From Synergistales bacterium (GTDB lineage: Bacteria > Synergistota > Synergistia > Synergistales > JAFGMB01): DNA of 64,000 bases. The notes beneath the pieces were generated by a model that was not told the DNA's origin, did no database searches, and worked only from the letters and a program-made list of their open reading frames with translations. The stretch spans positions 1,408,001 to 1,472,000 of the forward strand of contig OY762654.1 of assembly GCA_963666205.1 (NCBI GenBank). Reading direction: 5' to 3'. Numbering within the stretch: position 1 is the stretch's first letter; every line of letters begins with the position of its first letter. The position numbers and the translations under genes were made by a program. Shown here piece after piece: positions 1 through 64,000 of the stretch.

Positions 1-184
1 GGAAATATTTTTTTAATTCTGTTACCACAGATCATAATGTCGCAGATTTGCGGTTCGGATCCTCTGCCATCGATCACTTTTCCCCCCTGAAGTACCAGGG
101 GTCTACTTTCAACTGTTTTCATAACACACTCTCCTCTCCCTGTAATGCTTACGTCCATACTTTGCTTATTGTGCAAGATTCAGC

Positions 185-1384
185 TTATATTCCATATGCA
201 TCAAGGGCTATTCTCATAAAAGACATGAGACCGGTCTTTATACATTCCTGGTCAGCTCTGAATAATGGGCTATGGAGGGGAAAAACCTGGTTTTCTTCAG
301 ATACCCCGGATGAACACCCAAGAAGCAGAAATAAAGCGGGAACCTTTTGAGCATAAAAACTGAAATCCTCTCCAACCATTGAAGATTTATCCAATTCTAC
401 ACCTTTGATCCCGAGTTCTGACAGAACATCGAGCTCCTTCAATCCGAACCCGAAAAGGGACCGGTCGTTCTCAAGCACAGGAAACCCCTCGGCATAGCTC
501 AGTTCTCCATTACCACCGAACATTTTTGCAGTACCTTCAACGATATTCCTGATCTGTTCCTTTAACCTTTGTCTTACCCTGGAGGAAGTATTCCGAACAG
601 TACCCTGAAGCTCAGCCTCCTCGGCAATAATGTTGTACCTGCTGCCTCCCTCCATACGGCCTATGGTAACCACAGCCTCGTCAAAGGGGCTTAAACCTCT
701 GGAAATTGCCGTCTGAAGGGCCACGATAACGTGTCCCGCTATAACTATAGCATCCGTTCCAGCTTCGGGCTTTGCTGCATGGGAACTCTTTCCAGTGATC
801 TTGATACCTATCCTGTCAGAAGCTGCAAAAAGAGGCCCCGCCTTGAGACCAACTGTCCCTGTCTTGAGCTCTGGCCACAGGTGGAGACCAAAGATCGCCG
901 AACATCCCGACAATGCACCCTCTTCGATCATTCTTTTTGCCCCGCCTTCAGGGTTGTTTTCCTCAGCAGGCTGAAATATGAAGCGAACATTTACCCTCAG
1001 CCTGTCTGAAAAGGAGCAAAGGCCTTTCGCCGCCCCCGCAAGGATAGCAGTGTGAAAATCATGTCCGCAGGCATGCATGGCATTATTAACCGTAGATTTG
1101 TAGGGTAAGTCAGTTTTCTCGTTAATTGAGAGGGCATCCATATCCCCTCTGAAAGCTATGGTCGGAAGACCATCCCCAACTTTCAGGTCACATATAAGAC
1201 CTGTAGATTTACTGCACTCGTGAATTTCAAGCTTTGAATCTGCCAGAAAGGTCCTGATCTTTTCCTTTGTCTTCTGCTCCTCGTTCGAAAGCTCAGGTTC
1301 CCTGTGAATGCTCTCCTGGAGAGAACGGACATCGGAATATATAGTTTCGGTTAAATTCTTTATCCGGGCATTCAAGTCATCCAT
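185..1384 (-). CDS. M20D family amidohydrolase (aminoacylase/hippurate hydrolase-like)
   Basis: Motifs HREPELS, RGDMDAL, MHACGHD, FQPAEE, GEDFS, LHSP; AGGAGG SD upstream of ATG. Confidence 0.9.
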   Translation of the reverse strand: MDDLNARIKNLTETIYSDVRSLQESIHREPELSNEEQKTKEKIRTFLADSKLEIHECSKSTGLICDLKVGDGLPTIAFRGDMDALSINEKTDLPYKSTVNNAMHACGHDFHTAILAGAAKGLCSFSDRLRVNVRFIFQPAEENNPEGGAKRMIEEGALSGCSAIFGLHLWPELKTGTVGLKAGPLFAASDRIGIKITGKSSHAAKPEAGTDAIVIAGHVIVALQTAISRGLSPFDEAVVTIGRMEGGSRYNIIAEEAELQGTVRNTSSRVRQRLKEQIRNIVEGTAKMFGGNGELSYAEGFPVLENDRSLFGFGLKELDVLSELGIKGVELDKSSMVGEDFSFYAQKVPALFLLLGCSSGVSEENQVFPLHSPLFRADQECIKTGLMSFMRIALDAYGI

Positions 1385-1659
1385 GTAAAGACCTCCTTCT
1401 ATATTCTCGACTCACCCTTGCATTTTAATCCAAATATACCCTAAAAGGGGCCATCCATGGAGGTAAAAAGAACCAGGGATCCACTTATATTCAGCAGACA
1501 ACCCTGTTCAGAAATACCAGGAGATCAGTGATCTCAGGAGGTCTTATCGAATTTTCCCATATTTTGAGGATCAGAAAAGGACTGTTTCTCAGATTCACAT
1601 TCAGCAGGAGAATAATTGAACGATAAAACCGCATTTGCAAGGCCTGATTCCAGTTTCCG

Positions 1660-1925
1660 ATACATGTCTTTTTTATGGCTGGAAGTTGCGGACGAACCAT
1701 TAGAGGATAGAGAAAGGACCTACCCTGGGGGAAATAGTATCGCCCTTTTAAGTAACTGGAGTAAAAAGGAAAAAGCTGATGAACCTTCAGGCAGCTGGAT
1801 TGCCAGGTACTGCCTTATTAAAAAGGAACGCATTCGGGCCTGTGGAATTCCAACCATGTTGGCGGCAATTATGACCCGGTTTTTCTGAGAATATACCAGA
1901 TGTATATCGAAAAGATGCGAATTGG
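1660..1925 (+). pseudogene. Frameshifted remnant of a conserved hypothetical (possibly GIY-YIG-like) gene
   Basis: One frame reads MSFLWLEVADEP...NSIALLSN...PSGSWIARYC; after a frameshift near 1833 another frame continues SGLWNSNHVGGNYDPVFL. This matches, from memory, the C-terminus of a widespread uncharacterised family; the N-terminal part is missing. Confidence 0.5.
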
Positions 1926-2281
1926 AAATCAGAAAACTACATTACTCAAAGACAGCATTGAATACATACGGTTAAAATCAAGGTCTGACCCCATTATTGG
2001 GAATATCAAGAAAAAAAGACGGAGAAATTCCCCCCTCAATGGGGCATTTCAGAGCCGAGTCACCACAGCCATCAGGCAACTCCACTGGAAATTCCCCCCC
2101 TCAATGGATAGAAACAACCGCCTCATTAACTGGCATTTCAAGAGCCGAGTTATTGGTATTGAACCAGATAACGGACCCCATGAGCCATACCTCCGTCTTA
2201 TATTTTCTTATGCCTTTTTCAGGGCTTCGGGGGCTGCTATTATCTAAGATCTTAATAGTACCTTTTTGCACTCCAGACTAT

Positions 2282-4777
2282 CTATGACGTTTTATTGGCA
2301 TGATGCCTGGTTAAAACAGGCACGGCAGTGGGATCGAAAATCCGGTATGCCAGCAGTTTCAAACGGTCATTCACAAGGAACCATACCAGAGCATAGCTCC
2401 AAACGAACAATGCCCAGCGCCAGCCGATGGGTGTCATAAACAGCCCGTATACTGCTATTAATGTTGCAATGATCTGCGTACCAAACACAGCGCTCGACAA
2501 AATCCGAGCCGGACGTGTAGACCAGAATGGGCCGCGGGTTCGAGTGAGAAAAATAGTCAGATGTCCAGCAACCGAAAGCTTCAAATACATGAGCGACTGA
2601 ATATGTGCACGGTCGAGGTGAAAGACCCTCTCTCCAAGATAAAACAAGCCAAAGGCGGAGACAACCCCGATAACGCCAAGGACCGTAGCGACCCCTAACA
2701 CCATTCGCATATTCCATACCTCAGGCTTCTCGCTATAATGAACGTTGTCAAAGGCAATGGACAGGATGGCACCATCGTTTAGCAGCGCCAGAATTACTAT
2801 CATGACAGGTGTCAAAGGATAGAAGTTGAAGACCAGGATAGCCAATGTCATGAACAACAGCACTCGCAGTGTTTCCGCGATACGATAGATGGCATAGCTG
2901 TTCATTCGCTGGAAGATTTTTCGGCTTTCCTTTATAGCATCGACGATAACCGATAGGCCTGGCGTCATCAGTACTATTGACGCTGCTGCACGAGCTGCAT
3001 CCGTTGCTCCCGAAACAGCTATGCCGCAATCGGCCTTCTTAAGGGCAGGGGCGTCGTTCACCCCGTCACCAGTCATGCCCACAATATGCCCAAGCTTTTG
3101 CAGGACATCCACTATATGGTACTTGTGCTCGGGAAACACCTGGGCAAACCCGTCTGCATTCTGGATTGAGTCCGCGAGCTGCCCCGTTTCATGGTGCTTC
3201 GTGGTACCAAAGCTATTTGCATCGAGAATGTCGGTTCCCATGCCCAGCTTTTTTGCTGTTTCCCTGGCTATGGCTACCTGATCGCCGGTCACCATCTTGA
3301 CCTTCACTCCCATTTCCTTAGCATTTACAATGGTTTCACTGGCTTCTTCTCTCGGAGGATCAAAGAGGGGTAGTATGCCAAGGAACTGCCAGTCTCCCTT
3401 CGAGTCAGTCTGGGCCACCCCAAGGGAACGAAAGCCGCGCTCGGCAAAATCATTGATAGCGTTTTCAACATTGGACCTGATTTCCATGGAGTTCTTCGAT
3501 AAGGAAAGGATAACCTGAGGTGCTCCCTTTGTTGTCTTGAACTCGGTCCCGTCTGCACCTTTCACGGTTACTTCGGTACGCTTGTTTACAGGATCGAAGG
3601 GTTGGAAATGAAGCACCTTGTAAGAACTTACGTCCTGGGCTGTTTTAAGCCCCTCCAGTACTGCTTTGTCTATGGTATCCTCATCCTCTGCACGGGAGGC
3701 AAGTGCTGCGCAAAGAATGACCTGGTCGGCAGCGACGTGGTTAACTGTGAAAGGTTCACCCAGTGTCAGTTTGTTCTGGGTAAGAGTACCGGTCTTGTCA
3801 GAACACAGTACATCCACACCTGCCAATTCCTCAATGGCCGCCAACCGGGTTACAATGGCTTCTTTTCCGGCTAAAATTTTTGCTCCTACCGCCATCGTAA
3901 CAGAGAGGACTGTTGGCATTGCCACCGGAATTGCAGCAACCGTCAAAACCAGGGCGAATTGGAGAGTGGCAAGCATTCGATCGCCACGAAAGAGCGCAAC
4001 AGCAATTATCAGAATCACCAATATCATGGCGAGCAGGATCAGATAATTGCCGATCTTAAGCACTGCTATCTGGAAATGGCTGGAGGTATGTTCGCCCTGC
4101 ATGAGTTGAGCCGTTTTGCCGAAGAAGGTGTTCGCCCCGGTAGCATAAACCAATGCATCGGCTTCCCCCTGGCGAATGATCGAACCCGAAAACACCGCAT
4201 CGCCAAGTTTTCGTGTGACTGGTAATGACTCTCCAGTCAGTGATGATTGATCTACCTCCACAGGTGATTCTTCCAGCAAGCGTGCATCTGCCGGCACAAT
4301 GTCGCCCAGGCGAAGGCGGATAACATCGCCCGGCACCAGTTCCCTCGCCTCAAGGGTGATCCACTTTCCATCCCTTTTCACCCGGGCGTTCATTGCAAGT
4401 TTACCCTTCAAAGCCGCTATGGCGTTGCCAGCCTGATGTTCTTCCCAGAATCCGACGACGGCATTGGCAAAAAGCAACAGGAGGATGATGCCAAAGTCGG
4501 GCCAATGTCTGTCTAAGGCTGAAAGAATGACTGCCACTTCTATCATCCATGGGATGGGACCCCAAAAATAGGTGAGGAATTTCAGGAACTGGTTGGTCTT
4601 TTTTTCTTCAATCTCGTTGGCGCCATATTGGGTTAGACGTTTCTTTGCCTCGACTTGTTTTAGCCCCTCCGGCGAAGACTCTAACTTTGCCTGCAGTTCT
4701 CCCATGGAAAGATCTTTGAAATCACCTTCCACACTGGGCTTCGATCCCGAATTAGATTCTGACATCATGGATTTCAT
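2282..4777 (-). CDS. Plasma-membrane proton-efflux P-type ATPase (P3A subfamily)
   Basis: FWGPIPWMIE, TGES, AIPVAMP, CSDKTGTLT, KGAPQ, TGDGVNDAPALKKAD, TM6 LNDG; start placed at ATG 4777 behind AAAGGGGAG (ORF track starts at 4804). Confidence 0.93.
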   Translation of the reverse strand: MKSMMSESNSGSKPSVEGDFKDLSMGELQAKLESSPEGLKQVEAKKRLTQYGANEIEEKKTNQFLKFLTYFWGPIPWMIEVAVILSALDRHWPDFGIILLLLFANAVVGFWEEHQAGNAIAALKGKLAMNARVKRDGKWITLEARELVPGDVIRLRLGDIVPADARLLEESPVEVDQSSLTGESLPVTRKLGDAVFSGSIIRQGEADALVYATGANTFFGKTAQLMQGEHTSSHFQIAVLKIGNYLILLAMILVILIIAVALFRGDRMLATLQFALVLTVAAIPVAMPTVLSVTMAVGAKILAGKEAIVTRLAAIEELAGVDVLCSDKTGTLTQNKLTLGEPFTVNHVAADQVILCAALASRAEDEDTIDKAVLEGLKTAQDVSSYKVLHFQPFDPVNKRTEVTVKGADGTEFKTTKGAPQVILSLSKNSMEIRSNVENAINDFAERGFRSLGVAQTDSKGDWQFLGILPLFDPPREEASETIVNAKEMGVKVKMVTGDQVAIARETAKKLGMGTDILDANSFGTTKHHETGQLADSIQNADGFAQVFPEHKYHIVDVLQKLGHIVGMTGDGVNDAPALKKADCGIAVSGATDAARAAASIVLMTPGLSVIVDAIKESRKIFQRMNSYAIYRIAETLRVLLFMTLAILVFNFYPLTPVMIVILALLNDGAILSIAFDNVHYSEKPEVWNMRMVLGVATVLGVIGVVSAFGLFYLGERVFHLDRAHIQSLMYLKLSVAGHLTIFLTRTRGPFWSTRPARILSSAVFGTQIIATLIAVYGLFMTPIGWRWALFVWSYALVWFLVNDRLKLLAYRIFDPTAVPVLTRHHANKTS

Positions 4778-5660
4778 TGCATGAATCTCCCCTTTCTGAT
4801 GCATGGAGAGGCTTCATCAGTTGCGTAAAATGGTCATGCTAATGTCGTCTTCCAGGCATCGTATCACTTTTCCTGAAGAAAGGTTAATGTAACGGCCTAT
4901 TGCAGAAAAACCTTTTCAGCTAACTTAAATATACTTTTCGCCGCCTAAAATGTTAGATATGTAAACTCATTTTAAGAAATTTGCATTCTTCTCGTAATAA
5001 TGTTGCCAGATAGACTAGCCTTAAACCTTAAACTCCTTAGATCAGGTCCATCCTGATCATTCCTGAAACCAGAAATCTTTACTTTTATCAGATAACTCTT
5101 TCTCTATCTGAACTGGTTACGTACTATTGGTAGATTTTTCATTATATGCTTAAAGCAATACCCTGTCCATAATCTTACTGGGCACCGATTATGTCATCCG
5201 TAAATCTCGCGATTTAATAAAAACTGTCGTATCAGAAAGCAATAAACCCACCAAGATGATTAAAGTTTGCCTGAACGAAGACAGGATAGGAAACTCAAGG
5301 AAGGGGATAAGCTTTGAGCGGCTTGGGAAAGTGCTAAATAAGGAAGGAGACGTCCTCTTTCAACTTGCATTGACAGCTACCGTAAGCGGGGATTGTATCG
5401 TGCAATTCGGGTTTCTTTATAAAAAAGTGCCCGGGACAGGTTAATTTTATATTGACATTCACATTCTTTTTGAATATTAGTGCAGCTGATAAATTGGAAC
5501 TGATTAAATGCCGTAATGGAAAAAGGCATCTAATCAAGATAAGTGTGAAATACAGATGCATCCCTGACTGGAGGGAAGCTTGGCAGAAAACATATTATTC
5601 CACAAAACCGTACGCGCAAGGGCTGATCCAAATTCGTATTATACGGCTCTTTTTAGAGTC

Positions 5661-7073
5661 CTACCCCACTTTTAACATTGGCAACAGTTCGGCTATTACT
5701 TCATCGGTATTGCCGGACATGGGTACGGCGGTTAGTAGCAAGTTGATCTGTCGGGACCCTGCTCCCAGGGTTGCCTGATGACACAGGCGATCTCTGGTCT
5801 TTAAAGACTTCCAGGTATTCCAGGTACAGGGGTAAACGAGGCATGTTGTTATGGGTTTGCCTTCAAAAAGAGTTGAATAGGCCAGTACCTGGAGAAGATC
5901 GTTTCGGTGTTGTTCTTTAATGTTTTCTTCTATGGTTCCCCATGGGGATCTGCGGATTTCTTCCCAATGGTATTTGTACTTGGCGTCTAAGATTATTACC
6001 TGGTCTTCTTTTTCGATCACCAAGTCGGGGACAAGGTATTTCTGAGACCCTACAAAGGTGGGTTGCCAGGATAGGGGTGCTATGGTCTGCCTGAGTCTTC
6101 CTGTTTTGAGGATACCTCCAGTGAGAAAGGCTACTTTGTGAGCCAATGTTTCGAGCCAACCTTCGAAGAACTGTTCCATGGGCATTTCCCATGGAATCCC
6201 CTCCAGTTCTCCCAGACCTGCGAGTCCTCTTTCTTCAGTGGTCCATTGAATTGCCTGAAGTCCTTCTTTGAAAAAGCTAGTTTGCAGAGGCGTTTTTTGC
6301 CATCTATCAAATAGTAGGTGAGATGGTCTTGAAGCAGGGTATTCCGCCACCTGTTGGATGAGGGTCTGACAATACTGGATGAGCCTGAGCACCACAGATC
6401 CACCTGCAACCTGATTCTGCAGGCTGTGGAGATGTTTATTCAATGTGTAGTGAATGGCAGATTTCAGCTCTTCATTGTATTTGAGAGTTGGGTATCTGCA
6501 TGGCACCTGAAGCATTTGAAACTTGGCCACCCTTTTAATGGCATAGTCTGTCCAGTTCACCTGGCCCTTGGGACTACTAGTGTCTTCGGAGGTATAGGAA
6601 AACTTTCTCTGAAGCTGTTTGAGTAGCTGTTCAATTCTGGGTAAGAGGGTTAGAGACAGCACCCATGAGGGAATTTTCTTTTCTGATTTTGGCAACAGGG
6701 GTAAATTCAACAATTGGGGTACTATCTTCCATCCGGCAACACCCAAGACAGATCCAACCCCAGACCAGCCGAATCGAGGTTGAACGATCAGGCCAATTTC
6801 AGCTCTGCCTGTGCTTGGAGAAACCAGAGGGATAGCCCCAACGTTAGTCCCCGATGTGAGTTTGAGCACCACCTGTTTTTCTGAAAAGGAAATATCGCAT
6901 TCCACTCCAAAGTCTCGAAGAACTCCGAGATTAGCTTTTTTGAACTGATGCCCCAGGTTAGCCAGTCGAGGATTGGGGTCTCTGCCAAGATTGGCAATGG
7001 AAAGAAAGGAGGCATCAATCTCCCTGGAACTTGAATCTTTTAATTCAATTATGGAACCAGTGATATGGCTCAT
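5661..7073 (-). CDS. mcrC: McrC-like restriction nuclease subunit
   Basis: C-terminal PD-(D/E)xK motif VPDLVIE...ILDAKYK and DLLQVLAY; lies 12 nt downstream of mcrB. Confidence 0.82.
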   Translation of the reverse strand: MSHITGSIIELKDSSSREIDASFLSIANLGRDPNPRLANLGHQFKKANLGVLRDFGVECDISFSEKQVVLKLTSGTNVGAIPLVSPSTGRAEIGLIVQPRFGWSGVGSVLGVAGWKIVPQLLNLPLLPKSEKKIPSWVLSLTLLPRIEQLLKQLQRKFSYTSEDTSSPKGQVNWTDYAIKRVAKFQMLQVPCRYPTLKYNEELKSAIHYTLNKHLHSLQNQVAGGSVVLRLIQYCQTLIQQVAEYPASRPSHLLFDRWQKTPLQTSFFKEGLQAIQWTTEERGLAGLGELEGIPWEMPMEQFFEGWLETLAHKVAFLTGGILKTGRLRQTIAPLSWQPTFVGSQKYLVPDLVIEKEDQVIILDAKYKYHWEEIRRSPWGTIEENIKEQHRNDLLQVLAYSTLFEGKPITTCLVYPCTWNTWKSLKTRDRLCHQATLGAGSRQINLLLTAVPMSGNTDEVIAELLPMLKVG

Positions 7074-7085
7074 TCTTAGGCCAGA

Positions 7086-8546
7086 TTAGAGGGTGTTAAC
7101 CCACTGGATATATGCATCTACGGGACCAGCAAAACTTGAGATATAGCCCTGTTCAAGGTATTCCTCTAATAAAGGCACAAGATTCGTTCTGAGGCTTTGG
7201 GGCGTTTTTGCTTCATTATTCTCCATAAAGTATGAATGACCGGGCATAAGAGCAAAGGCTTCATCTGAGGCATATTCTACAAATATATTAACTAAGTTTT
7301 GATAAGCCTCTTTCATAAGTTTAGAACCGTGTTTTTGAACAACGGAATCTTGGGGCCAGAGTTTAGCGAAGGCAAAACGCCTACGGATTGCTATGTCCAT
7401 AATGGCTATACTGCGGTCAGCACTGTTCATGGTTCCGAGGATGTATAGGTTTTCCGGAATGGAAAGGCTCTTGCCATATTCCGATCCGAAGTCATGAGAA
7501 AGGTCCAGGCTCCTGGAAAAATCATTTTTTTCGAAAAGGAAGATGGCTTCCCCCAATACTTTTGAAAGATCTGCACGGTTTATTTCGTCAATAATCAATA
7601 GATAGGGCTCTTCTGTTTTCTGGGCTTCGGCTATAGCCTCCATCAACACTCCCGGCTTTGGAGAGAAGCTGAAACCCAAAGAAGAAGTGTCTTTCTCCGG
7701 GAAAAGGCCTCCCACAAATGTTTCATAAGTAGTATTTGGATGGAACTGAATGGTCTTTCCCCTACCTTCGAATTTCTCTTTGAGCAGTTGCAAGGCCATA
7801 TGGGTTTTTCCAGTACCTGGAGGTCCTGTTAAAACCGCGAAATGTCTGTCCAGGAGGAGATCAACCACATCTTCATTCGTAAGGTTGGGCATGAGGAATG
7901 AAAAATACTCCTGCTCAAGTTTGGCTATTTCCTTCAAAGGCTTTGCAAGGGGTTTATGACCATATTCATCAAAGTAAAGGCCCAGAAAAGTTTTAATCGC
8001 TTCATTTATAGACTGTTCATTTTCTTCTTCTGGAGGAGCAAAGAACCCGTAAATGACTTTGCCGTACCTCTTGAAAACAGAGGCATATTGAGGAAATTGA
8101 TCCATCACATTCTTAGGTATATCCATATCTATTCTCACAGGATCCTGCTTTGACCATGCAACTGCTTTACCATTGCCATATTTGCTGTTCAGCCATGAGC
8201 AAAGTGCAGATACCTTTCTTCCATGGCCTGGCCTGGAAAGAATATCTTCATCAGGACTCAGACCTTGGGTTCCCACAACCATGGAAATCAGAGCGGGGCC
8301 ATCTTCGATGGGAAAGAGAACAAAGCTCATTCCACCATAAGGACCACTATCTGGATTTGACTCATGAATTAGGGCAGTAAAGGGCACTTTTTCAATTTCA
8401 ATATTTGGTGCACGAAGGGCAACTGCTTTTTTTGCACTTTCCTTAAAAATTCCAGAATCTGAACCAAATAGAGTCTCAAAACATTCTTTGGAATTACTAC
8501 TCCAATCTGCTGAATGGGATTGTTTGACCAGATCAACAAAGTTCAT
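7086..8546 (-). CDS. mcrB: McrB-like AAA+ GTPase with an N-terminal domain of about 220 aa
   Basis: GPPGTGKT, QFHPNTTYETFVGG, IIDEINRAD, MNSADRS, RRRF; AGGAGG SD. Confidence 0.88.
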   Translation of the reverse strand: MNFVDLVKQSHSADWSSNSKECFETLFGSDSGIFKESAKKAVALRAPNIEIEKVPFTALIHESNPDSGPYGGMSFVLFPIEDGPALISMVVGTQGLSPDEDILSRPGHGRKVSALCSWLNSKYGNGKAVAWSKQDPVRIDMDIPKNVMDQFPQYASVFKRYGKVIYGFFAPPEEENEQSINEAIKTFLGLYFDEYGHKPLAKPLKEIAKLEQEYFSFLMPNLTNEDVVDLLLDRHFAVLTGPPGTGKTHMALQLLKEKFEGRGKTIQFHPNTTYETFVGGLFPEKDTSSLGFSFSPKPGVLMEAIAEAQKTEEPYLLIIDEINRADLSKVLGEAIFLFEKNDFSRSLDLSHDFGSEYGKSLSIPENLYILGTMNSADRSIAIMDIAIRRRFAFAKLWPQDSVVQKHGSKLMKEAYQNLVNIFVEYASDEAFALMPGHSYFMENNEAKTPQSLRTNLVPLLEEYLEQGYISSFAGPVDAYIQWVNTL

Positions 8547-8572
8547 GATGTTCCTCCTTAAAAACCGGATAT

Positions 8573-9541
8573 TTATATCCTCTTAAACACCCTGCCTCTA
8601 TGCCATTTGAGGCTTTCCAGGTCGGGGTTATACAGTTCTTTTTCGGGTAAGATCATTCCCCTGCCGGACAGGGCCTGGAGATGGGCCGGGAAGTTGGGAC
8701 TGGTTGAAATCTGAGGAGAGGTCACAACCTGGTATTTTCCAGACACGGTCATTAGCCCTTCGTCGAATGCCCAGTGGCATAACTTGCAGAGGGCAAGTCC
8801 GTTACGTGGGTCATCGTTGTGGGTCTCGCTCCAGGGAATGATATGGGCTGCGTCAACGGCGGTGTGTCCCTGTCCGGTCAACATGCGTATTCCGCACAAT
8901 GCACATCTGTGATCGTAGGCAGTAACAACTGCCCTTCGAAAACCCTGGTCCCTCGAAAACTGGTTCAGCCTTTGTTCTCCCCTTGGACTTGATGCTCTTT
9001 TCAGGGTCAGGAGATCTTCGCTGTATTTCAGAGCTTCATTATTTATCAGAGACTGTTCCAGCAGCTTTGTCTGAATACTGGGTGAAAAATATGTTCTTAT
9101 AAGGGCAAATCTCAGGTCATCACGGGATGATGGATCAGTCGCCAGAACTGCAAGTTCTTTATCCAGACGAGCTCCGAGAATAAGATTCTTGAGATTAGAA
9201 AGAGAACCGGGTTCCTTTGTATGGCTGAGGATCTCCTCTTTTCCCGGCTGGGGGATAAGGTGCCATAAACCTTCAGACTGGAGATGAAGAAATGGAAGTG
9301 CGATATCACCTTTGCGGTGGGGAGGCATACATAAAGACCAGTACCGGGCAAAGATTTCGCACAGGTCAGGGGTGAGTTCTATTAGTTCAGGACTGGCCAT
9401 GCCCTCCTGGATAAGGTCGAGTACGGAGAGAAGAAGGAGAGGTTTGTTGGGAGCCTTGAAAGCAGTATCTTCAGTCCAGTAATTTCTGCCGCCTGCGGTG
9501 TGGAGATGAGAGAACTTGCGGATGTAGTGTTCTTTATCTAT
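8573..9541 (-). CDS. HNH endonuclease with SBD-like N-terminal domain (putative modification-dependent type IV restriction enzyme)
   Basis: RDQGFRRAV, CALC, AAHIIPW, NGLALCKLCHWAFD. The frame stays open 47 codons upstream of ATG 9400 (…KAPNKPLLLLSVLDLIQEG) back to an ATA at 9541 preceded by GGGGGG. Confidence 0.8.
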   Translation of the reverse strand: MDKEHYIRKFSHLHTAGGRNYWTEDTAFKAPNKPLLLLSVLDLIQEGMASPELIELTPDLCEIFARYWSLCMPPHRKGDIALPFLHLQSEGLWHLIPQPGKEEILSHTKEPGSLSNLKNLILGARLDKELAVLATDPSSRDDLRFALIRTYFSPSIQTKLLEQSLINNEALKYSEDLLTLKRASSPRGEQRLNQFSRDQGFRRAVVTAYDHRCALCGIRMLTGQGHTAVDAAHIIPWSETHNDDPRNGLALCKLCHWAFDEGLMTVSGKYQVVTSPQISTSPNFPAHLQALSGRGMILPEKELYNPDLESLKWHRGRVFKRI

Positions 9542-9712
9542 CCCTGCCGCCCCCCGTTTAGTGAATACAGGATTTATTCAGGCTGATTATCTCACTACCC
9601 CGATTCATAAGCAAACCAGGCGGGGTCAGATCTGGAAATGACAGTTTTTAATCAAAAACATAACAAGAAGAACCTCTTTGACCGCAGGGGACGCTCAGGT
9701 TTCGCTGAGTAA

Positions 9713-10170
9713 TCCGCCGCAAACCATCTTACAAAGACGTTAAGGCGGACTTACAGCACGGAGGAAAAGCATAACCCTCGTTCTGTACAGACGGCAAGGT
9801 TCTTCAAGATGATGTCCTATCTGATTTGATCCTACTAAGATAAAGAGTGATATATGTCATGAAATCGGAGATTTATGCCAGGTAATGCTTTCGTCCAGAG
9901 GTCGCTGAGAAGAACATAAACCATAACACCAACCCATAAGACCTGTTCACCACGGAGGCAGATCTGAGGGGTCCGCCGCAAACCATCTTGAACCCCGGAC
10001 ATAATGGTAAAATGAGGGAATATTTTACAAACTCGACAATAGTCACAATTCTCAGGGACTTGCAGATTCATATTTTTCACACTGAGTATCGGAGGCAGAT
10101 CTGAGGGGTCCGCCGCAAACCATCCTGCCTAAAGGTTAAGGCGGACTTGCAGCACTGAGTATCACGGAGG
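9713..10170 (+). repeat. Cluster of three copies of a dispersed hairpin repeat (TCCGCCGCAAACCATC...GTTAAGGCGGACTT)
   Basis: Copies at about 9713-9763, 9953-9990 (truncated) and 10090-10170; a fourth at 31733-31795. Confidence 0.85.
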
Positions 10171-10334
10171 GAACCTAAAACCTTGGTATTACTGCGAAAA
10201 ATGATGAAGCCATTTTTCACTAATAAAACACCGGGAAAGGTTTAAGATGCGCTGAAGCACATCCTATGGTCTGATCCTATGGTCTGGAAGATCTGTGCCA
10301 GGTAAGGCTTAGGCATGGAGGTAACAGAAGTTAG

Positions 10335-10364
10335 CAGAAAGCCGGCAGATCTGCCGGCTTTCTG
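10335..10364 (-). terminator. Perfect 30-bp palindrome downstream of the amidohydrolase
   Basis: CAGAAAGCCGGCAGA|TCTGCCGGCTTTCTG, 33 nt after the stop; no clean U tract. Confidence 0.55.
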
Positions 10365-10397
10365 GGTCAACTATAAAAAAGTTTTTCCTGTAACTGG

Positions 10398-11597
10398 CTA
10401 ATCTTTCCGGGAATATCCATCCCAGGAAAGGGCAAATCCGGCAAGTATCTCCATGCCGGGAAGCAGCGCATCCTCGTCCACGTCAAATAGGGGAGAGTGA
10501 TGGGGATTTGCACTGCCCTTTTCCTCTCTGGCAGTTCCCAGAAAGCCGAAAGCTCCAGGTACCTTCTGCTGGAAATAGCTGAAATCCTCGGACGCCATTT
10601 CAAGGGAAGTCTCGATCACGTTGCCATGTCCAAATATCTCATCTCCCAGTTTCTTTGCAAGGCCAATGGCTTCAGGATCATTTATAACTGAAGGAACATA
10701 TTTTTTATAAACATATTCCGATGTGCATCTGAAAGATTCCGAGATCCCCTTGATCAACCTTCCTAATTTCTCTTCGATCATGTCCTGCACTTCGGGTCTG
10801 AAGGTCCTGCAGGTTCCAAGAAGTTTTACACTTTCGGGGATAATATTGAAGGCGGAACCGGCCTCGATCTTACCAAGGCTGATGACAGAAGTTTCCTGGG
10901 AGTTTATCTCACGTCCTATGATACTCTGAAGAGAGGTGATAACATGTCCGGCAGGTACGGTTGGATCCACTGCCTGATCTGGTTCGGCACCGTGACCGCC
11001 CTTTCCTTTTATAACCGCTTCCCAGGCATCACAGGATGCCATTGTGGGACCAGAACGTAATGCTATTTTTCCGGTGGGCATTGAGGACCTGACATGTATG
11101 CCGAATATCACGTCAACACCCTCAAGGACACCTTCCCGAACCATATGATCCGCACCAGATTTAAGGCCGTGCTCCTCGGCAGGCTGAAAGATAAACCTTA
11201 CCTTTCCGGCAAGCTCGTCCTTCATCTGTGAAAGGACCTTTGCCGCTCCCAAAAGCATGGCAGTATGGGCATCATGTCCGCAGGCATGCATTACCCCTTT
11301 ATTCTTTGAACAGTAGGAAACCTTGTTTTCCTCCTGAAGAGGAAGGGCATCCATATCCGCCCTGAGGGCGACACAGGGACCCGGCTTCGATCCAGTCAGA
11401 TCAGCAGTAACTCCGCACATGGTTCCTCCAAAACCTTTTTGGATGTTTTCTAATCCCAGGCTTTGAAGGATCTCCGCTACCCTTTCAGTAGTTTTCACCT
11501 CATTCCAGGCGATTTCAGGGTTCATATGAAAATGACGTCTCAGTTCTACAACCTCGGGATGTCCCTTCTCTGCAAGCGCTCTCATTTTCTCAAGCAT
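10398..11597 (-). CDS. M20D family amidohydrolase
   Basis: [49 protein letters not shown]. Confidence 0.92.
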
Positions 11598-11693
11598 TGA
11601 TCTTTACCTCCTCAAGTCTCTCTCTTCCTCCCGTCAATCATGTCTATGATCTCTGACGAAGGCTTTTATGGATAATCTCTGCGCTCTCTGCAG

Positions 11694-12857
11694 TTATCTT
11701 TGCCTGTTACCTCTGAACAGGGGCATTACGGACACCACTGCGGTACCGGCAATGATCAGACAAGCTGCGGCCCAGAAAGCGGGAACCAATGAGTCTGTCA
11801 TGTCCCTCAGAAAACCGGAGATGATGGGGGCTAATATGGCTGAGCTCATGGTGGCACAGTTGAAGAATCCTGTGGCTGCACCCATCTTACCGGGGTGTCT
11901 TTTGCTCACTACGTCCCCCAGCCAGGCGACCATTACGGGCTGAATGGCCGAATTACTGAGCATCCCATAGACCAGCAGTATGATTATTATTCCCGGCCTG
12001 GAAGGTATTTTTGTAAGCAGAAGCAGGACCAGGGCCGATGCGGGAAGTACTATCAGAGCTACCAGTTTGCGGTTGATCCTGTCGGACAGTCTTCCCCAGT
12101 AAAGTCCTGCCGGAATGGCGGTTATAGCCATGAGGCCGGTAAAAAAGCCCGCCTGGGAGAGAGAAAAGCCCCTTTCCACCTTCAGGAAAGTGGGTCCCCA
12201 TGCCATGGCCACCCAGAATCCGTAGAGAGATGTGAAGGTGGCAAAATTGATCTTCCATATATCCATATCTCTGAAAAGAGCCAGATAATCCTTCAATGAA
12301 GGGATGGAATCGCATTTGACTTTGGGTAGAAGAAAATATACCAGGATCGCCATAGCCAGGGTTGGGACACTTAGTATAAGGAAGGGAAGCCTGTAGCTGC
12401 CTACTGCCTCGTAGACAGGTCCGCTCATGGTCATGCCTATGAAAAGACCTATGGACATCCCTATTCCTACTATGGCACTGCTCAATGCTCTGCGGTCGGG
12501 AGATACCACATGGAAAAGGGTACTGTAGCAGGTTGGATAATAGGCACCTGCACCCATCCCGGAGAGGGCTGAAAAGAAGATCAGAAGGGAATAAGTCCTG
12601 CCGAAAGTACCAATGCCTAACATGCCCAGGCCGGCTATGACCAACATGATCATCATCACCCTCTTGAATCCCCATTTGTCACCTGCTATGCCTGCTGGTA
12701 TCTGCATTGCTACGTAGGTGAGGAAGTATGCCCCGGTGAGTGTTCCCGCCTGTGTGGATGAGAGCGACAGGTCTGCCGCGATCACCGAAAGGAGCGGATA
12801 GAGGCATGTGCGGTCCGCGTATAGAGTGGCCCAGCCAAGCATAAGTACCAGTAGCAT
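11694..12857 (-). CDS. MFS transporter
   Basis: About 12 hydrophobic helices; motif A variants GIAGDKWGFK and GRLSDRINRK. Confidence 0.88.
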   Translation of the reverse strand: MLLVLMLGWATLYADRTCLYPLLSVIAADLSLSSTQAGTLTGAYFLTYVAMQIPAGIAGDKWGFKRVMMIMLVIAGLGMLGIGTFGRTYSLLIFFSALSGMGAGAYYPTCYSTLFHVVSPDRRALSSAIVGIGMSIGLFIGMTMSGPVYEAVGSYRLPFLILSVPTLAMAILVYFLLPKVKCDSIPSLKDYLALFRDMDIWKINFATFTSLYGFWVAMAWGPTFLKVERGFSLSQAGFFTGLMAITAIPAGLYWGRLSDRINRKLVALIVLPASALVLLLLTKIPSRPGIIIILLVYGMLSNSAIQPVMVAWLGDVVSKRHPGKMGAATGFFNCATMSSAILAPIISGFLRDMTDSLVPAFWAAACLIIAGTAVVSVMPLFRGNRQR

Positions 12858-13173
12858 TATGATCCTCCTTGATTTTGGAAGTTAAGTCAATATACCATGA
12901 ATCCCCTTATATATGGTGGTGTATACTACTCAATCTCAAGTTTGTGCCAGGTAAAGATCTCCATACAGCCGACGCTTAACCTAACTCCATGTCGCAATAG
13001 GGGCAAAAGTCTTTCCTGATGCAGATTTGCAAAAAATATGAGGGTTGTGTAAAGTTAAATCCGTATTTTTCATTTGCAGGAATGGTAAGCCCTGAATTTA
13101 TCGGATCATCACCGGGTTCAGGGGATATAATCCAGACCCGGTAAACGGGGATGATCATGAAAGGACCTGGACT

Positions 13174-13662
13174 ATGAGCGAGATCATAACTTTTAAACCT
13201 ATTGGTATAATCCGGACCCCCTTCAAGGAGAAGAAAGGCATGCCCATCCAGCCTCCCGGAGCAAAGGGTGTTCGGGGAGAGGTGATCCTTGACCCGTGTT
13301 ACAAGGAAGGCCTGAAGGATCTGGACGGCTTTTCTCATATCTACCTGATCTATCACTTTCATCGTAATGAAGGCTACAGGCTTACGGTGACTCCTTTCAT
13401 GGATACCGATCCGAGGGGACTCTTTTCGACCCGGGCCCCATGCAGGCCCAATCCGGTGGGCCTTTCGGTAGTAAGGCTTGTTGAGATCAGGGAAAACGTT
13501 CTGGCCGTTGAGGGTATTGATGTGCTGGATGGCACTCCTCTTATCGACATAAAGCCCTTTGTTCCCTGTTTTGATGTTACTGCGGAGGAATATCGAACGG
13601 GGTGGCTCAATAACAAGAATAAGGAAGTGGATTCAAAGAGGGCGGACACCCGGTTCAGGTAG
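13174..13662 (+). CDS. tsaA: tRNA (N6-threonylcarbamoyladenosine(37)-N6)-methyltransferase TrmO/TsaA
   Basis: PIGIIRTPF, GLFSTRAPCRPNPVGLS, DVLDGTPLIDIKP. Confidence 0.9.
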   Translation: MSEIITFKPIGIIRTPFKEKKGMPIQPPGAKGVRGEVILDPCYKEGLKDLDGFSHIYLIYHFHRNEGYRLTVTPFMDTDPRGLFSTRAPCRPNPVGLSVVRLVEIRENVLAVEGIDVLDGTPLIDIKPFVPCFDVTAEEYRTGWLNNKNKEVDSKRADTRFR

Positions 13663-13769
13663 GGATAATGAAGAATTCCGGGACCTTGTTCAGAACAGGG
13701 CTTAACGGCTGGGACTGTGAGAACAGGGGCAATTGAAAATAGTCTTACTGCAGGGAACTGAAGGGAACA

Positions 13770-13811
13770 AAGACAAAGTCCATTCCAGAAAACTGGAATG
13801 GACTTTGTCTT
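13770..13811. terminator. Hairpin with a 19-bp perfect stem between convergent genes
   Basis: AAGACAAAGTCCATTCCAG-AAAA-CTGGAATGGACTTTGTCTT. Confidence 0.7.
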
Positions 13812-13841
13812 CAAAACCGGCAGATAGCCGGAATCAACAGG

Positions 13842-15590
13842 TTAACGTCTGATCAGCCAGGCAAGAGGCAACAGCAGCATCATAAGCGGAGAAAGAGAGC
13901 CGATCTGGCAACCACCAGAACCGTACCTGCTGTTCCCTCCCTCAGATTCATAGAGAGCCAGGGCGGAACTCGTAACGGTTATCTGTCCGGGGATATCGTC
14001 GGAATCGCCTGCTCCATTGTCGGTGATGGTGATCTCAATAAACTTGCCGTCAGTATCCACGTTAACTGTTACACCCTGGAGCATGGTCCAGTCAATTCCC
14101 GTACTTCTCATCCAGCAGAGAATGCTTTTGGGTGCTCCGTCTGCATCGACAAAAGCATATGGGTTATCAGGATTGAATCCTTCTGCGGGGGGCTCGAACC
14201 TTATAATTACAGAACCGCCTTCGGGGACATTATTAAGGATAAAACTGAAGGCCCCTATGGGGAATTCAGCTCCTTCAAAAGAGGCATCTTCCCTGGAAGC
14301 ACCGGAAATTGTGACTCCTCCGGAGGTCCTTATGGTAACCTTTCCCTGGATGGGGTTGGTCATGTCAGCCGGCTGGGCAAGGTGTTTCTCATTGGACTCG
14401 GTGGAGGTGTCGGCAAAGGCAAGGGTCATGAGTACAAAACTGGTTGCTATGGAGTCATTACCATCATGGCTATTAGATGCTGGCCAGTAACCCACATCGC
14501 CTGAAACGATCTGATCATCGGATATGATATCTCCACTTATGAGGATTTTCTGAGGAATAACATTGTTAAGAAGATCCTGTGACCAGGAGATATCTCCAAA
14601 AATAATCTCATCTGGAGGTATAAATGCAGTAAGAGCTTTACCCATACTGAATATGAAGTAATAATAGGCATTTTTCTGGCCAGCATAGTAGGAACCAGGA
14701 GTATATGCCCATGTGTAATTATGCCTGAACCAGTCAATAGCAATGTCAACGATGGGGTTCTGATCTTCTCCTATCATGGCAAGGTTCCAGAGTCCAGCTC
14801 CAGTCTGGCACCCACCCGGATAGAAACTGGCATAGTCTGGTTCATAAGAAAAAGCTCCATCAAGATTGATATCATTTCTTCCATCTGCCCATGACTCATC
14901 ATTGGTGGCATCCCATCCATGGCACCTTGTAACAAACATGAGGAGCCTGTCCGCCCATTCTGCTTCATCCATTGAGTAGTCAAGATATCTTGAGGCATAC
15001 CAGAGACCAAGTGCTGCATACTGGGTATTGGACATGTCAGCCCACCCGAAGTATGAGGAATCATAATACCAACCACCATAAAATGCATCATCTGAAGTAA
15101 TGCCGTTATCCTCATTATGTTGATAACTTAACAAATGATCGTAGGCGGCCTGAACCTTGTCAGAAAAACCCGGGAACAAATCTTCTTCCGCATCTGTCGC
15201 TGATCCGTAAAGGGAAAGAGCCATAAGGATAATTCCTGTTTCGTAGGTTTCGTGCCATGTCTGCTCAGGTATGAACTTCTGTTGAGTATCATCCCAGAAA
15301 GAAAGAATATAATCGATCCCGGCAATGATATGCGGGTCTGAGGCAGGCACCCCCGTATCAAGAAGTGTAGAAACAGCCATACAGGTGGTAGCAAGGGGAT
15401 AATCCGAATAAGATGCCGGCCCTCGGGAAAAATGACCGTCCGGCTGCTGCTGTCCGAAAAGGAACCACTGTCCCTGCTGAACAGCAAGGGCTACATCTGC
15501 ACTTGTAACATCATCGGCCCCAAGAACAACTGAACTGCATGTCAGAACCATAAACACTGCGACAAAACACAACAAAGCAAACTTCTTCAA
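13842..15590 (-). CDS. Secreted prenyltransferase/squalene-cyclase-repeat protein with C-terminal Synerg-CTERM sorting signal
   Basis: Signal peptide; QQPDGHF, GGWYY, DMSNTQYAALGL, DGAFSY repeats; C-terminus GSGGCQIG + hydrophobic helix + RR; TTG start behind AGGAGG. Confidence 0.75.
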   Translation of the reverse strand: MKKFALLCFVAVFMVLTCSSVVLGADDVTSADVALAVQQGQWFLFGQQQPDGHFSRGPASYSDYPLATTCMAVSTLLDTGVPASDPHIIAGIDYILSFWDDTQQKFIPEQTWHETYETGIILMALSLYGSATDAEEDLFPGFSDKVQAAYDHLLSYQHNEDNGITSDDAFYGGWYYDSSYFGWADMSNTQYAALGLWYASRYLDYSMDEAEWADRLLMFVTRCHGWDATNDESWADGRNDINLDGAFSYEPDYASFYPGGCQTGAGLWNLAMIGEDQNPIVDIAIDWFRHNYTWAYTPGSYYAGQKNAYYYFIFSMGKALTAFIPPDEIIFGDISWSQDLLNNVIPQKILISGDIISDDQIVSGDVGYWPASNSHDGNDSIATSFVLMTLAFADTSTESNEKHLAQPADMTNPIQGKVTIRTSGGVTISGASREDASFEGAEFPIGAFSFILNNVPEGGSVIIRFEPPAEGFNPDNPYAFVDADGAPKSILCWMRSTGIDWTMLQGVTVNVDTDGKFIEITITDNGAGDSDDIPGQITVTSSALALYESEGGNSRYGSGGCQIGSLSPLMMLLLPLAWLIRR

Positions 15591-15934
15591 AACTGCAACG
15601 CCTCCTGGGATTAAGATATGATAAAGGAACTACGATTTTTGGACACTATGGTTCCACTCCCTTAATAATATAGAAGAGTATGTAAAGGAATGTTTTTCGG
15701 ACACGGGCAGTAATATAACTTATCTCAAAGCTTGCTACAACTCCGAAATCTCATTTTTTGAGTTAATTTAATCTTACTGAGGGGTATAAATATCCGCAAA
15801 GAGTGGCCCTTTTTGATTACAACAATATCAGGTATATTGATAAAGAACAGGTAAATTGCGTATATTACCCTTGCTATCAGGTTAACCAGGGGGTAATCTT
15901 GATTATCTGAAATACTGGATCAAGACAGGGAGGT

Positions 15935-16396
15935 ATGTCCATGTTTGAATTCTTACAGGTATGGCACATTTGGATCATTGCAGGGATCCTTCTTTTTATA
16001 TGGGAGATATTCACTCCGGGTTTCGTTGTGGCATGTTTTGGCGTGGGCGCCATTGCTGCAGGACTTCTGACCTTTATGGGCATAGGTATCAAGGCTCAGC
16101 TTACTGTTTTCGCAGTTGTCTCTGCGGCAACGGGATATCTTATTCGCCCCCTGGTCCTGAAGATGCTGAGCAGGGGTTCTCAGAAGATTGAAAGCAATGT
16201 GGATGCCATGATAGGTAAAACCGCCATAGTCGTTGTCAGGATAGATCCGGATAAGGAAGAAGGCTATGTTCGTCTGGCAGGTGACCGGTGGAGAGCTGTT
16301 TCAGTTACCGGAGAGGCTGTTGAAGAAGGGAAAAAGGTGGTTATCGAAAGAGTTGAAGGAACAAGAGTATTCGTGCGGCCTGGTGCCGGGAATTAG
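15935..16396 (+). CDS. NfeD family membrane protein
   Basis: N-terminal TM helices and C-terminal OB-fold (GYVRLAGDRWRAVS); adjacent to a stomatin gene. Confidence 0.88.
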   Translation: MSMFEFLQVWHIWIIAGILLFIWEIFTPGFVVACFGVGAIAAGLLTFMGIGIKAQLTVFAVVSAATGYLIRPLVLKMLSRGSQKIESNVDAMIGKTAIVVVRIDPDKEEGYVRLAGDRWRAVSVTGEAVEEGKKVVIERVEGTRVFVRPGAGN

Positions 16397-16429
16397 AATA
16401 CCGGTTATAAATTTAAGGAGGTTTTTCCT

Positions 16430-17446
16430 GTGTTTCAGATAATTATGGCCCTTGTGATTTTCGTGGTAGTTTTTGTTGTAAAGGGTATTGTCATGGTCTC
16501 CCAGAGTGAGACCATGGTGGTAGAAAGGCTTGGGAAATATCACCGGACCCTGGGTGCCGGTATCAACTTTACCATTCCCCTCATCGACAGACGGAAACTC
16601 TTTGTCTGGAAATACACCCTGGAAGGTCCCCAGGGGAAATATGCCGTTCAGAAACCTCTGAAAACCATAGACATGAGGGAGACCGTTTATGATTTCCCCC
16701 GGCAGAATGTTATAACCAGGGACAATGTCGTTCTGGAGATAAACGGCCTGCTCTACTTCCAGATAACAGATCCTTTCAGGGCAGTTTACGAAATCGCCAA
16801 CCTTCCCGAAGCCATTGAAAAACTTACCCAGACCACCCTCAGGAACGTGATCGGAGAAAAGACCCTGGATGAGACCCTTTCTTCACGGGAAGACATCAAT
16901 GCCCGTCTCTGCAGGGTATTGGACGAGGCTACCGACAAATGGGGTGTCAAGGTTAACAGGGTGGAGATCCAGGATATAAATCCTCCCGAGGAGATCAGGG
17001 AGGCCATGCAGAAGGAAATGCGGGCAGAAAGGGACAGGCGGGCCCAGGTCCTTGTAGCTGAAGGTGCAAAAAGGGCTGCCATACTCAAGGCTGAGGGTTT
17101 CAGGGAATCGGAGATCAACCAGGCGGAAGGCGAAAAACAGGCCAGGATACTTCGAGCCGATGGTATTGCCCAGGCACGAGTAAGAGAATCCCAGGCCGAG
17201 GCAGAGGCCATTAAAATGATATCCTCTGCCGTGAAGGAAGCCAATGGGGATCCATCTACCTACCTTATAGCCTTCAGGTACCTGGAAACATTGAAATCCA
17301 TGACCGAGGGAGACAGGGCCAAGACTGTTTACATGCCCTACGAGGCTACGGCCATTCTGGGTTCCCTGGGAGTACTCAAGGACCTGCCCGGGGGAGAGGG
17401 TTTGAAGAATATTCTTGGCGGTACAGGCAAAGGAACTGCTGAATAG
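16430..17446 (+). CDS. SPFH/stomatin (band 7) family protein
   Basis: VVERLGKY, QNVITRDNV, QTTLRNVIG, DKWGVKVNRVEI, AERDRRA; GTG start with AGGAGG. Confidence 0.92.
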   Translation: MFQIIMALVIFVVVFVVKGIVMVSQSETMVVERLGKYHRTLGAGINFTIPLIDRRKLFVWKYTLEGPQGKYAVQKPLKTIDMRETVYDFPRQNVITRDNVVLEINGLLYFQITDPFRAVYEIANLPEAIEKLTQTTLRNVIGEKTLDETLSSREDINARLCRVLDEATDKWGVKVNRVEIQDINPPEEIREAMQKEMRAERDRRAQVLVAEGAKRAAILKAEGFRESEINQAEGEKQARILRADGIAQARVRESQAEAEAIKMISSAVKEANGDPSTYLIAFRYLETLKSMTEGDRAKTVYMPYEATAILGSLGVLKDLPGGEGLKNILGGTGKGTAE

Positions 17447-17465
17447 TTTTTTTCACGATAGTTAT

Positions 17466-17495
17466 GCCCCTTTCTTCCTGGAGAAAGGGGCTTTT
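17466..17495 (+). terminator. Intrinsic terminator
   Basis: GCCCCTTTCT...AGAAAGGGGC followed by TTTT. Confidence 0.75.
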
Positions 17496-17594
17496 GTATC
17501 GTTTTTTTCCTTAAAAATTGATCTTTCCATGTTCCGGGAAGGCATATTGTTATGATTGGGTTCTCCATGTTTTGTAAAGGAGGGGATATTTTAC

Positions 17595-18002
17595 ATGAAC
17601 AGTCTGTTCCTTAAAGGTTTATTGATGTGGCTGTTCTTTGCTGCTGTGGCAATAACTTCGGGTATTCTGAGGGAGAAATACCTTACTCCCATACTGGGTT
17701 CCCTGAGGGCACACCAGGCTGGGACCCTTGCTGTCCTCGGTATGGTCTTTCTGCTTATATATTTTCTTCTGGGCCCTGCCCTTTCCCAGATCCCGCCTGG
17801 CGGGGCCTGGACGCTGGGACTGTCCTGGCTCGGCATGACCATCTGCTTTGAATTTCTCTTCGGACACTACGTTGTGGGGCATTCCTGGAAACATCTGCTG
17901 GCGGACTACAACATAATGCAGGGAAGACTCTGGGGACTTTTCCTGGTGGGGATCGCTATTTTCCCAAGGATAGTACAGCTACTCAGGGCTTCTATAAACT
18001 GA
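17595..18002 (+). CDS. Conserved hypothetical 4-TM membrane protein
   Basis: Hydrophobic helices, FEFLFGHYV...LLADYN motif; AAGGAGG SD before ATG 17595. Confidence 0.75.
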   Translation: MNSLFLKGLLMWLFFAAVAITSGILREKYLTPILGSLRAHQAGTLAVLGMVFLLIYFLLGPALSQIPPGGAWTLGLSWLGMTICFEFLFGHYVVGHSWKHLLADYNIMQGRLWGLFLVGIAIFPRIVQLLRASIN

Positions 18003-18255
18003 TACACATAGAGTCCAACCTGACCTGCTTCAAAGAACAGGTTTTTTCCAGACATGGCATTTTTATATAAAATGTAAAATAAAACAATAATTGAGTGCTA
18101 TTTTTTTATACATGGTATATCATCCAATAGCGTATAGTAAACATAGTATAATTTTATTGAGATATTATTGTACATCTGTTTGGCAAAATGTATAATTAAC
18201 CATGCTCTTGTATTGATTGGAAAGAATAATAGTTTTCATTGAAGGAGAGAAATGT

Positions 18256-18780
18256 ATGGGTATTCTATTACGTCTATTATATGTTTTCACAAAGGTTGGA
18301 GTGCTGGCTTATGGTGGCGGCCCTTCCATGATACCCCTTGTCCAGATCGAGGTGGTCGATAACAGTAAATGGATGTCCCTTACAGAATTTATGGACACCC
18401 TGGCCATGGGATATTCCCTTCCGGGACCCATTGCGACCAAAATGGCAGCAGCCGTTGGTTACAGAGTTGCAGGATTCAAAGGTGCCATTTCCGCCCTCCT
18501 GGGTATTGCCCTTCCATCTGCAATAATGATGCTTGTGATGGTGATATTCTTCATGCATCTTAAAGATCACCCCATGTTCGGTGCCATGATGAAGGGTATT
18601 CGACCGGTGATACTGGCCCTCCTTGCTCTTGTTGTTTACCAGATGTTTCCCAAGTCAGTAGTTTCTCCGCTGACTGGTCTTATCGGCCTGGGAGCCCTGG
18701 TTATCATGATAGTTTTCAAAGTACATCCTGCTTTTCTGATCATTGCAGGAGGTTCCTTAGGAATGATGTTCTTCAGATAA
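18256..18780 (+). CDS. chrA: Short-chain chromate transporter (CHR family)
   Basis: GVLAYGGGPS and LPGPIATKMA motifs; AAGGAG SD before ATG 18256. Confidence 0.85.
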   Translation: MGILLRLLYVFTKVGVLAYGGGPSMIPLVQIEVVDNSKWMSLTEFMDTLAMGYSLPGPIATKMAAAVGYRVAGFKGAISALLGIALPSAIMMLVMVIFFMHLKDHPMFGAMMKGIRPVILALLALVVYQMFPKSVVSPLTGLIGLGALVIMIVFKVHPAFLIIAGGSLGMMFFR

Positions 18781-18818
18781 AGAAAAAGGGGCTACCCGGA
18801 AGGTTAGCCCCTTTTCTT
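18781..18818. terminator. Bidirectional intrinsic terminator
   Basis: AAAAGGGGCTA...TAGCCCCTTTT between convergent genes. Confidence 0.8.
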
Positions 18819-18830
18819 ATCTGTATTTTC

Positions 18831-19277
18831 CTATAGCCTCAAGCCACCGGTCCGGTTTTTATACCTTTTCAGCAGAACATGGGTCTGAACCCTCAGAACT
18901 CCCTTTGTAGAATATATCTTTTCCAGGACCAGATCCCTCAGATCATCCATATCCGTAAGAAGGGAATGCATGTGAAGAGTGCTTGAACCGCTCATAAGGT
19001 AGAGACTCTCACAAAGGGGATCACTTGCCAGTTCTTCAGCAACCTGATTGAGCGACCCTGGTTCTACGTCTATTTCAAGAAATGCAGACACTTTCTTTTC
19101 GCATTTGTCAGGATTGATAATGACAGTAAATTTTTCTATCACCCCAGACTGCTTGAGCTTTTCTACCCTTTCTTTGATGCTGGCCCTGGTCAATCCATAT
19201 TTTCTACCCAGTTCCGCAAAGCTTATCCTGGCATCATTCGTAAGATCTCCAAGCAGGTCACGGTCAAGCTTATCCAA
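18831..19277 (-). CDS. Lrp/AsnC family transcriptional regulator
   Basis: LDRDLL...DARISFAELG HTH, GVIEKF, C-terminal RAM domain. Confidence 0.9.
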   Translation of the reverse strand: MDKLDRDLLGDLTNDARISFAELGRKYGLTRASIKERVEKLKQSGVIEKFTVIINPDKCEKKVSAFLEIDVEPGSLNQVAEELASDPLCESLYLMSGSSTLHMHSLLTDMDDLRDLVLEKIYSTKGVLRVQTHVLLKRYKNRTGGLRL

Positions 19278-19334
19278 AGCAATTTCCCCCTTACATATGT
19301 GAAAACACCGGGTTTCAAAGTACCTGTAACAGAG

Positions 19335-20138
19335 CTACAAGCCGCTGACTCTTGTAACTTCGATTCCTCTTTTTTCCAATTCTTCGATGAAGGGATTGAT
19401 GCCTATAAGGTCACTTGTCATGTGACCTGAGATTACAAGGTTACCATGTCCTTCATATTCCCTGATCTTCCTGAGTTCAGGATAATGAATATGAATATAG
19501 ATCAGAGTATCAACTCCGTTGTCATAGTAGGCCCTTGCAACTTCGAATCCTCCATTCGTTCCCGCCCCATGGGAAACAGCTATCTTTCCTGCCCTGTTTT
19601 CCAGAGATCCAGCTTTAACAAGAACGGGAACCTCGCTCATGGAAAATTCAGGTATTTCATTCAGCTTACTTACAACGTCCCCGACAGTTGCATCTGGATC
19701 AAGACTTTCCAACGCTTTTTCCATTCTTTTCTTGCCGATCTGATCCAGGGGATAGTGGATATTCATAAAAGGCATACCTATAAGCCGAGCAAATGAAGGA
19801 ACATGATCCGTATTGGTTATTATCCCCCAGAGTTCCCGCTGCTCCTTGAGGGGTAATATGGTTTCCCAGGCTTCCTTCACAGGAACTCCTGCCTCTATAA
19901 GCTGCCGGGCATGCTCATCGATTATATTATAAAAGGTTCTGGCCGAACCGCTTGGATGATGGGCAATAACAGCGTCATAACCCATTTCTTTTGCCAGATG
20001 TAATTCGGCAACTCCTATATCTATACCAAAAAGGACTTTTCTGATCTTCTGTCCATGATGGTAAATAGCAGAATCTGCCGGAATTTCGTCAATTCCTACC
20101 ATAGAAAGAGCCAGATCCATTATTTCCTGTGTATTCAC
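19335..20138 (-). CDS. Nif3-like dinuclear-metal protein
   Basis: KVLFGID...DAVIAHHP, NIHYPLD, GHMTSD metal ligands. Confidence 0.65.
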   Translation of the reverse strand: MNTQEIMDLALSMVGIDEIPADSAIYHHGQKIRKVLFGIDIGVAELHLAKEMGYDAVIAHHPSGSARTFYNIIDEHARQLIEAGVPVKEAWETILPLKEQRELWGIITNTDHVPSFARLIGMPFMNIHYPLDQIGKKRMEKALESLDPDATVGDVVSKLNEIPEFSMSEVPVLVKAGSLENRAGKIAVSHGAGTNGGFEVARAYYDNGVDTLIYIHIHYPELRKIREYEGHGNLVISGHMTSDLIGINPFIEELEKRGIEVTRVSGL

Positions 20139-20195
20139 TAACCAGCACCACCTTTTAAAATTTCAGGAGTAATTCAACTATTTTTTGCAGGTTCA

Positions 20196-21143
20196 TCAAT
20201 AAAGGTTACATGCAACCTCATGTCCCGGTGAAACTTCTTTCAGAGGTGGGATGCATTCCGTGCATTGTTTCATGCAGGATTGACACCTTGTGTGGAAAAG
20301 GCAGCCCGAGGGCGGATTAATAGGACTGGGAACATTCCCTTCAAGGATAATTCTGTCTCTATTCCTCCTATGAAGTTTAGGAACGGGGATCGCCGAAAGC
20401 AGTGCCTTTGTGTAGGGGTGGAGAGGGTTCCTGAATAACTCCGAACTGGCAGCTATCTCGACGATTTTCCCAAGGTACATTACCGCTACCCTGTCACTTA
20501 TATGTTTGACCACTGACAGATCGTGGGATATGAAAAGATAGGTCAATCCAAAGCTGGACTGCAATTCCTGAAGAAGATTAAGGATCTGGGCCTGTATAGA
20601 GACGTCAAGAGCTGATACTGGTTCATCGCAGACTATAAAACTGGGTTCGAGGGCCAGAGCCCTGGCAATACCAACCCTCTGTCTTCTGCCTCCATCGAGT
20701 TCATGGGGATACTTGTTATACAGCCTGGAGCTCAGTCCTACTTTATCCATTAGCAGGTCGACCTTATCTTCAATTTCTTTTTTTGTTCCCAGATGGTGTA
20801 CCTTGAAAGGTTTTGCTATTATCTGGGAAACACTTTTTCTTGGATCTATGGAAGAATATGGATCCTGAAAGATTATCTGCATATCCTGTCTGAGCTTCTT
20901 CAATTCTCCGCTGGATAAACTGTTTATGTCCACACCGTTGAAAAGGACTTTCCCCTCTGTGGCATCTATCAGCCTGATCACAACACGGCCGGTTGTTGAT
21001 TTTCCGCATCCGGACTCTCCCACCAGGCCAAGGGTTTCTCCCTTCTTAATGGAAAAATTGATATCGTCAACAGCCCTGACATTTCCTTTATGGGTAGGAA
21101 AATATTTTTTCAGATTCTGTACTGAAAGGAGAGTATCAGCCAT
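20196..21143 (-). CDS. oppF: Oligopeptide/dipeptide ABC transporter ATP-binding protein
   Basis: GESGCGKS, YPHELDGG, DEPVSALD, C-terminal Cys-rich HPY domain. Confidence 0.9.
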   Translation of the reverse strand: MADTLLSVQNLKKYFPTHKGNVRAVDDINFSIKKGETLGLVGESGCGKSTTGRVVIRLIDATEGKVLFNGVDINSLSSGELKKLRQDMQIIFQDPYSSIDPRKSVSQIIAKPFKVHHLGTKKEIEDKVDLLMDKVGLSSRLYNKYPHELDGGRRQRVGIARALALEPSFIVCDEPVSALDVSIQAQILNLLQELQSSFGLTYLFISHDLSVVKHISDRVAVMYLGKIVEIAASSELFRNPLHPYTKALLSAIPVPKLHRRNRDRIILEGNVPSPINPPSGCLFHTRCQSCMKQCTECIPPLKEVSPGHEVACNLY

Positions 21144-22119
21144 TGATCATTTCCCCCTTCTCATTGTAAAGATGACATATAACCTGCTGCCCTTCCCTGA
21201 TCCTTACGCAGGGTTTCTCTTTTCTGCAGACAGGCATGGCTTTGGGACATCTCGGCTCAAAACAGCAGCCATGGGGAAGATTTATAGGATCAGGCATAAG
21301 ACCTTCGATGGGATTGATCGTACTGTCTTCAGATTCGATATCCGGTGTACATTTGAAAAGAGCCTCAGTATAGGGATGCATCGGATTTTCAAATACCTGT
21401 TCCAGGGTTCCCTGTTCAAGTATCTCTCCTGCATACATAACGGCGACCTTATCGCAGATCTCGGAAACTACACCAAGATCATGGGTGATCATTATCATAG
21501 CTGTATCCAGCTCATCTTTAAGATCATTCATCAACCTCAGGACCTGGGCCTGGATAGTAACATCCAGGGCAGTGGTCGGTTCATCTGCCAGGATAAGGGA
21601 AGGCCTGCAGACCAGGGCCATAGCTATTCCAACCCTCTGTCTCATACCGCCACTGAACTCGTGGGGATAATTCTCCATCCTTCCGGAAGGGATCTGGACC
21701 ATTTCAAGCATCTTGCGAGCCTGATCCACAGCTTCCTCTTTAGTAGCCTTCGTATGAGCCTGAATGACTTCTGTCAGCTGTGTCACCACTGGTACTACCG
21801 GGTTCAGAGAGGTCATGGGGTCCTGGAATATCATAGATATTTTATTGCCCCTCAGTTTTTTCATTTCCCTTTCAGGAAAATCCAGGATATCCTGGCCCTG
21901 GAAAATGATCTTTCCAGCCTTTATTTTTCCGGGAGGTTTGGGGATAAGATTCAGTATAGAAAGGGCAGTTGTAGTCTTTCCTGCACCGCTTTCACCTACA
22001 AGACCAAGGGTCTCCCTGGAGTTAAGAGAGAAACTGATCCCGTTAACGGCCTTTACGGTTCCTTCAAAAGATTCATATATAACTTCCAGATCTTTAACTT
22101 CAAGAATAGAATCCGACAT
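21136..22119 (-). CDS. oppD: Oligopeptide/dipeptide ABC transporter ATP-binding protein
   Basis: GESGAGKT, YPHEFSGGMRQR, DEPTTALD, HPYT. Confidence 0.9.
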   Translation of the reverse strand: MSDSILEVKDLEVIYESFEGTVKAVNGISFSLNSRETLGLVGESGAGKTTTALSILNLIPKPPGKIKAGKIIFQGQDILDFPEREMKKLRGNKISMIFQDPMTSLNPVVPVVTQLTEVIQAHTKATKEEAVDQARKMLEMVQIPSGRMENYPHEFSGGMRQRVGIAMALVCRPSLILADEPTTALDVTIQAQVLRLMNDLKDELDTAMIMITHDLGVVSEICDKVAVMYAGEILEQGTLEQVFENPMHPYTEALFKCTPDIESEDSTINPIEGLMPDPINLPHGCCFEPRCPKAMPVCRKEKPCVRIREGQQVICHLYNEKGEMING

Positions 22120-22140
22120 GATAGGGTACGGCCTCCTACA

Positions 22141-23034
22141 TTATTGTCTTAACTTTGGATCCAGGGCATCTCGCAAACCATCCCCCAGCATGTTCAACGC
22201 AATAACCACTATTACAATCGCTAACCCCGGGAAAATAGTGATATGAGGAGCATTCCTGAGGAACTGCCGCCCGGCACTGAGCATGGCCCCCCATTCAGGT
22301 GTGGGAGGCTGTATCCCCATCCCCAGAAAGCTGAGGGTCGCAGCTGAAAGGATCGCCTTGGCAACGCCCAATGTACTCTGGACAATGATGGGTGCCATAC
22401 AATTAGGGATAAGGGTTTCCACAATTATGGAAAAGTTCCCGGTTCCCAAAGCCCTTGCAGCTTCAACATATTCCTGTTCCCTGACTGAAAGGGCAGAAGC
22501 TCTCACCACCCTGGCGTAACGGGGCAGAATGCTTATCCCGACCGCTATCATTACGTTAGTCAGATTCGTACCGAAAACGCTCACTATGGCGAGGGCCAGG
22601 ATTATCTGGGGAATTGCCAGGAATACATCCATGATCCTCATGATAAGATTATCCAGTCTTCCACCATAAAAACCTGAGATCCCTCCGATAAGACCTCCGA
22701 AGATAGCTCCGATACCAACCGCAATAAAACCTACATATAGTGAAACTCGACTTCCAAAAATGATCCTGCTGAAAATATCCCGACCGAAATTATCCGTTCC
22801 CAGCCAATGCAGGGAAGAGGGTGGTTCCAGCCTGTGTTTTATATCCATCTGGACAGGATCGAAAGGTGCAATAAGGGGCGCAAAAACTGCACAGATAACA
22901 AGGATGACAAGGACTGTAAGTCCAACCATGGCCATCCTGTTCTGTTTCAGCCTTCTCCATACCTCTGCCCACAGGCTCTGTCTTTTACCTCTGCCAGTAT
23001 CTTCCTTTGAATTTATCACACTGAACATCAGCAT
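22141..23034 (-). CDS. oppC: Oligopeptide ABC transporter permease
   Basis: HWLGTDNFGRD, YVEAARALG, PPTPEWG. Confidence 0.9.
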   Translation of the reverse strand: MLMFSVINSKEDTGRGKRQSLWAEVWRRLKQNRMAMVGLTVLVILVICAVFAPLIAPFDPVQMDIKHRLEPPSSLHWLGTDNFGRDIFSRIIFGSRVSLYVGFIAVGIGAIFGGLIGGISGFYGGRLDNLIMRIMDVFLAIPQIILALAIVSVFGTNLTNVMIAVGISILPRYARVVRASALSVREQEYVEAARALGTGNFSIIVETLIPNCMAPIIVQSTLGVAKAILSAATLSFLGMGIQPPTPEWGAMLSAGRQFLRNAPHITIFPGLAIVIVVIALNMLGDGLRDALDPKLRQ

Positions 23035-23049
23035 TCCCTCGTCTCCTGA

Positions 23050-23976
23050 CTAGTGATACTGCGCCTTGATCCTGGGATCAAGGAAAGCATAAAGAATATC
23101 TACGATCAGGTTTACTAATCCGACTCCCAATGCAAAGATGAGTATCCCACCCTGAACTACGGGATAATCCTGGGAACGAATGGCATCTACAAGCAATCTG
23201 CCCACCCCCGGGTAGGAAAAGACCGTTTCTGTCACAACGACTCCGCCCAGAGAATGTCCAAAATAAAGACCGGCTATTGTTACAACAGGGATAAGGGCAT
23301 TTCTTATGATGTGTCTGAAGAGGACTATCCTGTCCGGCAGTCCCTTTGCCCTTGCTGTTCTCACGTAGTCCTGGCGGATAACCTCAAGCATGCTTGATCT
23401 GCTCATTCTTGCTATTACCGCAATTGTCTGAATGGCAAGACCGAATGCAGGAAGCACCAGGTTTTTCCAGCTTCCATATCCGGATGACGGCAATATGGGA
23501 AAGATAACAGCAAATAAAAGCATTAACATCAGGCCCGCCCAGAAATTGGGCACGGAAAATCCGAAGAGGGCCAGGAAACTGCTTATGTAGTCTGTCAATG
23601 TGTTCTGTTTCAGGGCCGCAATTACCCCCAGGGGAAACCCTATCAGTACTGAAAGGAGTATTGCTGTTACCGCAAGGGTAAGAGTGGCCGGGAATCTGCT
23701 TTTGATCTCCTCAAAAACCGGAGTATTCGTCCTCAAAGATCTTCCGAAGTCCCCCTTGAGGGCATTGGTCAGAAAACGGAAATACTGGACATGAACAGGA
23801 TCATTCAATCCGAGATTCTCCCGCAGCTGCAGAATGTCTTCCTGGGAAGCCGTGGGACCTAACATGACCTCGGCAGGATCACCCGGGGCAAGTCTCATTA
23901 TCCCGAAAATAAGAATAGACACTCCCAGCAGGACTGGTATCAACATGAGTATTCGTTTAAAAATATATTTGAGCAT
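23050..23976 (-). CDS. oppB: Oligopeptide ABC transporter permease
   Basis: PGDPA, GDFGRS, DYVRTARAKG, LDPRI. Confidence 0.9.
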   Translation of the reverse strand: MLKYIFKRILMLIPVLLGVSILIFGIMRLAPGDPAEVMLGPTASQEDILQLRENLGLNDPVHVQYFRFLTNALKGDFGRSLRTNTPVFEEIKSRFPATLTLAVTAILLSVLIGFPLGVIAALKQNTLTDYISSFLALFGFSVPNFWAGLMLMLLFAVIFPILPSSGYGSWKNLVLPAFGLAIQTIAVIARMSRSSMLEVIRQDYVRTARAKGLPDRIVLFRHIIRNALIPVVTIAGLYFGHSLGGVVVTETVFSYPGVGRLLVDAIRSQDYPVVQGGILIFALGVGLVNLIVDILYAFLDPRIKAQYH

Positions 23977-24108
23977 AATATCGATCCCCTATGGCAAATA
24001 TTCTTTACTTCGTTCCGGGGTGTTCTTCCGATCTGAATTGATATTTAGAAGGGTACGGGTTCGCAGAAGATAATTCTTCTTTTCCGCAAACCCGTACTTT
24101 TTTAATTT

Positions 24109-25620
24109 TTATTTCTCTATGGAAACGCTGTAGAGAGGATTGATGTTATTAGGATACTGGACGTATCCCGAAACATTTTTCTTGCTGGCTGACATGAATT
24201 TAGGTACTGCTATAAAGATATCAGGTGCCTCTTCGAGAAGTTTCGCCTGTATCTCTTTGTAGACCTCTTTTCTGGCATCGATACCAACGGTTGTTCTACC
24301 CTTTACCAGAAGCTGGTCGGTTTCCTCATTACTGTAAAATTCCCTGTTGGAAGCCTGGATACCGGAACTGTGGAAACGGGGGAAAAGCCCTCCATCAGCA
24401 TCTCCAGTTCCTGTCCAGCCAAGGACGAACATGGCTTTTGAACCCTTTTTGGTGGCGCTGAGGAATGATCCCCATTCCATTATCTTGATCTCGGCGTTGA
24501 TTCCGACCTGAGCGAGATAAGCCTGAACAAGCTCGCATACACTCTTTCTTTCAGTTCTTGGATCAGTCCAGAGCTCGCAGCTGAATCCATCAGGGAATCC
24601 AGCTTCCTTCATCAGTTGAACTGCCTTGTCAGGATCATAGGGATAGGCTGGTTTGAGAGAACGGTCAAAACCCCAGATGCTGGGGGAAAGGACACCGAAG
24701 GAAGGATCTGCCTTGCCAAAAAATACGGCATCAATTACAGCCTGTTTGTCCACGGCATAATTCATAGCCTGCCTGAGTTTCTGATTATCAAAGGGAGGAT
24801 GGGTCAGGTCCATACCGATATAAAGGGTGGACTGCCCGACTGTTTCATGGATATCAAGACCCTTCTGTGCACTGAGACGATCAAATTCCTGGGGGGGAAG
24901 GTTGTACATGATATCTATGCCGCCAGATTCAAGCTCTATTACTCTTGTAGCATCTTCCGGGATCGCCCTGTAGACGATCTGATCCACCTTTGAAGCACCT
25001 TCAAAATAATCAGGGAATTTTTTCAGGATCACTTTATCCCCATAATGTCGACTTTCAAACATAAAGGGTCCTGTGCCTACCGGGTTCTTTGCATAATCCT
25101 CACCTGCACCCTCAACAGCCTTCCTGTTGAGTATGGCCATCTCATATCTGGCCAGGTTGCTGAGCAAAGGAGCAAAGGCATTTTTAGTTACAATTTTAAC
25201 TGTGTACTTATCAGTAGCTTCGACATTATCAACTTCCTTGAGAAGCCAGGCTCCGGGTGCATTCATATCCGGGGATAAAAGTCTCTGGATCGAAAAGACA
25301 ACATCGGAAGCGGTCAGTTCTTCTCCGTTATGGAATTTTACACCCTTGCGAAGATGGAACAACCAGGTCTTCTCATCCGGGTTTTCCCAGGATTCAGCAA
25401 GATCATTCTCTATCTCGATCTTGTCATTTATCTTCACGAGATAGTTGTACACCTGCTTCATAACGTTTGCTGAATAGACATCATTAGCCTTATGGGGATC
25501 AAGGGTCGTGATATCTGCCACCTGGGCTACTGTCAGGACCTTTTCCGCTGCGATAGCCTGACTCACACCTGCAAGACATAACGCTACTACCAGTACAAGT
25601 AAAGCAACTTTTCTCATCAC
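24109..25620 (-). CDS. oppA: Family 5 peptide ABC transporter substrate-binding protein
   Basis: Signal peptide, LAESWE, LRKGVKFHNG, GTGPF, RQAMNYAVD. Confidence 0.9.
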   Translation of the reverse strand: MMRKVALLVLVVALCLAGVSQAIAAEKVLTVAQVADITTLDPHKANDVYSANVMKQVYNYLVKINDKIEIENDLAESWENPDEKTWLFHLRKGVKFHNGEELTASDVVFSIQRLLSPDMNAPGAWLLKEVDNVEATDKYTVKIVTKNAFAPLLSNLARYEMAILNRKAVEGAGEDYAKNPVGTGPFMFESRHYGDKVILKKFPDYFEGASKVDQIVYRAIPEDATRVIELESGGIDIMYNLPPQEFDRLSAQKGLDIHETVGQSTLYIGMDLTHPPFDNQKLRQAMNYAVDKQAVIDAVFFGKADPSFGVLSPSIWGFDRSLKPAYPYDPDKAVQLMKEAGFPDGFSCELWTDPRTERKSVCELVQAYLAQVGINAEIKIMEWGSFLSATKKGSKAMFVLGWTGTGDADGGLFPRFHSSGIQASNREFYSNEETDQLLVKGRTTVGIDARKEVYKEIQAKLLEEAPDIFIAVPKFMSASKKNVSGYVQYPNNINPLYSVSIEK

Positions 25621-25658
25621 ATATCCTCCTCCATTCTCTTATCTGGGTTTAACAGGGT

Positions 25659-26741
25659 CTATAAAACAACAAGTTCCTTGTCTGCAAAGGTGAGGACCTC
25701 ACAACCATTTTCAGTTATAACAACGTCATCTTCGATCCTTATCCCGCCAATACCTGGAAGATATATTCCCGGTTCTATGGTAACTACTGAATTCACCGGC
25801 AGAAACTCTCCATTATTGAAATTGACATTCGGAAATTCATGGAGTTCGAGACCGATACCATGACCAGTAGAATGGGTAAAATATTGTCCATACCCCTTTG
25901 AAGATATATATTCTCTTACTTTTCTGTCCAATTCTCTTCCAGTCACTTTATTATTCGCTGTACTGATACCGATCTCATTCGCTTCATATACGATCCTGTA
26001 TATCCCGGCAAGTCTTTCATCGACAGGCCCAACTGCAACGGTCCTTGTGATATCACTGAAATAACCTTTATAAACAGCACCAAAATCAATGGTTATGAAA
26101 TCTCCATTTGTGATGACCTTATCTGAAAAAACACCGTGGGGACGCTGTCCCCTTGTACCTGAAGCAACGACAAAATGTCCCTTGGAGAGTTGCTCTGCTC
26201 CATATTTTCTGATCCTGTAAGACAGTTCTGCAGCAAGATCTGCTTCAGTTATTCCAGGCTTGATCAGAGGATAGAGATCATTGAAAGCTTTGGATGCTAT
26301 TTCGCATGATTTTCTGATAAGAGATAATTCTGATTCACTTTTAACTGAACGGAGGGACTTGAAATAGTTCGAATAACCTCTCATTTCAAGCCCTAGTGAT
26401 TGAAGCTTAATAAATTTATCCACAGTAAGCCTGTCTTTTTCAAAACCAGCAATTTCAACTTTGTGTTCCTGAATTAATTTTTCGATGTGAGGCCATGGAT
26501 CGCGATCTGCAATTCTTTCGACGGTGAAATCTGACTCTTCTTCCGCCTGGACAAAATATCTTGAATCCACTATCAGAAAATTTTCCTCAGATGTAAGAAG
26601 GACCACTGCTACAGACCCGGTGAATCCGCTTAAATATTGAATAGTCGGCCTGTTATCGTACTCCTGGGAAAAGAGTATGAAACCATCCAGACCATCTGGA
26701 TCCCAAAGGGAATCAATTCTCTCCATAATCCTGGAATTCAT
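25659..26741 (-). CDS. Xaa-Pro peptidase (M24B family)
   Basis: YLSGFTGS, DFGA...SDITRT, HSTGHGIGLELHE, EPGIY, RIEDD. Confidence 0.92.
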   Translation of the reverse strand: MNSRIMERIDSLWDPDGLDGFILFSQEYDNRPTIQYLSGFTGSVAVVLLTSEENFLIVDSRYFVQAEEESDFTVERIADRDPWPHIEKLIQEHKVEIAGFEKDRLTVDKFIKLQSLGLEMRGYSNYFKSLRSVKSESELSLIRKSCEIASKAFNDLYPLIKPGITEADLAAELSYRIRKYGAEQLSKGHFVVASGTRGQRPHGVFSDKVITNGDFITIDFGAVYKGYFSDITRTVAVGPVDERLAGIYRIVYEANEIGISTANNKVTGRELDRKVREYISSKGYGQYFTHSTGHGIGLELHEFPNVNFNNGEFLPVNSVVTIEPGIYLPGIGGIRIEDDVVITENGCEVLTFADKELVVL

Positions 26742-27268
26742 AATTACCTCCTGCAGCAGAACACTAGATTATCTATTTTCTATATAACATAATACTAACT
26801 TTATGTAAATAAATTTTGACTATTTATTATATTTTGTTTGGAATAAGCTCTATTTAGTTTTACATAGTGCAAGTCAAAAGGTCATTTGACCGGTTTCAAT
26901 TGAGGTAGTTAGCAATTTGACACAATAAATTTCCAATAGTGATGCAAATTATCATATTTTATGTAAAAAGATGAAATAAGCCCTGATATTCTTATTCAGG
27001 GACCTTCAGGTGGTCAGAATATGAGAATTTCCTAAAAAAATATTTCCTGCAGAAAAACCAGATCTTTCATAAGGATAAAGGTCGTCTCCCTGGCATGTTT
27101 TCATACCATGGATAATCCCCGCAGTTTTCAAGAATCATAAATTGAAGATCTGAGAAGCTGATTAGCAGGCCTTCATGATTTCCCTGCCAGGATTACCATT
27201 GAAGAATATGCTATAATTTTTTCTGATGAATCTTTACCTATTTTATCAATCAGAGAGGTGGAAGAGCA

Positions 27269-28081
27269 ATGGAGAGATTTACAAGAAAACATTATTTTGG
27301 CAGGCTTCTGATACTGAGCCTCCTCATTATGGTCATAGCCATTGCTTCAGCGGCTCCGACCGTTGGAACAGAAACATCAAGGCTGGATACCATCATGGAA
27401 ATGGGTGTCCTCAAGGTAGGTACCACGGGGGACTATAAGCCCTTCACATATTTCGATAAGGAAAAAGGCGAATTCGAGGGTATAGACATTGATATGGCCA
27501 AGTCCCTTGCGGCAGCCCTTGGGGTGAAACTGGAACTGGTTCAGACCACATGGAAAAATATCGTCACAGACCTGGTTGAAGGAAAATACGACGTGGCCAT
27601 GGGAGGAATATCCAAAAGGCTTTCAAGGCAGACCAGCGTTTTCTTCACCATTCCCTATCTCGAAACTGGAAAGGCACCCATAACCCTGAAAGAGAATGCG
27701 GAAAAATTCCAGACCCTCGACCAGATCGACCAGGAAGGCGTCAGGGTAATTGTTAACCCCGGAGGAACCAACGAGAGCTTCGCCAGGGCAAACCTTAAAA
27801 AAGCCACCATAGTGGTTCATGAGGATAACGTAACCATTTTCGACCAGATCATCCAGGGCAAGGCAGATCTTATGATGACAGATGCTGTGGAAACACTGGT
27901 ACAGGAAAAACTGCACCCCGAACTCAAGGCCGTAAACCCGGACAAACCATTCACATTCACCGAATTCGGCTACATGCTTCCCCGGGGAGACTCCGTGTTC
28001 AAGGAATGGGTCGACCTGTGGCTCCATACCGCTCTGAAAACCGGAGAATACCAGAAATATTTTGACAGCCGGGTAAGATAG
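27269..28081 (+). CDS. pheC: Exported cyclohexadienyl dehydratase (PheC-like, SBP family 3 fold)
   Basis: Signal peptide ending ASA; GTTGDYKPF, GKAP, VNPGGTNE, DNVTIF, MMTDAVE, as in Pseudomonas PheC. Confidence 0.78.
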   Translation: MERFTRKHYFGRLLILSLLIMVIAIASAAPTVGTETSRLDTIMEMGVLKVGTTGDYKPFTYFDKEKGEFEGIDIDMAKSLAAALGVKLELVQTTWKNIVTDLVEGKYDVAMGGISKRLSRQTSVFFTIPYLETGKAPITLKENAEKFQTLDQIDQEGVRVIVNPGGTNESFARANLKKATIVVHEDNVTIFDQIIQGKADLMMTDAVETLVQEKLHPELKAVNPDKPFTFTEFGYMLPRGDSVFKEWVDLWLHTALKTGEYQKYFDSRVR

Positions 28082-28104
28082 TCTCCTCTTCTTCAGGCAA
28101 TCAT

Positions 28105-28136
28105 AAGGCCATTTCAGAAGTTTCTGAAATGGCCTT
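28105..28136. terminator. Hairpin terminator between convergent genes
   Basis: AAGGCCATTTCAGAA..TTCTGAAATGGCCTT. Confidence 0.7.
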
Positions 28137-28197
28137 GCTTTTATGTATATCTGACGAACTGACCAGCATTGTCCGGACAATTTCAACCTGCCGGGTT

Positions 28198-28491
28198 CTA
28201 GGGTATAGAATCTATGATGTTCCGGTATTCGTCTTCGGTAAAGATCCTTGAAGTCCTGCTTCGTATGGCTCCGCCCTTGCCAACGTGCAGCCAGAGGGAT
28301 GCCATTATCTGGTCATCCGGACATTCGCTTATGACTATCATGTCGTATTCGCCTGTAGAGAGATAAAATTCCTTTATTTCGGACCCGTGTTTTTTGAAAA
28401 GCTCCTTTGCCTTGTCCAGCCGCATGTAGCTCTCCTGGACTTCGGTGATACCTTTATGGGTCCATTTGATCAGGGAAATATAGAGAGGCAT
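28198..28491 (-). CDS. GYD domain-containing protein
   Basis: MPLYISLIKWT.KG, GEYD motif, 97 aa; AGGAGG SD. Confidence 0.85.
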   Translation of the reverse strand: MPLYISLIKWTHKGITEVQESYMRLDKAKELFKKHGSEIKEFYLSTGEYDMIVISECPDDQIMASLWLHVGKGGAIRSRTSRIFTEDEYRNIIDSIP

Positions 28492-29208
28492 ATTCGGACC
28501 TCCTTTCCTCGATATTATTACGGAAGAACGAATAGATTAATTCAGGAACAGGATCAAGAATGGTTAAGGGAATGGGAACATAAATACAAAATAGCGTTAT
28601 TTATACAGCCCTTTAATACCTCGACACATCCTGTTTGTCAAGGTGTTGTTTTATCCTTTTAGCATGGCAGTGAATGAGGCAATAATAAATAGAGTCCCAT
28701 ATAGAAATAGGGGCTTTTCCACTGGTTCACCTGGGCATTACAGGTCTGCTCTCTCTCCTGAAATCGTCGCGGGGTTGGTAAAACAGGATAATAGCAAGTT
28801 ATAATCACATTTACAGGATTATGGATAATTACGCAAAAACCTCTCGGGAAAAATATTCAGCCTTCAGTTTTATGCGGGGAAACCAGCAAAACAATGAACC
28901 TTTCATTTATATGAAGAATAATGTCTCCTTACCTATTTTCAATTGAGCTGTAAAAGATTTATTATGGTAACTGCATCCCGGATCTTCAGCAGTTTGAGGG
29001 CTGGAAAACGGGAACAGGATCATGCAGACCGGGTAGGAAAAAACCTTATAATCGGCTTTTCCAGGACCTCTCGGTTCCAGTTATACCAGGTAATGGCAGA
29101 AATTTTTTTAATGTTGAAAATTTTATGTTTTTACCTATTGCTTTTACGCTATAAAACATGTAATATTCGCTAGCTTTTAAAAATTCCTTTTAAGGAGGAA
29201 CGGGTGAT

Positions 29209-30444
29209 ATGGTTCAGCTTGACGGATACAACTTTGACCTTGAAAGATTCATGTCCAGAGAGGATTTCGACAGGATAAAGGAGTTCGCTTCCGATAAGCA
29301 GACTCCCTTTCTGGTGTTGGACCTGGAAAAGGTGGGAGAAAAATACGATGCACTCACTACTGCCTTTCCATTTTCCAAGGTTTATTATGCCATCAAGGCC
29401 AATCCCCACGACGAAGTTCTTAAACTCCTTGCCGCACGGGGTTCCTGCTTTGACTTCGCCTCTCCTTATGAACTGGACCAGATAATGGGTCTTGGAGTAA
29501 CTCCTGACAGGCTGAGTTACGGAAACACCATCAAGAAGGCCAAAGACATCGCCTACGCCTACAGCAGAGGTGTAAGGCTTTTTGCAACAGACTCCGAGAA
29601 CGATCTCAGAAAAATCGCTGAAAATGCACCCGGATCAAAGGTGTTCTTTAGGCTTCTGACTGACGGTAGCGGCGCAGACTGGCCTCTTTCAAGAAAGTTC
29701 GGAGCCCACCAGGACGTTATAATAAGCCTCATCGATCTGGCTTCAAAGCTTGATGTGGAACCCTATGGAGTATCCTTCCATGTAGGATCACAGCAGAGAG
29801 ATATCGGCCAGTGGGACAACGCCATTTCTTCATGCTGGTATATTTTCGACTGGGCCAGAGAAATGGGAATCGAGCTCAAGATGATAAACATGGGGGGAGG
29901 ATTCCCTGCCATGTACCAGGATCCCAATCTCGACTTCGAGGTATACCGTACGGAGATAACCCGATTCCTCAAGGACGACTTCGGAGATAACTTCCCTGAA
30001 ATAATAATTGAGCCCGGAAGATCCATGGTCGGTGATGCTGGAGTGCTTGTCTCTGAAGTGGTCCTCATATCCAAAAAAGCCGAATATAACCAGTATGTAT
30101 GGGTCTACCTGGATGCCGGAAAATTCGGAGGGCTCATAGAAACCCTGGATGAGGCCATCAAATATCCCATATTCGTGGACAAGGAAGGCCAGGCTCTTGA
30201 GGCCATTCTTGCAGGACCGACCTGCGACAGCATGGATATACTTTATGAAAACTTCAAATACACCGTTCCCGACACCATGGAAGAGGGAGACAGGATGTTT
30301 TTCTTTACCACAGGAGCTTATACCACGAGCTACTGTTCTATAAACTTCAACGGATTTCCTCCGCTGAAGGCTTATATTCTTCCGCAAAGGACAGAAAGTG
30401 AGAAGAAAAAGGAAGTCTATCAGACTGGAAATCTTTTTGAATAA
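29209..30444 (+). CDS. Fold-type III PLP-dependent ornithine/lysine decarboxylase
   Basis: YYAIKANP, FDFAS, KFG, SFHVGSQ, MGGGF, EPGR, GPTCDSMD, GAYT. Confidence 0.92.
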   Translation: MVQLDGYNFDLERFMSREDFDRIKEFASDKQTPFLVLDLEKVGEKYDALTTAFPFSKVYYAIKANPHDEVLKLLAARGSCFDFASPYELDQIMGLGVTPDRLSYGNTIKKAKDIAYAYSRGVRLFATDSENDLRKIAENAPGSKVFFRLLTDGSGADWPLSRKFGAHQDVIISLIDLASKLDVEPYGVSFHVGSQQRDIGQWDNAISSCWYIFDWAREMGIELKMINMGGGFPAMYQDPNLDFEVYRTEITRFLKDDFGDNFPEIIIEPGRSMVGDAGVLVSEVVLISKKAEYNQYVWVYLDAGKFGGLIETLDEAIKYPIFVDKEGQALEAILAGPTCDSMDILYENFKYTVPDTMEEGDRMFFFTTGAYTTSYCSINFNGFPPLKAYILPQRTESEKKKEVYQTGNLFE

Positions 30445-30476
30445 CCAGTCTTACCGCGAAGTCGCAAAGGACTCAA

Positions 30477-30715
30477 ATCCGCCAAAAACCACTGAATAAA
30501 ACCGGGGACGGGCGGACTTTCAGCACGGGTCCGGAAGGTAGATAAATAGGCCAGTATGCCGGCTGTGCAAAATGGTAGACAAGATTTTGCATGAGAAAAC
30601 ATTGGACCTGTTTGATGGGCTAAAGCCCATCAAACAGGTTTTGACTGTGATTTTTAATCCAAAGTCTAAAATCCGCAATCCAAAATCGGCATGTGGCAAA
30701 TCAAGACCTGACCCC
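30477..30715 (+). repeat. Repeat-rich intergenic block (TCCGCC...GGCGGAC hairpin, AATCCGC/AATCCAA heptad runs, AGACCTGACCCC end)
   Basis: Shares segments with 43710-43862, 1975-1992 and 9622-9633. Confidence 0.7.
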
Positions 30716-30749
30716 CCAATTATTTTACTCTCTAAGGCTCATGACACTG

Positions 30750-31589
30750 CTATACAGAGGCCAGAAATTGATCAATAACGTCAATGTAATCGTCCGGAAG
30801 ATGAGCGTCTAATCGCTGCTCGACGGCGTGAAGCAGGGTGACTCGCTGAGTAATACCTTCCAGTATTAAGCCTGAAACAATCTTTAAAAGACGATTTTGT
30901 TCCCAAAACTCCTCAACTCGTACGGGTAGGCTATGAGATTCAACATACCATTCAACGGAGAACTGTTCAATTTTCTCCATCAATTTTTGAAACATTGCCG
31001 CAGTATAACAGGGAGTCGGGGCATACATGTTCGGGGCAAATGCATCACTCAAAAAGAGTGTGCGTTCCTCCTTAACATAAATCGCCAAGACGTCATTTGA
31101 ATGATCGGTGGGAATCCAATGAAGTTCGCAGGTAATACCGCCTAAATCAAGAATCAGGAGGCGCTCAAAATAGACGGATGGCAAACTGACCTGAATGTTT
31201 CGAGTATCCCCATATTCCTTGCGAATGGCATCAGCACAAAAGACGATCTCTTCTCCATCATGAACGCGTTGAAAAAGAGCCTCATCATCCCAACTCAAAC
31301 CTTTGAGACATGACAGGTTTTGGGCGATATTTTTGTGCCCAATTGCAGGTATTGAGAGATGAGACAAACCAAACGTATGATCCCAATGCCAATGTGTAAG
31401 AACGACCCAATCGGGATTTCTCTGTGTGCTGGCCTTCAGGGACTCCAGGAAAAGATCGGCGTGGGCAGGGGAATTCCCGGCATCGATCATTAGAACAGCA
31501 TCGTTTCCAAGGATGGCGGCAAGGATGGGGCGGTCAGTGGACGAGTCTGGCGGAAGATACAGAATTCGATCAGTGAGTTTTTTTAACAT
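30750..31589 (-). CDS. MBL-fold metallo-hydrolase
   Basis: IDAGNSPAHA, THWHWDH motif; start at ATG 31589. Confidence 0.88.
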   Translation of the reverse strand: MLKKLTDRILYLPPDSSTDRPILAAILGNDAVLMIDAGNSPAHADLFLESLKASTQRNPDWVVLTHWHWDHTFGLSHLSIPAIGHKNIAQNLSCLKGLSWDDEALFQRVHDGEEIVFCADAIRKEYGDTRNIQVSLPSVYFERLLILDLGGITCELHWIPTDHSNDVLAIYVKEERTLFLSDAFAPNMYAPTPCYTAAMFQKLMEKIEQFSVEWYVESHSLPVRVEEFWEQNRLLKIVSGLILEGITQRVTLLHAVEQRLDAHLPDDYIDVIDQFLASV

Positions 31590-31732
31590 ATGACAGTCCT
31601 TAATCTGATGTTGTCTTGCTTGAGACGAAGTCCTCCTGCACATTGTCTATATACAGATGGAGTGAGATATAATGCTTCATTTGTCTTGCCACCTTATTTA
31701 AAACCATAAAATCCTGTTCATAACGGATGACT

Positions 31733-31795
31733 TCCGCCGCAAATCATCATGCAAAGAAGTTAAGGCGGACTTACAGCGCTGAACCCACGCAGAGG
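31733..31795 (+). repeat. Dispersed hairpin repeat, same family as 9713-10170
   Basis: TCCGCCGCAAATCATC...GTTAAGGCGGACTTACAGC. Confidence 0.85.
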
Positions 31796-31868
31796 AAGAT
31801 CATAGACCCTTTATGTCACTGTGCAAAATGATGATACCATTTTCCTTATTCTATTTGCTGTAAGAATT

Positions 31869-32558
31869 TTAATGTGGGTTATACCCTCTGGAATGCGGAC
31901 AAAGGACTCTACATTCAAAGCATTTGATTCTCCATTCTCCACCATCTTCTTCTCCAAATGCATAATCCCAGCATTTCTTTTGATCCATAAAGTGGCTTCC
32001 ATCTATTACATGTACAGGACACTTATCAATACAGATCGAACAGTTCGTATTACAAGGATTTTTCTCGAGCACTTTATCACACTCAAGCTTAGCGGATGTA
32101 ATTATTGCACCAAGCCACACCATATTCCCATATTCTGGAGTTATCAATAATGTATTCTTTCCGATAACGCCTAATCCAGCTTGATAAGCAGCATTCTTTA
32201 ATGAGATCAAGCCTGTTTTCTTTTCGATCTCATGATTGTAATTACATGGATCAATTGCACCAGTCGGAATGGCAGAATAGCCATTATCCTCAAGATAATA
32301 CGCTAGTTGAACAGTAATATCATCAATATATCTGCTAAGATTATTCCTCAGAATAGTATAAGGGATTGTACTATTAGATTTTACTGTGCTACCAAGAAAC
32401 TTTTTAGCAACGGCAATGACTGACTTTGCATCAGGAAGCAATGCTACAGGATTTGATTGTCCCGGCATATAGAGGAAACGGTCAGTTGAAGCAATACCAC
32501 ATAAATCACAGCCGATCTGTTTCGCTTTCTCTTTAATAGCAGCTGCTGTAATGCCCAT
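31869..32558 (-). CDS. Epoxyqueuosine reductase-like 4Fe-4S protein
   Basis: GCDLCGIA, AGLGVIGKNTLLITPEYG, CxxxCxxCxxxCP, CxxCxxxCP. Confidence 0.8.
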   Translation of the reverse strand: MGITAAAIKEKAKQIGCDLCGIASTDRFLYMPGQSNPVALLPDAKSVIAVAKKFLGSTVKSNSTIPYTILRNNLSRYIDDITVQLAYYLEDNGYSAIPTGAIDPCNYNHEIEKKTGLISLKNAAYQAGLGVIGKNTLLITPEYGNMVWLGAIITSAKLECDKVLEKNPCNTNCSICIDKCPVHVIDGSHFMDQKKCWDYAFGEEDGGEWRIKCFECRVLCPHSRGYNPH

Positions 32559-32731
32559 AGAATTTTTCCCTTCCTTGTCTTCAGAGATATCATCCTATTA
32601 CAGTTGAAAATCAAATTGACATATTACGTATGCACTGGCATTAATTCAACTGGCATATTCACCTTTTGTCCAGTGCATGCAAATGTTATGTTATTTTTCT
32701 GAGTTAAACAGTATATTTCCTGTATTCTTTA

Positions 32732-33775
32732 TTACATCAATTTATTAAGAATTTTTATCATGACCTGAAATGCCAAACCGGGCTTTGCCTGCTGATTTAC
32801 AGTACCCGTTATGTAGATATCCATATCCGGCACATAAAATGCTACTGATCCAGTGGAACCGCAATGGCCTATCATTTCGGGCACGGGATGGAAGGGTGAC
32901 AGTATTCGGGATATTTTGAATTTCTGTATGCCTATTCCGTATTTAAATGGAGAGAAAATGCTATTCCATTTCTCCAGTTCATTCAGCCTTTCCTTGGGGA
33001 AAAAGTAACCATTGAAGAATGCTTTTAAAAACGTCATCTGGTCCTTTGCGGTTGAAATAATGTCACATTGCGTAGAAGCAAAGAAAAGGGGCAGGTGTAT
33101 GATTTCCGATTTATAACGGATAGGAACATAACCTTTATCATCTGTATCTTTGCAAACATATGTCTCCGTAAGGTTAAGCTCCTTGAACAGGTTCTGAAGG
33201 ACAATATTTACCGGCTTTCCTGTAACCTTTTCTACAACCAGACTCAGTAAGTGATGATTCGTGTCGGCATATTTTGCCTTGCCCTCCTCACCGGGAGGGA
33301 AATGGGCTTTCATTTTTTTCACTTCTCTTATGACTTTATCAATTGGCCAGGGTTGATCAAGACCTGCTTCAAGCTCATCCATTACCTTTTTTCCGTTAGA
33401 TTGTTTATCCATCAGATAACAGGGGAGACCGGAGGTATGGGACACCAGATGGCCGATGGTTATATCATTCGAGTAATCTCTGCCTTTATAAGAATGCAAT
33501 CCCTGGATCAGATCAGCCGACAAGTATTTTGAGATCTTGTCCTCCAGATCTAATGTGTTTTCGGCATATAATTTCAGGATGATCGCAGAGATAAACAACT
33601 TATTTATACTGGCGATATAGTATTGGCTGTTTTCTTTTATTTCCCCGGATGCGCTTATCATGTCAATGCTACTATTGCCAGTGGAAACGCAAAAAACAGC
33701 TCCGTAAATATTTTTCTTTTCGACGATATCACTTACTAATTGATCCAGGATCGAGTTATCAAGTTTTTCCTTCAT
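32732..33775 (-). CDS. Serine hydrolase, beta-lactamase/penicillin-binding family
   Basis: ASINK (SxxK), SHTSGL, YADTN, GHCGSTG; GGAGGA SD before ATG 33775. Confidence 0.87.
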   Translation of the reverse strand: MKEKLDNSILDQLVSDIVEKKNIYGAVFCVSTGNSSIDMISASGEIKENSQYYIASINKLFISAIILKLYAENTLDLEDKISKYLSADLIQGLHSYKGRDYSNDITIGHLVSHTSGLPCYLMDKQSNGKKVMDELEAGLDQPWPIDKVIREVKKMKAHFPPGEEGKAKYADTNHHLLSLVVEKVTGKPVNIVLQNLFKELNLTETYVCKDTDDKGYVPIRYKSEIIHLPLFFASTQCDIISTAKDQMTFLKAFFNGYFFPKERLNELEKWNSIFSPFKYGIGIQKFKISRILSPFHPVPEMIGHCGSTGSVAFYVPDMDIYITGTVNQQAKPGLAFQVMIKILNKLM

Positions 33776-34181
33776 TTGTTCCTCCGATACAATGGGGTAA
33801 TGATTTTCAGACTTCATCCCCAAACCCAGAGACCATAGTGCGCCAGGTCCGGCAATAACGATACAAAAAAATAACAATTTTGTATCGTTCATTATTCTTT
33901 TCTTTACTTACATTACAATTCCTTCACATTAAGGTTACTAGATTTTCAATAAAAACATCGGCAATATTCTGGTATATTTTTAACTTATTAGGAGATCAAT
34001 TGTTTGTCAAGACATAGATTCATCTTGCAGAAAGAAACAGTGACAAACTAATGTTGACTTTAGCCAACCAAAAGAAATTTTTGTAAAATGTAATCAGCAA
34101 TCGAAAACCAGGAATTGTGAAATACCCTGCAGACCCCTCGATGAGTTGAAACGCACCCTGCGGGTTTCAGGAAAGAAATAT

Positions 34182-34225
34182 AAAAAGGGGAATTGATGCG
34201 ATTTACCACACCAATTCCCCTTTTT
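34182..34225. terminator. Intrinsic terminator (potentially bidirectional)
   Basis: AAAAAGGGGAATTG...CAATTCCCCTTTTT. Confidence 0.75.
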
Positions 34226-34255
34226 AATTCCAGGATGCGCTACAGATTATAATCA

Positions 34256-35416
34256 TTACTGTTCTTTTCTGTAAACCACTTCTCCATCGATCATTGTCAT
34301 AAGGGCGCTGGATCTGCTGTCCAGGGGATCTCCGTCCCACATTACGAGATCAGCATCCTTTCCTTTTTCAATGCTTCCAACCCTGTCCTGAATTCCGAGA
34401 TGCTCTGCTGCATAGAGGGTTATGCACTTCAATGCATCCTCCCTTGAAAGACCTGCCCGGAAGGCGAGGGATGCGCAGAGGGACAGATGCTCTATGGGGA
34501 TGACAGGGTGATCTGTGATCATGCACACGTGGCATCCTGCGTCAAGAAGTTTTTTCATGGTTTCCCAGCTCTTGTTCTTCAACTCCAGTTTCGATCTGCT
34601 GGACATGGTGGGACCCACCGCGGCCATTACTTTTTTCTTTCCCAGATATCCAGCAATGATATGACCTTCCGTACAGTGTTCAATGGTATATTTCACGCCA
34701 AATTCCTCGCAGATCCTTATGGCCGTTGCTATATCGTCAGCCCTGTGGGCATGGATGCTCAAAGGTATTTCTCCTTCAAGCACAGGGACCAGGGATTCCC
34801 ATGCCAGGTCCCGCTCGTGGAAACTTTCTTTTTCTGAAGCGTCCATTTCTTTTTCAATGTAGTTCTGAGCTTTTATAAAGGCATCCCTCATACAGGCGGC
34901 ATTTCCCATTCTGGTGGTGGGAAGAACCTTCTTCTCCTTGTAGACTCCTATGGGATTTTCACCCAGGGCTGCTTTCATTGAAGAAGGGGCGAGTATGACC
35001 ATCTCATCCACAATGGTGCCGCGGGTTTTTATGACGGCACCCTGCCCGCCTATGACATTGGCACTTCCTGGCAGGGTCTGTACACAGGTCACCCCTCCCG
35101 AAAGGGCATCCTGAAAAGCTGTATCCTGAGGTGTGAAAGAATCTATTATCCTCAATTGAGGGGTTACGGGAGATGTCATCTCATTGCCGTCAGTGAATGA
35201 TTCCGGGATCCCCTGCTCAAAGGCCCCTATATGAGTATGGGCATCGATAAGGCCTGGTGTTATGAAGCGGTCTTCCGCATCAATGATCCCGGCATCGGGG
35301 GGAATGGTCACGTCACTGCCAACAGCAATTATTTTGTTTCCATCCACGAGGATAACGCCGTCTTCAATTGTCCCGTCCGATATCGTTTCGATCCTTGCAT
35401 TTATAAAGGCTTTCAT
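34256..35416 (-). CDS. Metal-dependent amidohydrolase (TIM-barrel)
   Basis: PGLIDAHTH, KAALGENP, HAHRADDI, EHCTEG, TDHPV, GKDADLV. Confidence 0.9.
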   Translation of the reverse strand: MKAFINARIETISDGTIEDGVILVDGNKIIAVGSDVTIPPDAGIIDAEDRFITPGLIDAHTHIGAFEQGIPESFTDGNEMTSPVTPQLRIIDSFTPQDTAFQDALSGGVTCVQTLPGSANVIGGQGAVIKTRGTIVDEMVILAPSSMKAALGENPIGVYKEKKVLPTTRMGNAACMRDAFIKAQNYIEKEMDASEKESFHERDLAWESLVPVLEGEIPLSIHAHRADDIATAIRICEEFGVKYTIEHCTEGHIIAGYLGKKKVMAAVGPTMSSRSKLELKNKSWETMKKLLDAGCHVCMITDHPVIPIEHLSLCASLAFRAGLSREDALKCITLYAAEHLGIQDRVGSIEKGKDADLVMWDGDPLDSRSSALMTMIDGEVVYRKEQ

Positions 35417-35618
35417 TATTTTCCTCCTGTCATATCTTTTCCCTGGATCTTGTGAATGGACCTTATTTTCAGATCACATCATTTCAGCATAGGTCAAACT
35501 CACGGTTGATCCTGTCATGGGCTTACCTGAAAAAGTTTAATGAGGGAAATATCCTGACCCCTGAAACCGCTGGCATGATAAGGAAATACCAGGCCGGAAA
35601 ATTCGTAGAATTACCGGA

Positions 35619-36218
35619 TCATGTCAATTCGGAAAGACTGCCGTTCTCCTCGATCAGATCTTCAAGTTCGACTACTACCCTTCGGAGTTCATTCACCAGG
35701 GGTCTGTGGTACTGGCAGGCATCATATATCTCGAGAAGGCTTTTATAGTACCAGAGCTGTTTTTCGGGAGGAGCACTGAAACGCTTCCAGAAGTCTTCGA
35801 AGCTGCTGGTGTGCTGAAGGTCCAGCAGGGTACACCTCGCATTGTGGAGCTTGTCAGAAAGAGACACCAGCAGAACAGAAGGGTCTGCGGTCCTCATATC
35901 CTCTATGTACCGGGCTTTTCTCGGCTCCCAGGGAGGCTTTGGATTAGTGTAGGCATCCGTGCAGTGGTCGACAATTTCGGCAACCCTGTCACCGAAAAGG
36001 CTACGAATCTCTTCAAGGGCCTTTTCCCCACCCTGATCCTCCACCACATCATGAAGGAGAGCAGCAATGGCTTCATCCTCATTCCCCCCATGTTCGATCA
36101 CGAGGCCGGAAACGGCCATCAGATGGGAAATATAAGGGGTACTGGATCCTTTACGGATCTGATCCTTATGTTTTATGAAGGCATATTCGAAGGCCTTCAG
36201 ATATTTTTCTGAAAGCAA
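35619..36218 (-). CDS. HD-domain protein, Mesh1/small alarmone hydrolase-like
   Basis: HKDQIRKG..PYISH, ALLHDVVED, SDKLHNAR. Confidence 0.82.
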   Translation of the reverse strand: MLSEKYLKAFEYAFIKHKDQIRKGSSTPYISHLMAVSGLVIEHGGNEDEAIAALLHDVVEDQGGEKALEEIRSLFGDRVAEIVDHCTDAYTNPKPPWEPRKARYIEDMRTADPSVLLVSLSDKLHNARCTLLDLQHTSSFEDFWKRFSAPPEKQLWYYKSLLEIYDACQYHRPLVNELRRVVVELEDLIEENGSLSELT

Positions 36219-36299
36219 ATGTCATCTCCCCTCCTCTGATCCTGTTTTTATGAAATATCCAGCATTCCTCTATTCAGATAATTATTCAGTATATCATTT

Positions 36300-36752
36300 T
36301 CAGGGATATCTGGGCTCATCCTTTATTTTCTCATAATAGCTCTTCATACCAAGTTCTTTCATCAGTTGATTGTTACTTTCCCAACTCTGTTTCAGACCTT
36401 CCGGGAAACCGTGTCTGTCACATGGAAACTGGTCACACTGAAAACAGAAGTCCACTTCTTTTTCCCTGATGCAGTCTTTGACCTGACAGGCCTTAAAAAG
36501 ACACTCCCCATTGCGGCAGCCTTTGCATGTTCCGCCAGTAAGATGATCCAGAAGTTCAGAAAAGGCAGGGTAATTTGTAAAAACAGGATCCATAGCAGAA
36601 AACCTGGAAGCATAGGCGGCAAAATTATCCCCAAGTAAATGTTTCAGATTTTCTGCCGTTCTCTGTATATCTCCTCCTTCAAAGGCCAGACACTTTCCGC
36701 AGTTCAGTCCGCATGGTCCCAATATTTTCAGGAAATCTTCATAGTCTTCCAT
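36300..36752 (-). CDS. DUF3795 Cys-rich protein
   Basis: PCGLNCGKC, CKGCR, FCFQCDQFPC; AGGAG SD before ATG 36752. Confidence 0.8.
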   Translation of the reverse strand: MEDYEDFLKILGPCGLNCGKCLAFEGGDIQRTAENLKHLLGDNFAAYASRFSAMDPVFTNYPAFSELLDHLTGGTCKGCRNGECLFKACQVKDCIREKEVDFCFQCDQFPCDRHGFPEGLKQSWESNNQLMKELGMKSYYEKIKDEPRYP

Positions 36753-37034
36753 TGCTATTCTCCTTTTTTCGTACAATTATGAGAGGATCCACTGATAAAG
36801 TTCGTCCTGTCAATTTCTGAGATCTTTCTTCCATGTTGATATTAATATATCTTCCCGCAGAAGGAATAGAATGGAAAGGTCATAATGAAAATATCAGATA
36901 AAATATTTACTGAGGTTCGGCTAATGAAGCCAGATGCCTTACCTTTTTTCTTCTGTTCCTTTTCTTCCTCTTTATAACTTCTAACCGGAACATTTTTTAC
37001 CACTATGAAAGGGTAGACATAAGAAATGGCGGTA

Positions 37035-39221
37035 TCACTTATACATTGAAAAAAATGGAATAGCAGGGGCTTCATATAACAAATGACCTTCGGTTCTGAA
37101 ATTATCGGAAAGCTCTACTATATAGGCCTTCCCGTCTGAAAAGAAGGGATCTCCTGCAAAGTTTTTACCCAATCCCGGTGGGGAAAGCTGTACTATGGAA
37201 AAATGTTTTACTGAGCCGCTTTTCTCTAGATCTGAAAAAAGGAGCTCCCTTTCCGTATCCAGGTCAGGCCCTATCCTGTGGGTTACCGCCCATTTTATGC
37301 CACTGTCGAAACTGACTGTCATCACGAGAATATCCTGCCCTTCATCACTTTTCATTCCCGTTCCCCAGATCCTGCAATGATGGCGTTTTCTTATGCTGAC
37401 CTCCTCGGTAGGCTTCTGAAACCCGAACTCATGAACCTTGCCATTCCAGAAGGAAGGGGTCATGGGTGCATTGTTATAACCTCTATTTAAAATTGCAGCC
37501 CGGGCAGCCAGGGAGAGAGATGAAAATGATACTTCATCTGCCATGAACCACCCGGAGCTTTTAAAGATATCTATCACTTCCTGGCTGTTATTAACTAACA
37601 AGACCATGCTTATGGGTTCCTGGGGTGAACCCGTCAGAGACTCGGTATGAGCAGGAAGCTTTCCTTCCTGAAAAAGACTCGCTATATCCGGCCCTGCGAC
37701 CTGGATTAAGGGAGACTGATGAACCATTTCGACAGGGTTATACACCATTCCATAGATCCCGTAAAATATCAGCTGCGATGCCAGGATCACCCCGGTAATA
37801 ACTTTAACAATGGAAGGATCAGTTGGTGGAAGAACTCGCTGTTCCTTCTTTTCTGACCCTTCTCTCCATTCCTGGAAACTTACCGCAGGAATAAGCCAGA
37901 GCATCCCGAGGAGGTATCCGGCCAGGACATCGCTGAGGTAATGAACACCAAGGTAAAGCCTGCTTAACCCTATAGCAAAGATGATAAGGGAACCGCCAAA
38001 GAAAAGGTTTACCTTCCTGCTCCAGCCATGAATATTACGTACCAGGAAATAGGTAATAAAACCATAGAAAGCCACAGCTACCGATGCATGACCACTGGGA
38101 AAGGAGAAAGTATTTTCAAGGTAGAAGGCAACCTCAGGCCTGGGCCTATGAAAGGCCAGCTTGCCTACCTGGGTAAAAAGCTGACTGCCGGCAATTGCTC
38201 CCCAGAGGGGCAGAATATAGCTCCCCTTCCCCCAGATCCTGAAAAGAACAGATGCGGAAATTGCGAAAAACAGAATGACCCATGATCTTCCGAGGAGGGT
38301 TATCCATAGAAAAACCCTTATGGTCGTTGGGTGTCGAAATACAGAAATGAGATTTTCTATTCTTATATCAGTGGCAACAACAGGATCAGCCATGAGCAGG
38401 TCTCCTATTAAGCCAAGAAGCAGGGAAAGAACATATATGAAGGTTATGATAAGGAGGGTTACAGGCATTCCAGTAAAACGGGTCCTGTCCAGACGTTTCC
38501 GGACAAACATCACAAGCACGGGGTGCTTTCTTACGAAAAACCGGATACCCTCATTTTTCCAGAAAGCTTCCCTTACCGCTTGGGAAATGTCTGCGAGAAG
38601 GGAAAATATCTGGCGGCCATACCTGGAGACAAAAACCTTCGCAAAATACACAACGCTGAATAAAAGGATAAAAATACCTGCTGCCAGTCCGGCTCTTGTA
38701 GTCCAGATCTCAATGATCTGCCAGGTTCTACCAAAGAAATATCCCAGGGAGAGGTAAAAAATGGCCCAGAGAAAAGCCCCGAAGATATTCCAGGGGAGGT
38801 ACCGTCCCGGATTCATGGCGGAAATTCCAGCAATAAACGGGATAAATGGTCTAAGGGGTCCTATGAATCTGGCAAGGAGAATACTTACTCCTCCCTTTTT
38901 CCCAAAATACTGCACTCCTCTTTTATAAAGGGCTGACTTGAAGATCCTGCTTTCCGGGTTAAAGAACCTGCTACCTTTTCTTCCGAGATAAAAGCTGATG
39001 CCATCTCCCATCATGGCTCCAATGGCAGCAAACCAGATGAGATCCCCCATGTCAAAAAGACCCCGGGAAGAAAGGAACCCGGCAAAAACGACAATGATAC
39101 TTCCAGGGACCGCAATCCCTGCAAAGGCTATGGCATCTGTCATACACACGAGCAGTATTAACCAGTACCCCGGGATCCGGAAATGTTCAAGAGCCGGTAA
39201 AAGCAGATCCATGGTCTTCAT
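37035..39221 (-). CDS. DedA / PAP2 phosphatase / LssY C-terminal fusion protein
   Basis: DedA (VPGS, ARFIGPLR); PAP2 motifs K...RPRP, SFPSGH, SRLYLGVHYLSD; C-terminal RHHCRIW...HRIGPDLDTER. Confidence 0.87.
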   Translation of the reverse strand: MKTMDLLLPALEHFRIPGYWLILLVCMTDAIAFAGIAVPGSIIVVFAGFLSSRGLFDMGDLIWFAAIGAMMGDGISFYLGRKGSRFFNPESRIFKSALYKRGVQYFGKKGGVSILLARFIGPLRPFIPFIAGISAMNPGRYLPWNIFGAFLWAIFYLSLGYFFGRTWQIIEIWTTRAGLAAGIFILLFSVVYFAKVFVSRYGRQIFSLLADISQAVREAFWKNEGIRFFVRKHPVLVMFVRKRLDRTRFTGMPVTLLIITFIYVLSLLLGLIGDLLMADPVVATDIRIENLISVFRHPTTIRVFLWITLLGRSWVILFFAISASVLFRIWGKGSYILPLWGAIAGSQLFTQVGKLAFHRPRPEVAFYLENTFSFPSGHASVAVAFYGFITYFLVRNIHGWSRKVNLFFGGSLIIFAIGLSRLYLGVHYLSDVLAGYLLGMLWLIPAVSFQEWREGSEKKEQRVLPPTDPSIVKVITGVILASQLIFYGIYGMVYNPVEMVHQSPLIQVAGPDIASLFQEGKLPAHTESLTGSPQEPISMVLLVNNSQEVIDIFKSSGWFMADEVSFSSLSLAARAAILNRGYNNAPMTPSFWNGKVHEFGFQKPTEEVSIRKRHHCRIWGTGMKSDEGQDILVMTVSFDSGIKWAVTHRIGPDLDTERELLFSDLEKSGSVKHFSIVQLSPPGLGKNFAGDPFFSDGKAYIVELSDNFRTEGHLLYEAPAIPFFSMYK

Positions 39222-39357
39222 ATAATCCTCTTTTCATTGGCTGAAACATAATTTCTGACCGTTGTAATATAATATCACTATAACTGGCTGAAACGAATAG
39301 TTGAGGTATTCCTATTGTTTATGTCAGGGAAACTGTTTTCCCCGGGGAGGGAAACCC

Positions 39358-40479
39358 ATGAATCTCATAGATATTTTTTATGTAACTGCCGGAGGGGGTC
39401 ACAGATCTGCAGCTCTTGCACTCAGAGAATCCCTTGCCGGACTGGGCAGGCTCAACATTATGACAGATCTGCTTGATTTCTCCAACAGGATATTTAAATG
39501 GACCTACAGCAGCGGATATGAATTTATCAGCGAGCACATACAGACCGCCCTCAAGGGCATGTACCGGCTTACCGATCAGGACAGGAAATCAAGCAGCTTT
39601 CTGCATATGGTCGATCTTCTGAGCCAGATGAACGTTCCTGGATTTGCGCACTATATAACAGATAATCCTGACATAACCTCTGTATGTACTCATTTTTTCC
39701 CTTCCACCGTCCTGTCAAGACTCAAAGAAGAGGGGAAATATAGAGGTAAGATCTATGTCTGCATAACGGATTACGGTTTTCATAAAATGTGGTTCACCGA
39801 AGGCGTTGACAGATTCTTTGTTGGAAGCACTACAGTAAAGGACAGTCTTCTGGACCTGGGGGTAAGGGAAGAAAGAATATCTCTGACGGGTATTCCCATA
39901 AAGAAAGTATTCAGCCTGCCAAAGGATAAAACCGGGATCCAGAACCGTGAGGATCTGAAAAAAGGCAAATTCACCCTGCTCTTCGTCACAAGCTCCATCC
40001 CTGATGCGGATGTGCTGGAAATACTTGACAGGCTATCTATTTGGGAACCGGACCTTAACCTTCTCATAGTATCGGGAAGAAATATGTCAATAAAGGAAAA
40101 ACTGTCCGGGATCAACTCAAGGGGAGATCTTACGATCAGAAAATACGGTTTTATTGATAATATGGATGAACTTATGGCCATCAGCGATCTTATGATAACA
40201 AAGCCAGGCGGATTGACATCCAGTGAAGCCCTTGCGATGGGAGTTCCCCTTCTGATGTACAGACCCATTCCGTACCAGGAGACCAACAATGCGGAATATA
40301 TTGAAAAGAGTGGATCCGGTCTGCTGGCTATATCCGAAGAGGATCTTCTGGAAAAAATACAATTCCTTTATTCCGGACCTTCGAAGTTGAAACAGATGGC
40401 CCATAACACCAGAAGTATAGCCTTTCCCAAATCCTCAGAGACGATCATCCGTACAATTCTGTCTGAGGAGACATCTTGA
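39358..40479 (+). CDS. MGDG synthase/UgtP-like glycosyltransferase (GT28)
   Basis: AGGGHRSAA, CTHFFP, ITDY, TGIPI, TKPGGLTSSE, QETNN. Confidence 0.85.
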   Translation: MNLIDIFYVTAGGGHRSAALALRESLAGLGRLNIMTDLLDFSNRIFKWTYSSGYEFISEHIQTALKGMYRLTDQDRKSSSFLHMVDLLSQMNVPGFAHYITDNPDITSVCTHFFPSTVLSRLKEEGKYRGKIYVCITDYGFHKMWFTEGVDRFFVGSTTVKDSLLDLGVREERISLTGIPIKKVFSLPKDKTGIQNREDLKKGKFTLLFVTSSIPDADVLEILDRLSIWEPDLNLLIVSGRNMSIKEKLSGINSRGDLTIRKYGFIDNMDELMAISDLMITKPGGLTSSEALAMGVPLLMYRPIPYQETNNAEYIEKSGSGLLAISEEDLLEKIQFLYSGPSKLKQMAHNTRSIAFPKSSETIIRTILSEETS

Positions 40480-40552
40480 CAGCTTAAACAAAGAGCTCTT
40501 TCCGGTCCGGGTAACTCCCTGAGAAACATAAATATCTCGAAAACATCGGGTG

Positions 40553-41287
40553 CTATCGTTTAAACTTCATTACTGCTGAATTATCTCCAAGATCAAGGTA
40601 CAGAGAACTTCCATCTATGTCAAAGGCTTTCACTTCAGTAAGATCCTTGAGAAATTTATCGTACAGGGATTGAGACAGGCACCAGGCAAGAGTTGAATGG
40701 GTTATAACGATCTCCAGCCTGTTGCCTCTGACTGTGAATGTACCTCCGGCATTATTGCAGTCGGCCTTTATTCTTATACTGCCATCGGGAAGGAACCTCA
40801 GGGTGTAATTTTCGGGATCACCTGGTACTCCTTTATCCTTGTTGTAGTAAATAGTTTCCTGCCATTTCCAGAGGGACTCCTTTTCCGGGGTTATCTTACT
40901 GTTTATTCTATCCCCCGCATCCTTTCCAAAGAGTATTTCCGTCAGCTCCCTGTCTGCTTCGCCGCTGCTGAAACAGATTTCTTCCATTTTCAGAAAATAG
41001 ATGGAGGGAGAAAGGTCTACACGATACCCGAATATTTCCTCGGCTGCCATGTTTCTCAATCGATCCAGAAGGACCTTTGCTGCATTCTCTCCCAGAAACA
41101 TTTCTGTGTATGCGATGCTGGGGCCAAACTTGTCATAACATATCTGTTCATCCAGATTACAGAGAACTCCCTGTTCAGGTGATGATAGATCTTTCGGAAG
41201 AGCAAATACAGGCGAAACTGATAGGATGAAAAAGATTAACAGGATCCCCCACAGGATAAATTTTCTTTCAAGATGCCCAATGAACAT
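40553..41287 (-). CDS. Exported protein with YcgJ-like N-terminal domain and C-terminal META domain
   Basis: Signal peptide; SPEQGVLC...CYD.FGPS; C-terminal ADCNNAGGTF...STLAWC. Confidence 0.65.
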   Translation of the reverse strand: MFIGHLERKFILWGILLIFFILSVSPVFALPKDLSSPEQGVLCNLDEQICYDKFGPSIAYTEMFLGENAAKVLLDRLRNMAAEEIFGYRVDLSPSIYFLKMEEICFSSGEADRELTEILFGKDAGDRINSKITPEKESLWKWQETIYYNKDKGVPGDPENYTLRFLPDGSIRIKADCNNAGGTFTVRGNRLEIVITHSTLAWCLSQSLYDKFLKDLTEVKAFDIDGSSLYLDLGDNSAVMKFKR

Positions 41288-41489
41288 CTGTCATACCTCC
41301 TCTGCAAGGAATAATATATCTGCAAGCAGGCTTTCTCCGTTGTGAAGACTGAAAAGAGGTGAAAGGGGAAGTTCCATGGAAATAAAGAAATAGAAGAAAG
41401 AAGCGATTCTATTGCTAAATACTAATATCATTTATTTAACAGGTCAACAAGATAAAACAGGATTGTTCCTTGAATTTTATAATCTGATG

Positions 41490-41768
41490 CTAGTATCCTT
41501 CCTGGAAATGAAGGGAATATCTCAGATTTTCTGAAGATCTTGTACAGAAGCTTTCATGAAAGAACGCTTCACCCCCCGATGGAAGATCAAAACAGACAAC
41601 ATTGAAAAAATTGCAGCATTGACCAGAATCATCATGGACTTTGATCTGAAATCTGATAAAGGAGTAGTCACTGCCGGATGAATTGACAATAGTACCCTGA
41701 CAATGAATAAATGGCCCTTCTGAAGTTGATGAAAGATCAGTGATACTGAATTCTGAACCTGTAAACAT
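41490..41768 (-). CDS. Small hypothetical protein (FxLYD-like beta-sandwich)
   Basis: GTIVNSSGSDY...VHDDSGQ pattern; GAGGTG SD before ATG 41768. Confidence 0.5.
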   Translation of the reverse strand: MFTGSEFSITDLSSTSEGPFIHCQGTIVNSSGSDYSFIRFQIKVHDDSGQCCNFFNVVCFDLPSGGEAFFHESFCTRSSENLRYSLHFQEGY

Positions 41769-41985
41769 TATGATATGCCCCACCTCTGAATTGAAGTTTT
41801 TCAAGTCAATACTCTCTTTTATAGAATACGGACTTTTCAAGGCGAGATATATTTCCGAAGAAGGAAGGGTTTTGAACATTAAGACCTAAAATATATAGGT
41901 CTCAGGAACTATATAACTTAGGATTTGTGTATGATCCGGTTAAACATGAACTATCCTGTTACTTCTGGATGGATATGGATGGCTA

Positions 41986-42606
41986 TCAACCAGGTTTTCG
42001 GGCCACCATAACGATCTGCCCCTTCTTCTGCATAAGCTCAAGCTTTTCAATGGTAAAACCTGCACCTTCAAGGGCTTTTCTGAAATCTTCAGGAGAATGA
42101 AGATTGAAATATTTTTCCAGTTTTGCCGCTTCCTTTTCGTTCCTGGCATACTTGTTGACTATTACAAGGTGTCCCGAAGGCTTTATGACCCTGTACACCT
42201 CACCAAGATCTTTGGGTATATCCGGCCAGAAATGAATGGTCTCACTTGCTACTACAAGATCAAAAAGGGAATCTTCGAAGGGCATAGTGGAGACGGAAGC
42301 CTGGATCACTTCTACCCGGTCCTTGCTGATAAGCTGTCGGTTCAGCTTTGAGGCCATCCTGACCATTTCAGGGGAATAGTCCATTCCATAAACTTTGCCC
42401 TGGGGAACCTTTTCAGCCAGAATGGAAAGGGATCTGCCGGCACCGCATCCTATGTCCAGAATACTGTCCCTGGATCCTATGGGGACCTGCTTCAGGAATA
42501 ACTGATAGAAAGGCACGTGGGCCAGGTTCATAAGCCTGCCCATGACATTCCCCCAGAATCCTGCCGGTTTCCTGCTCTGTTCAAATACCTTATCCATAAG
42601 ACTCAT
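41986..42606 (-). CDS. Class I SAM-dependent methyltransferase
   Basis: ILDIGCGAG, MPFEDSLFD, RVIKPSG. Confidence 0.9.
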   Translation of the reverse strand: MSLMDKVFEQSRKPAGFWGNVMGRLMNLAHVPFYQLFLKQVPIGSRDSILDIGCGAGRSLSILAEKVPQGKVYGMDYSPEMVRMASKLNRQLISKDRVEVIQASVSTMPFEDSLFDLVVASETIHFWPDIPKDLGEVYRVIKPSGHLVIVNKYARNEKEAAKLEKYFNLHSPEDFRKALEGAGFTIEKLELMQKKGQIVMVARKPG

Positions 42607-42916
42607 TTGTGATCCTCCCGTGAAAGATATCCGGGAAAATCTCTGATTAGATACGGTCGGATGGATAAAATCACAGAAAAACCCGGTCAGGACAATTTTA
42701 AATCAAATTATAAAAGAAATGGAAGGGCTATATTGCTCGTGATCAACGGGGAAATTCCCTTTGATCAGTTCAGAGCCAGCATAATTACTCTCTTTCACTC
42801 AGAAGGAACTACCCTTGTTATCCTTTCAGATGTCACTTTTTCGATTTATCTTTTTACCTTAGTGCTATTTACTGTTAATATATTCTATATGAAGGAAATA
42901 GTGGGAGGTGGAGAAA

Positions 42917-43708
42917 ATGAATGGAAGCATTTTTTATTTTACGGGAACAGGAAACTCTCTGGCTGCAGCTGAAGAACTGGCTTCCATACTGGATATTTCA
43001 GAAATAATACCAATGGCCGGAGTATTGCAGAATGGCGATCCCGCCTGCAATAAAGATGTGGCTGGCTTTGTGTTTCCCCTGTATTACTGGGGGCTTCCCG
43101 AGATCGTTGAAAGATTCCTCGCAGAAGTCAACCTGGAGAAATGCAGTTATATTTTCGCTGTTGTAACAAGAAGTGGATCCAAGGGCAAGGTCTTTGATGA
43201 TATGAAAAAGATCCTTAATGAAAAAGGCAAAAACCTTAACGCAGGTTTCTACCTTACTATGCCGGGGAATTATATCCCCATGTACGACGTCGGTTCCAAA
43301 GATAAACAAAGACAACAGCTCGAAAAGGCCTCGGATACACTGAACAGGATAGCAGGAACGATCCTGGAAAGTCAGGATGAGGTAGACCAGGAGGGTGTTT
43401 TCCTGAAGGCTATGTCAAGCATAATCCACTCCAGGTGGAAGCAGAAAGTTCATAAAAAGGACGTCCTTTTCTCCCTGAAGCAGAACTGTACTTCCTGCGA
43501 ACTATGCTCAAGAGTCTGCCCGGTGGACAATATCAGGATGGTCAACGGCAGGCCAGTGTGGCTTCATCATTGCCAGGAGTGCATGGCCTGCATTCATGCC
43601 TGCCCGGTTGAGGCAATACAGTTCGGCAGAAAGACCGAGGGAAGAAGAAGATACCATCATCCGGATATCAGCTGGGAGAAGATCGCGGAGCAGAAAAAAC
43701 CCCTGTAA
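42917..43708 (+). CDS. EFR1 family flavodoxin-ferredoxin fusion
   Basis: YFTGTGNS; CTSCELCSRVCP and CQECMACIHACP. Confidence 0.9.
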   Translation: MNGSIFYFTGTGNSLAAAEELASILDISEIIPMAGVLQNGDPACNKDVAGFVFPLYYWGLPEIVERFLAEVNLEKCSYIFAVVTRSGSKGKVFDDMKKILNEKGKNLNAGFYLTMPGNYIPMYDVGSKDKQRQQLEKASDTLNRIAGTILESQDEVDQEGVFLKAMSSIIHSRWKQKVHKKDVLFSLKQNCTSCELCSRVCPVDNIRMVNGRPVWLHHCQECMACIHACPVEAIQFGRKTEGRRRYHHPDISWEKIAEQKKPL

Positions 43709-43709
43709 T

Positions 43710-43862
43710 TCCGGATCGCGGATTTTGGATTATTAAGATTTCAAGGGCTTGAACTTCAATCGGCAATCGAAAATCCAAAATCTAAAATTGCGACACCGCA
43801 GAGGACTTCCGCCAGAAAACACTGAATAACCCGAGGCGGACCTTCGGTCCGGTAGGAGATAG
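43710..43862 (+). repeat. Repeat block (heptad arms plus TCCGCC...GGCGGAC hairpin)
   Basis: GGATTTTGGATT ... AATCCAAAATCT inverted arms; TCCGCCAGAAAACACTGAATAACCCGAGGCGGAC resembles 30478-30520. Confidence 0.7.
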
Positions 43863-44120
43863 TTGAGTTCCACGTCAACGTTCGTTAAGATGAAATGCCG
43901 CTTTGTCTGAGGTTTTGTGTGTCACAAGATCGTAGATCTGTGACAAGGAAATCAGAAAGGAAGTTGACACAACTTTAAATAATAATTCTTTCCTTTTTCG
44001 ACACTATGAAATAAGTCATTTTTCGGATGATATGAATGTCCCAATGGGCTAAGATGTTCATGAATGACTTGTCAGAACTTGCTTTCTGAAATAGTCTTGA
44101 GAAAGAGAGAGTTTTTAGAA

Positions 44121-44903
44121 ATGAACAGGGATCCGGAAAATAGTGATCTGGAATACATAAAGGAAAAACTTAAGGAAAAATACGATAAGGCAGCTCTGAA
44201 TCCGAGGGGATTATTTCCCTATCCAGTGGGCCGGGACGGACTGAAAGCCCTTGATTATGACATGGACCTTGTAAATAAGCTCGATCCGGAGATTACCAGG
44301 TTCTTCTGCGGGGTAGGAAATCCTTTCTCCCTGGGCAAAATAAGACGGGGTGACAGGGTCCTGGACATTGGATGCGGTGGGGGTGTTGATACTCTCATTG
44401 CTGCTCTAATGGCGGGACCGGATGGCAGGGCTGTCGGAGTAGAAATTGTTGAGTCCATGTACGAGAGAGCCTGCAGCAATCTAAGGCTTTCCGGCCTCAT
44501 GAATGTAAGGTTCTTCCACGGTTCGGCTGAAAATCTTCCATTTAAAGAAAATTCCTTTGATATTATAATTTCCAATGGAGCCTTTAATCTTATAATCAAT
44601 AAGGAACAGGGGCTTAAAGAAGCCATAAGAGTCCTGAAACCCGGGGGTAGATTTATGGTCTCCGATCAGGTACAAAAGGATATATATTACTTTGATATGG
44701 AAGACCAGGGTGGCTGAAAGGGCAGGACTATTCCGGGAATGGATTTCCTGGTAATGATGAAAAAAACCGGTTTTACCGAAGTTGAAGCTATTGAAAAGAG
44801 AGGTTTCGAGAGTTCTGAAGAAACTGCAGCAATGTATTTCAGGGGGAAAAAACCCTGTGAAAAGACATTATCAGAATTAGACCGTCGGAGAAGGGGTTGT
44901 TAA
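44121..44903 (+). CDS. Arsenite methyltransferase-like protein, probable selenoprotein (UGA at 44715-44717 read through)
   Basis: FCGVGNP, VLDIGCGGG, IISNG, RVLKPGG; after TGA the frame stays open 61 codons (KGRTIPGMDFLVMMKKTGF...FRGKKP...) to TAA 44901-44903; hairpin 44733-44751. Confidence 0.72.
44730..44755 (+). promoter_or_regulatory. Candidate bacterial SECIS element
   Basis: CCGGGAA-UGGAU-UUCCUGG stem-loop; loop begins 23 nt after UGA and has G at position 2. Confidence 0.6.
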
Positions 44904-44904
44904 T

Positions 44905-45162
44905 ATGGACGAAACAAGGCTTGAAATTCTACGCTCAGAAATTGACAGGATCGATGATTCCATAGTAGCTCTTCTTGAAAAGCGTCTTGAGGTAGCAAGA
45001 CAGATAGCCCTGGTTGACTGGAAGAAACCTGTTTTTGACCAGGTCAGACAGAAAACTATCCTTAAAAGACTCCATGAACAATTCCCCGAAATGGACAACA
45101 AGGCCCTGACTGCCATTTACGACGAGATAATGAAAATGTGCAGGGCTGTCTATAAAGAATAA
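44905..45162 (+). CDS. Monofunctional chorismate mutase (AroQ class)
   Basis: LRSEIDRIDDSIVALLEKR...K.PVFD..R. Confidence 0.85.
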   Translation: MDETRLEILRSEIDRIDDSIVALLEKRLEVARQIALVDWKKPVFDQVRQKTILKRLHEQFPEMDNKALTAIYDEIMKMCRAVYKE

Positions 45163-45273
45163 TATAAAACACAGATATCCCCGGGTTCTCATCCGGGGAT
45201 ATCTGCAGGCAAAGGGGGTCTCTGCCTCTTTTTCCAAGGAATAATGGTACTAGAAGGAGGGGGACTCCTTAAA

Positions 45274-46563
45274 CTATTGTTCTGTTATGATACCTGCTCC
45301 GACACTGTTCATGACTTCATAAAAGTTCGGGAATGAAACTGCAACACATTCACCTTCGGATACAGTCGTTTCGCCTTCGGCAGCAAGTCCTGCCACCTGA
45401 AGGGCCATGGCTATCCGGTGATCGTCATGTGAATCGACGGCTGCTCCCTTCACTTTTCCACCCTTTATGGTCAGGGTCCCATGGGTCTCTTCAACTTCAA
45501 CACCCATTTTTGCAAGTTCCTGGTGCATGAGAGCGACCCGGTCAGTTTCCTTGATGCGGACCATTTCCACGTTGGTAAGAGTTGTAGTTCCTTCAGCAAA
45601 AGCTCCAGCCACTGCCAGGACAGGTACCGCATCCGGAATATCAGAACAGTCTATTGTAATGCCCCTGAGAGGACTTCCTCCCCTGACTGTCAGACTTGAC
45701 CCTTCCCTGTTCAGAGTGATATCCGCGTTCATGGCTTTGAGCACATCAACGATCTGGTCATCTCCCTGACTTCCACTCAGATCCAGGTTCTCTATGGTTA
45801 TTTCGGAATCTGTTATCGCAGCGGCTACCAGTGGAAAGGCTACAGATTCCCAGTCGCTTGGAATAGCTGAATTTACAGCCTTGTATTTCTGTGGTCCCGT
45901 GATCTCAAAATACTTATAATTCTCATTGTCAAAATCAAAGGTTATACCCTGCTGTTCCATCCAGCCCGCTGTCATATCAAGATAGGGTCTTTCAATAGCA
46001 TTAGCTATTTCAATTCGCGTTGTCCCTTCAAGAAGGGGCGATACAAGCATGACCGCAGACACATACTGGGAAAAGTTGCCCTCAAGATGTATGGTCCCGG
46101 ATTTTATGGGACCTCTGAGAACTGCAGGAGGAGATTTTACTCCCTTTCTGGTTGTAAAACCTTCGGCACCAAGCTCGGAGAGGGCTTCGATGAGGGGAGC
46201 AATGGGTCGTTTGCGGATCTGATGGTCACCTGTAAGGACTGTCCAGTCTTCAAGGAGGGCTGCCATGGCTGCCACAAAATAGAGGGTAGTTCCGGAATTC
46301 CCCACGTCCAGGACATCTTCGGGAACCTGCAGTTTTCCTGCAAGCCCTTCCACGGTCCAGAGATTCTCCATTTCCTCCGTTACAGAACCGAAGGCACGGG
46401 CTGCTTTCATGGAAGACAGACAGTCGCGGCTTGGCAGTGGATTATGTATAAAGGATTTACCTTCCGCCATGGCTGCTATAAGGACAGCTCTGATAGTATG
46501 ACTCTTTGAACCGGGTACGGACAGTGTCCCTGATAGATTCCCTGGTTTAACTCTAGCTAACAT
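45274..46563 (-). CDS. aroA: EPSP synthase, second paralogue
   Basis: PGSKSHTIR, GNSGTT, KRPIAPL, SQYVSA, KETDR, DDHRIAM; overlaps tctA by 11 nt. Confidence 0.88.
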   Translation of the reverse strand: MLARVKPGNLSGTLSVPGSKSHTIRAVLIAAMAEGKSFIHNPLPSRDCLSSMKAARAFGSVTEEMENLWTVEGLAGKLQVPEDVLDVGNSGTTLYFVAAMAALLEDWTVLTGDHQIRKRPIAPLIEALSELGAEGFTTRKGVKSPPAVLRGPIKSGTIHLEGNFSQYVSAVMLVSPLLEGTTRIEIANAIERPYLDMTAGWMEQQGITFDFDNENYKYFEITGPQKYKAVNSAIPSDWESVAFPLVAAAITDSEITIENLDLSGSQGDDQIVDVLKAMNADITLNREGSSLTVRGGSPLRGITIDCSDIPDAVPVLAVAGAFAEGTTTLTNVEMVRIKETDRVALMHQELAKMGVEVEETHGTLTIKGGKVKGAAVDSHDDHRIAMALQVAGLAAEGETTVSEGECVAVSFPNFYEVMNSVGAGIITEQ

Positions 46564-48058
46564 TTGTTTTCCTCCTTCTGAAGATGGAACTGAAAACCTG
46601 CCTGCAGGCAGGGATATTTGACATGATAGAAATAATTATCAATACCAGAAGGGTCAGACTTATGGGACGCATGAAAAGGGAAACCATAATGCTGTCACCG
46701 GCTTCTGCAAGGTTTATGGCCCTCCTGAGGCTGGAATCCATTATTCCTCCCAGCACCAGACCCAGAACCATTGGTGCAACAGAATAATTCCGCTGGCGCA
46801 TTACAAAACCAAGGAATCCGAAGATGATCATCAGAAGAACTTCAAAAAGGCTTGAGTTTACAGCATAGGCCCCTATGACACAGAGGACCGTGACAACAGG
46901 CATGAGTATTTTCTTTGGAACAAGAACTACCCTTGCAAGCTGGGGTACCACCGTTACTCCCAGAAGAAGCATCATGAAAGCTCCCAGGAAACCTCCAGCA
47001 AGGATTATGGAGAATAGTTCCGGTGTCTCCAGGAAAAGGAGAGGACCAGGCCTTAGTCCGTGTACATAAAAAGCCGCAAGGATAACAGCCGTTACAGCAT
47101 CACCCGGTATGGCAAGAGTAAGCATGGGAATAAGGGCTCCTCCCACACATGCGTTATTAGCAGCCTCACTGGCTACAATACCTTCAACTGCTCCTTCACC
47201 GAAGGGCCGGCTGGGATTCCTGACTGTTTTTCTGGCCTGATCATATGCTATGAGAGACGCTACAGGTCCTCCTGCTCCAGGAAGAGCTCCGATTATGGTC
47301 CCTATGGCTGCAGACCTGAGAGAAAGAGGAAGGTATTTCAGCATCCCTTTAATATCGATCTTCATTCGTCCTGCTTTGGTAGCAATGGCTTTGAGGGTGC
47401 CCTGCCCCACCTGGGTAAGGACCTCTGAAAATCCGAAAAGTCCTATAAGGACCGGTATAAGGGCAATTCCTGCCTGAAGGTTCATGCTTCCGAAGGTGAA
47501 CCGGGTGGAACCCATTATGGGATCCATTCCTACAAGGCTGAACATTATTCCAAGTAATGCACTGATGAGTCCCTTTATAAAGCTCTTTGAAGTCAGTGAA
47601 CCTACGGTAGTCAGACCGAACAGGGCAAGGAGAAAATAATCCAGGGGGGAAAAAGCCAGGGCTATGGACGTAATTGGTTTTGCCACCATAGACAGGACAA
47701 GAAGACCGAAAATGGTTCCTATGAAGGACTGGAAAGTGGCTGCCCACAGGGCTTCCGAGGCTTCACCCTTCTGAGCCATGGGAAATCCGTCAAGTGTGGT
47801 GGCTACTGCAGCAGGAGCACCAGGGATATTTATGAGTATTGCAGATACAGCACCTGCGAAAACTCCCGAAACATAAACTCCCATGATAACAGCTATGGCG
47901 CTCTTTACGCTCCAGCTGAAAGTGATCGATACAAGCAGAGCGGTAGCCATGGTGACTGAAAGTCCCGGAATTGCTCCAACCAGCAACCCTCCCATGGAAC
48001 CGACAAGAACCAGAATAATAAAATTAAGATCAATAACTGAAAGCATCTGAAGTAACAT
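46553..48058 (-). CDS. tctA: Tripartite tricarboxylate transporter large permease
   Basis: GAIPGLS, INIPGAPA, DGFPMA, EAANNA, LAIPGD. Confidence 0.92.
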   Translation of the reverse strand: MLLQMLSVIDLNFIILVLVGSMGGLLVGAIPGLSVTMATALLVSITFSWSVKSAIAVIMGVYVSGVFAGAVSAILINIPGAPAAVATTLDGFPMAQKGEASEALWAATFQSFIGTIFGLLVLSMVAKPITSIALAFSPLDYFLLALFGLTTVGSLTSKSFIKGLISALLGIMFSLVGMDPIMGSTRFTFGSMNLQAGIALIPVLIGLFGFSEVLTQVGQGTLKAIATKAGRMKIDIKGMLKYLPLSLRSAAIGTIIGALPGAGGPVASLIAYDQARKTVRNPSRPFGEGAVEGIVASEAANNACVGGALIPMLTLAIPGDAVTAVILAAFYVHGLRPGPLLFLETPELFSIILAGGFLGAFMMLLLGVTVVPQLARVVLVPKKILMPVVTVLCVIGAYAVNSSLFEVLLMIIFGFLGFVMRQRNYSVAPMVLGLVLGGIMDSSLRRAINLAEAGDSIMVSLFMRPISLTLLVLIIISIMSNIPACRQVFSSIFRRRKTNVS

Positions 48059-48077
48059 CGATATCGACCATCCGGAT

Positions 48078-48542
48078 TCAGGGTAAAAGAACTTTAAGCA
48101 TGCTGCCAAAAATGAAATAGATGACGAGTGTCGTGGAAACCGAGACCAGCCCTACCATCCATATCCGCCTCTCTCCTATATAAAAGAGAAACAATGCAAG
48201 AAAAGCCACGGTAGATATTACAAAATGAAACAGGGGAAGAACCGTTATATAGACAAGACTGATAAGGGTCACAACCAGGACAGACTTCCACCTGGTCCCC
48301 TGGGCCTCATCTTTCCCTGCCGAGACAATGCCCTTTTTTATCCCTTTGAAAAGAAGACCCAGGGCAAGAAAAAAAAGTACCACAGCTCCAAGAGCCGGAA
48401 AGGTACCTGGAGACAGTACGGTTTCACCAAAACCATCCATTCTGGTAGAGAGAAAGAATATAAAAAGGGAAAGGATAAGAAAAAGAGCACTGTCTAAAAG
48501 ATCTTTATTACGGTTCAGAAACCACCTTGACAACACGATCAT
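48078..48542 (-). CDS. tctB: Tripartite tricarboxylate transporter small subunit
   Basis: 4 TM helices, PGTFP, C-terminal LKVLLP; lies between tctC and tctA. Confidence 0.85.
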   Translation of the reverse strand: MIVLSRWFLNRNKDLLDSALFLILSLFIFFLSTRMDGFGETVLSPGTFPALGAVVLFFLALGLLFKGIKKGIVSAGKDEAQGTRWKSVLVVTLISLVYITVLPLFHFVISTVAFLALFLFYIGERRIWMVGLVSVSTTLVIYFIFGSMLKVLLP

Positions 48543-48613
48543 CCCTTCAGATATATTTACGGGAACATGTGAAGGGAGGAAGGGAAAGCCCTTCCTCCCT
48601 GTCTAAACTGTAA

Positions 48614-49633
48614 CTATAGCTTCGGAATATTGAACTCGGCAGGGCTCTTTTTTGTGACTCCTGCATCATAGAGGAGCCATGTTACTATGGACTGCCATTT
48701 CTTCCAGTAGTCCATGACAGCCTGTCCCTTAAGTTCGTCCAGCTTCACATACATGCTGCTTTTACTGAAATTGATCCATTCAGGTTCCATTACAGCCTTT
48801 TCTGCTGCTTCGAGAAGGACCTTCTGAACTTCCTCAGGAGTACCCTTGTTTACAAGGAGGCAGTTGGGGAAGACAAGGGGCAGGAACTTATCCAGCTCGG
48901 GAAGAGCATCAGTCATAGCAGGCACTCCATCCAGGAACATGCTGGGCCCGTTGGAGAAAGCCGCCAGAGGACGAAGTTTTCCAGACTTGATGTAGTCAAG
49001 AACGGTTCCCAGGTTGGAAAAGGTGAAGTCAACCTGTCCGCCAAGCACTGCCAGAAGGGCCGGGTTTCCTCCTCCAAAGGGGGTCATGGAAACATCAAGA
49101 CCGGCGTTGTTTGTCAGCAGCAGACCCTGGATATGACCGCTGGCCCCAGGTCCGGAATAGGACATGCGCACCTTTCCGGGACGGGCCTTGATGTCATTGA
49201 TGAGATCTTCAAAGGTTTTGTAGGGAGAATCGGCTGGCACCACGATCATTTTTTCGGTATAGACAAGCATCATGAGGGCTTCAAAATCTTCAAAACCGAG
49301 ATTGCTGGTACCCATTACCTTGAAAACAGCAGGGGTTTCGGCAGAAAGAAGGACAGTATATCCATCTGCTGGTTTGGAATGGGCAAAGTCTGTTCCGATA
49401 GCACCGGAGGCTCCAGGCCTGTTCACTATCACTACGGACTGTCCGAGATGTTTTTCCCAGAGAGGAGCAAATACCCTGGCGGTCCTGTCAGTGATACCGC
49501 CTGCCGACCAGGGAACTACAAGGGTTATGCTCTTTGAGGGAAAATCAGCTGCAAATACTGAAAGGGACATTACAAACAAGAGGATCATAGCCAGAACGCT
49601 CATAATTACGCTCTTTTTCATACTTAATTTCAT
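48614..49633 (-). CDS. tctC: Tripartite tricarboxylate transporter substrate-binding protein
   Basis: Signal peptide, VVPWSAGGITD, NRPGASG, PADGYT, PFGGG. Confidence 0.92.
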   Translation of the reverse strand: MKLSMKKSVIMSVLAMILLFVMSLSVFAADFPSKSITLVVPWSAGGITDRTARVFAPLWEKHLGQSVVIVNRPGASGAIGTDFAHSKPADGYTVLLSAETPAVFKVMGTSNLGFEDFEALMMLVYTEKMIVVPADSPYKTFEDLINDIKARPGKVRMSYSGPGASGHIQGLLLTNNAGLDVSMTPFGGGNPALLAVLGGQVDFTFSNLGTVLDYIKSGKLRPLAAFSNGPSMFLDGVPAMTDALPELDKFLPLVFPNCLLVNKGTPEEVQKVLLEAAEKAVMEPEWINFSKSSMYVKLDELKGQAVMDYWKKWQSIVTWLLYDAGVTKKSPAEFNIPKL

Positions 49634-49681
49634 GATCTTTACCTCCTCGGAGTTTTTCTTATTTCTTTGATCCTGAATTAT

Positions 49682-49695
49682 TGTAAACGTTTACA
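49682..49695. promoter_or_regulatory. LacI-family operator (perfect palindrome TGTAAACGTTTACA)
   Basis: Just downstream of the tctC -10; second near-copy TGGAAACGTTTACA at 49837-49850; LacI gene nearby. Confidence 0.8.
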
Positions 49696-49709
49696 TCTTT
49701 TCCAGACTT

Positions 49710-49738
49710 ATTCTATTTTAGCGGAAGGAATCTGTCAA
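49710..49738 (-). promoter_or_regulatory. Sigma70 promoter of tctCBA-aroA
   Basis: TTGACA-17 nt-TAGAAT on the minus strand. Confidence 0.75.
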
Positions 49739-49835
49739 TAACAGTAATGCCTTGACTAGCATCACCTCCTGATTTATAGTTACAATAACTGAAATTACAT
49801 CGTTTATAAAAAAAACTAAAGGAGCGGCTTTTCTA

Positions 49836-51185
49836 TTGGAAACGTTTACAAAAACTGAATCTTCCTTTAATTCTTCATCTGTAATGCAGTCATACCTGAT
49901 ATATTCACTGCTCATATCAGCTTATTTCTTTTCCTTCTTTTTCAGGGTATCTGCATCGGTAGTTCTTCCCGATCTGGCCCTGAAGTGGGGCATGAGCGCG
50001 ACTCTTACAGGTTTTATCTCAAGTCTTTATTTTTATGCCTACGCCCTCATGCAGCCTGTAAGCGGCAACCTGAACGACAGGTTCGGGCCATTGAGAGTAG
50101 TCTCTTCAGGTCTCGTCGTTACTGCTCTCGGAGCTACAATGTTCGCATATGGATCAAATCCATTCATAATCGGCACGGGAAGACTGCTGACCGGGCTTGG
50201 ACTCGCACCAATGCTTTCCGGAGCTCTGGTTTTTCAGGCTTCGTCCTTTCCTTCAAACAGGTATGCCTTCTTCTCCGGGATAACATACACCATCGGCAAT
50301 TTCGGCGCTGTAGCGTCGGTATCACCCCTGGGATATGCCCTCGATGCGTGGGGAAGATCCTGGGTATTCATGATACTGGCCCTTCTTAACATCCTTCTTG
50401 CAGCAGCACTTATCTTCAATCGGAAGAAAGATCCTTTATTGTTGAAGAATACAGAAGCTTCTTCCGGAAAGGGTTTCTCTCCTTCCCATATTCTGGGAGA
50501 ACTTAAAAGGGCCTTCGGAATTATCCGGAAATCCCGTCAGCTGAAGAGGATGAGTTTCTTCTGGGCAGCCTCTACTGCTTCCATAATGGCCTTTCAGGGT
50601 CTTTGGGCAGTCTCCTGGTACAAGGCTGTTTATGATGTTTCCCAGGGAAGGGCCCGATTCTGGGCTACAATGATAGGGGTGGGAGTTCTTGTGGGCAGTT
50701 TCCTGGGAGCCCAGATAGCACCGGATGCGAAGGACCGCAAAAAGGCTATCTTCCTTTCAGGCTCAGCCTACTGCACTCTCTGGGGCATCCTGCTTCTTTG
50801 CGCTTTGTTCAAAGCTCCCCTTCCGGTTACCGGGATCACAGGTTTTCTCATAGGTCTGTCGGCAGGGGTTGCCTTCGATCATCTGACAGCCGGCGTGAAT
50901 GATATAGCAGAACCGGGCTTCAAAGGTTCCCTTTTCGGGGCAATGAATCTCCTGAACTTTACCGGAGTGATAATTTTTCAGTGGGGAACGGGGGCTGTTA
51001 TATCCCTTTTCCCTTCGGCTGTCCCGGGAGGCTATTCCGCTCCCGGTTATAATATAACCTTCGGACTCGTAGTAATTTTCATATGGCTTGCCTTTTCAAT
51101 GATACCCGGACTTGATTCATTTGATAAAGCCAGCCTTACAGAAGGGGTCTTCAGGGGGGTTGAACTTGAAAAAAAGATCAAATGA
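49836..51185 (+). CDS. MFS transporter
   Basis: About 12 TM helices, GNLNDRFGPLR motif A; exact start uncertain. Confidence 0.85.
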   Translation: METFTKTESSFNSSSVMQSYLIYSLLISAYFFSFFFRVSASVVLPDLALKWGMSATLTGFISSLYFYAYALMQPVSGNLNDRFGPLRVVSSGLVVTALGATMFAYGSNPFIIGTGRLLTGLGLAPMLSGALVFQASSFPSNRYAFFSGITYTIGNFGAVASVSPLGYALDAWGRSWVFMILALLNILLAAALIFNRKKDPLLLKNTEASSGKGFSPSHILGELKRAFGIIRKSRQLKRMSFFWAASTASIMAFQGLWAVSWYKAVYDVSQGRARFWATMIGVGVLVGSFLGAQIAPDAKDRKKAIFLSGSAYCTLWGILLLCALFKAPLPVTGITGFLIGLSAGVAFDHLTAGVNDIAEPGFKGSLFGAMNLLNFTGVIIFQWGTGAVISLFPSAVPGGYSAPGYNITFGLVVIFIWLAFSMIPGLDSFDKASLTEGVFRGVELEKKIK

Positions 51186-52251
51186 AAGAATTCCGACACT
51201 TAATGAAGTTGCACGCCTGGCAGGAGTATCTGTAGCAACCGTTTCAAGGGTCCTCAACGGAAAGGGTGCCCGGCCTGAAGTAGAGACAAGGGTACTTGCT
51301 GCAGCCAAGGAACTCCGGTATAAACCTAATCCGGGAGCCCGCTTTATGAAAGGCAAAAGAGCGGAAAACATCGGACTTCTTCTGCCAATGATATCCCATC
51401 CCTTCTTCGGAGCTCTTGCCGAAGGGGCCCTGGAAGAAGCAGGCAAAAACGACCAGGTGGTTGTTATAGCCAGTTCCCGGGGAAACCGGGAACTGGAAAA
51501 ACAGAAACTGGAACAGTTTTCAAGGTCCTTTCTCGATGGCATGATCTATTTCCCCGTTGAAAAGGGAGAGACATTTCCCGAAATAGAACATTTCCGTAAC
51601 ATTCCCCTCGTAGTCGCAGGAAGAAGAGCCATCTTCCCGAATAAACCCCATGTATATTCGGATAACCTCAAGGGCGGCTACCTTGCCACGAAGTATCTTT
51701 TAAGGCTGGGAAGAGAAAAAATAGCCTTTTTCGCCGGTTTCTGGACTCCTCCCTGCACTCATAAAAACATCAGAGAAGCCTCTGAAGGCCCAAGTTCCGG
51801 GGCTTTTTCATCCCTGGACAGATTCCGGGGCTACCTTAAAGCCCTTGAAGAAGCTTCCCTTGATCTTGATACAGACCTTGTAACGGTATGCGGTTATGAC
51901 TTCAAATCAGGAATAGAGGCAGCAAAGGAACTTACTGCCAGAATGGTCAACGTTGATGCCCTTATCTGTCCCAATGACCTTGTTGCAGCCGGAGCGATCC
52001 AGTTCCTTGAACAGCAGGGCATGAAAATCCCCGAAGACATCTCCGTCGCCGGGTATGATGACGACCCCATCGCAGTCATGACAACCCCCACCCTTACCAC
52101 TATCAGGCAGCAGACAACCCGTATAGGGATAGAATCCGTAGGGTTGATCAACAGCCTTATCAGGGGAAAAACTGTTGATGACGTTGTGGTGGACGTGGAT
52201 CTGATTATAAGGAATTCAACCTCCCATACCAGGAAAGACTCACTGTCATAG
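51166..52251 (+). CDS. LacI family transcriptional regulator
   Basis: TLNEVARLAGVSVATVSRVLN HTH, YKPN, IPEDISVAGYDD. Confidence 0.93.
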   Translation: MKKRSNERIPTLNEVARLAGVSVATVSRVLNGKGARPEVETRVLAAAKELRYKPNPGARFMKGKRAENIGLLLPMISHPFFGALAEGALEEAGKNDQVVVIASSRGNRELEKQKLEQFSRSFLDGMIYFPVEKGETFPEIEHFRNIPLVVAGRRAIFPNKPHVYSDNLKGGYLATKYLLRLGREKIAFFAGFWTPPCTHKNIREASEGPSSGAFSSLDRFRGYLKALEEASLDLDTDLVTVCGYDFKSGIEAAKELTARMVNVDALICPNDLVAAGAIQFLEQQGMKIPEDISVAGYDDDPIAVMTTPTLTTIRQQTTRIGIESVGLINSLIRGKTVDDVVVDVDLIIRNSTSHTRKDSLS

Positions 52252-52266
52252 GGGAGGATGATCCTC

Positions 52267-52533
52267 CTAACCAGTCTTCTTCATCTGGACGGAACGGCAC
52301 AGGGCAATGATCTCTGTATAAACGGACGCCAGGGCTTCTCCATCTATATCAGGGGCAAGATCCTGAAGTCTTCTTATAACTGCCATTTCCCTTTCCGGGT
52401 CATAGACAGGCCTGCTGCCCTTGGCTTCTCCTATCTCCCTGGCCACGGCCACCCTTTCCCGGAGCATCTTTATTATTGAATTATCGATGGAATCTATCTT
52501 CAGTCTGAGTTCCTTCAACCTTGTTTCATTCAT
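52267..52533 (-). CDS. Monofunctional chorismate mutase (AroQ class)
   Basis: LRLKIDSIDNSIIKMLRER...K...PVYDPERE; start at ATG 52533. Confidence 0.87.
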   Translation of the reverse strand: MNETRLKELRLKIDSIDNSIIKMLRERVAVAREIGEAKGSRPVYDPEREMAVIRRLQDLAPDIDGEALASVYTEIIALCRSVQMKKTG

Positions 52534-52564
52534 GGAATTGCACTTCCTTCGGTCATAGATCTCT

Positions 52565-53023
52565 TTATTTACAAAGGCCCTGCTGAATAATATTCCGAAG
52601 AGCTTCCAGGGCCAGGATATAGCCATGGCTTCCAAATCCTGCTATTCGGCCCCTTACAACGGGAGCTATGACGCTTTTATGGCGAAATTCCTCCCTGGCC
52701 TCCGGATTGGATATATGAACTTCTATTACAGGAATGGCAAGGGCTGTTATGCAGTCCCTCAAGGCGTAACTATAATGGGTATAGGCTCCTGCATTGAGAA
52801 CAGCTCCCTGGGCCTCCTTTCGATTTTCCTGCAGTATATCGATAAGGACTCCTTCGGAATTGCTCTGGGAACACCTGACCTCGATCCCCTTACTGTCTCC
52901 CCAGTTACGGCACTTCTCTTCCAGGTCTTCCAGGGTTTCATGTCCATAGACAGAGGGTTCACGCTCACCCAGAAGGTTCAGATTGGGACCGTTAACCACA
53001 AGAAAGACCGGTTTTTTCTCCAT
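52565..53023 (-). CDS. aroQ: Type II 3-dehydroquinate dehydratase
   Basis: NGPNLNLLGEREP.VYG, QSNSEG, NAGAYTHYS, EVHISN..AREEFR. Confidence 0.95.
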   Translation of the reverse strand: MEKKPVFLVVNGPNLNLLGEREPSVYGHETLEDLEEKCRNWGDSKGIEVRCSQSNSEGVLIDILQENRKEAQGAVLNAGAYTHYSYALRDCITALAIPVIEVHISNPEAREEFRHKSVIAPVVRGRIAGFGSHGYILALEALRNIIQQGLCK

Positions 53024-54602
53024 AGAGCATCACCTCCCTGTAAGCATTTTCAAGATCCTCAAGTCCTGCATTATCGACAAGAAGGCTGTTCCCTATCCCC
53101 TGGGGAATAACCAGTCGCGGCTGGCGGGAAATGAATTTTTTGTCCCTTTTTATGTAGGGAAGTATCTCTTCCCAGGGAATATCAGATCTGACAGGAAGAC
53201 CAAAGGTCTTCAGCAGACCATGGAGTTCCTCAAATTCGAGGATACTCATATTTCCCCTTCCCACGGAGATGAGTGCTGCCACCATCATTCCCACTGCAAC
53301 AGAATCTCCATGTTTCCAGTTCCTGTAGCCGGAGGCTGCCTCGAGGGCATGTCCGATGGTATGGCCAAGATTAAGTCTTGCCCGCTCTCCCTTCTTTTCC
53401 TTTTCATCTTTTTCTACTATTTCCAGCTTGATCCTGGTACACCACTCCACCATCCGGACCAGAACATCCTTCTGGCGGGAGAGAATGAGTCCGGCATGGA
53501 GAGTGAGCCAGGAAAAGAGATCCCTGTCATGGCCAAGACCGTACTTTGTCACTTCGGCAAGGCCCTGCCGGAATTCAACACCGGAAAGAGAAACAAGGCA
53601 GTCCACATCGGAAAAAACCGCCATGGGCTGATGAAAGGCTCCAACCATATTTTTGCCCCCGGGCAGATTAATTCCCGTTTTACCTCCAAGAGCGCTGTCA
53701 ACCTGGGCAAGGAGGGTGGTGGGACACTGTATGAAATTTATGCCCCTCATCCATGAAGCAGCGGCAAAACCGGCTACATCTCCTACAGTCCCTCCTCCAA
53801 GGGCAAGGATACATCCTGATCGGTCTTCACCGGCCTCCTGGAGCTGATTGAATATATTCTGAAGCTGCGTAAGGGTTTTGGCTTCCTCTCCCCTGGGAAG
53901 CAGGCTCAGTTTTTTCCCCGACAGCACCTTATCAGCATAAAGCGGACCTGTTATCTCATCGGCAACAACAACAGGAAGTCTGTCGGAACCGGAGAGCAGG
54001 TCTTCCATGGAGGCAAGGATACCGCTGCCTATGTATACAGGATAGGAATTTACCCCGGTACGTCCCTGGAGAACTACCCCTTCCGGCTTTTCAGCCAGAG
54101 GCTGAAGATTCAGACCTTCCATGATCCTCTCCACTTCTTCCTCCACTGTCAGCTGGTCTGTCTCTATTATCAGATGACCATTGGAATAGGCAGGTATTCT
54201 CTTTTTCCACAGGGCATTTACATTCAGGGGATCAAGGAGGGGACGCTTTCCCTTCTCCGAGGCTGCTCTTTTCAGAGCCGTTTCCGGAAGTACGGACAAA
54301 ACAACAAGGATCCCCTTCTCCATGATGGTTTCCTTCAGTTCCGGATCGGCAAGGATACCGCCGCCAAGGGCTATGATCATTCCCTGGAGTTCGCAGAGTT
54401 CCCGTACAACATTTTGTTCCATGAGGCGGAAAACTGATTCTCCCGAAGTAGCAAAGATCCGGGCGACGCTCATTCCGGCTCTCTGTTCAATTATCTGATC
54501 CGTATCGACAAAGGGTCTTCCTGTCTTTGCTGCGAGGTCCTTTCCGACGGAAGTCTTTCCTGCCGCCATGAAACCGCCGAGAAAAATATTCTTTCTAGCC
54601 AT
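52992..54602 (-). CDS. aroB: Bifunctional shikimate kinase / 3-dehydroquinate synthase (AroK-AroB)
   Basis: GFMAAGKTSVG and ALGGG (kinase); GGGTVGD, PTTLLAQVD, GGKTGIN, NLGHTIGHALE (synthase). Confidence 0.93.
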   Translation of the reverse strand: MARKNIFLGGFMAAGKTSVGKDLAAKTGRPFVDTDQIIEQRAGMSVARIFATSGESVFRLMEQNVVRELCELQGMIIALGGGILADPELKETIMEKGILVVLSVLPETALKRAASEKGKRPLLDPLNVNALWKKRIPAYSNGHLIIETDQLTVEEEVERIMEGLNLQPLAEKPEGVVLQGRTGVNSYPVYIGSGILASMEDLLSGSDRLPVVVADEITGPLYADKVLSGKKLSLLPRGEEAKTLTQLQNIFNQLQEAGEDRSGCILALGGGTVGDVAGFAAASWMRGINFIQCPTTLLAQVDSALGGKTGINLPGGKNMVGAFHQPMAVFSDVDCLVSLSGVEFRQGLAEVTKYGLGHDRDLFSWLTLHAGLILSRQKDVLVRMVEWCTRIKLEIVEKDEKEKKGERARLNLGHTIGHALEAASGYRNWKHGDSVAVGMMVAALISVGRGNMSILEFEELHGLLKTFGLPVRSDIPWEEILPYIKRDKKFISRQPRLVIPQGIGNSLLVDNAGLEDLENAYREVMLYGEKTGLSCG

Positions 54603-55764
54603 GGATAAAACACCCCACTCTTTTTTCATAGCTTCTCCATCGTTCTCTGAGGTCTTCAAGGGTATCTCCGCCGAACTGTTCCATAACAGCTCCGGCAAGT
54701 ACCCAGGAGAACATGGCCTCTCCTACAATACAAGCGGCGGGAAGGGCACAGACATCGCTTCGTTCGAAGGCCGCTTCTACTTCAAGGCCGCTGTTAATGT
54801 CTATTGATCTGAGGGGTTTCTTAAGGGTCGGAATGGGTTTCATTGCTGCAGAGAGGATCAGTTCCTCTCCATTGGTCATTCCACCCTCAAGGCCTCCAGC
54901 ATTGTTGGTAAGCCTCTGCCAGCCCTTTTCGCAAGGAAGGATCTCATCATGGGCTACGCTGCCCTGTATGCGGGCAAGTTCAAATCCCCTTCCTGTCTCC
55001 ACACCCTTGATGGCGGGTATGGACATTATGGCCCCGGCCAGCCGGCCGTCCAGACGTCGGTCCCATTCGGCATGTGAGCCTATACCGGGAAGCAGTCCCA
55101 TGGCGGACAGAAGAAAGGTCCCTCCAAGGGTGTCACCCTCTTCCCCGCATTTCCTGATCCTTTCCATAAGCCTCTGCTCGTCTTCCCTTCTGGGACATCC
55201 AAGGTCCGAAGCAGCTGCATGATCCCATTCAGACGGACTTTCAGGGGGAGCCACTTCTACTCCTCCTATGGATGTAACGGAGCTTCGGATGGTCACTCCC
55301 AGTTCTTCGAGAAGGAGGCGGGCAATTGTCCCCGCTACGGTCCAGGCTGCTGTAGATCTTGCACTGGCCCTTTCCAGTACATTGCGGATATCATCATGGC
55401 CGTATTTGACAGCACCAGGAAGATCCGCATGTCCGGGTCTGGGTCTGGTAACCCTCTTCAGCGAGGCTTTTCCCTCATCAGTTTTCCATGGATCCAGAAG
55501 GGACTTCCACTTGTCCCATTCAGTATTCTCAAGGGAGAAACTGAGGGGAGAACCGACGGTGAACCCGTTTCGCAGCCCGCTCCAGGCTGTGAGCCTGTCC
55601 CTCTCGAGCTTCATTCTGGGGCCGCGGCCATAGCCTCTGCGGCGCCTGGACAGCTCGCCGGCTATTCTCTCTTCCTTTATTTCCAGATGTGAGGGCAGAC
55701 CCTCAAGAATAAGCATGAGACCTCTGCCATGGGATTCTCCGCTGGAAAGAAAACGAAGGGTCAT
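54595..55764 (-). CDS. aroC: Chorismate synthase
   Basis: GESHG, RPRPGHAD, ERASARST, NNAGGLEGG, KPIPT, RSD. Confidence 0.95.
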   Translation of the reverse strand: MTLRFLSSGESHGRGLMLILEGLPSHLEIKEERIAGELSRRRRGYGRGPRMKLERDRLTAWSGLRNGFTVGSPLSFSLENTEWDKWKSLLDPWKTDEGKASLKRVTRPRPGHADLPGAVKYGHDDIRNVLERASARSTAAWTVAGTIARLLLEELGVTIRSSVTSIGGVEVAPPESPSEWDHAAASDLGCPRREDEQRLMERIRKCGEEGDTLGGTFLLSAMGLLPGIGSHAEWDRRLDGRLAGAIMSIPAIKGVETGRGFELARIQGSVAHDEILPCEKGWQRLTNNAGGLEGGMTNGEELILSAAMKPIPTLKKPLRSIDINSGLEVEAAFERSDVCALPAACIVGEAMFSWVLAGAVMEQFGGDTLEDLRERWRSYEKRVGCFIHG

Positions 55765-55766
55765 TA

Positions 55767-56615
55767 TCAGTCCCTCTCCCTCTGGACAAGGGCATTACGC
55801 ATGACTTCCACTGGAGCCGTTCTTCCTGTGAAAAGCTCAAAAGCTGCAACTCCCTGGAAAAGGAGGACTTCTTCTCCTCCAACTGCAGGAATGCCTCTTT
55901 CTGAAGCAGCAGACACAAGAGGGGTTCTGCCTTCTCTGCTGTAAACCATGTCCAGAACCTTACCTCTGCCTGCAGCAGCAAGGATATCTTCAAGGAAAGG
56001 ACCGGGCCAGATATTGTCTTCAAGACCAAGGGATGTAGCATTTACAAGAATGTCAATTTCCCCTTCCGGGACTGCTCCCCATGGGATGATCTCTATTTCA
56101 GTATTCTCCATCAGGGGAAGGAGGTCTTCCTTAAGGGAACAGGCCCTGGAAAGGGTCCTGTTGGCCAGGATTATGGGAGAAAACCCTTCTTCTCCAAGGG
56201 CACATACAACTCCCCTTGCGGCACCTCCCGCACCTAGCACCATGGCCCTCTTTCCATCGGGTCTGAAGCGGGACAGTACCTCTCTTACTCCAGTAATGTC
56301 CGTATTGTGTCCTATGGTCTTTCCGTCCCTGAAAAGAACCGTGTTTACGGCACCGGCCTTCTCCGCTGATGGCGCGAGCTCATCAACCCATTGAAAGGCC
56401 CCTTCCTTGTGAGGAACTGTTATATTTGTTCCCACCGCTCCAAGGGACGCCATGCCTTCCAGGGCGGAAACAAGTTTTTCCCCCTTTACATCAAAAGCCA
56501 TATAGTGCATATCAAGATCCAGGTGGATCATTGCAGCGTTGTGCATGACAGGGGAAAGGCTATGGTCTACCGGGCTCCCGAGGAGACCTACGAGGCGGTT
56601 GGTATTGGTTCTCAT
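55767..56615 (-). CDS. aroE: Shikimate dehydrogenase
   Basis: HSLSP, NITVPHK, GAVNT, NTD, GAGGAA, NRT. Confidence 0.95.
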   Translation of the reverse strand: MRTNTNRLVGLLGSPVDHSLSPVMHNAAMIHLDLDMHYMAFDVKGEKLVSALEGMASLGAVGTNITVPHKEGAFQWVDELAPSAEKAGAVNTVLFRDGKTIGHNTDITGVREVLSRFRPDGKRAMVLGAGGAARGVVCALGEEGFSPIILANRTLSRACSLKEDLLPLMENTEIEIIPWGAVPEGEIDILVNATSLGLEDNIWPGPFLEDILAAAGRGKVLDMVYSREGRTPLVSAASERGIPAVGGEEVLLFQGVAAFELFTGRTAPVEVMRNALVQRERD

Positions 56616-57901
56616 GCAGCATTCCTCCCCCTGACCTTCTCCATATTTTCAAAGAATCCGGGATCGGATATTGCTACTGAGGAGGTGTCGTCGATAGTGA
56701 TCTCCCCTTCAGAAACAAGGGAGGCTATGGACAGGGTCATTACGATCCTGTGGTCATTGTAACTACGCACCTTTGCTCCATGTAGATGGCAGGGACCCTT
56801 GATGATCCAGCCGTCATCCTGTTCCCGGATATCAGCACCGAGGGCGGAAAGGCCTTCTGCTACAGCATGGATACGGTCACACTCCTTGAATCTCAGTTCC
56901 CTGGCTCCCCTTACTTCTGTAATTCCCTGCGCCTGTGTCGCTGCAAGGGCAAGAATGGGAAGTTCGTCCACCAGGGAGGGGATCTCTTCCGCATCTATGA
57001 CAGTTCCTCTCAGGACAGATGTTCTGACAAAAAGATCAGCTACATTCTCTCCACCCCATTTCCTGAGATTGCGGATCTCGGGGTTAAGACCCATCCTCTC
57101 CAGAACCCTGAGGGCGCCAGTCCTGGTGGGGTTCATTCCTGTATCCTCTATTTTCAGGCCTCTTTCAGAACAGAGGACTCCTGCAACTATCCAGAATGAG
57201 GCTGCAGAGAAATCTCCGGGGACAGTCCAGCTTCCTCCGGGTATCTCATTGCAGGGGTAGACCGTAACTGAAAGGCCTTCTCTCTGGAGTGGCACTTCGA
57301 GGAAATCCAGCATTATCTCGGTATGATCCCGGGTAAGCCTTTTTTCATTGACAGTAGTACTGCCGGAAGCGGAAAGCCCTGCAAGAAGGAGGGCCGTCTT
57401 CACCTGGGCGCTGGCAACGGAAGGAGAATGTTCACCACCTGAAAGCCGGGCCCCTCTTATGGCAAGGGGAAGCCTTTCTCCACCTTCGCATCCGTCGATC
57501 CGGGCCCCCATAGCCTGAAGGGGACGGACTACTCTCGCCATGGGGCGCATTCGCAGGCTTTCATCTCCTGAAATCACGGCAAAGAAACCGGGTATTCCGG
57601 CAAGGAGTCCCGTCATCAGACGGGCTGTAGTCCCTGAATTTCCTGCATCCAGTACTCCCTGGGGATCAAGAACTCCCTCTCCGCTGCTTATGTTCACCAT
57701 GCCGTCCTTCCTGACAACGCGACAGCCAAGCCGGGAGAGGCATTTCAATGTGCTGGCACAGTCTGCTCCTGGAGAAAAATTATCAACTGTGACCCCTTCC
57801 CGGGAAAGAGCACCTAGGAAGGCTGCCCTGTGTGAAATGGATTTGTCCCCCGGAAGGGTTATGGTTCCTGCTATTTTCCCCATTCTCTCAATGGTCTTCA
57901 T
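56612..57901 (-). CDS. aroA: EPSP synthase (class II-like)
   Basis: PGDKSISHR, GNSGTT, ASAQVK, RDHTE, NPTR, KECDR, DHR. Confidence 0.95.
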   Translation of the reverse strand: MKTIERMGKIAGTITLPGDKSISHRAAFLGALSREGVTVDNFSPGADCASTLKCLSRLGCRVVRKDGMVNISSGEGVLDPQGVLDAGNSGTTARLMTGLLAGIPGFFAVISGDESLRMRPMARVVRPLQAMGARIDGCEGGERLPLAIRGARLSGGEHSPSVASAQVKTALLLAGLSASGSTTVNEKRLTRDHTEIMLDFLEVPLQREGLSVTVYPCNEIPGGSWTVPGDFSAASFWIVAGVLCSERGLKIEDTGMNPTRTGALRVLERMGLNPEIRNLRKWGGENVADLFVRTSVLRGTVIDAEEIPSLVDELPILALAATQAQGITEVRGARELRFKECDRIHAVAEGLSALGADIREQDDGWIIKGPCHLHGAKVRSYNDHRIVMTLSIASLVSEGEITIDDTSSVAISDPGFFENMEKVRGRNAA

Positions 57902-57920
57902 GGCCTCTCCCTGTCCTTTC

Positions 57921-58985
57921 CTAGATCACTGGAATGGCGCCGCAGATCTTTTCTCTCTCCTCCTGAACAGGAAGAGCGGGTATAAGACGGGCTATCATAT
58001 CCATGAGCTGCGAGAATTCACTGCAGGACAGAGACTGGTCTCCATCGCACAAAGCTTCTTCAGACCTTGGGTGGACTTCTATGATCAGTCCATCGGCACC
58101 AGCGGCCAGAGAAGCCATGCTCATGGGTGTGACCAGGCTGCGAATACCCGTTCCGTGGCTTGGATCAACTATCACCGGCAAGTGGGACAGGGATTTTACA
58201 AGGGGTACTATATTGAGATCGAGAGTATTCCTTGTCCTGGTCTCAAAGCTCCTGATACCCCGCTCGCAGAGGATAACATTGAAATTGCCTCCACAGAGAA
58301 TGTATTCCGCCGCCTGAAGCCATTCATCTACTGTTGACATGGCTCCCCTTTTAAGGAGTACGGGTTTGTCTACTTTTCCCAGGGCCTTCAGAAGGGGGAA
58401 GTTCTGCATATTACGGGCTCCCACCTGGAAAATATCTATATGAGGTTCCAGCCATTCTATGGCTTCAATGGACATGACTTCCGTCACTATGGGAAGACCG
58501 GTTTCCTCTTTGGCTTCACGGAGAAGGGCGATCCCTTCGCTTCCAAGACCCTGAAAGGAGTAGGGATTTGAACGGGGTTTGAAGGCTCCGCCACGAAGAA
58601 CTGATGCTCCAGCCTTTTTAACGGCCAGGGCGGCATCTCTGATCTGTCGTCTGTTCTCAACCGCACAGGGTCCGGCCATGATGATCCTGTTACCTCCGCC
58701 TATGGTCACACCCGGTGCTATCTTTACGATACTGCTCTTTCCCCCGGTAAGTTCCCTGCTGGCGAGAGGAAAGGGACTATCTGTGGTTATTACTTCCATC
58801 ACGCCCGGGAGTCCCTGCAGTGCCAGTTCCCTTTTCATTGTTCCTTCGACCATTACCAGGCATCCGTCGTAATAGGGGATAAAGCGAGCTTTGCAGCCTT
58901 CTTTTTCAACTTTCTGAAACACATTAGCCACATTGACGTTGGATGTACTGTTCTGCATTCTGATGATCGTTCGCTTATTTCCCAT
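57921..58985 (-). CDS. aroF: DAHP synthase, type I-beta, with N-terminal regulatory domain
   Basis: AGPCAVE, GGAFKPRS, GARNMQN, LKRG, CERG, DPSH, EVH, LCDG; GGAGGT SD. Confidence 0.93.
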   Translation of the reverse strand: MGNKRTIIRMQNSTSNVNVANVFQKVEKEGCKARFIPYYDGCLVMVEGTMKRELALQGLPGVMEVITTDSPFPLASRELTGGKSSIVKIAPGVTIGGGNRIIMAGPCAVENRRQIRDAALAVKKAGASVLRGGAFKPRSNPYSFQGLGSEGIALLREAKEETGLPIVTEVMSIEAIEWLEPHIDIFQVGARNMQNFPLLKALGKVDKPVLLKRGAMSTVDEWLQAAEYILCGGNFNVILCERGIRSFETRTRNTLDLNIVPLVKSLSHLPVIVDPSHGTGIRSLVTPMSMASLAAGADGLIIEVHPRSEEALCDGDQSLSCSEFSQLMDMIARLIPALPVQEEREKICGAIPVI

Positions 58986-59034
58986 TTTTACTTACCTCCC
59001 TGATATCTGTTTAATAAATTTTAATAAAGGATAT

Positions 59035-59072
59035 AAAAAAAGCCGGAACCCGGTGAAAACCGGGTTCCGGCT
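59035..59072 (-). terminator. Attenuator terminator upstream of aroF
   Basis: mRNA AGCCGGAACCCGGU-UUUC-ACCGGGUUCCGGCU followed by a U run; lies between the promoter and aroF. Confidence 0.88.
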
Positions 59073-59103
59073 TAATAATGTCTGATTTTCAGCTTATTGC
59101 TTT

Positions 59104-59259
59104 TTACAGCTGTATGCCAGGTTCATCAAGACAGGCCGATAACCGATTTTCACGTACTGAAAGACCACTGGCATAGGAATAAAGCCACTGGCCGCTGGTA
59201 AAGTAGAAATAATAGTATGCGAAAGAGCTATCGATGGTCTTACCAGGTACGTGCATCAT
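59104..59259 (-). CDS. Aromatic-rich attenuation leader peptide (51 aa)
   Basis: MMHVPGKTIDSSFAYYYFYFTSGQWLYSYASGLSVRENRLSACLDEPGIQL; GAGGAG SD; lies between promoter and terminator. Confidence 0.82.
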   Translation of the reverse strand: MMHVPGKTIDSSFAYYYFYFTSGQWLYSYASGLSVRENRLSACLDEPGIQL

Positions 59260-59321
59260 TATCGAACGTGTCTCCTCTCTTCAAAAAGATTTTGTCTGAC
59301 TTTTCAAATATATTGTCGGCC

Positions 59322-59350
59322 ATGATAAAGCCCTCAGAGCCTTTTGTCAA
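59322..59350 (-). promoter_or_regulatory. Sigma70 promoter of the aro operon
   Basis: TTGACA-17 nt-TATCAT. Confidence 0.8.
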
Positions 59351-59369
59351 GGCTATTATGTAAAAAAGT

Positions 59370-60179
59370 CTAAAAGGTCCTGTCGGTCCATCTGGAAAGG
59401 GCTTTTTTTATTCCGCCCCGGGCACTGTGTTCTATGAGCCATCTGTCAATTACTTTCTTGAAACCATATTCCCCCGGGCCCAGCATGAAGGCAAATCTGG
59501 CGCAGGTAAAGGGCCGGTGGGGATTAATGGCCTTGAGAAGGGGACATCGTTTTTCCCAGACCATGGCCTCAATGGCATCGGTTATCATAATATCGGCCTC
59601 TCCCCTGATTATCATGTCAAAAACGGTCATATTGTCCTTGTGGACTGTAATTGTTGCTCTACTGAGCTTTTTCCTGGCAAAGGCTTCATTGGTCCCTCCC
59701 GGATTGACGATCACTCTCACCCCTGGACGGTCTATGTCTTCCAGGCTGTCAAAGAGGCGGGCCCTCTCTCTGGATGAGATGGGAGCTTTTCCTGTCCTGA
59801 AATAGGTGGCACTGAAAAGGGCTTTCTTTCTACGCTCCTTCGAAATGGCAATGCCTCCCACTGCAATATGAAATTTCTCTGACAGAAGATCATCCATGAG
59901 ATCTCTCCAGGAGGTGGGGATGAACTGAATGCCCACTCCGAGGAAACGGGCAAAGTTCTCTGCCGTATCTATATCTATACCCTCGAGACACTCCCCGTTA
60001 TCGTAACTGAAGGGAAGATAATCTGCAGGAGTGCCCACCCGGAGAATCTGACAATCCCTGATCTCCTCAAGAACGGATATTTTCTCGCGGTTTTCCCGAA
60101 TCTTTACCATCTCTCCATATTTCCAGTGAATAGATGGATAGAAAGGTTCGCTTTTACCTCCTGGTTTTGTCTGGATCAT
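59370..60179 (-). CDS. pheC: Cyclohexadienyl dehydratase (PheC-like) without signal peptide
   Basis: DYLPFSY, GKAP, VNPGGTNE, ITDAIE; hydrophilic N-terminus; GGAGG SD. Confidence 0.75.
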   Translation of the reverse strand: MIQTKPGGKSEPFYPSIHWKYGEMVKIRENREKISVLEEIRDCQILRVGTPADYLPFSYDNGECLEGIDIDTAENFARFLGVGIQFIPTSWRDLMDDLLSEKFHIAVGGIAISKERRKKALFSATYFRTGKAPISSRERARLFDSLEDIDRPGVRVIVNPGGTNEAFARKKLSRATITVHKDNMTVFDMIIRGEADIMITDAIEAMVWEKRCPLLKAINPHRPFTCARFAFMLGPGEYGFKKVIDRWLIEHSARGGIKKALSRWTDRTF

Positions 60180-60208
60180 TCTTATTCCTCCCTCTCTCTA
60201 ACAGCCTT

Positions 60209-60245
60209 AAAATAAAAAAGCCGGGACCCTGAAAAGGGTCCCGGC
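60209..60245 (-). terminator. Attenuator terminator upstream of pheC
   Basis: mRNA GCCGGGACCCU-UUUC-AGGGUCCCGGC followed by UUUUUUAUUUU. Confidence 0.88.
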
Positions 60246-60261
60246 CTGAAAAAGCTTCTGG

Positions 60262-60354
60262 TCAAATAGCATCCAGAGCTCCAGGAGGGGACCCGCAGCT
60301 AAAAAAGAAGCTAAAAAAGGAAGATACATTATTAAATATGTTATGGAGCTTCAC
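60262..60354 (-). CDS. Phe-rich attenuation leader peptide (30 aa)
   Basis: GTG start behind AGGAGGTG; MKLHNIFNNVSSFFSFFFSCGSPPGALDAI. Confidence 0.82.
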   Translation of the reverse strand: MKLHNIFNNVSSFFSFFFSCGSPPGALDAI

Positions 60355-60389
60355 GGGTTTCACCTCCTGATGGAATCTGATTTCAGACG

Positions 60390-61256
60390 CTATTTCACTG
60401 CTATGTCCCTGAGAATAGCCTCACGGGAGATCCTGCCCTCTTCAGCCATCACTTCAAACTTTTCGGGAGAAGAGTTTTTGAAATTCTGCAGTATTTCTAT
60501 CAATCTGTCAAGGAGAACTTCCATATTTTCATGATTTGTAGCCCACATATCAGCTGCAAGCCAGGCCGGACCTGAAGCCACCCTGGATGTATCCCTGAAA
60601 CCCCCTCCTACCATTCTGGGCAGGTTGGGAAAACTTTTTTTCTGTTCATCCGCCAGTAATGCAAGGGATGAAGCAAGTATGGTGGGGATATGGCTCACAC
60701 AGGCAAGGATCCTGTCATGTTCGACGGGATCCAGATAGACCGCATTTGAACCTATGGAGGACACTATTTCCGCAGCCAGTTCCATTGCCCGGGGATCGGT
60801 CAGACCATGGGGAACAATAGCACAGTCAGCCTTCCTGAACAGGTCGGGAGATGCATTTTCGATCCCGCTGTACTCCTTTCCTGCCATTGGATGGAGTCCT
60901 ACATAGGCCCCTCCCCAGATCCTTGACAGGGTTTCCCCTATCTCTTTTTTAGTACTCCCCACATCCATAACGGCAGCGGGGGTCTGGGCAAAAAAAGGTT
61001 TCAACATGAGACTTACCTCCTCCATGTTACGGAGGGGGACTGCCAGGATCAGTAAATCAATGGCGTCTGCAAATTCCGCAGCAGTGTAACAGGGCTCGAA
61101 CACAAAACCCATATCAAGGGCAGTTCTCAGAGCTTCGGGGTTCCGGTTCCATCCAAAAACCTGCTTTGCCGCTCCCGATCCTCCAAGGGACGCCGCAAGG
61201 GAACCTCCTATAAGACCAAGTCCTGCTATTCCAACGTTAAGATCTGATAATGTCAT
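60390..61256 (-). CDS. tyrA: Prephenate dehydrogenase
   Basis: GLGLIGGS, DVGSTK, HPMAGKE.SG, EHD...A.VSHIP, GFRDTSRVA. Confidence 0.93.
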   Translation of the reverse strand: MTLSDLNVGIAGLGLIGGSLAASLGGSGAAKQVFGWNRNPEALRTALDMGFVFEPCYTAAEFADAIDLLILAVPLRNMEEVSLMLKPFFAQTPAAVMDVGSTKKEIGETLSRIWGGAYVGLHPMAGKEYSGIENASPDLFRKADCAIVPHGLTDPRAMELAAEIVSSIGSNAVYLDPVEHDRILACVSHIPTILASSLALLADEQKKSFPNLPRMVGGGFRDTSRVASGPAWLAADMWATNHENMEVLLDRLIEILQNFKNSSPEKFEVMAEEGRISREAILRDIAVK

Positions 61257-61292
61257 ATTTTTCTCATCTTCTTTTCAGGGTAATTGTCGGGA

Positions 61293-61321
61293 ATCATAAA
61301 CTTGAGGGTCTATTGTGTCAA
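61293..61321 (-). promoter_or_regulatory. Sigma70 promoter of tyrA
   Basis: TTGACA-17 nt-TATGAT, about 36 nt before the ATG. Confidence 0.78.
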
Positions 61322-61478
61322 GGCAAACTGGAGCGAGCCTGGAAAAACCTTATGAACTCCGGACAAAACCCTATTCTCTCGCGGAGAGAAGGGAAGGGAA
61401 ATGGGAAACACGGAAGAAATCGAAATGGCTGTCTACTTGGAACTTATTGCGAAAATGGCATTAACCCCAAGTCAACCT

Positions 61479-61521
61479 GAAGATACAGGCCGGACATTAA
61501 TTCTGTCCGGCCTGTATCTTC
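61479..61521. terminator. Hairpin with an 18-bp stem after the dehydrogenase gene
   Basis: GAAGATACAGGCCGGACA...TGTCCGGCCTGTATCTTC. Confidence 0.6.
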
Positions 61522-61552
61522 CTGTTTTTTCAGCTAACTGTCCGGTGCTGGA

Positions 61553-62536
61553 CTATTTTTTCAGAACTTCTGGATTCAGAAGATCTGGCGGCGTCTTTCC
61601 TTCCAGCCCCGCAAGGAGGTTAGTCACTGCCTTGATGGCCATATCCTCTCTGGTCTTTGTACTTGCGCTTCCAAGGTGGGGCGTCATGGCGATGTTATCA
61701 AGCAGCAGAAGGGGGTCTTCGGCATCCATGGGCTCCTTCTCGAAAACATCCAGGCCGGCTCCGGCGATCCACTCCTCCTTCAAGGCTCTGGCAAGGGCTT
61801 TCTGATCAACGACAGGACCCCTGCTGGTATTGATGAGAATGGCTGTTTTCTTCATCATCTTCAGTTCCTTTTCTCCTATGAGACTCCTGGTCTCCGGAGA
61901 GAGGGGACAGTGAATAGATATAAAATCACAGGTTCCCAGGAGATCCTCAAAGGAAAGGAATGATATTCCCAGTTCTTTTTCCAGTTCCGGTCTCCTGTTC
62001 CTTCCTGTATAGCAAAGCTTCATATCAAAACCCTTTGCCCTCTTTGCCATTGCCTGGCCTATCCGGCCAAGGCCTATTATTCCAAGGGAGGATCCTGCCA
62101 CCTGCTGGCCCAGGAGCATTCTGGGACCCCAGTACCTCCAGCCTCCGGATCGCATGAGCCGTTCTCCTTCGCTCATCCTTCTGGCAGCCATAAGAAGAAG
62201 GCCAAAGGCCAGGTCTGCGGTCGCATCTGTGAGCACTCCAGGTGTATTGGTAACAAGGATGCCCTTCTCTGTGGCATAAGCCACATCTATATGATCGTAA
62301 CCCACGCTGTAACTGCTTATGATCCTCAGATTCCTGCCTGCATCAATTGCTTCCCGATCCATTTTTGTTGTCGCTCCAGGAATGGCTACCACTCCATCGG
62401 CAATGGAGATCTGTTCAAGAAAATACTCCCTTACAGGCGGCTCAATGTCTCTCCATATCTCAAAATTAGCCTTTGTCAGAAGCATATCGAGGCCTATATC
62501 GGGGATATTAGTCGCAATAAATACTCTTGGTAACAT
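61553..62536 (-). CDS. gyaR: D-2-hydroxyacid dehydrogenase (glyoxylate reductase / D-glycerate dehydrogenase)
   Basis: VGYDHID, NTPGVL, GLGRIG, INTSRG, LDVFEKEP, TPHLGSA. Confidence 0.88.
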   Translation of the reverse strand: MLPRVFIATNIPDIGLDMLLTKANFEIWRDIEPPVREYFLEQISIADGVVAIPGATTKMDREAIDAGRNLRIISSYSVGYDHIDVAYATEKGILVTNTPGVLTDATADLAFGLLLMAARRMSEGERLMRSGGWRYWGPRMLLGQQVAGSSLGIIGLGRIGQAMAKRAKGFDMKLCYTGRNRRPELEKELGISFLSFEDLLGTCDFISIHCPLSPETRSLIGEKELKMMKKTAILINTSRGPVVDQKALARALKEEWIAGAGLDVFEKEPMDAEDPLLLLDNIAMTPHLGSASTKTREDMAIKAVTNLLAGLEGKTPPDLLNPEVLKK

Positions 62537-62738
62537 GGAAGAGTCCCTCCAGTAACGGCATTCTGCCGGGCTGTCAGTATTATAACTTAACTTTTCGAAG
62601 TAGAGGATAAACGCAACGATTATACACTATACACGGTCAGGGTATTATCTAAATATTCCGAAAAAATATAATTGCTAAAACAATGTCAAGAGTTTACACT
62701 ATTCCCTATAATGCATCAAAACAATTTTAGGGGGGAAT

Positions 62739-63695
62739 TTGATGTTCAGGAAAGGTTTCAGCATCGCTTTTTGCGCTGCAGCGCTAGTCGGATTAATGGT
62801 TTGCTCCGCAGGAGCAGTGACATTTGTCAACATCGGAACGGGTAGCACGGGAGGTTCGTACTATCCGCTGGGAGCTACAATGGCCAAGATCTGGAACGAC
62901 CACATCGACGGGATCAAAGCCAGCGCACAGTCCACGGGGGGAACTGTGAACAATATCGAACTTATGGGAAGTAAAGAGGCTGATGCCGCATTCATGGACG
63001 GTCTCTATTATTATGCTTACCTGGGCAGAGGAAAGTACGAAAACAATCCTCAGAAATTCATAAGGGCAATGGTACCTCTCTATCCTGAACCAACCCAGCT
63101 TATGGTCGCCAAAGGCAGCGGGATCAAAACCCTCGCCGATTTCAGGGGCAAAAGAGTATCCATAGGCGCAGTCGCCAGTGGAACAGAGGTCACTGCAAAA
63201 CAGCTTTTAAAAGCAGCCGGAATAGATCCCGATAAGGATATCAAAGCCGAGAACCTGGGTGTAGGAGACACAGCCAAAGCATTCGGCGACAAACGCATTG
63301 ATGCAGCCGTCATGGTCGGATCCCTTGGCATGGCTGGAGTGGTAGAAGTAACTACTCTGGGACTGGTTGATTTTATCGATGTGCCGAAGGATGTCATGGA
63401 CAAGGTTATCAACGATACTCCCTACTGGGTTCCCTTCGATATCCCCGCGAACTACTACAAGGGACAGACGAACCCCGTAAAGACCTACGCAAGCTGGAAT
63501 ATTATAGCCATCAACGAAGCAGTGGATGCCGAACTTGTCTACAATATGACAAAATCGCTCTTTGAATGCAAGGAAGACCTCCTCGCAGTAAGGGCAAAAA
63601 TGGAAACAATGACTCAAGAGAACATCAAGTACATTCTTGTCCCCCTCCACGAGGGTGCAGAAAAATATTACAAGGAAGCAGGTGTTCTGAACTAG
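62739..63695 (+). CDS. TAXI family TRAP transporter solute-binding protein
   Basis: Signal peptide, TGSTGGSYYP, STGGTVNN, LYPE, PLHEGA.KYY. Confidence 0.92.
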   Translation: MMFRKGFSIAFCAAALVGLMVCSAGAVTFVNIGTGSTGGSYYPLGATMAKIWNDHIDGIKASAQSTGGTVNNIELMGSKEADAAFMDGLYYYAYLGRGKYENNPQKFIRAMVPLYPEPTQLMVAKGSGIKTLADFRGKRVSIGAVASGTEVTAKQLLKAAGIDPDKDIKAENLGVGDTAKAFGDKRIDAAVMVGSLGMAGVVEVTTLGLVDFIDVPKDVMDKVINDTPYWVPFDIPANYYKGQTNPVKTYASWNIIAINEAVDAELVYNMTKSLFECKEDLLAVRAKMETMTQENIKYILVPLHEGAEKYYKEAGVLN

Positions 63696-63774
63696 GAAGG
63701 AATAATATTCCAGGGGATAGATTCCGTAAGGTCTATCCCCTTTTTCGTGCCTTATATGTAAAGGGGTGCAGTCA

Positions 63775-64000
63775 ATGGAAAAAATAGACAAGCCGGATGA
63801 TGCTCTTATCGTCGAAAAACAGACTTTTGAAGAAGAGGATATACAGCATCTGGTAGAACAATATGATGTTGAAAGCCGTTACAGGCGCCTTGAGGGATTA
63901 CAGGGGAAAATAGTGTCCTTGTGGCTGGTGGCCATGTCCTGTTTTCACATGTATACGGCAGGAATAGGTCTTCTCCCTACTTCCATTCACAGAGCGGTAC
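63775..64000 (+). CDS. TRAP fused permease (4TM/12TM), N-terminal part; runs off the window
   Basis: MEKIDKPDD...YDVESRYRRL..., first TM ...FHMYTAGIG...IHRAV; follows the TAXI SBP. Confidence 0.8.
   Translation, partial: MEKIDKPDDALIVEKQTFEEEDIQHLVEQYDVESRYRRLEGLQGKIVSLWLVAMSCFHMYTAGIGLLPTSIHRAV

Follow-up and report, generated by a model that had tools for sequence, protein, structure and literature searches.

Transcription attenuation by a translated leader peptide is a textbook mechanism, and several described systems resemble the elements reported here. The thr and ilvGMEDA leaders of E. coli are multivalent, each mixing codons for more than one amino acid and sensing all of them, and the leu/phe leader motif of Lactococcus reuses a single attenuator scaffold with different regulatory codons. 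The E. coli pheL-pheA attenuator is presumably the element represented in Rfam as Phe_leader. The sections consulted of PMC11802643 and PMC3082878 describe pheL, and those of PMC11802643 also describe E. coli trpL. The same sections of that review report, after Neshat et al. (2014), that the aroR leader upstream of aroF in Corynebacterium glutamicum has Phe-Tyr-Phe as its only aromatic codons and responds to Phe, not Tyr; leader control of DAHP synthase is thus already known, and codon content need not predict the response. In 2010, according to excerpts of PMC2965389, knowledge of leader-peptide systems was said to be confined to Proteobacteria and Actinobacteria, Firmicutes having just joined them. 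In the literature searched, we found nothing on leader-peptide attenuators in Synergistota.

Layout of the aromatic block and its enzymes

We analysed a 64,000-nt stretch of DNA (the window) from a Synergistales bacterium; the host, an Acetomicrobium, is an anaerobic bacterium, and the phylum Synergistota is little studied. On the minus strand of the window, tyrA is followed by a Phe leader with its terminator, pheC, an aro leader with its terminator and seven shikimate/chorismate ORFs (Table 1). This is the anatomy given by the original prediction, with which coordinates, Pfam matches, promoters and terminators agree. By Pfam, the seven ORFs are DAHP synthase, EPSP synthase, shikimate dehydrogenase, chorismate synthase, a shikimate kinase/DHQ synthase fusion, type II dehydroquinase and chorismate mutase, the last of which ends at 52267. 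Sigma-70-like promoters precede tyrA and the aro leader. Just ~30 nt lie between the predicted -10 box and the ATG of tyrA, which therefore has no leader, as had been proposed. The two strong terminators have 13 pairs (Phe) and 15 pairs (aro), compared with 5 pairs for the runner-up on the same strand, and their common architecture, AAAAAAGCCGG...GAAAA...CCGGC when read on the plus strand, had been described correctly. The consensus scan proves nothing by itself, since the hit totals in the region do not exceed those of shuffles (promoters, 6 versus 7.5; terminators, 12 versus 12.5); the leaders stand above chance because they are conserved and covary in relatives.

Table 1. Features of the aromatic block, in the direction of transcription
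Feature	Position	Strand	Basis
tyrA promoter, TTGACA-17-TATGAT	61293..61321	-	Consensus scan, 11/12
tyrA, prephenate/arogenate dehydrogenase	60390..61256	-	Pfam PDH_N/PDH_C; NCBIfam matches under equivalog cut-offs
Candidate promoter inside tyrA 3' end, TTGACA-17-CAGAAT	60483..60511	-	Consensus scan, 10/12
Phe leader region 1, Shine-Dalgarno site and GTG start, complements region 2	60346..60373	-	Duplex energy
Phe leader ORF, 30 codons and stop	60262..60354	-	Sequence; kept in relatives
Phe leader region 2 (GCGGGUCCCCUCCUGG), anti-SD and antiterminator 5' strand	60281..60296	-	Duplex folding, alignment
Phe attenuator terminator, stem 60247-60218 and U run; 5' arm is region 3	60209..60249	-	
pheC, PheC-type cyclohexadienyl (prephenate/arogenate) dehydratase (predicted), without signal peptide	59370..60179	-	SBP_bac_3; match to solved CDTs
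aro operon promoter, TTGACA-17-TATCAT	59322..59350	-	Consensus scan, 11/12
aro leader region 1, SD-to-start segment, complements region 2	59246..59274	-	E -24.6 kcal/mol, z -3.1
aro leader ORF, 51 codons and stop	59104..59259	-	Sequence; relatives
aro hairpin P1 (GGCCAGUGGC...GCCAGUGGUC), conserved G.G mismatch	59163..59193	-	RNAalifold
aro leader region 2 (GUGAAAAUCGGUUAUCGGCC), antiterminator 5' strand	59134..59153	-	Covariation test
aro region 3, terminator 5' arm and loop	59072-59053	-	
aro attenuator terminator, stem 59073-59040 and U run	59035..59073	-	
DAHP synthase, type I-beta with N-terminal extension	57921..58985	-	Pfam
aroA, aroE, aroC, aroK-aroB fusion, aroQ, chorismate mutase (CM_2)	52267..57901	-	Tight packing or overlaps

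The SBP_bac_3 protein encoded behind the Phe leader matches solved cyclohexadienyl dehydratases and AncCDT-5 with E values of 4e-66 to 1.7e-59, compared with 3e-39 for the binding ancestor AncCDT-1 and 1e-20 or weaker for binding proteins. This supports placing it closer to catalytic CDTs than to amino-acid-binding proteins, and it is predicted to be a dehydratase acting on prephenate or arogenate. The genome contains no PDT domain (0 found; control 14/14), which leaves this gene as the sole candidate for the dehydratase of Phe synthesis, and the Phe leader would be a separate functional argument that, in this lineage, a cytoplasmic PheC-type dehydratase has taken the place of the canonical prephenate dehydratase. 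The DAHP synthase has the same length and type as the allosterically regulated Thermotoga enzyme and probably carries an allosteric domain.

Anatomy and conservation of the two leaders

Both elements contain a Shine-Dalgarno site, a start codon and a short ORF with a cluster of cognate codons, an intrinsic terminator before the structural gene, and an antiterminator that uses one strand of the terminator and is opposed by a competing third pairing. In the Phe leader, AGGAGG is separated by 8 nt from a GTG, and the ORF has 7 Phe codons, 5 of them inside the six-codon FFSFFF run at 60318-60301. This leader folds better than shuffles (z -2.74), and the duplex between its regions 1 and 2 reaches -26.4 kcal/mol, compared with -13.2 +/- 3.0 for shuffles. 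It was kept before pheC homologues in 8 of 30 loci, comprising all five genomes of its own family and three in a second family; by eye, no Phe-run leader with a terminator was seen at the 22 pheC-homologue loci of at most 47% identity. The scripted leader scan missed one locus, L013, whose sequence resembles that of L012.

The Phe leader has its scaffold in common with other leaders of its genome, which carry Ile, Val or Tyr-rich runs; this scaffold is defined by a peptide tail, SCGSPPG, an anti-SD region 2 and a GGCCGGGA...UCCCGGCC terminator. It resembles the Lactococcus leu/phe leader in being reused with changed codons, and differs in carrying Phe, Ile, Val or Tyr-rich runs, in occurring in at least eight copies in one genome and in having no Rfam match. 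Across 17 aligned Phe/Ile/Val/Tyr leaders, 87.6% of the cells of the antiterminator are paired, versus 25-63% when the strands are slid, with compensatory change at 4 of 11 pairs, and 98.6% of the terminator cells are paired. In all 17, region 2 pairs with the SD/start segment at -17 to -26 kcal/mol (shuffles, -11 to -16) and with region 3 at -20 to -29 kcal/mol. For both types of leader, the region 1:2 pairing was scored by duplex folding of each sequence with shuffles, and a column-wise test was dropped because the start regions align out of register.

Like E. coli pheL-pheA, the Phe element places an ORF with a Phe-codon run, followed by a mutually exclusive antiterminator and terminator, before the Phe-branch dehydratase. 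Unlike pheL-pheA, its target is PheC-type, of solute-binding-protein fold, and not CM-PDT; its region 1 is the SD/start of the leader and not the codon run; it lies behind tyrA and not straight after a promoter; and no leader family of Rfam matches it, even when E values up to 10 are allowed. At the gathering score, Rfam gave no match across the whole window. At E up to 10, the interval 58800-61700 returned 13 chance-level, terminator-like hits and no leader family of amino-acid biosynthesis, Phe_leader included; the sole leader hit there was the ribosomal protein L20_leader, at 18.8 bits versus a gathering score of 58.7.

The aro leader is initiated at an ATG 12 nt from GAGGAG, a long spacing between Shine-Dalgarno site and first ATG that counts against the attenuator reading. 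Ten of its 51 codons are aromatic (6 Tyr, 3 Phe and 1 Trp; first cluster, 59223-59200), and 27 relatives have 6-13 each. Of the 30 best loci from 268 Synergistota genomes, 29 carry a small ORF with its motif, (Y/F)xYYF-[ST]-[GD]-GQW-x-YYASG...RGNP, upstream of DAHP synthase, and the remaining locus is truncated by a contig end. The leader folds better than shuffles (z -4.31). RNAalifold of 27 aro leaders recovered P1 and the terminator, with compensatory changes at 11 of 23 pairs; P1 accounts for 10 pairs, three of them with compensatory changes, and has the Trp codon in its 5' strand and Tyr codons in its loop. The proposed antiterminator has 89.4% of cells paired versus 21-55% when slid, and both sides change at 7 of its 16 pairs; its covariation score of 0.217 (0.157 shuffled) was reached by none of 500 shuffles, although this and the other shuffle statistics overstate independence because related sequences are kin. 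The best upstream partner of region 2, with coordinates assigned by reading, is the leader SD/start in 24-25 of the 27 sequences (E -19 to -34 kcal/mol). In 27 of 27, the ORF extends through region 2 to a stop 16-55 nt past it, which leaves 26-55 nt up to region 3. A covariance model of the aro core matched in 41 of 151 sampled genomes, representing 10 of 13 families, and the matches lie directly upstream of DAHP synthase wherever coordinates were compared.

As in C. glutamicum aroR, insofar as the consulted sections of the review describe it, a leader peptide with aromatic codons would attenuate an operon headed by DAHP synthase. By the same description, the aro leader differs from aroR in its 6-13 aromatic codons including Trp, its conserved hairpin with Trp and Tyr codons and its unrelated sequence, and in governing, in another phylum, the whole shikimate pathway together with chorismate mutase. 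It shares three alternative hairpins and predicted mixed-codon sensing with E. coli trpL and the multivalent leaders, whereas here, unlike in trpL, thr and ilvGMEDA, the anti-antiterminator sequesters the ribosome-binding site of the leader. No description of a Tyr/Phe/Trp mix within one leader was found in the literature searched.

Attenuation model and competing explanations

We are confident that both elements are ribosome-mediated (leader-peptide) transcription attenuators, and the comparative evidence agrees with their earlier reading as translation-sensed. RNA polymerase would initiate at a sigma-70-type promoter, for the Phe element most likely that of tyrA with read-through of tyrA, and a ribosome would then translate the short leader ORF. 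Region 2, just 3' of the regulatory codons, could pair either with region 1, the SD/start of the same leader, or with region 3, the 5' arm of the terminator. When Phe-tRNA (Phe leader) or Tyr-, Phe- or Trp-tRNA (aro leader) is scarce, the ribosome would stall between regions 1 and 2, where the codon cluster lies, and separate them, leading to region 2:3 pairing, no terminator, and transcription of pheC or of the seven aro genes. When charged tRNA is plentiful, the ribosome would pass region 2 and reach the stop located between regions 2 and 3; region 2 would then be occupied, or re-captured by region 1, so that the terminator forms and transcription ends. The aro stop lies 28 nt beyond region 2, so the terminating ribosome itself would leave region 2 uncovered, and the aro off state would therefore have to rely on region 1:2 re-pairing. 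As with a T-box, tRNA charging would decide between terminator and antiterminator; unlike in a T-box, the sensing would occur through translation of an ORF. The T-box family itself (RF00230) was matched in neither intergenic region, as anticipated, and the six T-box hits in the genome, three of them above the cut-off, are all outside the window.

The net result would be a common pathway derepressed by aromatic shortage, mainly of Tyr and Phe judging from codon counts, a Phe branch enzyme derepressed by Phe shortage only, and tyrA made whenever its promoter fires. This two-tier logic, put forward in the original prediction, is plausible from gene order: tyrA comes first after the promoter and has no attenuator, pheC stands behind a Phe-only leader and the common pathway behind a mixed one. 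The circuit is larger than predicted, however, since two WWW (Trp) leaders, before trpEGD and before trpCBA, and a third, Tyr-rich leader 7.6 kb outside the window were found elsewhere in the genome.

The logic of Tyr by default and Phe gated in one operon would fail if tyrA and pheC were separate units, with pheC transcribed mainly from its own promoter inside tyrA; the Phe attenuator would still be valid. A candidate site with a good consensus match exists there (Table 1), and in the distant relatives L006, L010, L012 and L013 a separate promoter serves the Phe leader, with no tyrA upstream. Yet the site is unrecognizable by eye in a sister genus (L004 and L005), where tyrA also precedes the leader, and the gap between tyrA and the Phe leader in our sequence is only 45 nt and lacks a terminator. 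Four metatranscriptome runs cover small shares of the window, all as assembled contigs that are blind to ends, strand and level and may include DNA, so that uncovered parts carry no meaning and the termination site cannot be read from them. Three contigs from two studies cover the aro leader, and one contig, starting at 60572 and thus upstream of the candidate site, bridges the 3' end of tyrA, the Phe leader, its terminator and the start of pheC, which speaks weakly for a joint transcript. Taken together, we regard separate units as rather unlikely.

Protein repressors, of the TrpR family or unrecognized, could instead set both promoters, leaving the leaders a minor or additive role. Three Trp_repressor-family genes are present in the genome; in view of these and of the probable allosteric domain of DAHP synthase, the RNA-only control envisaged at the outset is not established. 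Synergistetes are also reported, in the consulted part of PMC9413887, to use the TrpR-family HisR for his genes, and by eye small inverted repeats overlap both -35 boxes. However, none of the three genes lies in the block, where the predicted lack of a TyrR or TrpR gene was borne out and a convergent LacI-type gene is the sole adjacent regulator, and one of the three adjoins a class I/II aminotransferase, as described for hisR-hisC. A HisR/TrpR-like palindrome with at most two mismatches is absent at both promoters, its six matches in the window all being elsewhere. We also rejected an aromatic-specific operator, CCGACAAT...TGAAAAG (CxxCAAT...TGAAAA), downstream of both -10 boxes; this motif is generic, as it also occurs at the promoters of the Ile/Val/ILV and Tyr-rich leaders. 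Conservation of the leaders with covariation argues that they are in use, and we judge control set by repressors to be improbable.

P1 of the aro leader, together with the peptide GGQW-x-YYASG, might act as a nascent-peptide arrest signal or a factor site that senses free aromatic amino acids. The CAGUGGC of P1 is the same in all 27 sequences, down to the mismatched G, for which neither pairing nor coding gives a reason, and in lineage L060 the Ser codon of ASG has changed from AGU to UCU with the amino acid kept. On the other hand, the UGG codon needed within the stem fixes much of the sequence, the sequences compared are kin, and the compensatory changes seen in P1 (C-G to U-A, in 4 sequences) fit a constraint at the RNA level; in another family, the hairpin of a paralogous leader before aroA differs in sequence, and that leader lacks a Trp codon. 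Sensing of this kind seems quite improbable to us. It is hardly credible that the small ORFs are there by accident and that the hairpins serve as constitutive terminators or as insulators between genes: the consensus scan alone is not above chance, but the ORFs, codon clusters and alternative pairings are kept across up to ten families, codon identity fits the downstream pathway at the Trp, Ile/Val, Phe and aro loci, and a constitutive terminator before the sole DAHP synthase operon would block an essential pathway.

Possible wider leader control across the genome

That the attenuators described here are real is well supported, and with them classical leader-peptide attenuation extends to Synergistota. 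A broader reading, which we put forward tentatively as a possibility, is that leader-peptide attenuators assembled from a small set of recurring scaffolds govern most amino-acid biosynthesis in Synergistota, the whole aromatic network among it, with specificity changed by swapping the codon run. The leader's own ribosome-binding site would serve as anti-antiterminator and so couple leader translation and termination in one switch; aro P1 may add a second sensing step through nascent-peptide arrest or factor binding. If so, the aromatic network under leaders would comprise the common pathway, the Phe branch, two Trp operons and whatever follows the Tyr-rich leader, where the small ORFs downstream gave no Pfam match. 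The aro leader and the SCGSPPG-type scaffold define at least two RNA families that Rfam 15 lacks and that could be curated, and the SCGSPPG-type scaffold offers a compact natural example of an attenuator scaffold re-targeted by codon exchange. Outside the aromatic network, Ile/Val leaders were found in the same genome before ilvC-ilvB, panB-ilvE and leuC.

Transcription units and known RNA families

Searches of Pfam, NCBIfam and solved structures, applied to this part of a complete 2.95-Mb genome, place the genes in two neighbouring transcription units on the same strand (table below). The original prediction had described this anatomy, with one leader between tyrA and pheC and another before seven aro genes, together with a terminator architecture common to both, and the sequence and gene identification bear out each of these points. 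As the total number of sites in the consensus scan did not exceed that in shuffled sequence, the scan alone is no evidence for the promoters and terminators. Only about 30 nt separate the -10 box from the tyrA ATG, which leaves tyrA without a leader. A mini-ORF of four codons (ATG AGA AAA ATA TGA; window 61256-61270, minus strand) overlaps the tyrA start via ATGA; this may reflect translational coupling or coincidence. An 18-pair hairpin (window 61479-61521) between the 2-hydroxyacid dehydrogenase gene and the tyrA promoter has a T run only on the plus strand, and read-through into tyrA from the upstream minus-strand gene is therefore not clearly blocked.

Features of the aromatic gene block and further leaders found elsewhere in the same genome (G000)
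Feature	Position	Strand	Basis or remark
Sigma-70-like promoter, tyrA unit	61321..61293	-	Consensus scan, 11/12
tyrA	61256-60390	-	Pfam/NCBIfam
Promoter-like site	Inside tyrA	-	Consensus scan, 10/12
Phe leader ORF (30 codons; 7 Phe, including FFSFFF; Shine-Dalgarno site)	60354-60262	-	Sequence
Phe leader terminator, long, G+C-rich	60247..60218	-	Consensus scan
Solute-binding-protein-fold enzyme (PheC-type dehydratase)	60179-59370	-	Solved cyclohexadienyl dehydratases, E 4e-66 to 1.7e-59
Sigma-70-like promoter, aro unit	59350..59322	-	Consensus scan, 11/12
aro leader ORF (51 codons; 6 Tyr, 3 Phe, 1 Trp)	59259-59104, 3' of second promoter	-	Sequence
aro leader terminator, long, G+C-rich	59073..59040	-	Consensus scan
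DAHP synthase, type I-beta	58985-57921	-	Pfam/NCBIfam
EPSP synthase, shikimate dehydrogenase, chorismate synthase	After DAHP synthase	-	Pfam/NCBIfam
Shikimate kinase/dehydroquinate synthase fusion	After chorismate synthase	-	Pfam/NCBIfam
Type II dehydroquinase	Between fusion gene and chorismate mutase	-	Pfam/NCBIfam
CM_2 chorismate mutase	3' end at 52267	-	Pfam/NCBIfam
Ile, Val and mixed Ile-Leu-Val leaders (loci L062-L067)	G000:C1 1188195, 2316625, 2316865; 1596463, 1090639, 992573	+ (first three); - (last three)	Scan
Two Trp leaders, WWW (..RNWWWQ..; loci L068, L069)	G000:C1 1969274; 1874888	+; -	Scan
Tyr-rich third aromatic leader	L065:5073-5243 = G000:C1 about 1479570-1479745	-	7.6 kb past window end

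No Rfam family matched the window at gathering score. In E-value mode, the segment 58800-61700 gave only chance-level matches to RNAs that contain a terminator; neither a T-box nor a leader family for amino-acid biosynthesis was among them, in agreement with the original prediction, which recognised no T-box in the block. T-boxes are present elsewhere in the genome (6 matches, 3 above cut-off). Only four metatranscriptome runs contain small parts of the stretch, all as assembled contigs. Three of these contigs, from two studies, cover the aro leader (59080-59234, 59092-59277 and 59016-59264), and one (60158-60572) joins the 3' end of tyrA to the first bases of pheC across the Phe leader and its terminator. 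The latter is compatible with tyrA-pheC co-transcription and read-through, but the support is weak because the contigs reveal neither ends nor strand and may include DNA.

Conservation and alternative pairings of the aro leader

DAHP synthase relatives occur in 115 of 268 Synergistota genomes. Upstream of the gene, 29 of the 30 best loci carry a small ORF encoding the motif (Y/F)xYYF-[ST]-[GD]-GQW-x-YYASG...RGNP, the 30th having just 184 nt before the contig end. Using 27 of the 29 motif-bearing loci, RNAalifold returned the terminator and a hairpin, P1, with compensatory changes at 11 of 23 pairs; the Trp codon lies within the 5' strand of P1 and the Tyr codons within its loop. One mismatched G in P1 is invariant (27/27) and is required by neither pairing nor coding. 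It forms a G.G mismatch (alignment columns 35/58) in 26 of the 27 sequences and a G-C pair in the remaining one, L060, in which the Ser codon of ASG has switched from AGU to UCU with the peptide ASG retained.

A conserved block coding RGNP(L)SA, 3' of the regulatory codons (region 2), can base-pair with the terminator's 5' arm and loop (region 3). This pairing was read from the sequences and then tested: 89.4% of alignment cells are paired, versus 21-55% with the partner slid by 1-3 columns, both sides change in 7 of 16 pairs, and the covariation score exceeds that of all 500 shuffles. In 24-25 of the 27 sequences, judging from the coordinates, the upstream segment that pairs best with region 2 covers the Shine-Dalgarno site and start of the leader (region 1), at -19 to -34 kcal/mol, similar to the antiterminator energies. 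The leader ORF runs through region 2 in all 27, with the stop 16-55 nt past region 2 and 26-55 nt ahead of region 3.

A covariance model built on the conserved core found matches in 41 of the 151 Synergistota genomes sampled, spread over 10 of 13 families; these lie just upstream of DAHP synthase wherever coordinates were compared. Weaker second matches, in one family, lie upstream of aroA-aroC-aroK. They belong to a paralogous leader (loci L089-L093; genomes G036, G033, G069, G041 and G062), with FxFxFxF followed by YYYY inside a different hairpin and with no Trp codon, which is separate from the DAHP synthase leader.

The anatomy fits a classical three-pairing attenuator, with the twist that the ribosome-binding site of the leader itself, and not the codon run, serves as region 1. 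From this geometry we infer an attenuation model in which a ribosome stalled at hungry codons would sit between regions 1 and 2 and hold them apart; region 2, freed from region 1, would then capture region 3 and transcription would go on. An unhindered ribosome would go past region 2 and terminate between regions 2 and 3; region 2 would then be covered or would pair again with region 1, and the terminator would form. With its stop codon 17 nt past region 2 and about 13 nt short of region 3, the Phe leader would let a terminating ribosome physically part the two. The aro leader has longer distances (28 and 34 nt), and its off state would therefore depend more on regions 1 and 2 pairing again.

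A scaffold shared by the Phe leader and other leaders

A Phe-run leader with a terminator precedes the dehydratase homologue at 8 of the 30 loci examined, namely in each of the five genomes of the organism's own family and in three from a second one. tyrA lies directly upstream of it in two genera, and elsewhere a separate promoter precedes the leader. At loci L007 and L008, more distant PheC homologues (47% identity) follow two tiny Phe-rich ORFs of 4 and 8 codons that, by eye, have no obvious terminator; these may represent a different, translational form of Phe sensing.

The whole genome was scanned with our own script for a small ORF with a ribosome-binding site and codon run, followed by a terminator. 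The 99 candidates were mostly noise; a coherent subset comprised two WWW, tandem Ile, Val, further Ile/Val and third aromatic (Tyr-rich) leaders. The Phe, Ile, Val and Tyr-rich leaders have a common scaffold: the codon run, AGCUGCGGGUCCCYUCCUGG (peptide SCGSPPG), and then a GGCCGGGA...UCCCGGCC terminator. When 17 such leaders, comprising paralogues and orthologues, are aligned, 98.6% of cells are paired in the terminator and 87.6% in the antiterminator, the latter versus 25-63% when slid, with 4 of 11 pairs compensatory. In all 17, region 2 pairs with the SD/start segment (-17 to -26 kcal/mol, versus -11 to -16 for shuffles) and also with region 3 (-20 to -29 kcal/mol). The simplest explanation for the conserved peptide tail is thus that it is a by-product of an RNA segment acting as both anti-SD and antiterminator.

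The Ile, Val and Ile/Leu/Val leaders have the SCGSPPG-like tail, the anti-SD region 2 and the GGCCGGGA terminator. Behind the Ile/Val leaders are ilvC-ilvB (tandem Ile pair), a leuC-like gene and a class I/II aminotransferase gene, and the Val leader precedes panB and a class IV aminotransferase gene. The WWW leaders precede the two parts of a split trp pathway, trpC-trpB-trpA and trpE-trpG-trpD. The Tyr-rich leader (28 codons; 5 Tyr, 2 Phe, 1 Trp) has its own promoter and terminator on the Phe-leader scaffold and is kept in five of five genomes of the family. Downstream come a conserved 55-aa ORF, then one or two tiny ORFs ending LPCLC, LPCLR or LPWLC, and in two relatives a sodium:solute symporter gene.

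Precedents, pathway logic and possible other layers of control

Attenuation by leader peptides is textbook knowledge for pheA and trp, and the mechanism itself is classical. The new details are two RNA families, phylum-wide conservation, a region 1 that sequesters the ribosome-binding site and a codon-swapped scaffold. Our full-text literature search found no published report of leader-peptide systems in Synergistota; as it did not cover most subscription journals, this does not prove that there is none. A 2010 survey added Firmicutes to the Proteobacteria and Actinobacteria, in which alone such systems were then known (PMC2965389), and according to a review, an aroR leader upstream of the DAHP synthase gene aroF in Corynebacterium glutamicum is reported to respond to Phe, not Tyr (PMC11802643).

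The original prediction proposed a two-tier logic, and the gene order supports it: tyrA would always be on from its own promoter, whereas pheC would need a Phe shortage and the common pathway a shortage of aromatic amino acids, mostly Tyr and Phe by codon count. The promoter-like site within tyrA is a caveat, and so is the lack of a Tyr response reported for the Corynebacterium aroR leader. The further suggestion of RNA-only control is not established, as three TrpR-family genes lie elsewhere in the genome and the DAHP synthase resembles the allosteric Thermotoga enzyme in type and length. One of the TrpR-family genes adjoins an aminotransferase gene, an arrangement described for hisR-hisC in Synergistota (PMC9413887). 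A HisR-like palindrome is absent at both promoters. A motif shared downstream of both -10 boxes was considered as an aromatic operator and ruled out because it also occurs at the Ile/Val leader promoters.

The PDT domain has no match in the genome, while the control was positive in 14 of 14 reference genomes. Since the leader-controlled PheC-type enzyme has no signal peptide, it is the candidate dehydratase of the cytoplasmic pathway; a relative with 91% identity is found in an Acetomicrobium hydrogeniformans MAG (Synergistota). A second PheC-like paralogue (window 27269-28081, plus strand), which shares 49% identity with the enzyme behind the Phe leader, lacks a leader and has a hydrophobic N-terminus resembling a signal peptide.

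Follow-up and report, generated by a model that had tools for sequence, protein, structure and literature searches.

The shikimate operon aroF-aroA-aroE-aroC-aroKB-aroQ-CM of this Synergistales bacterium is preceded by what we consider, with a probability of about 0.8, to be a ribosome-mediated transcription attenuator sensing mainly charged tRNA-Tyr and tRNA-Phe. The assignment follows from the combination of a conserved, apparently translated leader ORF with an antiterminator and a terminator that covary between relatives, and it sustains the central proposal of a preliminary description of this DNA, namely that a leader-peptide attenuator lies in front of aroF. The aroF leader is a known kind of switch and a new family, its protector being built from its own ribosome-binding site; the family is absent from Rfam 15. 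This RNA/peptide family covaries and extends across those families of the order in which aroF is retained; hardly any gene regulation has been described in the phylum.

Organization of the aroF leader

In the window, by which we mean the whole stretch of 64,000 nucleotides that was analysed, 385 nt separate the stop codon of the upstream gene (59370) from the start codon of aroF (58985), and this gap houses all of the leader elements on the minus strand [Table 1]. The promoter, the SD sequence, the 51-codon ORF and the cluster of six Tyr, three Phe and one Trp in codons 13-29 (FAYYYFYFTSGQWLYSY) are all present where the preliminary description had placed them. The terminator that it reported is also there, with its U tract, the stem comprising 15 pairs and not the 14 bp claimed; about 50 nt separate the end of the terminator from the start of aroF. 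When all stop-free 17-codon windows in the six frames of the 64 kb were counted, codons 13-29 of the leader ORF were the sole window with ten aromatic residues among 69,513 (mean 1.76), and seven of the ten windows with at least nine aromatics overlapped the leader ORF. The predicted fold of the 286-nt leader (-91 kcal/mol) lies well below that of 200 shuffled sequences (-63.6 +/- 5.1 kcal/mol; z = -5.4). By themselves, the promoter and terminator scans did not rise above shuffled expectation; the case rests on conservation and covariation.

Table 1. Elements of the aroF leader and genes of the downstream operon, listed in the direction of transcription.
Feature	Position	Strand	Remarks
Promoter TTGACA-17-TATCAT	59350-59322	minus	-35 at 59350-59345, -10 at 59327-59322; 11/12 consensus positions
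SD GAGGAG of leader ORF	59277-59272	minus	12 nt before ATG
Strand A (anti-antiterminator 5' strand)	59274-59247	minus	second half of SD, start codon and first four codons; from MFE folds
Leader ORF	59259-59104	minus	51 codons + stop; translation MMHVPGKTIDSSFAYYYFYFTSGQWLYSYASGLSVRENRLSACLDEPGIQL
Helix P2 (59246-59239 with 59202-59195)	59195..59246	minus	surrounds the greater part of run 1; predicted solely for this genome and its family
Aromatic run 1	59223-59200	minus	codons 13-20 of leader ORF, FAYYYFYF
Hairpin P3, 5' arm GGCCAGUGGC	59193-59184	minus	
Hairpin P3, 11-nt loop	59183-59173	minus	Tyr codons in loop
Hairpin P3, 3' arm GCCAGUGGUC	59172-59163	minus	
Aromatic run 2	59187-59173	minus	codons 25-29 of leader ORF, WLYSY
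Strand A' (anti-antiterminator 3' strand)	59157-59128	minus	includes antiterminator 5' strand
Antiterminator 5' strand GUGAAAAUCGG	59153-59143	minus	complementary to CCGGUUUUCAC over 11 positions, one G-U
Intrinsic terminator	stem 59073-59040, U tract to 59033	minus	15 pairs (10 G-C), 4-nt loop
Antiterminator 3' strand CCGGUUUUCAC	59063-59053	minus	inner 5' arm and loop of terminator
aroF	58985-57921	minus	operon gene 1
aroA	57901-56612	minus	operon gene 2
aroE	56615-55767	minus	operon gene 3
aroC	55764-54595	minus	operon gene 4
aroK-aroB fusion	54698-52992	minus	operon gene 5; start approximate
aroQ	53023-52565	minus	operon gene 6
Chorismate mutase	52635-52267	minus	operon gene 7; operon span 52267..58985

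Conservation of the leader in Synergistota

A search with the aroF protein through 41 genomes of the order, comprising that of the window and 40 related ones, returned 27 orthologous loci (E at most 3.4e-93); the remaining genomes gave either no match or weak ones (E 1e-15 to 1e-25, 27-34% identity) that were taken for a paralogous synthase. The motif-poor families (f3 and f4) hold mostly such weak matches only. Aligning the regions upstream of aroF, as the preliminary description had suggested, recovered the aromatic ORF and its covarying antiterminator at 24 of the 27 loci, each with a full leader consisting of an SD sequence, a start codon, an ORF of 41-80 codons and the same core. At two others (L004 and L006) a contig end cuts the leader and the core is still visible, and the last one (L027) carries a different, short YYYYFF leader (MQRIDLFAAKYYYYFFRLFLKR) followed by a terminator. 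The strict promoter pattern TTGACA-N15-19-TAnnnT was found upstream of 21 of the 27 orthologous loci, the match of L026 being a doubled TTGACA, while L003, L007 and L021 have a TTGACA with a variant -10 element and the contigs of L004 and L006 end too early. Each of the 24 leaders has a GGAG-type SD sequence ahead of the start assigned to it, which for L017 was revised.

A pattern describing the hairpin core occurred in 53 of the 268 genomes sampled from the phylum, 35 of them with a loop of Tyr/Phe codons as judged by reading the matched strings. Thirty of the pattern loci were examined: in 17 of them aroF follows on the same strand at a distance of 201-246 nt, 12 match by chance in a different context, and one (L045, from a MAG) is a variant, situated where a contig ends, in which a 6-nt P3 loop shifts the frame. 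An exact hairpin-core scan of the GTDB species genomes is uninformative on distribution outside Synergistota, the only locus that looked genuine among the 80 listed being L088, itself from Synergistota, and the rest chance matches. In the window's own genome the pattern was matched without mismatch by the aroF copy only; thirteen matches with one mismatch proved to be unrelated, three of them belonging to one identical repeat.

Evidence for translation of the leader ORF, and the possible role of its peptide

All 24 uncut homologous leaders have an SD sequence, a start codon and an ORF of their own. The P3 loop measures 8 nt in eight leaders, 11 nt in twelve and 14 nt in four, differences that amount to whole codons. 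These in-frame indels, together with the SD sequence and start codon found in every leader, argue for translation. Within the loop UAU and UAC alternate and exchange with UUU, and in the 3' arm the Ser codon is UCU instead of AGU in four of the 24 leaders (L020 and L022-L024), Ala-Ser-Gly being kept. All 23 distinct leaders keep the leader frame free of stops from the start codon to the antiterminator strand, a figure that holds by construction given that the ORF was defined in that frame, no leader having been dropped; of the remaining two frames, one is open in only 6 and the other in only 4 of the 23. In each of the 23, the leader stop codon is located beyond the antiterminator strand, at a distance of 24-63 nt, with a further 20-56 nt between it and the terminator.

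What the conserved peptide does is open to a second reading, in which the nascent chain is itself the sensor: a free ligand, either an aromatic amino acid or an intermediate of the pathway, would cause the ribosome to arrest on the motif F-[ST]-x-G-Q-W-x-[YF]-Y-(Y)-A-S, and the arrested ribosome would set the RNA switch. TnaC is known to arrest the ribosome in response to tryptophan. Such an arrest peptide would be in keeping with the invariance of Q, W, A and S in the 24 leaders, with the retention of Ser through a change from AGU to UCU that moves the stem mismatch, and with ORFs of 41-80 codons, which are long for simple codon counters. The invariant residues are, however, encoded by the P3 stem, where RNA constraint explains them, and at both ends of that stem Gly gives way to Asp or Ala with pairing kept, so that the pair wins over the residue. 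The enrichment in Tyr and Phe codons and the parallel FFSFFF and WWW leaders described below also match codon sensing. We consequently regard an arrest peptide as improbable.

Base-paired elements of the leader

Covariation was counted in the alignment of 24 leaders, which has 23 distinct rows. The 11-bp antiterminator with one G-U pair put forward in the preliminary description is well supported: of its 11 counted pairs, six change on both sides, and 90.1% of the cells are paired. The terminator has 12 counted pairs, eight changed on both sides and 94.9% of cells paired; for P3 the corresponding figures are nine, two and 98.1%. Four pairs of P3 are invariant and the two-sided changes are from C-G to U-A (three rows) and to G-C (one row), while the G-G mismatch in the middle of the stem is kept, shifted by one position in the four leaders with UCU. 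Pairing over the two helices P3 and antiterminator amounts to 93.7% and dropped to 47-51% once the 3' partners were slid by one column, and none of 500 column shuffles reached the covariation score of the antiterminator. We note that the ten-nucleotide arms of P3 and its fixed G-G mismatch are conserved far beyond what a leader peptide needs, which leaves room for an extra factor.

The antiterminator strand is itself part of a longer strand, A', that pairs with strand A around the leader's ribosome-binding site. The register of A shifts by a codon between leaders, and counting anchored column by column at the start codon was dropped for that reason, the A:A' helix being assessed instead by comparing cognate with swapped duplexes. 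Over 15 representatives the cognate duplex reached -29.85 kcal/mol versus -22.24 +/- 1.00 kcal/mol when swapped, with none of 20,000 derangements as low; the A:A' pairing is species-specific. In the window's leader, A:A' takes up seven of the 11 nucleotides of the antiterminator strand. In the five leaders with a long N-terminus (L020-L024), A' pairs best not with the ribosome-binding site but with a stretch ending at or entering the first run of Tyr codons. P2 gave no cognate-specific signal across the order (-7.39 versus -7.12 kcal/mol, 5,523 of 20,000 derangements being as low). The leader has three mutually exclusive pairings, A with A', A' with the terminator arm, and the terminator itself.

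An RNA of this architecture could also act as a riboswitch-like element that binds a ligand, a protein or a tRNA, the A:A' helix being stabilised by that factor and the ORF being secondary. A multi-helix junction whose closing helix competes with an antiterminator is indeed the usual layout of transcriptional OFF riboswitches, the leader fold scores far below its shuffled counterparts, and the P3 arms with their G-G mismatch are near-invariant across ten families in which the aroF proteins are only 54-73% identical. Against this, a cmscan of positions 58700-59700 with E up to 10 placed no Rfam family at threshold, T-box included; its 22 weak matches were all driven by the terminator hairpin, and neither a T-box nor a leader family was listed among them. 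A metabolite riboswitch would call for frame-blind conservation of a non-coding aptamer, whereas here the indels come in threes within the P3 loop, UAU and UAC show third-position wobble, the SD sequence and start codon are kept in 24/24 leaders, a frame of 41-80 codons is open, and sequence conservation is lacking 5' of P3. Taken together, these features make a factor-binding RNA with a secondary ORF improbable. A T-box-like role for the Tyr codons of the P3 loop was considered separately and rejected, there being no T-box match and the loop varying by whole codons.

Proposed switch and ribosome footprints

In the attenuator that we favour, the TTGACA/TATCAT promoter would start a leader of roughly 280 nt capable of two alternative RNA states, whose existence and mutual exclusion sequence and covariation show. 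In the OFF state, A pairs with A' and hides the antiterminator strand, and the 15-bp terminator forms before aroF; in the ON state, a free A' allows its antiterminator segment to pair with the 5' arm and loop of the terminator, with read-through into aroF. Under ample supply of Tyr and Phe the ribosome would sweep A' and stop between A' and the terminator, and upon such full translation A:A' would re-form or A' would be covered, leading to termination in either case; the transcript would likewise terminate if not translated at all, through formation of A:A'. Stalling at the Tyr and Phe codons located between A and A' would leave A occupied, A' then pairing with the terminator arm to give read-through. 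Because a single footprint falls short of A, we propose that A would most likely be occupied by a further ribosome waiting behind the one that stalled; an alternative would be that helix closing around the ribosome is hindered sterically or kinetically.

We modelled these situations as MFE folds of transcripts cut before the 3' arm of the terminator, scoring the antiterminator as present when at least seven of its 11 pairs had formed. It was present in eight of 23 leaders with no ribosome, in 15 of 23 with one footprint at the best aromatic codon, in 22 of 23 with two adjoining footprints and in seven of 23 with a ribosome at the stop codon, folds that agree in outline with the proposed switch; the eight leaders that form it free of ribosomes weigh against that switch. 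One footprint at any aromatic codon of the window's leader covers 0.00 of A and two adjoining footprints cover 0.79. A single footprint covers 0.00-0.34 of A in 14 of the 23 leaders, and 0.53-1.00 in the f8 family. A scan of footprints codon by codon, run in full for six leaders and at the stop codon for all, yielded the antiterminator with a footprint at codons 1-2, 4-9, 29 and 31-32 and yielded none with a footprint on run 1 (codons 13-20), meaning that the classical step in which a stalled ribosome masks segment 1 does not occur in these folds. The leader hence does not simply work in the trpL/pheL way of the preliminary description, which missed the A:A' anti-antiterminator; one ribosome stalled on run 1 would leave A unmasked.

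It is possible, if somewhat unlikely, that the switch reads a queue of ribosomes, not a single stalled ribosome, and that P3 is an additional site of pausing or recognition by which the decision is timed. The protector strand would then be the leader's own SD sequence, start codon and first 5-10 codons, and only a second parked ribosome would keep it covered and the antiterminator free. In leaders with such a ribosome-binding-site protector the Tyr/Phe run starts about one footprint past the protector, at codon 9-19, and it starts at codon 13 in both the aroF leader and the pheC leader of this genome. In leaders with a long N-terminus, in which 29-35 codons precede the aromatic run, the protector has shifted to a position beside the Tyr codons, as would fit a distance rule. 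The near-invariant GGCCAGUGGC/GCCAGUGGYC hairpin, with its G-G mismatch and the Tyr codons in its loop, would serve as the pause or recognition element. Should a protector built on the ribosome-binding site truly need a queued ribosome, the leader would embody a distinct attenuation logic; should it not, the leader would be an ordinary member of a class published for aroF in two other phyla.

Relation to known leader-peptide attenuators

The enterobacterial leaders of trpL-trpEDCBA, pheL-pheA and hisL measure about 14-30 codons. The Synergistota leader resembles them in having an SD sequence and a short ORF rich in codons for the end-product amino acids, a terminator immediately ahead of the first structural gene, an antiterminator whose formation excludes that terminator, and an anti-antiterminator leading to termination when nothing is translated. 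It differs from them in its length of 41-80 codons, in an ORF that runs through the antiterminator strand, in the position of the regulatory codons inside the loop of the protector helix and not in its 5' strand, and in the use of its own ribosome-binding site as the 5' strand of the protector. Neither by sequence nor by structure does it match an Rfam family at threshold. Enterobacterial leader-peptide attenuators have been described in general terms (PMC9413887, PMC11802643).

Two leaders of aroF itself have been published in other phyla. Corynebacterium glutamicum aroF is preceded by a leader peptide (aroR) with a Phe-Tyr-Phe motif that acts by attenuation (PMC4046766); limitation for Phe, not for Tyr, raised aroF expression according to PMC11802643, which cites Neshat et al. 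2014 for this leader. Compared by description only and not by sequence, aroR is like the Synergistota leader in that its ORF contains Phe and Tyr codons and precedes aroF, the gene for DAHP synthase, and unlike it in phylum and in having a three-codon F-Y-F motif where the present leader has 8-13 aromatic codons in two runs. In Acholeplasma, uORFC-13-1 lies before aroF with a promoter, Phe codons, a terminator and an extra paired element, and was proposed to be an attenuator; its reported occurrence is limited to Acholeplasma and environmental sequences, where a U-rich run encodes at least one Phe (PMC8632094). The likeness, here too by description only, extends to an upstream ORF with Phe codons, a promoter, an adjoining terminator and an additional base-paired element, the difference being that the portion of that account concerned with uORFC-13-1 does not mention Tyr.

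The preliminary description knew of no report of such a leader in Synergistota. Literature searches for aroF leaders in Synergistetes/Synergistota found no explicit description, Stav et al. 2019 being judged by its legend only; the claim of novelty stands in that form and is narrowed by the aroF leader peptides published in other phyla and by the candidates of that study. Stav et al. 2019 analysed one Synergistetes genome, that of Thermovirga lienii, and the legend of their Fig. 6b lists two uORF candidates with notable Phe and Tyr content at shikimate genes (PMC6429828). These candidates are like the present leader in being Phe/Tyr uORFs at shikimate genes, and given that the legend does not state their source genome, the Synergistota aroF-leader family may already be among them; it would then have been listed there, with no mechanistic analysis in the text consulted.

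Regulated operon and expression

The leader is followed by aroF-aroA-aroE-aroC-aroKB-aroQ-CM, in the order given by the preliminary description, with genes that overlap or are separated by 19 nt at most, leaving no room for another strong signal; within the operon there is no strong terminator-like site, only weak hairpins of five pairs being found there. Short contigs matching the leader were retrieved from four metatranscriptome runs of three studies (59092-59277; 59016-59264; 59080-59234; and 59244-59401 plus 58729-58983 in aroF). They provide a weak hint that the leader is transcribed, attesting as they do to presence in RNA libraries only and not to ends, strand or level, with uncovered parts uninformative and carry-over of DNA possible.

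That these short contigs were restricted to the leader in three of the runs, and that promoter, ORF and terminator make up a complete unit, might point to an independent small gene for a small protein or an sRNA, with aroF transcribed separately. Of all the readings considered this is the least probable. No promoter-like site was found in the stretch of some 50 nt that separates the terminator from aroF, the distance from the leader stop codon to the aroF start is 81-140 nt at each of the 24 loci, and a covarying antiterminator would serve no role in a free-standing gene.

Amino-acid specificity and other aromatic leaders of the genome

The preliminary description had one leader integrating three aminoacyl-tRNA pools, those of Tyr, Phe and Trp. 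The first two are borne out by the enrichment of their codons in all 24 leaders (three to seven Tyr and one to five Phe codons each), but Trp is represented by a single UGG in 22 of the 24, two Trp being present in L010 and L025, and that UGG lies in the near-invariant 5' arm of P3. Its conservation is therefore not separable from that of the stem and is not creditable to sensing. Sensing of Trp by the aroF leader is thus doubtful, Trp being at most a minor input.

A further ground for this doubt is that trpC-trpB-trpA, elsewhere in the genome, is preceded by a WWW leader of its own (MLIITTTRNWWWQAF), followed by hairpins and a terminator. Immediately upstream of the aroF leader lies pheC (60179-59370), whose product matches solved cyclohexadienyl dehydratases (E 1e-59 to 4e-66); PF00800, the usual prephenate dehydratase family, was not found in the complete genome. 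The 210-nt gap before pheC holds a Phe leader (FFSFFF; MKLHNIFNNVSSFFSFFFSCGSPPGALDAI) running from a GTG at 60354 to a stop codon at 60262, with a terminator at 60247-60218, and both leader and terminator are conserved in two relatives. Three aromatic units would accordingly be under charged-tRNA sensing in this genome: the common pathway by Tyr and Phe, the Phe branch through pheC, and the Trp branch through trpCBA. In the MFE fold of the pheC leader the region of the SD sequence and start codon pairs with a downstream strand, which by eye looks able to pair with the 5' arm of the terminator as well.

A putative second leader upstream of the probable Phe-branch gene

pheC, the gene directly upstream of the aroF leader, is similar to cyclohexadienyl (prephenate/arogenate) dehydratases of solved structure (E values of 1e-59 to 4e-66), and PF00800, the canonical prephenate dehydratase family, was not detected in the organism's own genome (100% complete, one contig). 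pheC therefore probably encodes the organism's Phe-branch dehydratase. The 210-nt gap that separates it from tyrA holds a second putative attenuator, composed of a Shine-Dalgarno sequence, a leader ORF and a terminator similar to that of the aroF leader [see table]. Related genomes carry FFFSFFF and FFFFF versions of this leader (loci L002 and L005, respectively). In its minimum free energy fold (z = -5.1), a downstream strand is paired with the SD/start region, a predicted arrangement that the tyrA-pheC gap leader would have in common with the aroF leader. On the upstream side of tyrA, a near-consensus promoter was seen and no leader ORF.

Features around tyrA and pheC (window coordinates) and before trpC-trpB-trpA
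Feature	Position	Strand	Remark
pheC	59370-60179	minus	family-3 solute-binding protein by scan; directly upstream of aroF leader
Putative second attenuator	60207-60375	minus	tyrA-pheC gap
SD AGGAGG	within 60207-60375	minus	second leader
Leader ORF MKLHNIFNNVSSFFSFFFSCGSPPGALDAI*	GTG start 60354, stop 60264-60262	minus	30 codons
Terminator	60247-60218	minus	13 bp
tyrA	60390-61330	minus	prephenate/arogenate dehydrogenase; span includes the promoter
tyrA promoter	61321-61293	minus	TTGACA-17-TATGAT, near-consensus
Inverted repeat	61479-61521		18 bp; between tyrA and the preceding gene
2-Hydroxyacid dehydrogenase gene	61553-62536	minus	glyoxylate/hydroxypyruvate-reductase-like; precedes tyrA
Predicted Trp leader	L189 (own-genome stretch) 9030-9300 = contig C1 about 1969030-1969300	+	before trpC-trpB-trpA

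A predicted Trp leader before trpC-trpB-trpA

Elsewhere in the same genome, trpC-trpB-trpA is preceded by what appears, from its sequence, to be a classical Trp leader: a TTGACA promoter, an SD and an ATG (L189 position 9096) opening the ORF MLIITTTRNWWWQAF* are followed by hairpins and then by a terminator whose U run ends directly before trpC (fold z = -6.7). In the 13-kb stretch around these genes, neither a T-box nor any other Rfam family was detected.

Variant aroF leaders and contig ends in relatives

In one family of the order (locus L027, genome G022), the long aroF leader is apparently replaced by a short one, MQRIDLFAAKYYYYFFRLFLKR*, which has its own terminator and lies about 180-330 nt upstream of aroF. 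CRISPR-like repeats are found further upstream at this locus. The leader at L045 (genome G055) has a 6-nt hairpin loop (CAGTGGC GTTATC GCCAGTG) that shifts the reading frame 3' of the Trp codon; this could reflect a sequencing error in the metagenome-assembled genome (83% complete) or a decaying copy. This contig stops before reaching aroF.

Four draft genomes have a contig end within the leader or just upstream of it, their contigs starting 181-453 nt upstream of aroF (L003, L004, L006 and L007), and these ends may represent assembly breaks at the element. The end of a separate contig, C253 of genome G003, falls within the conserved hairpin core, perhaps through a break of this kind.
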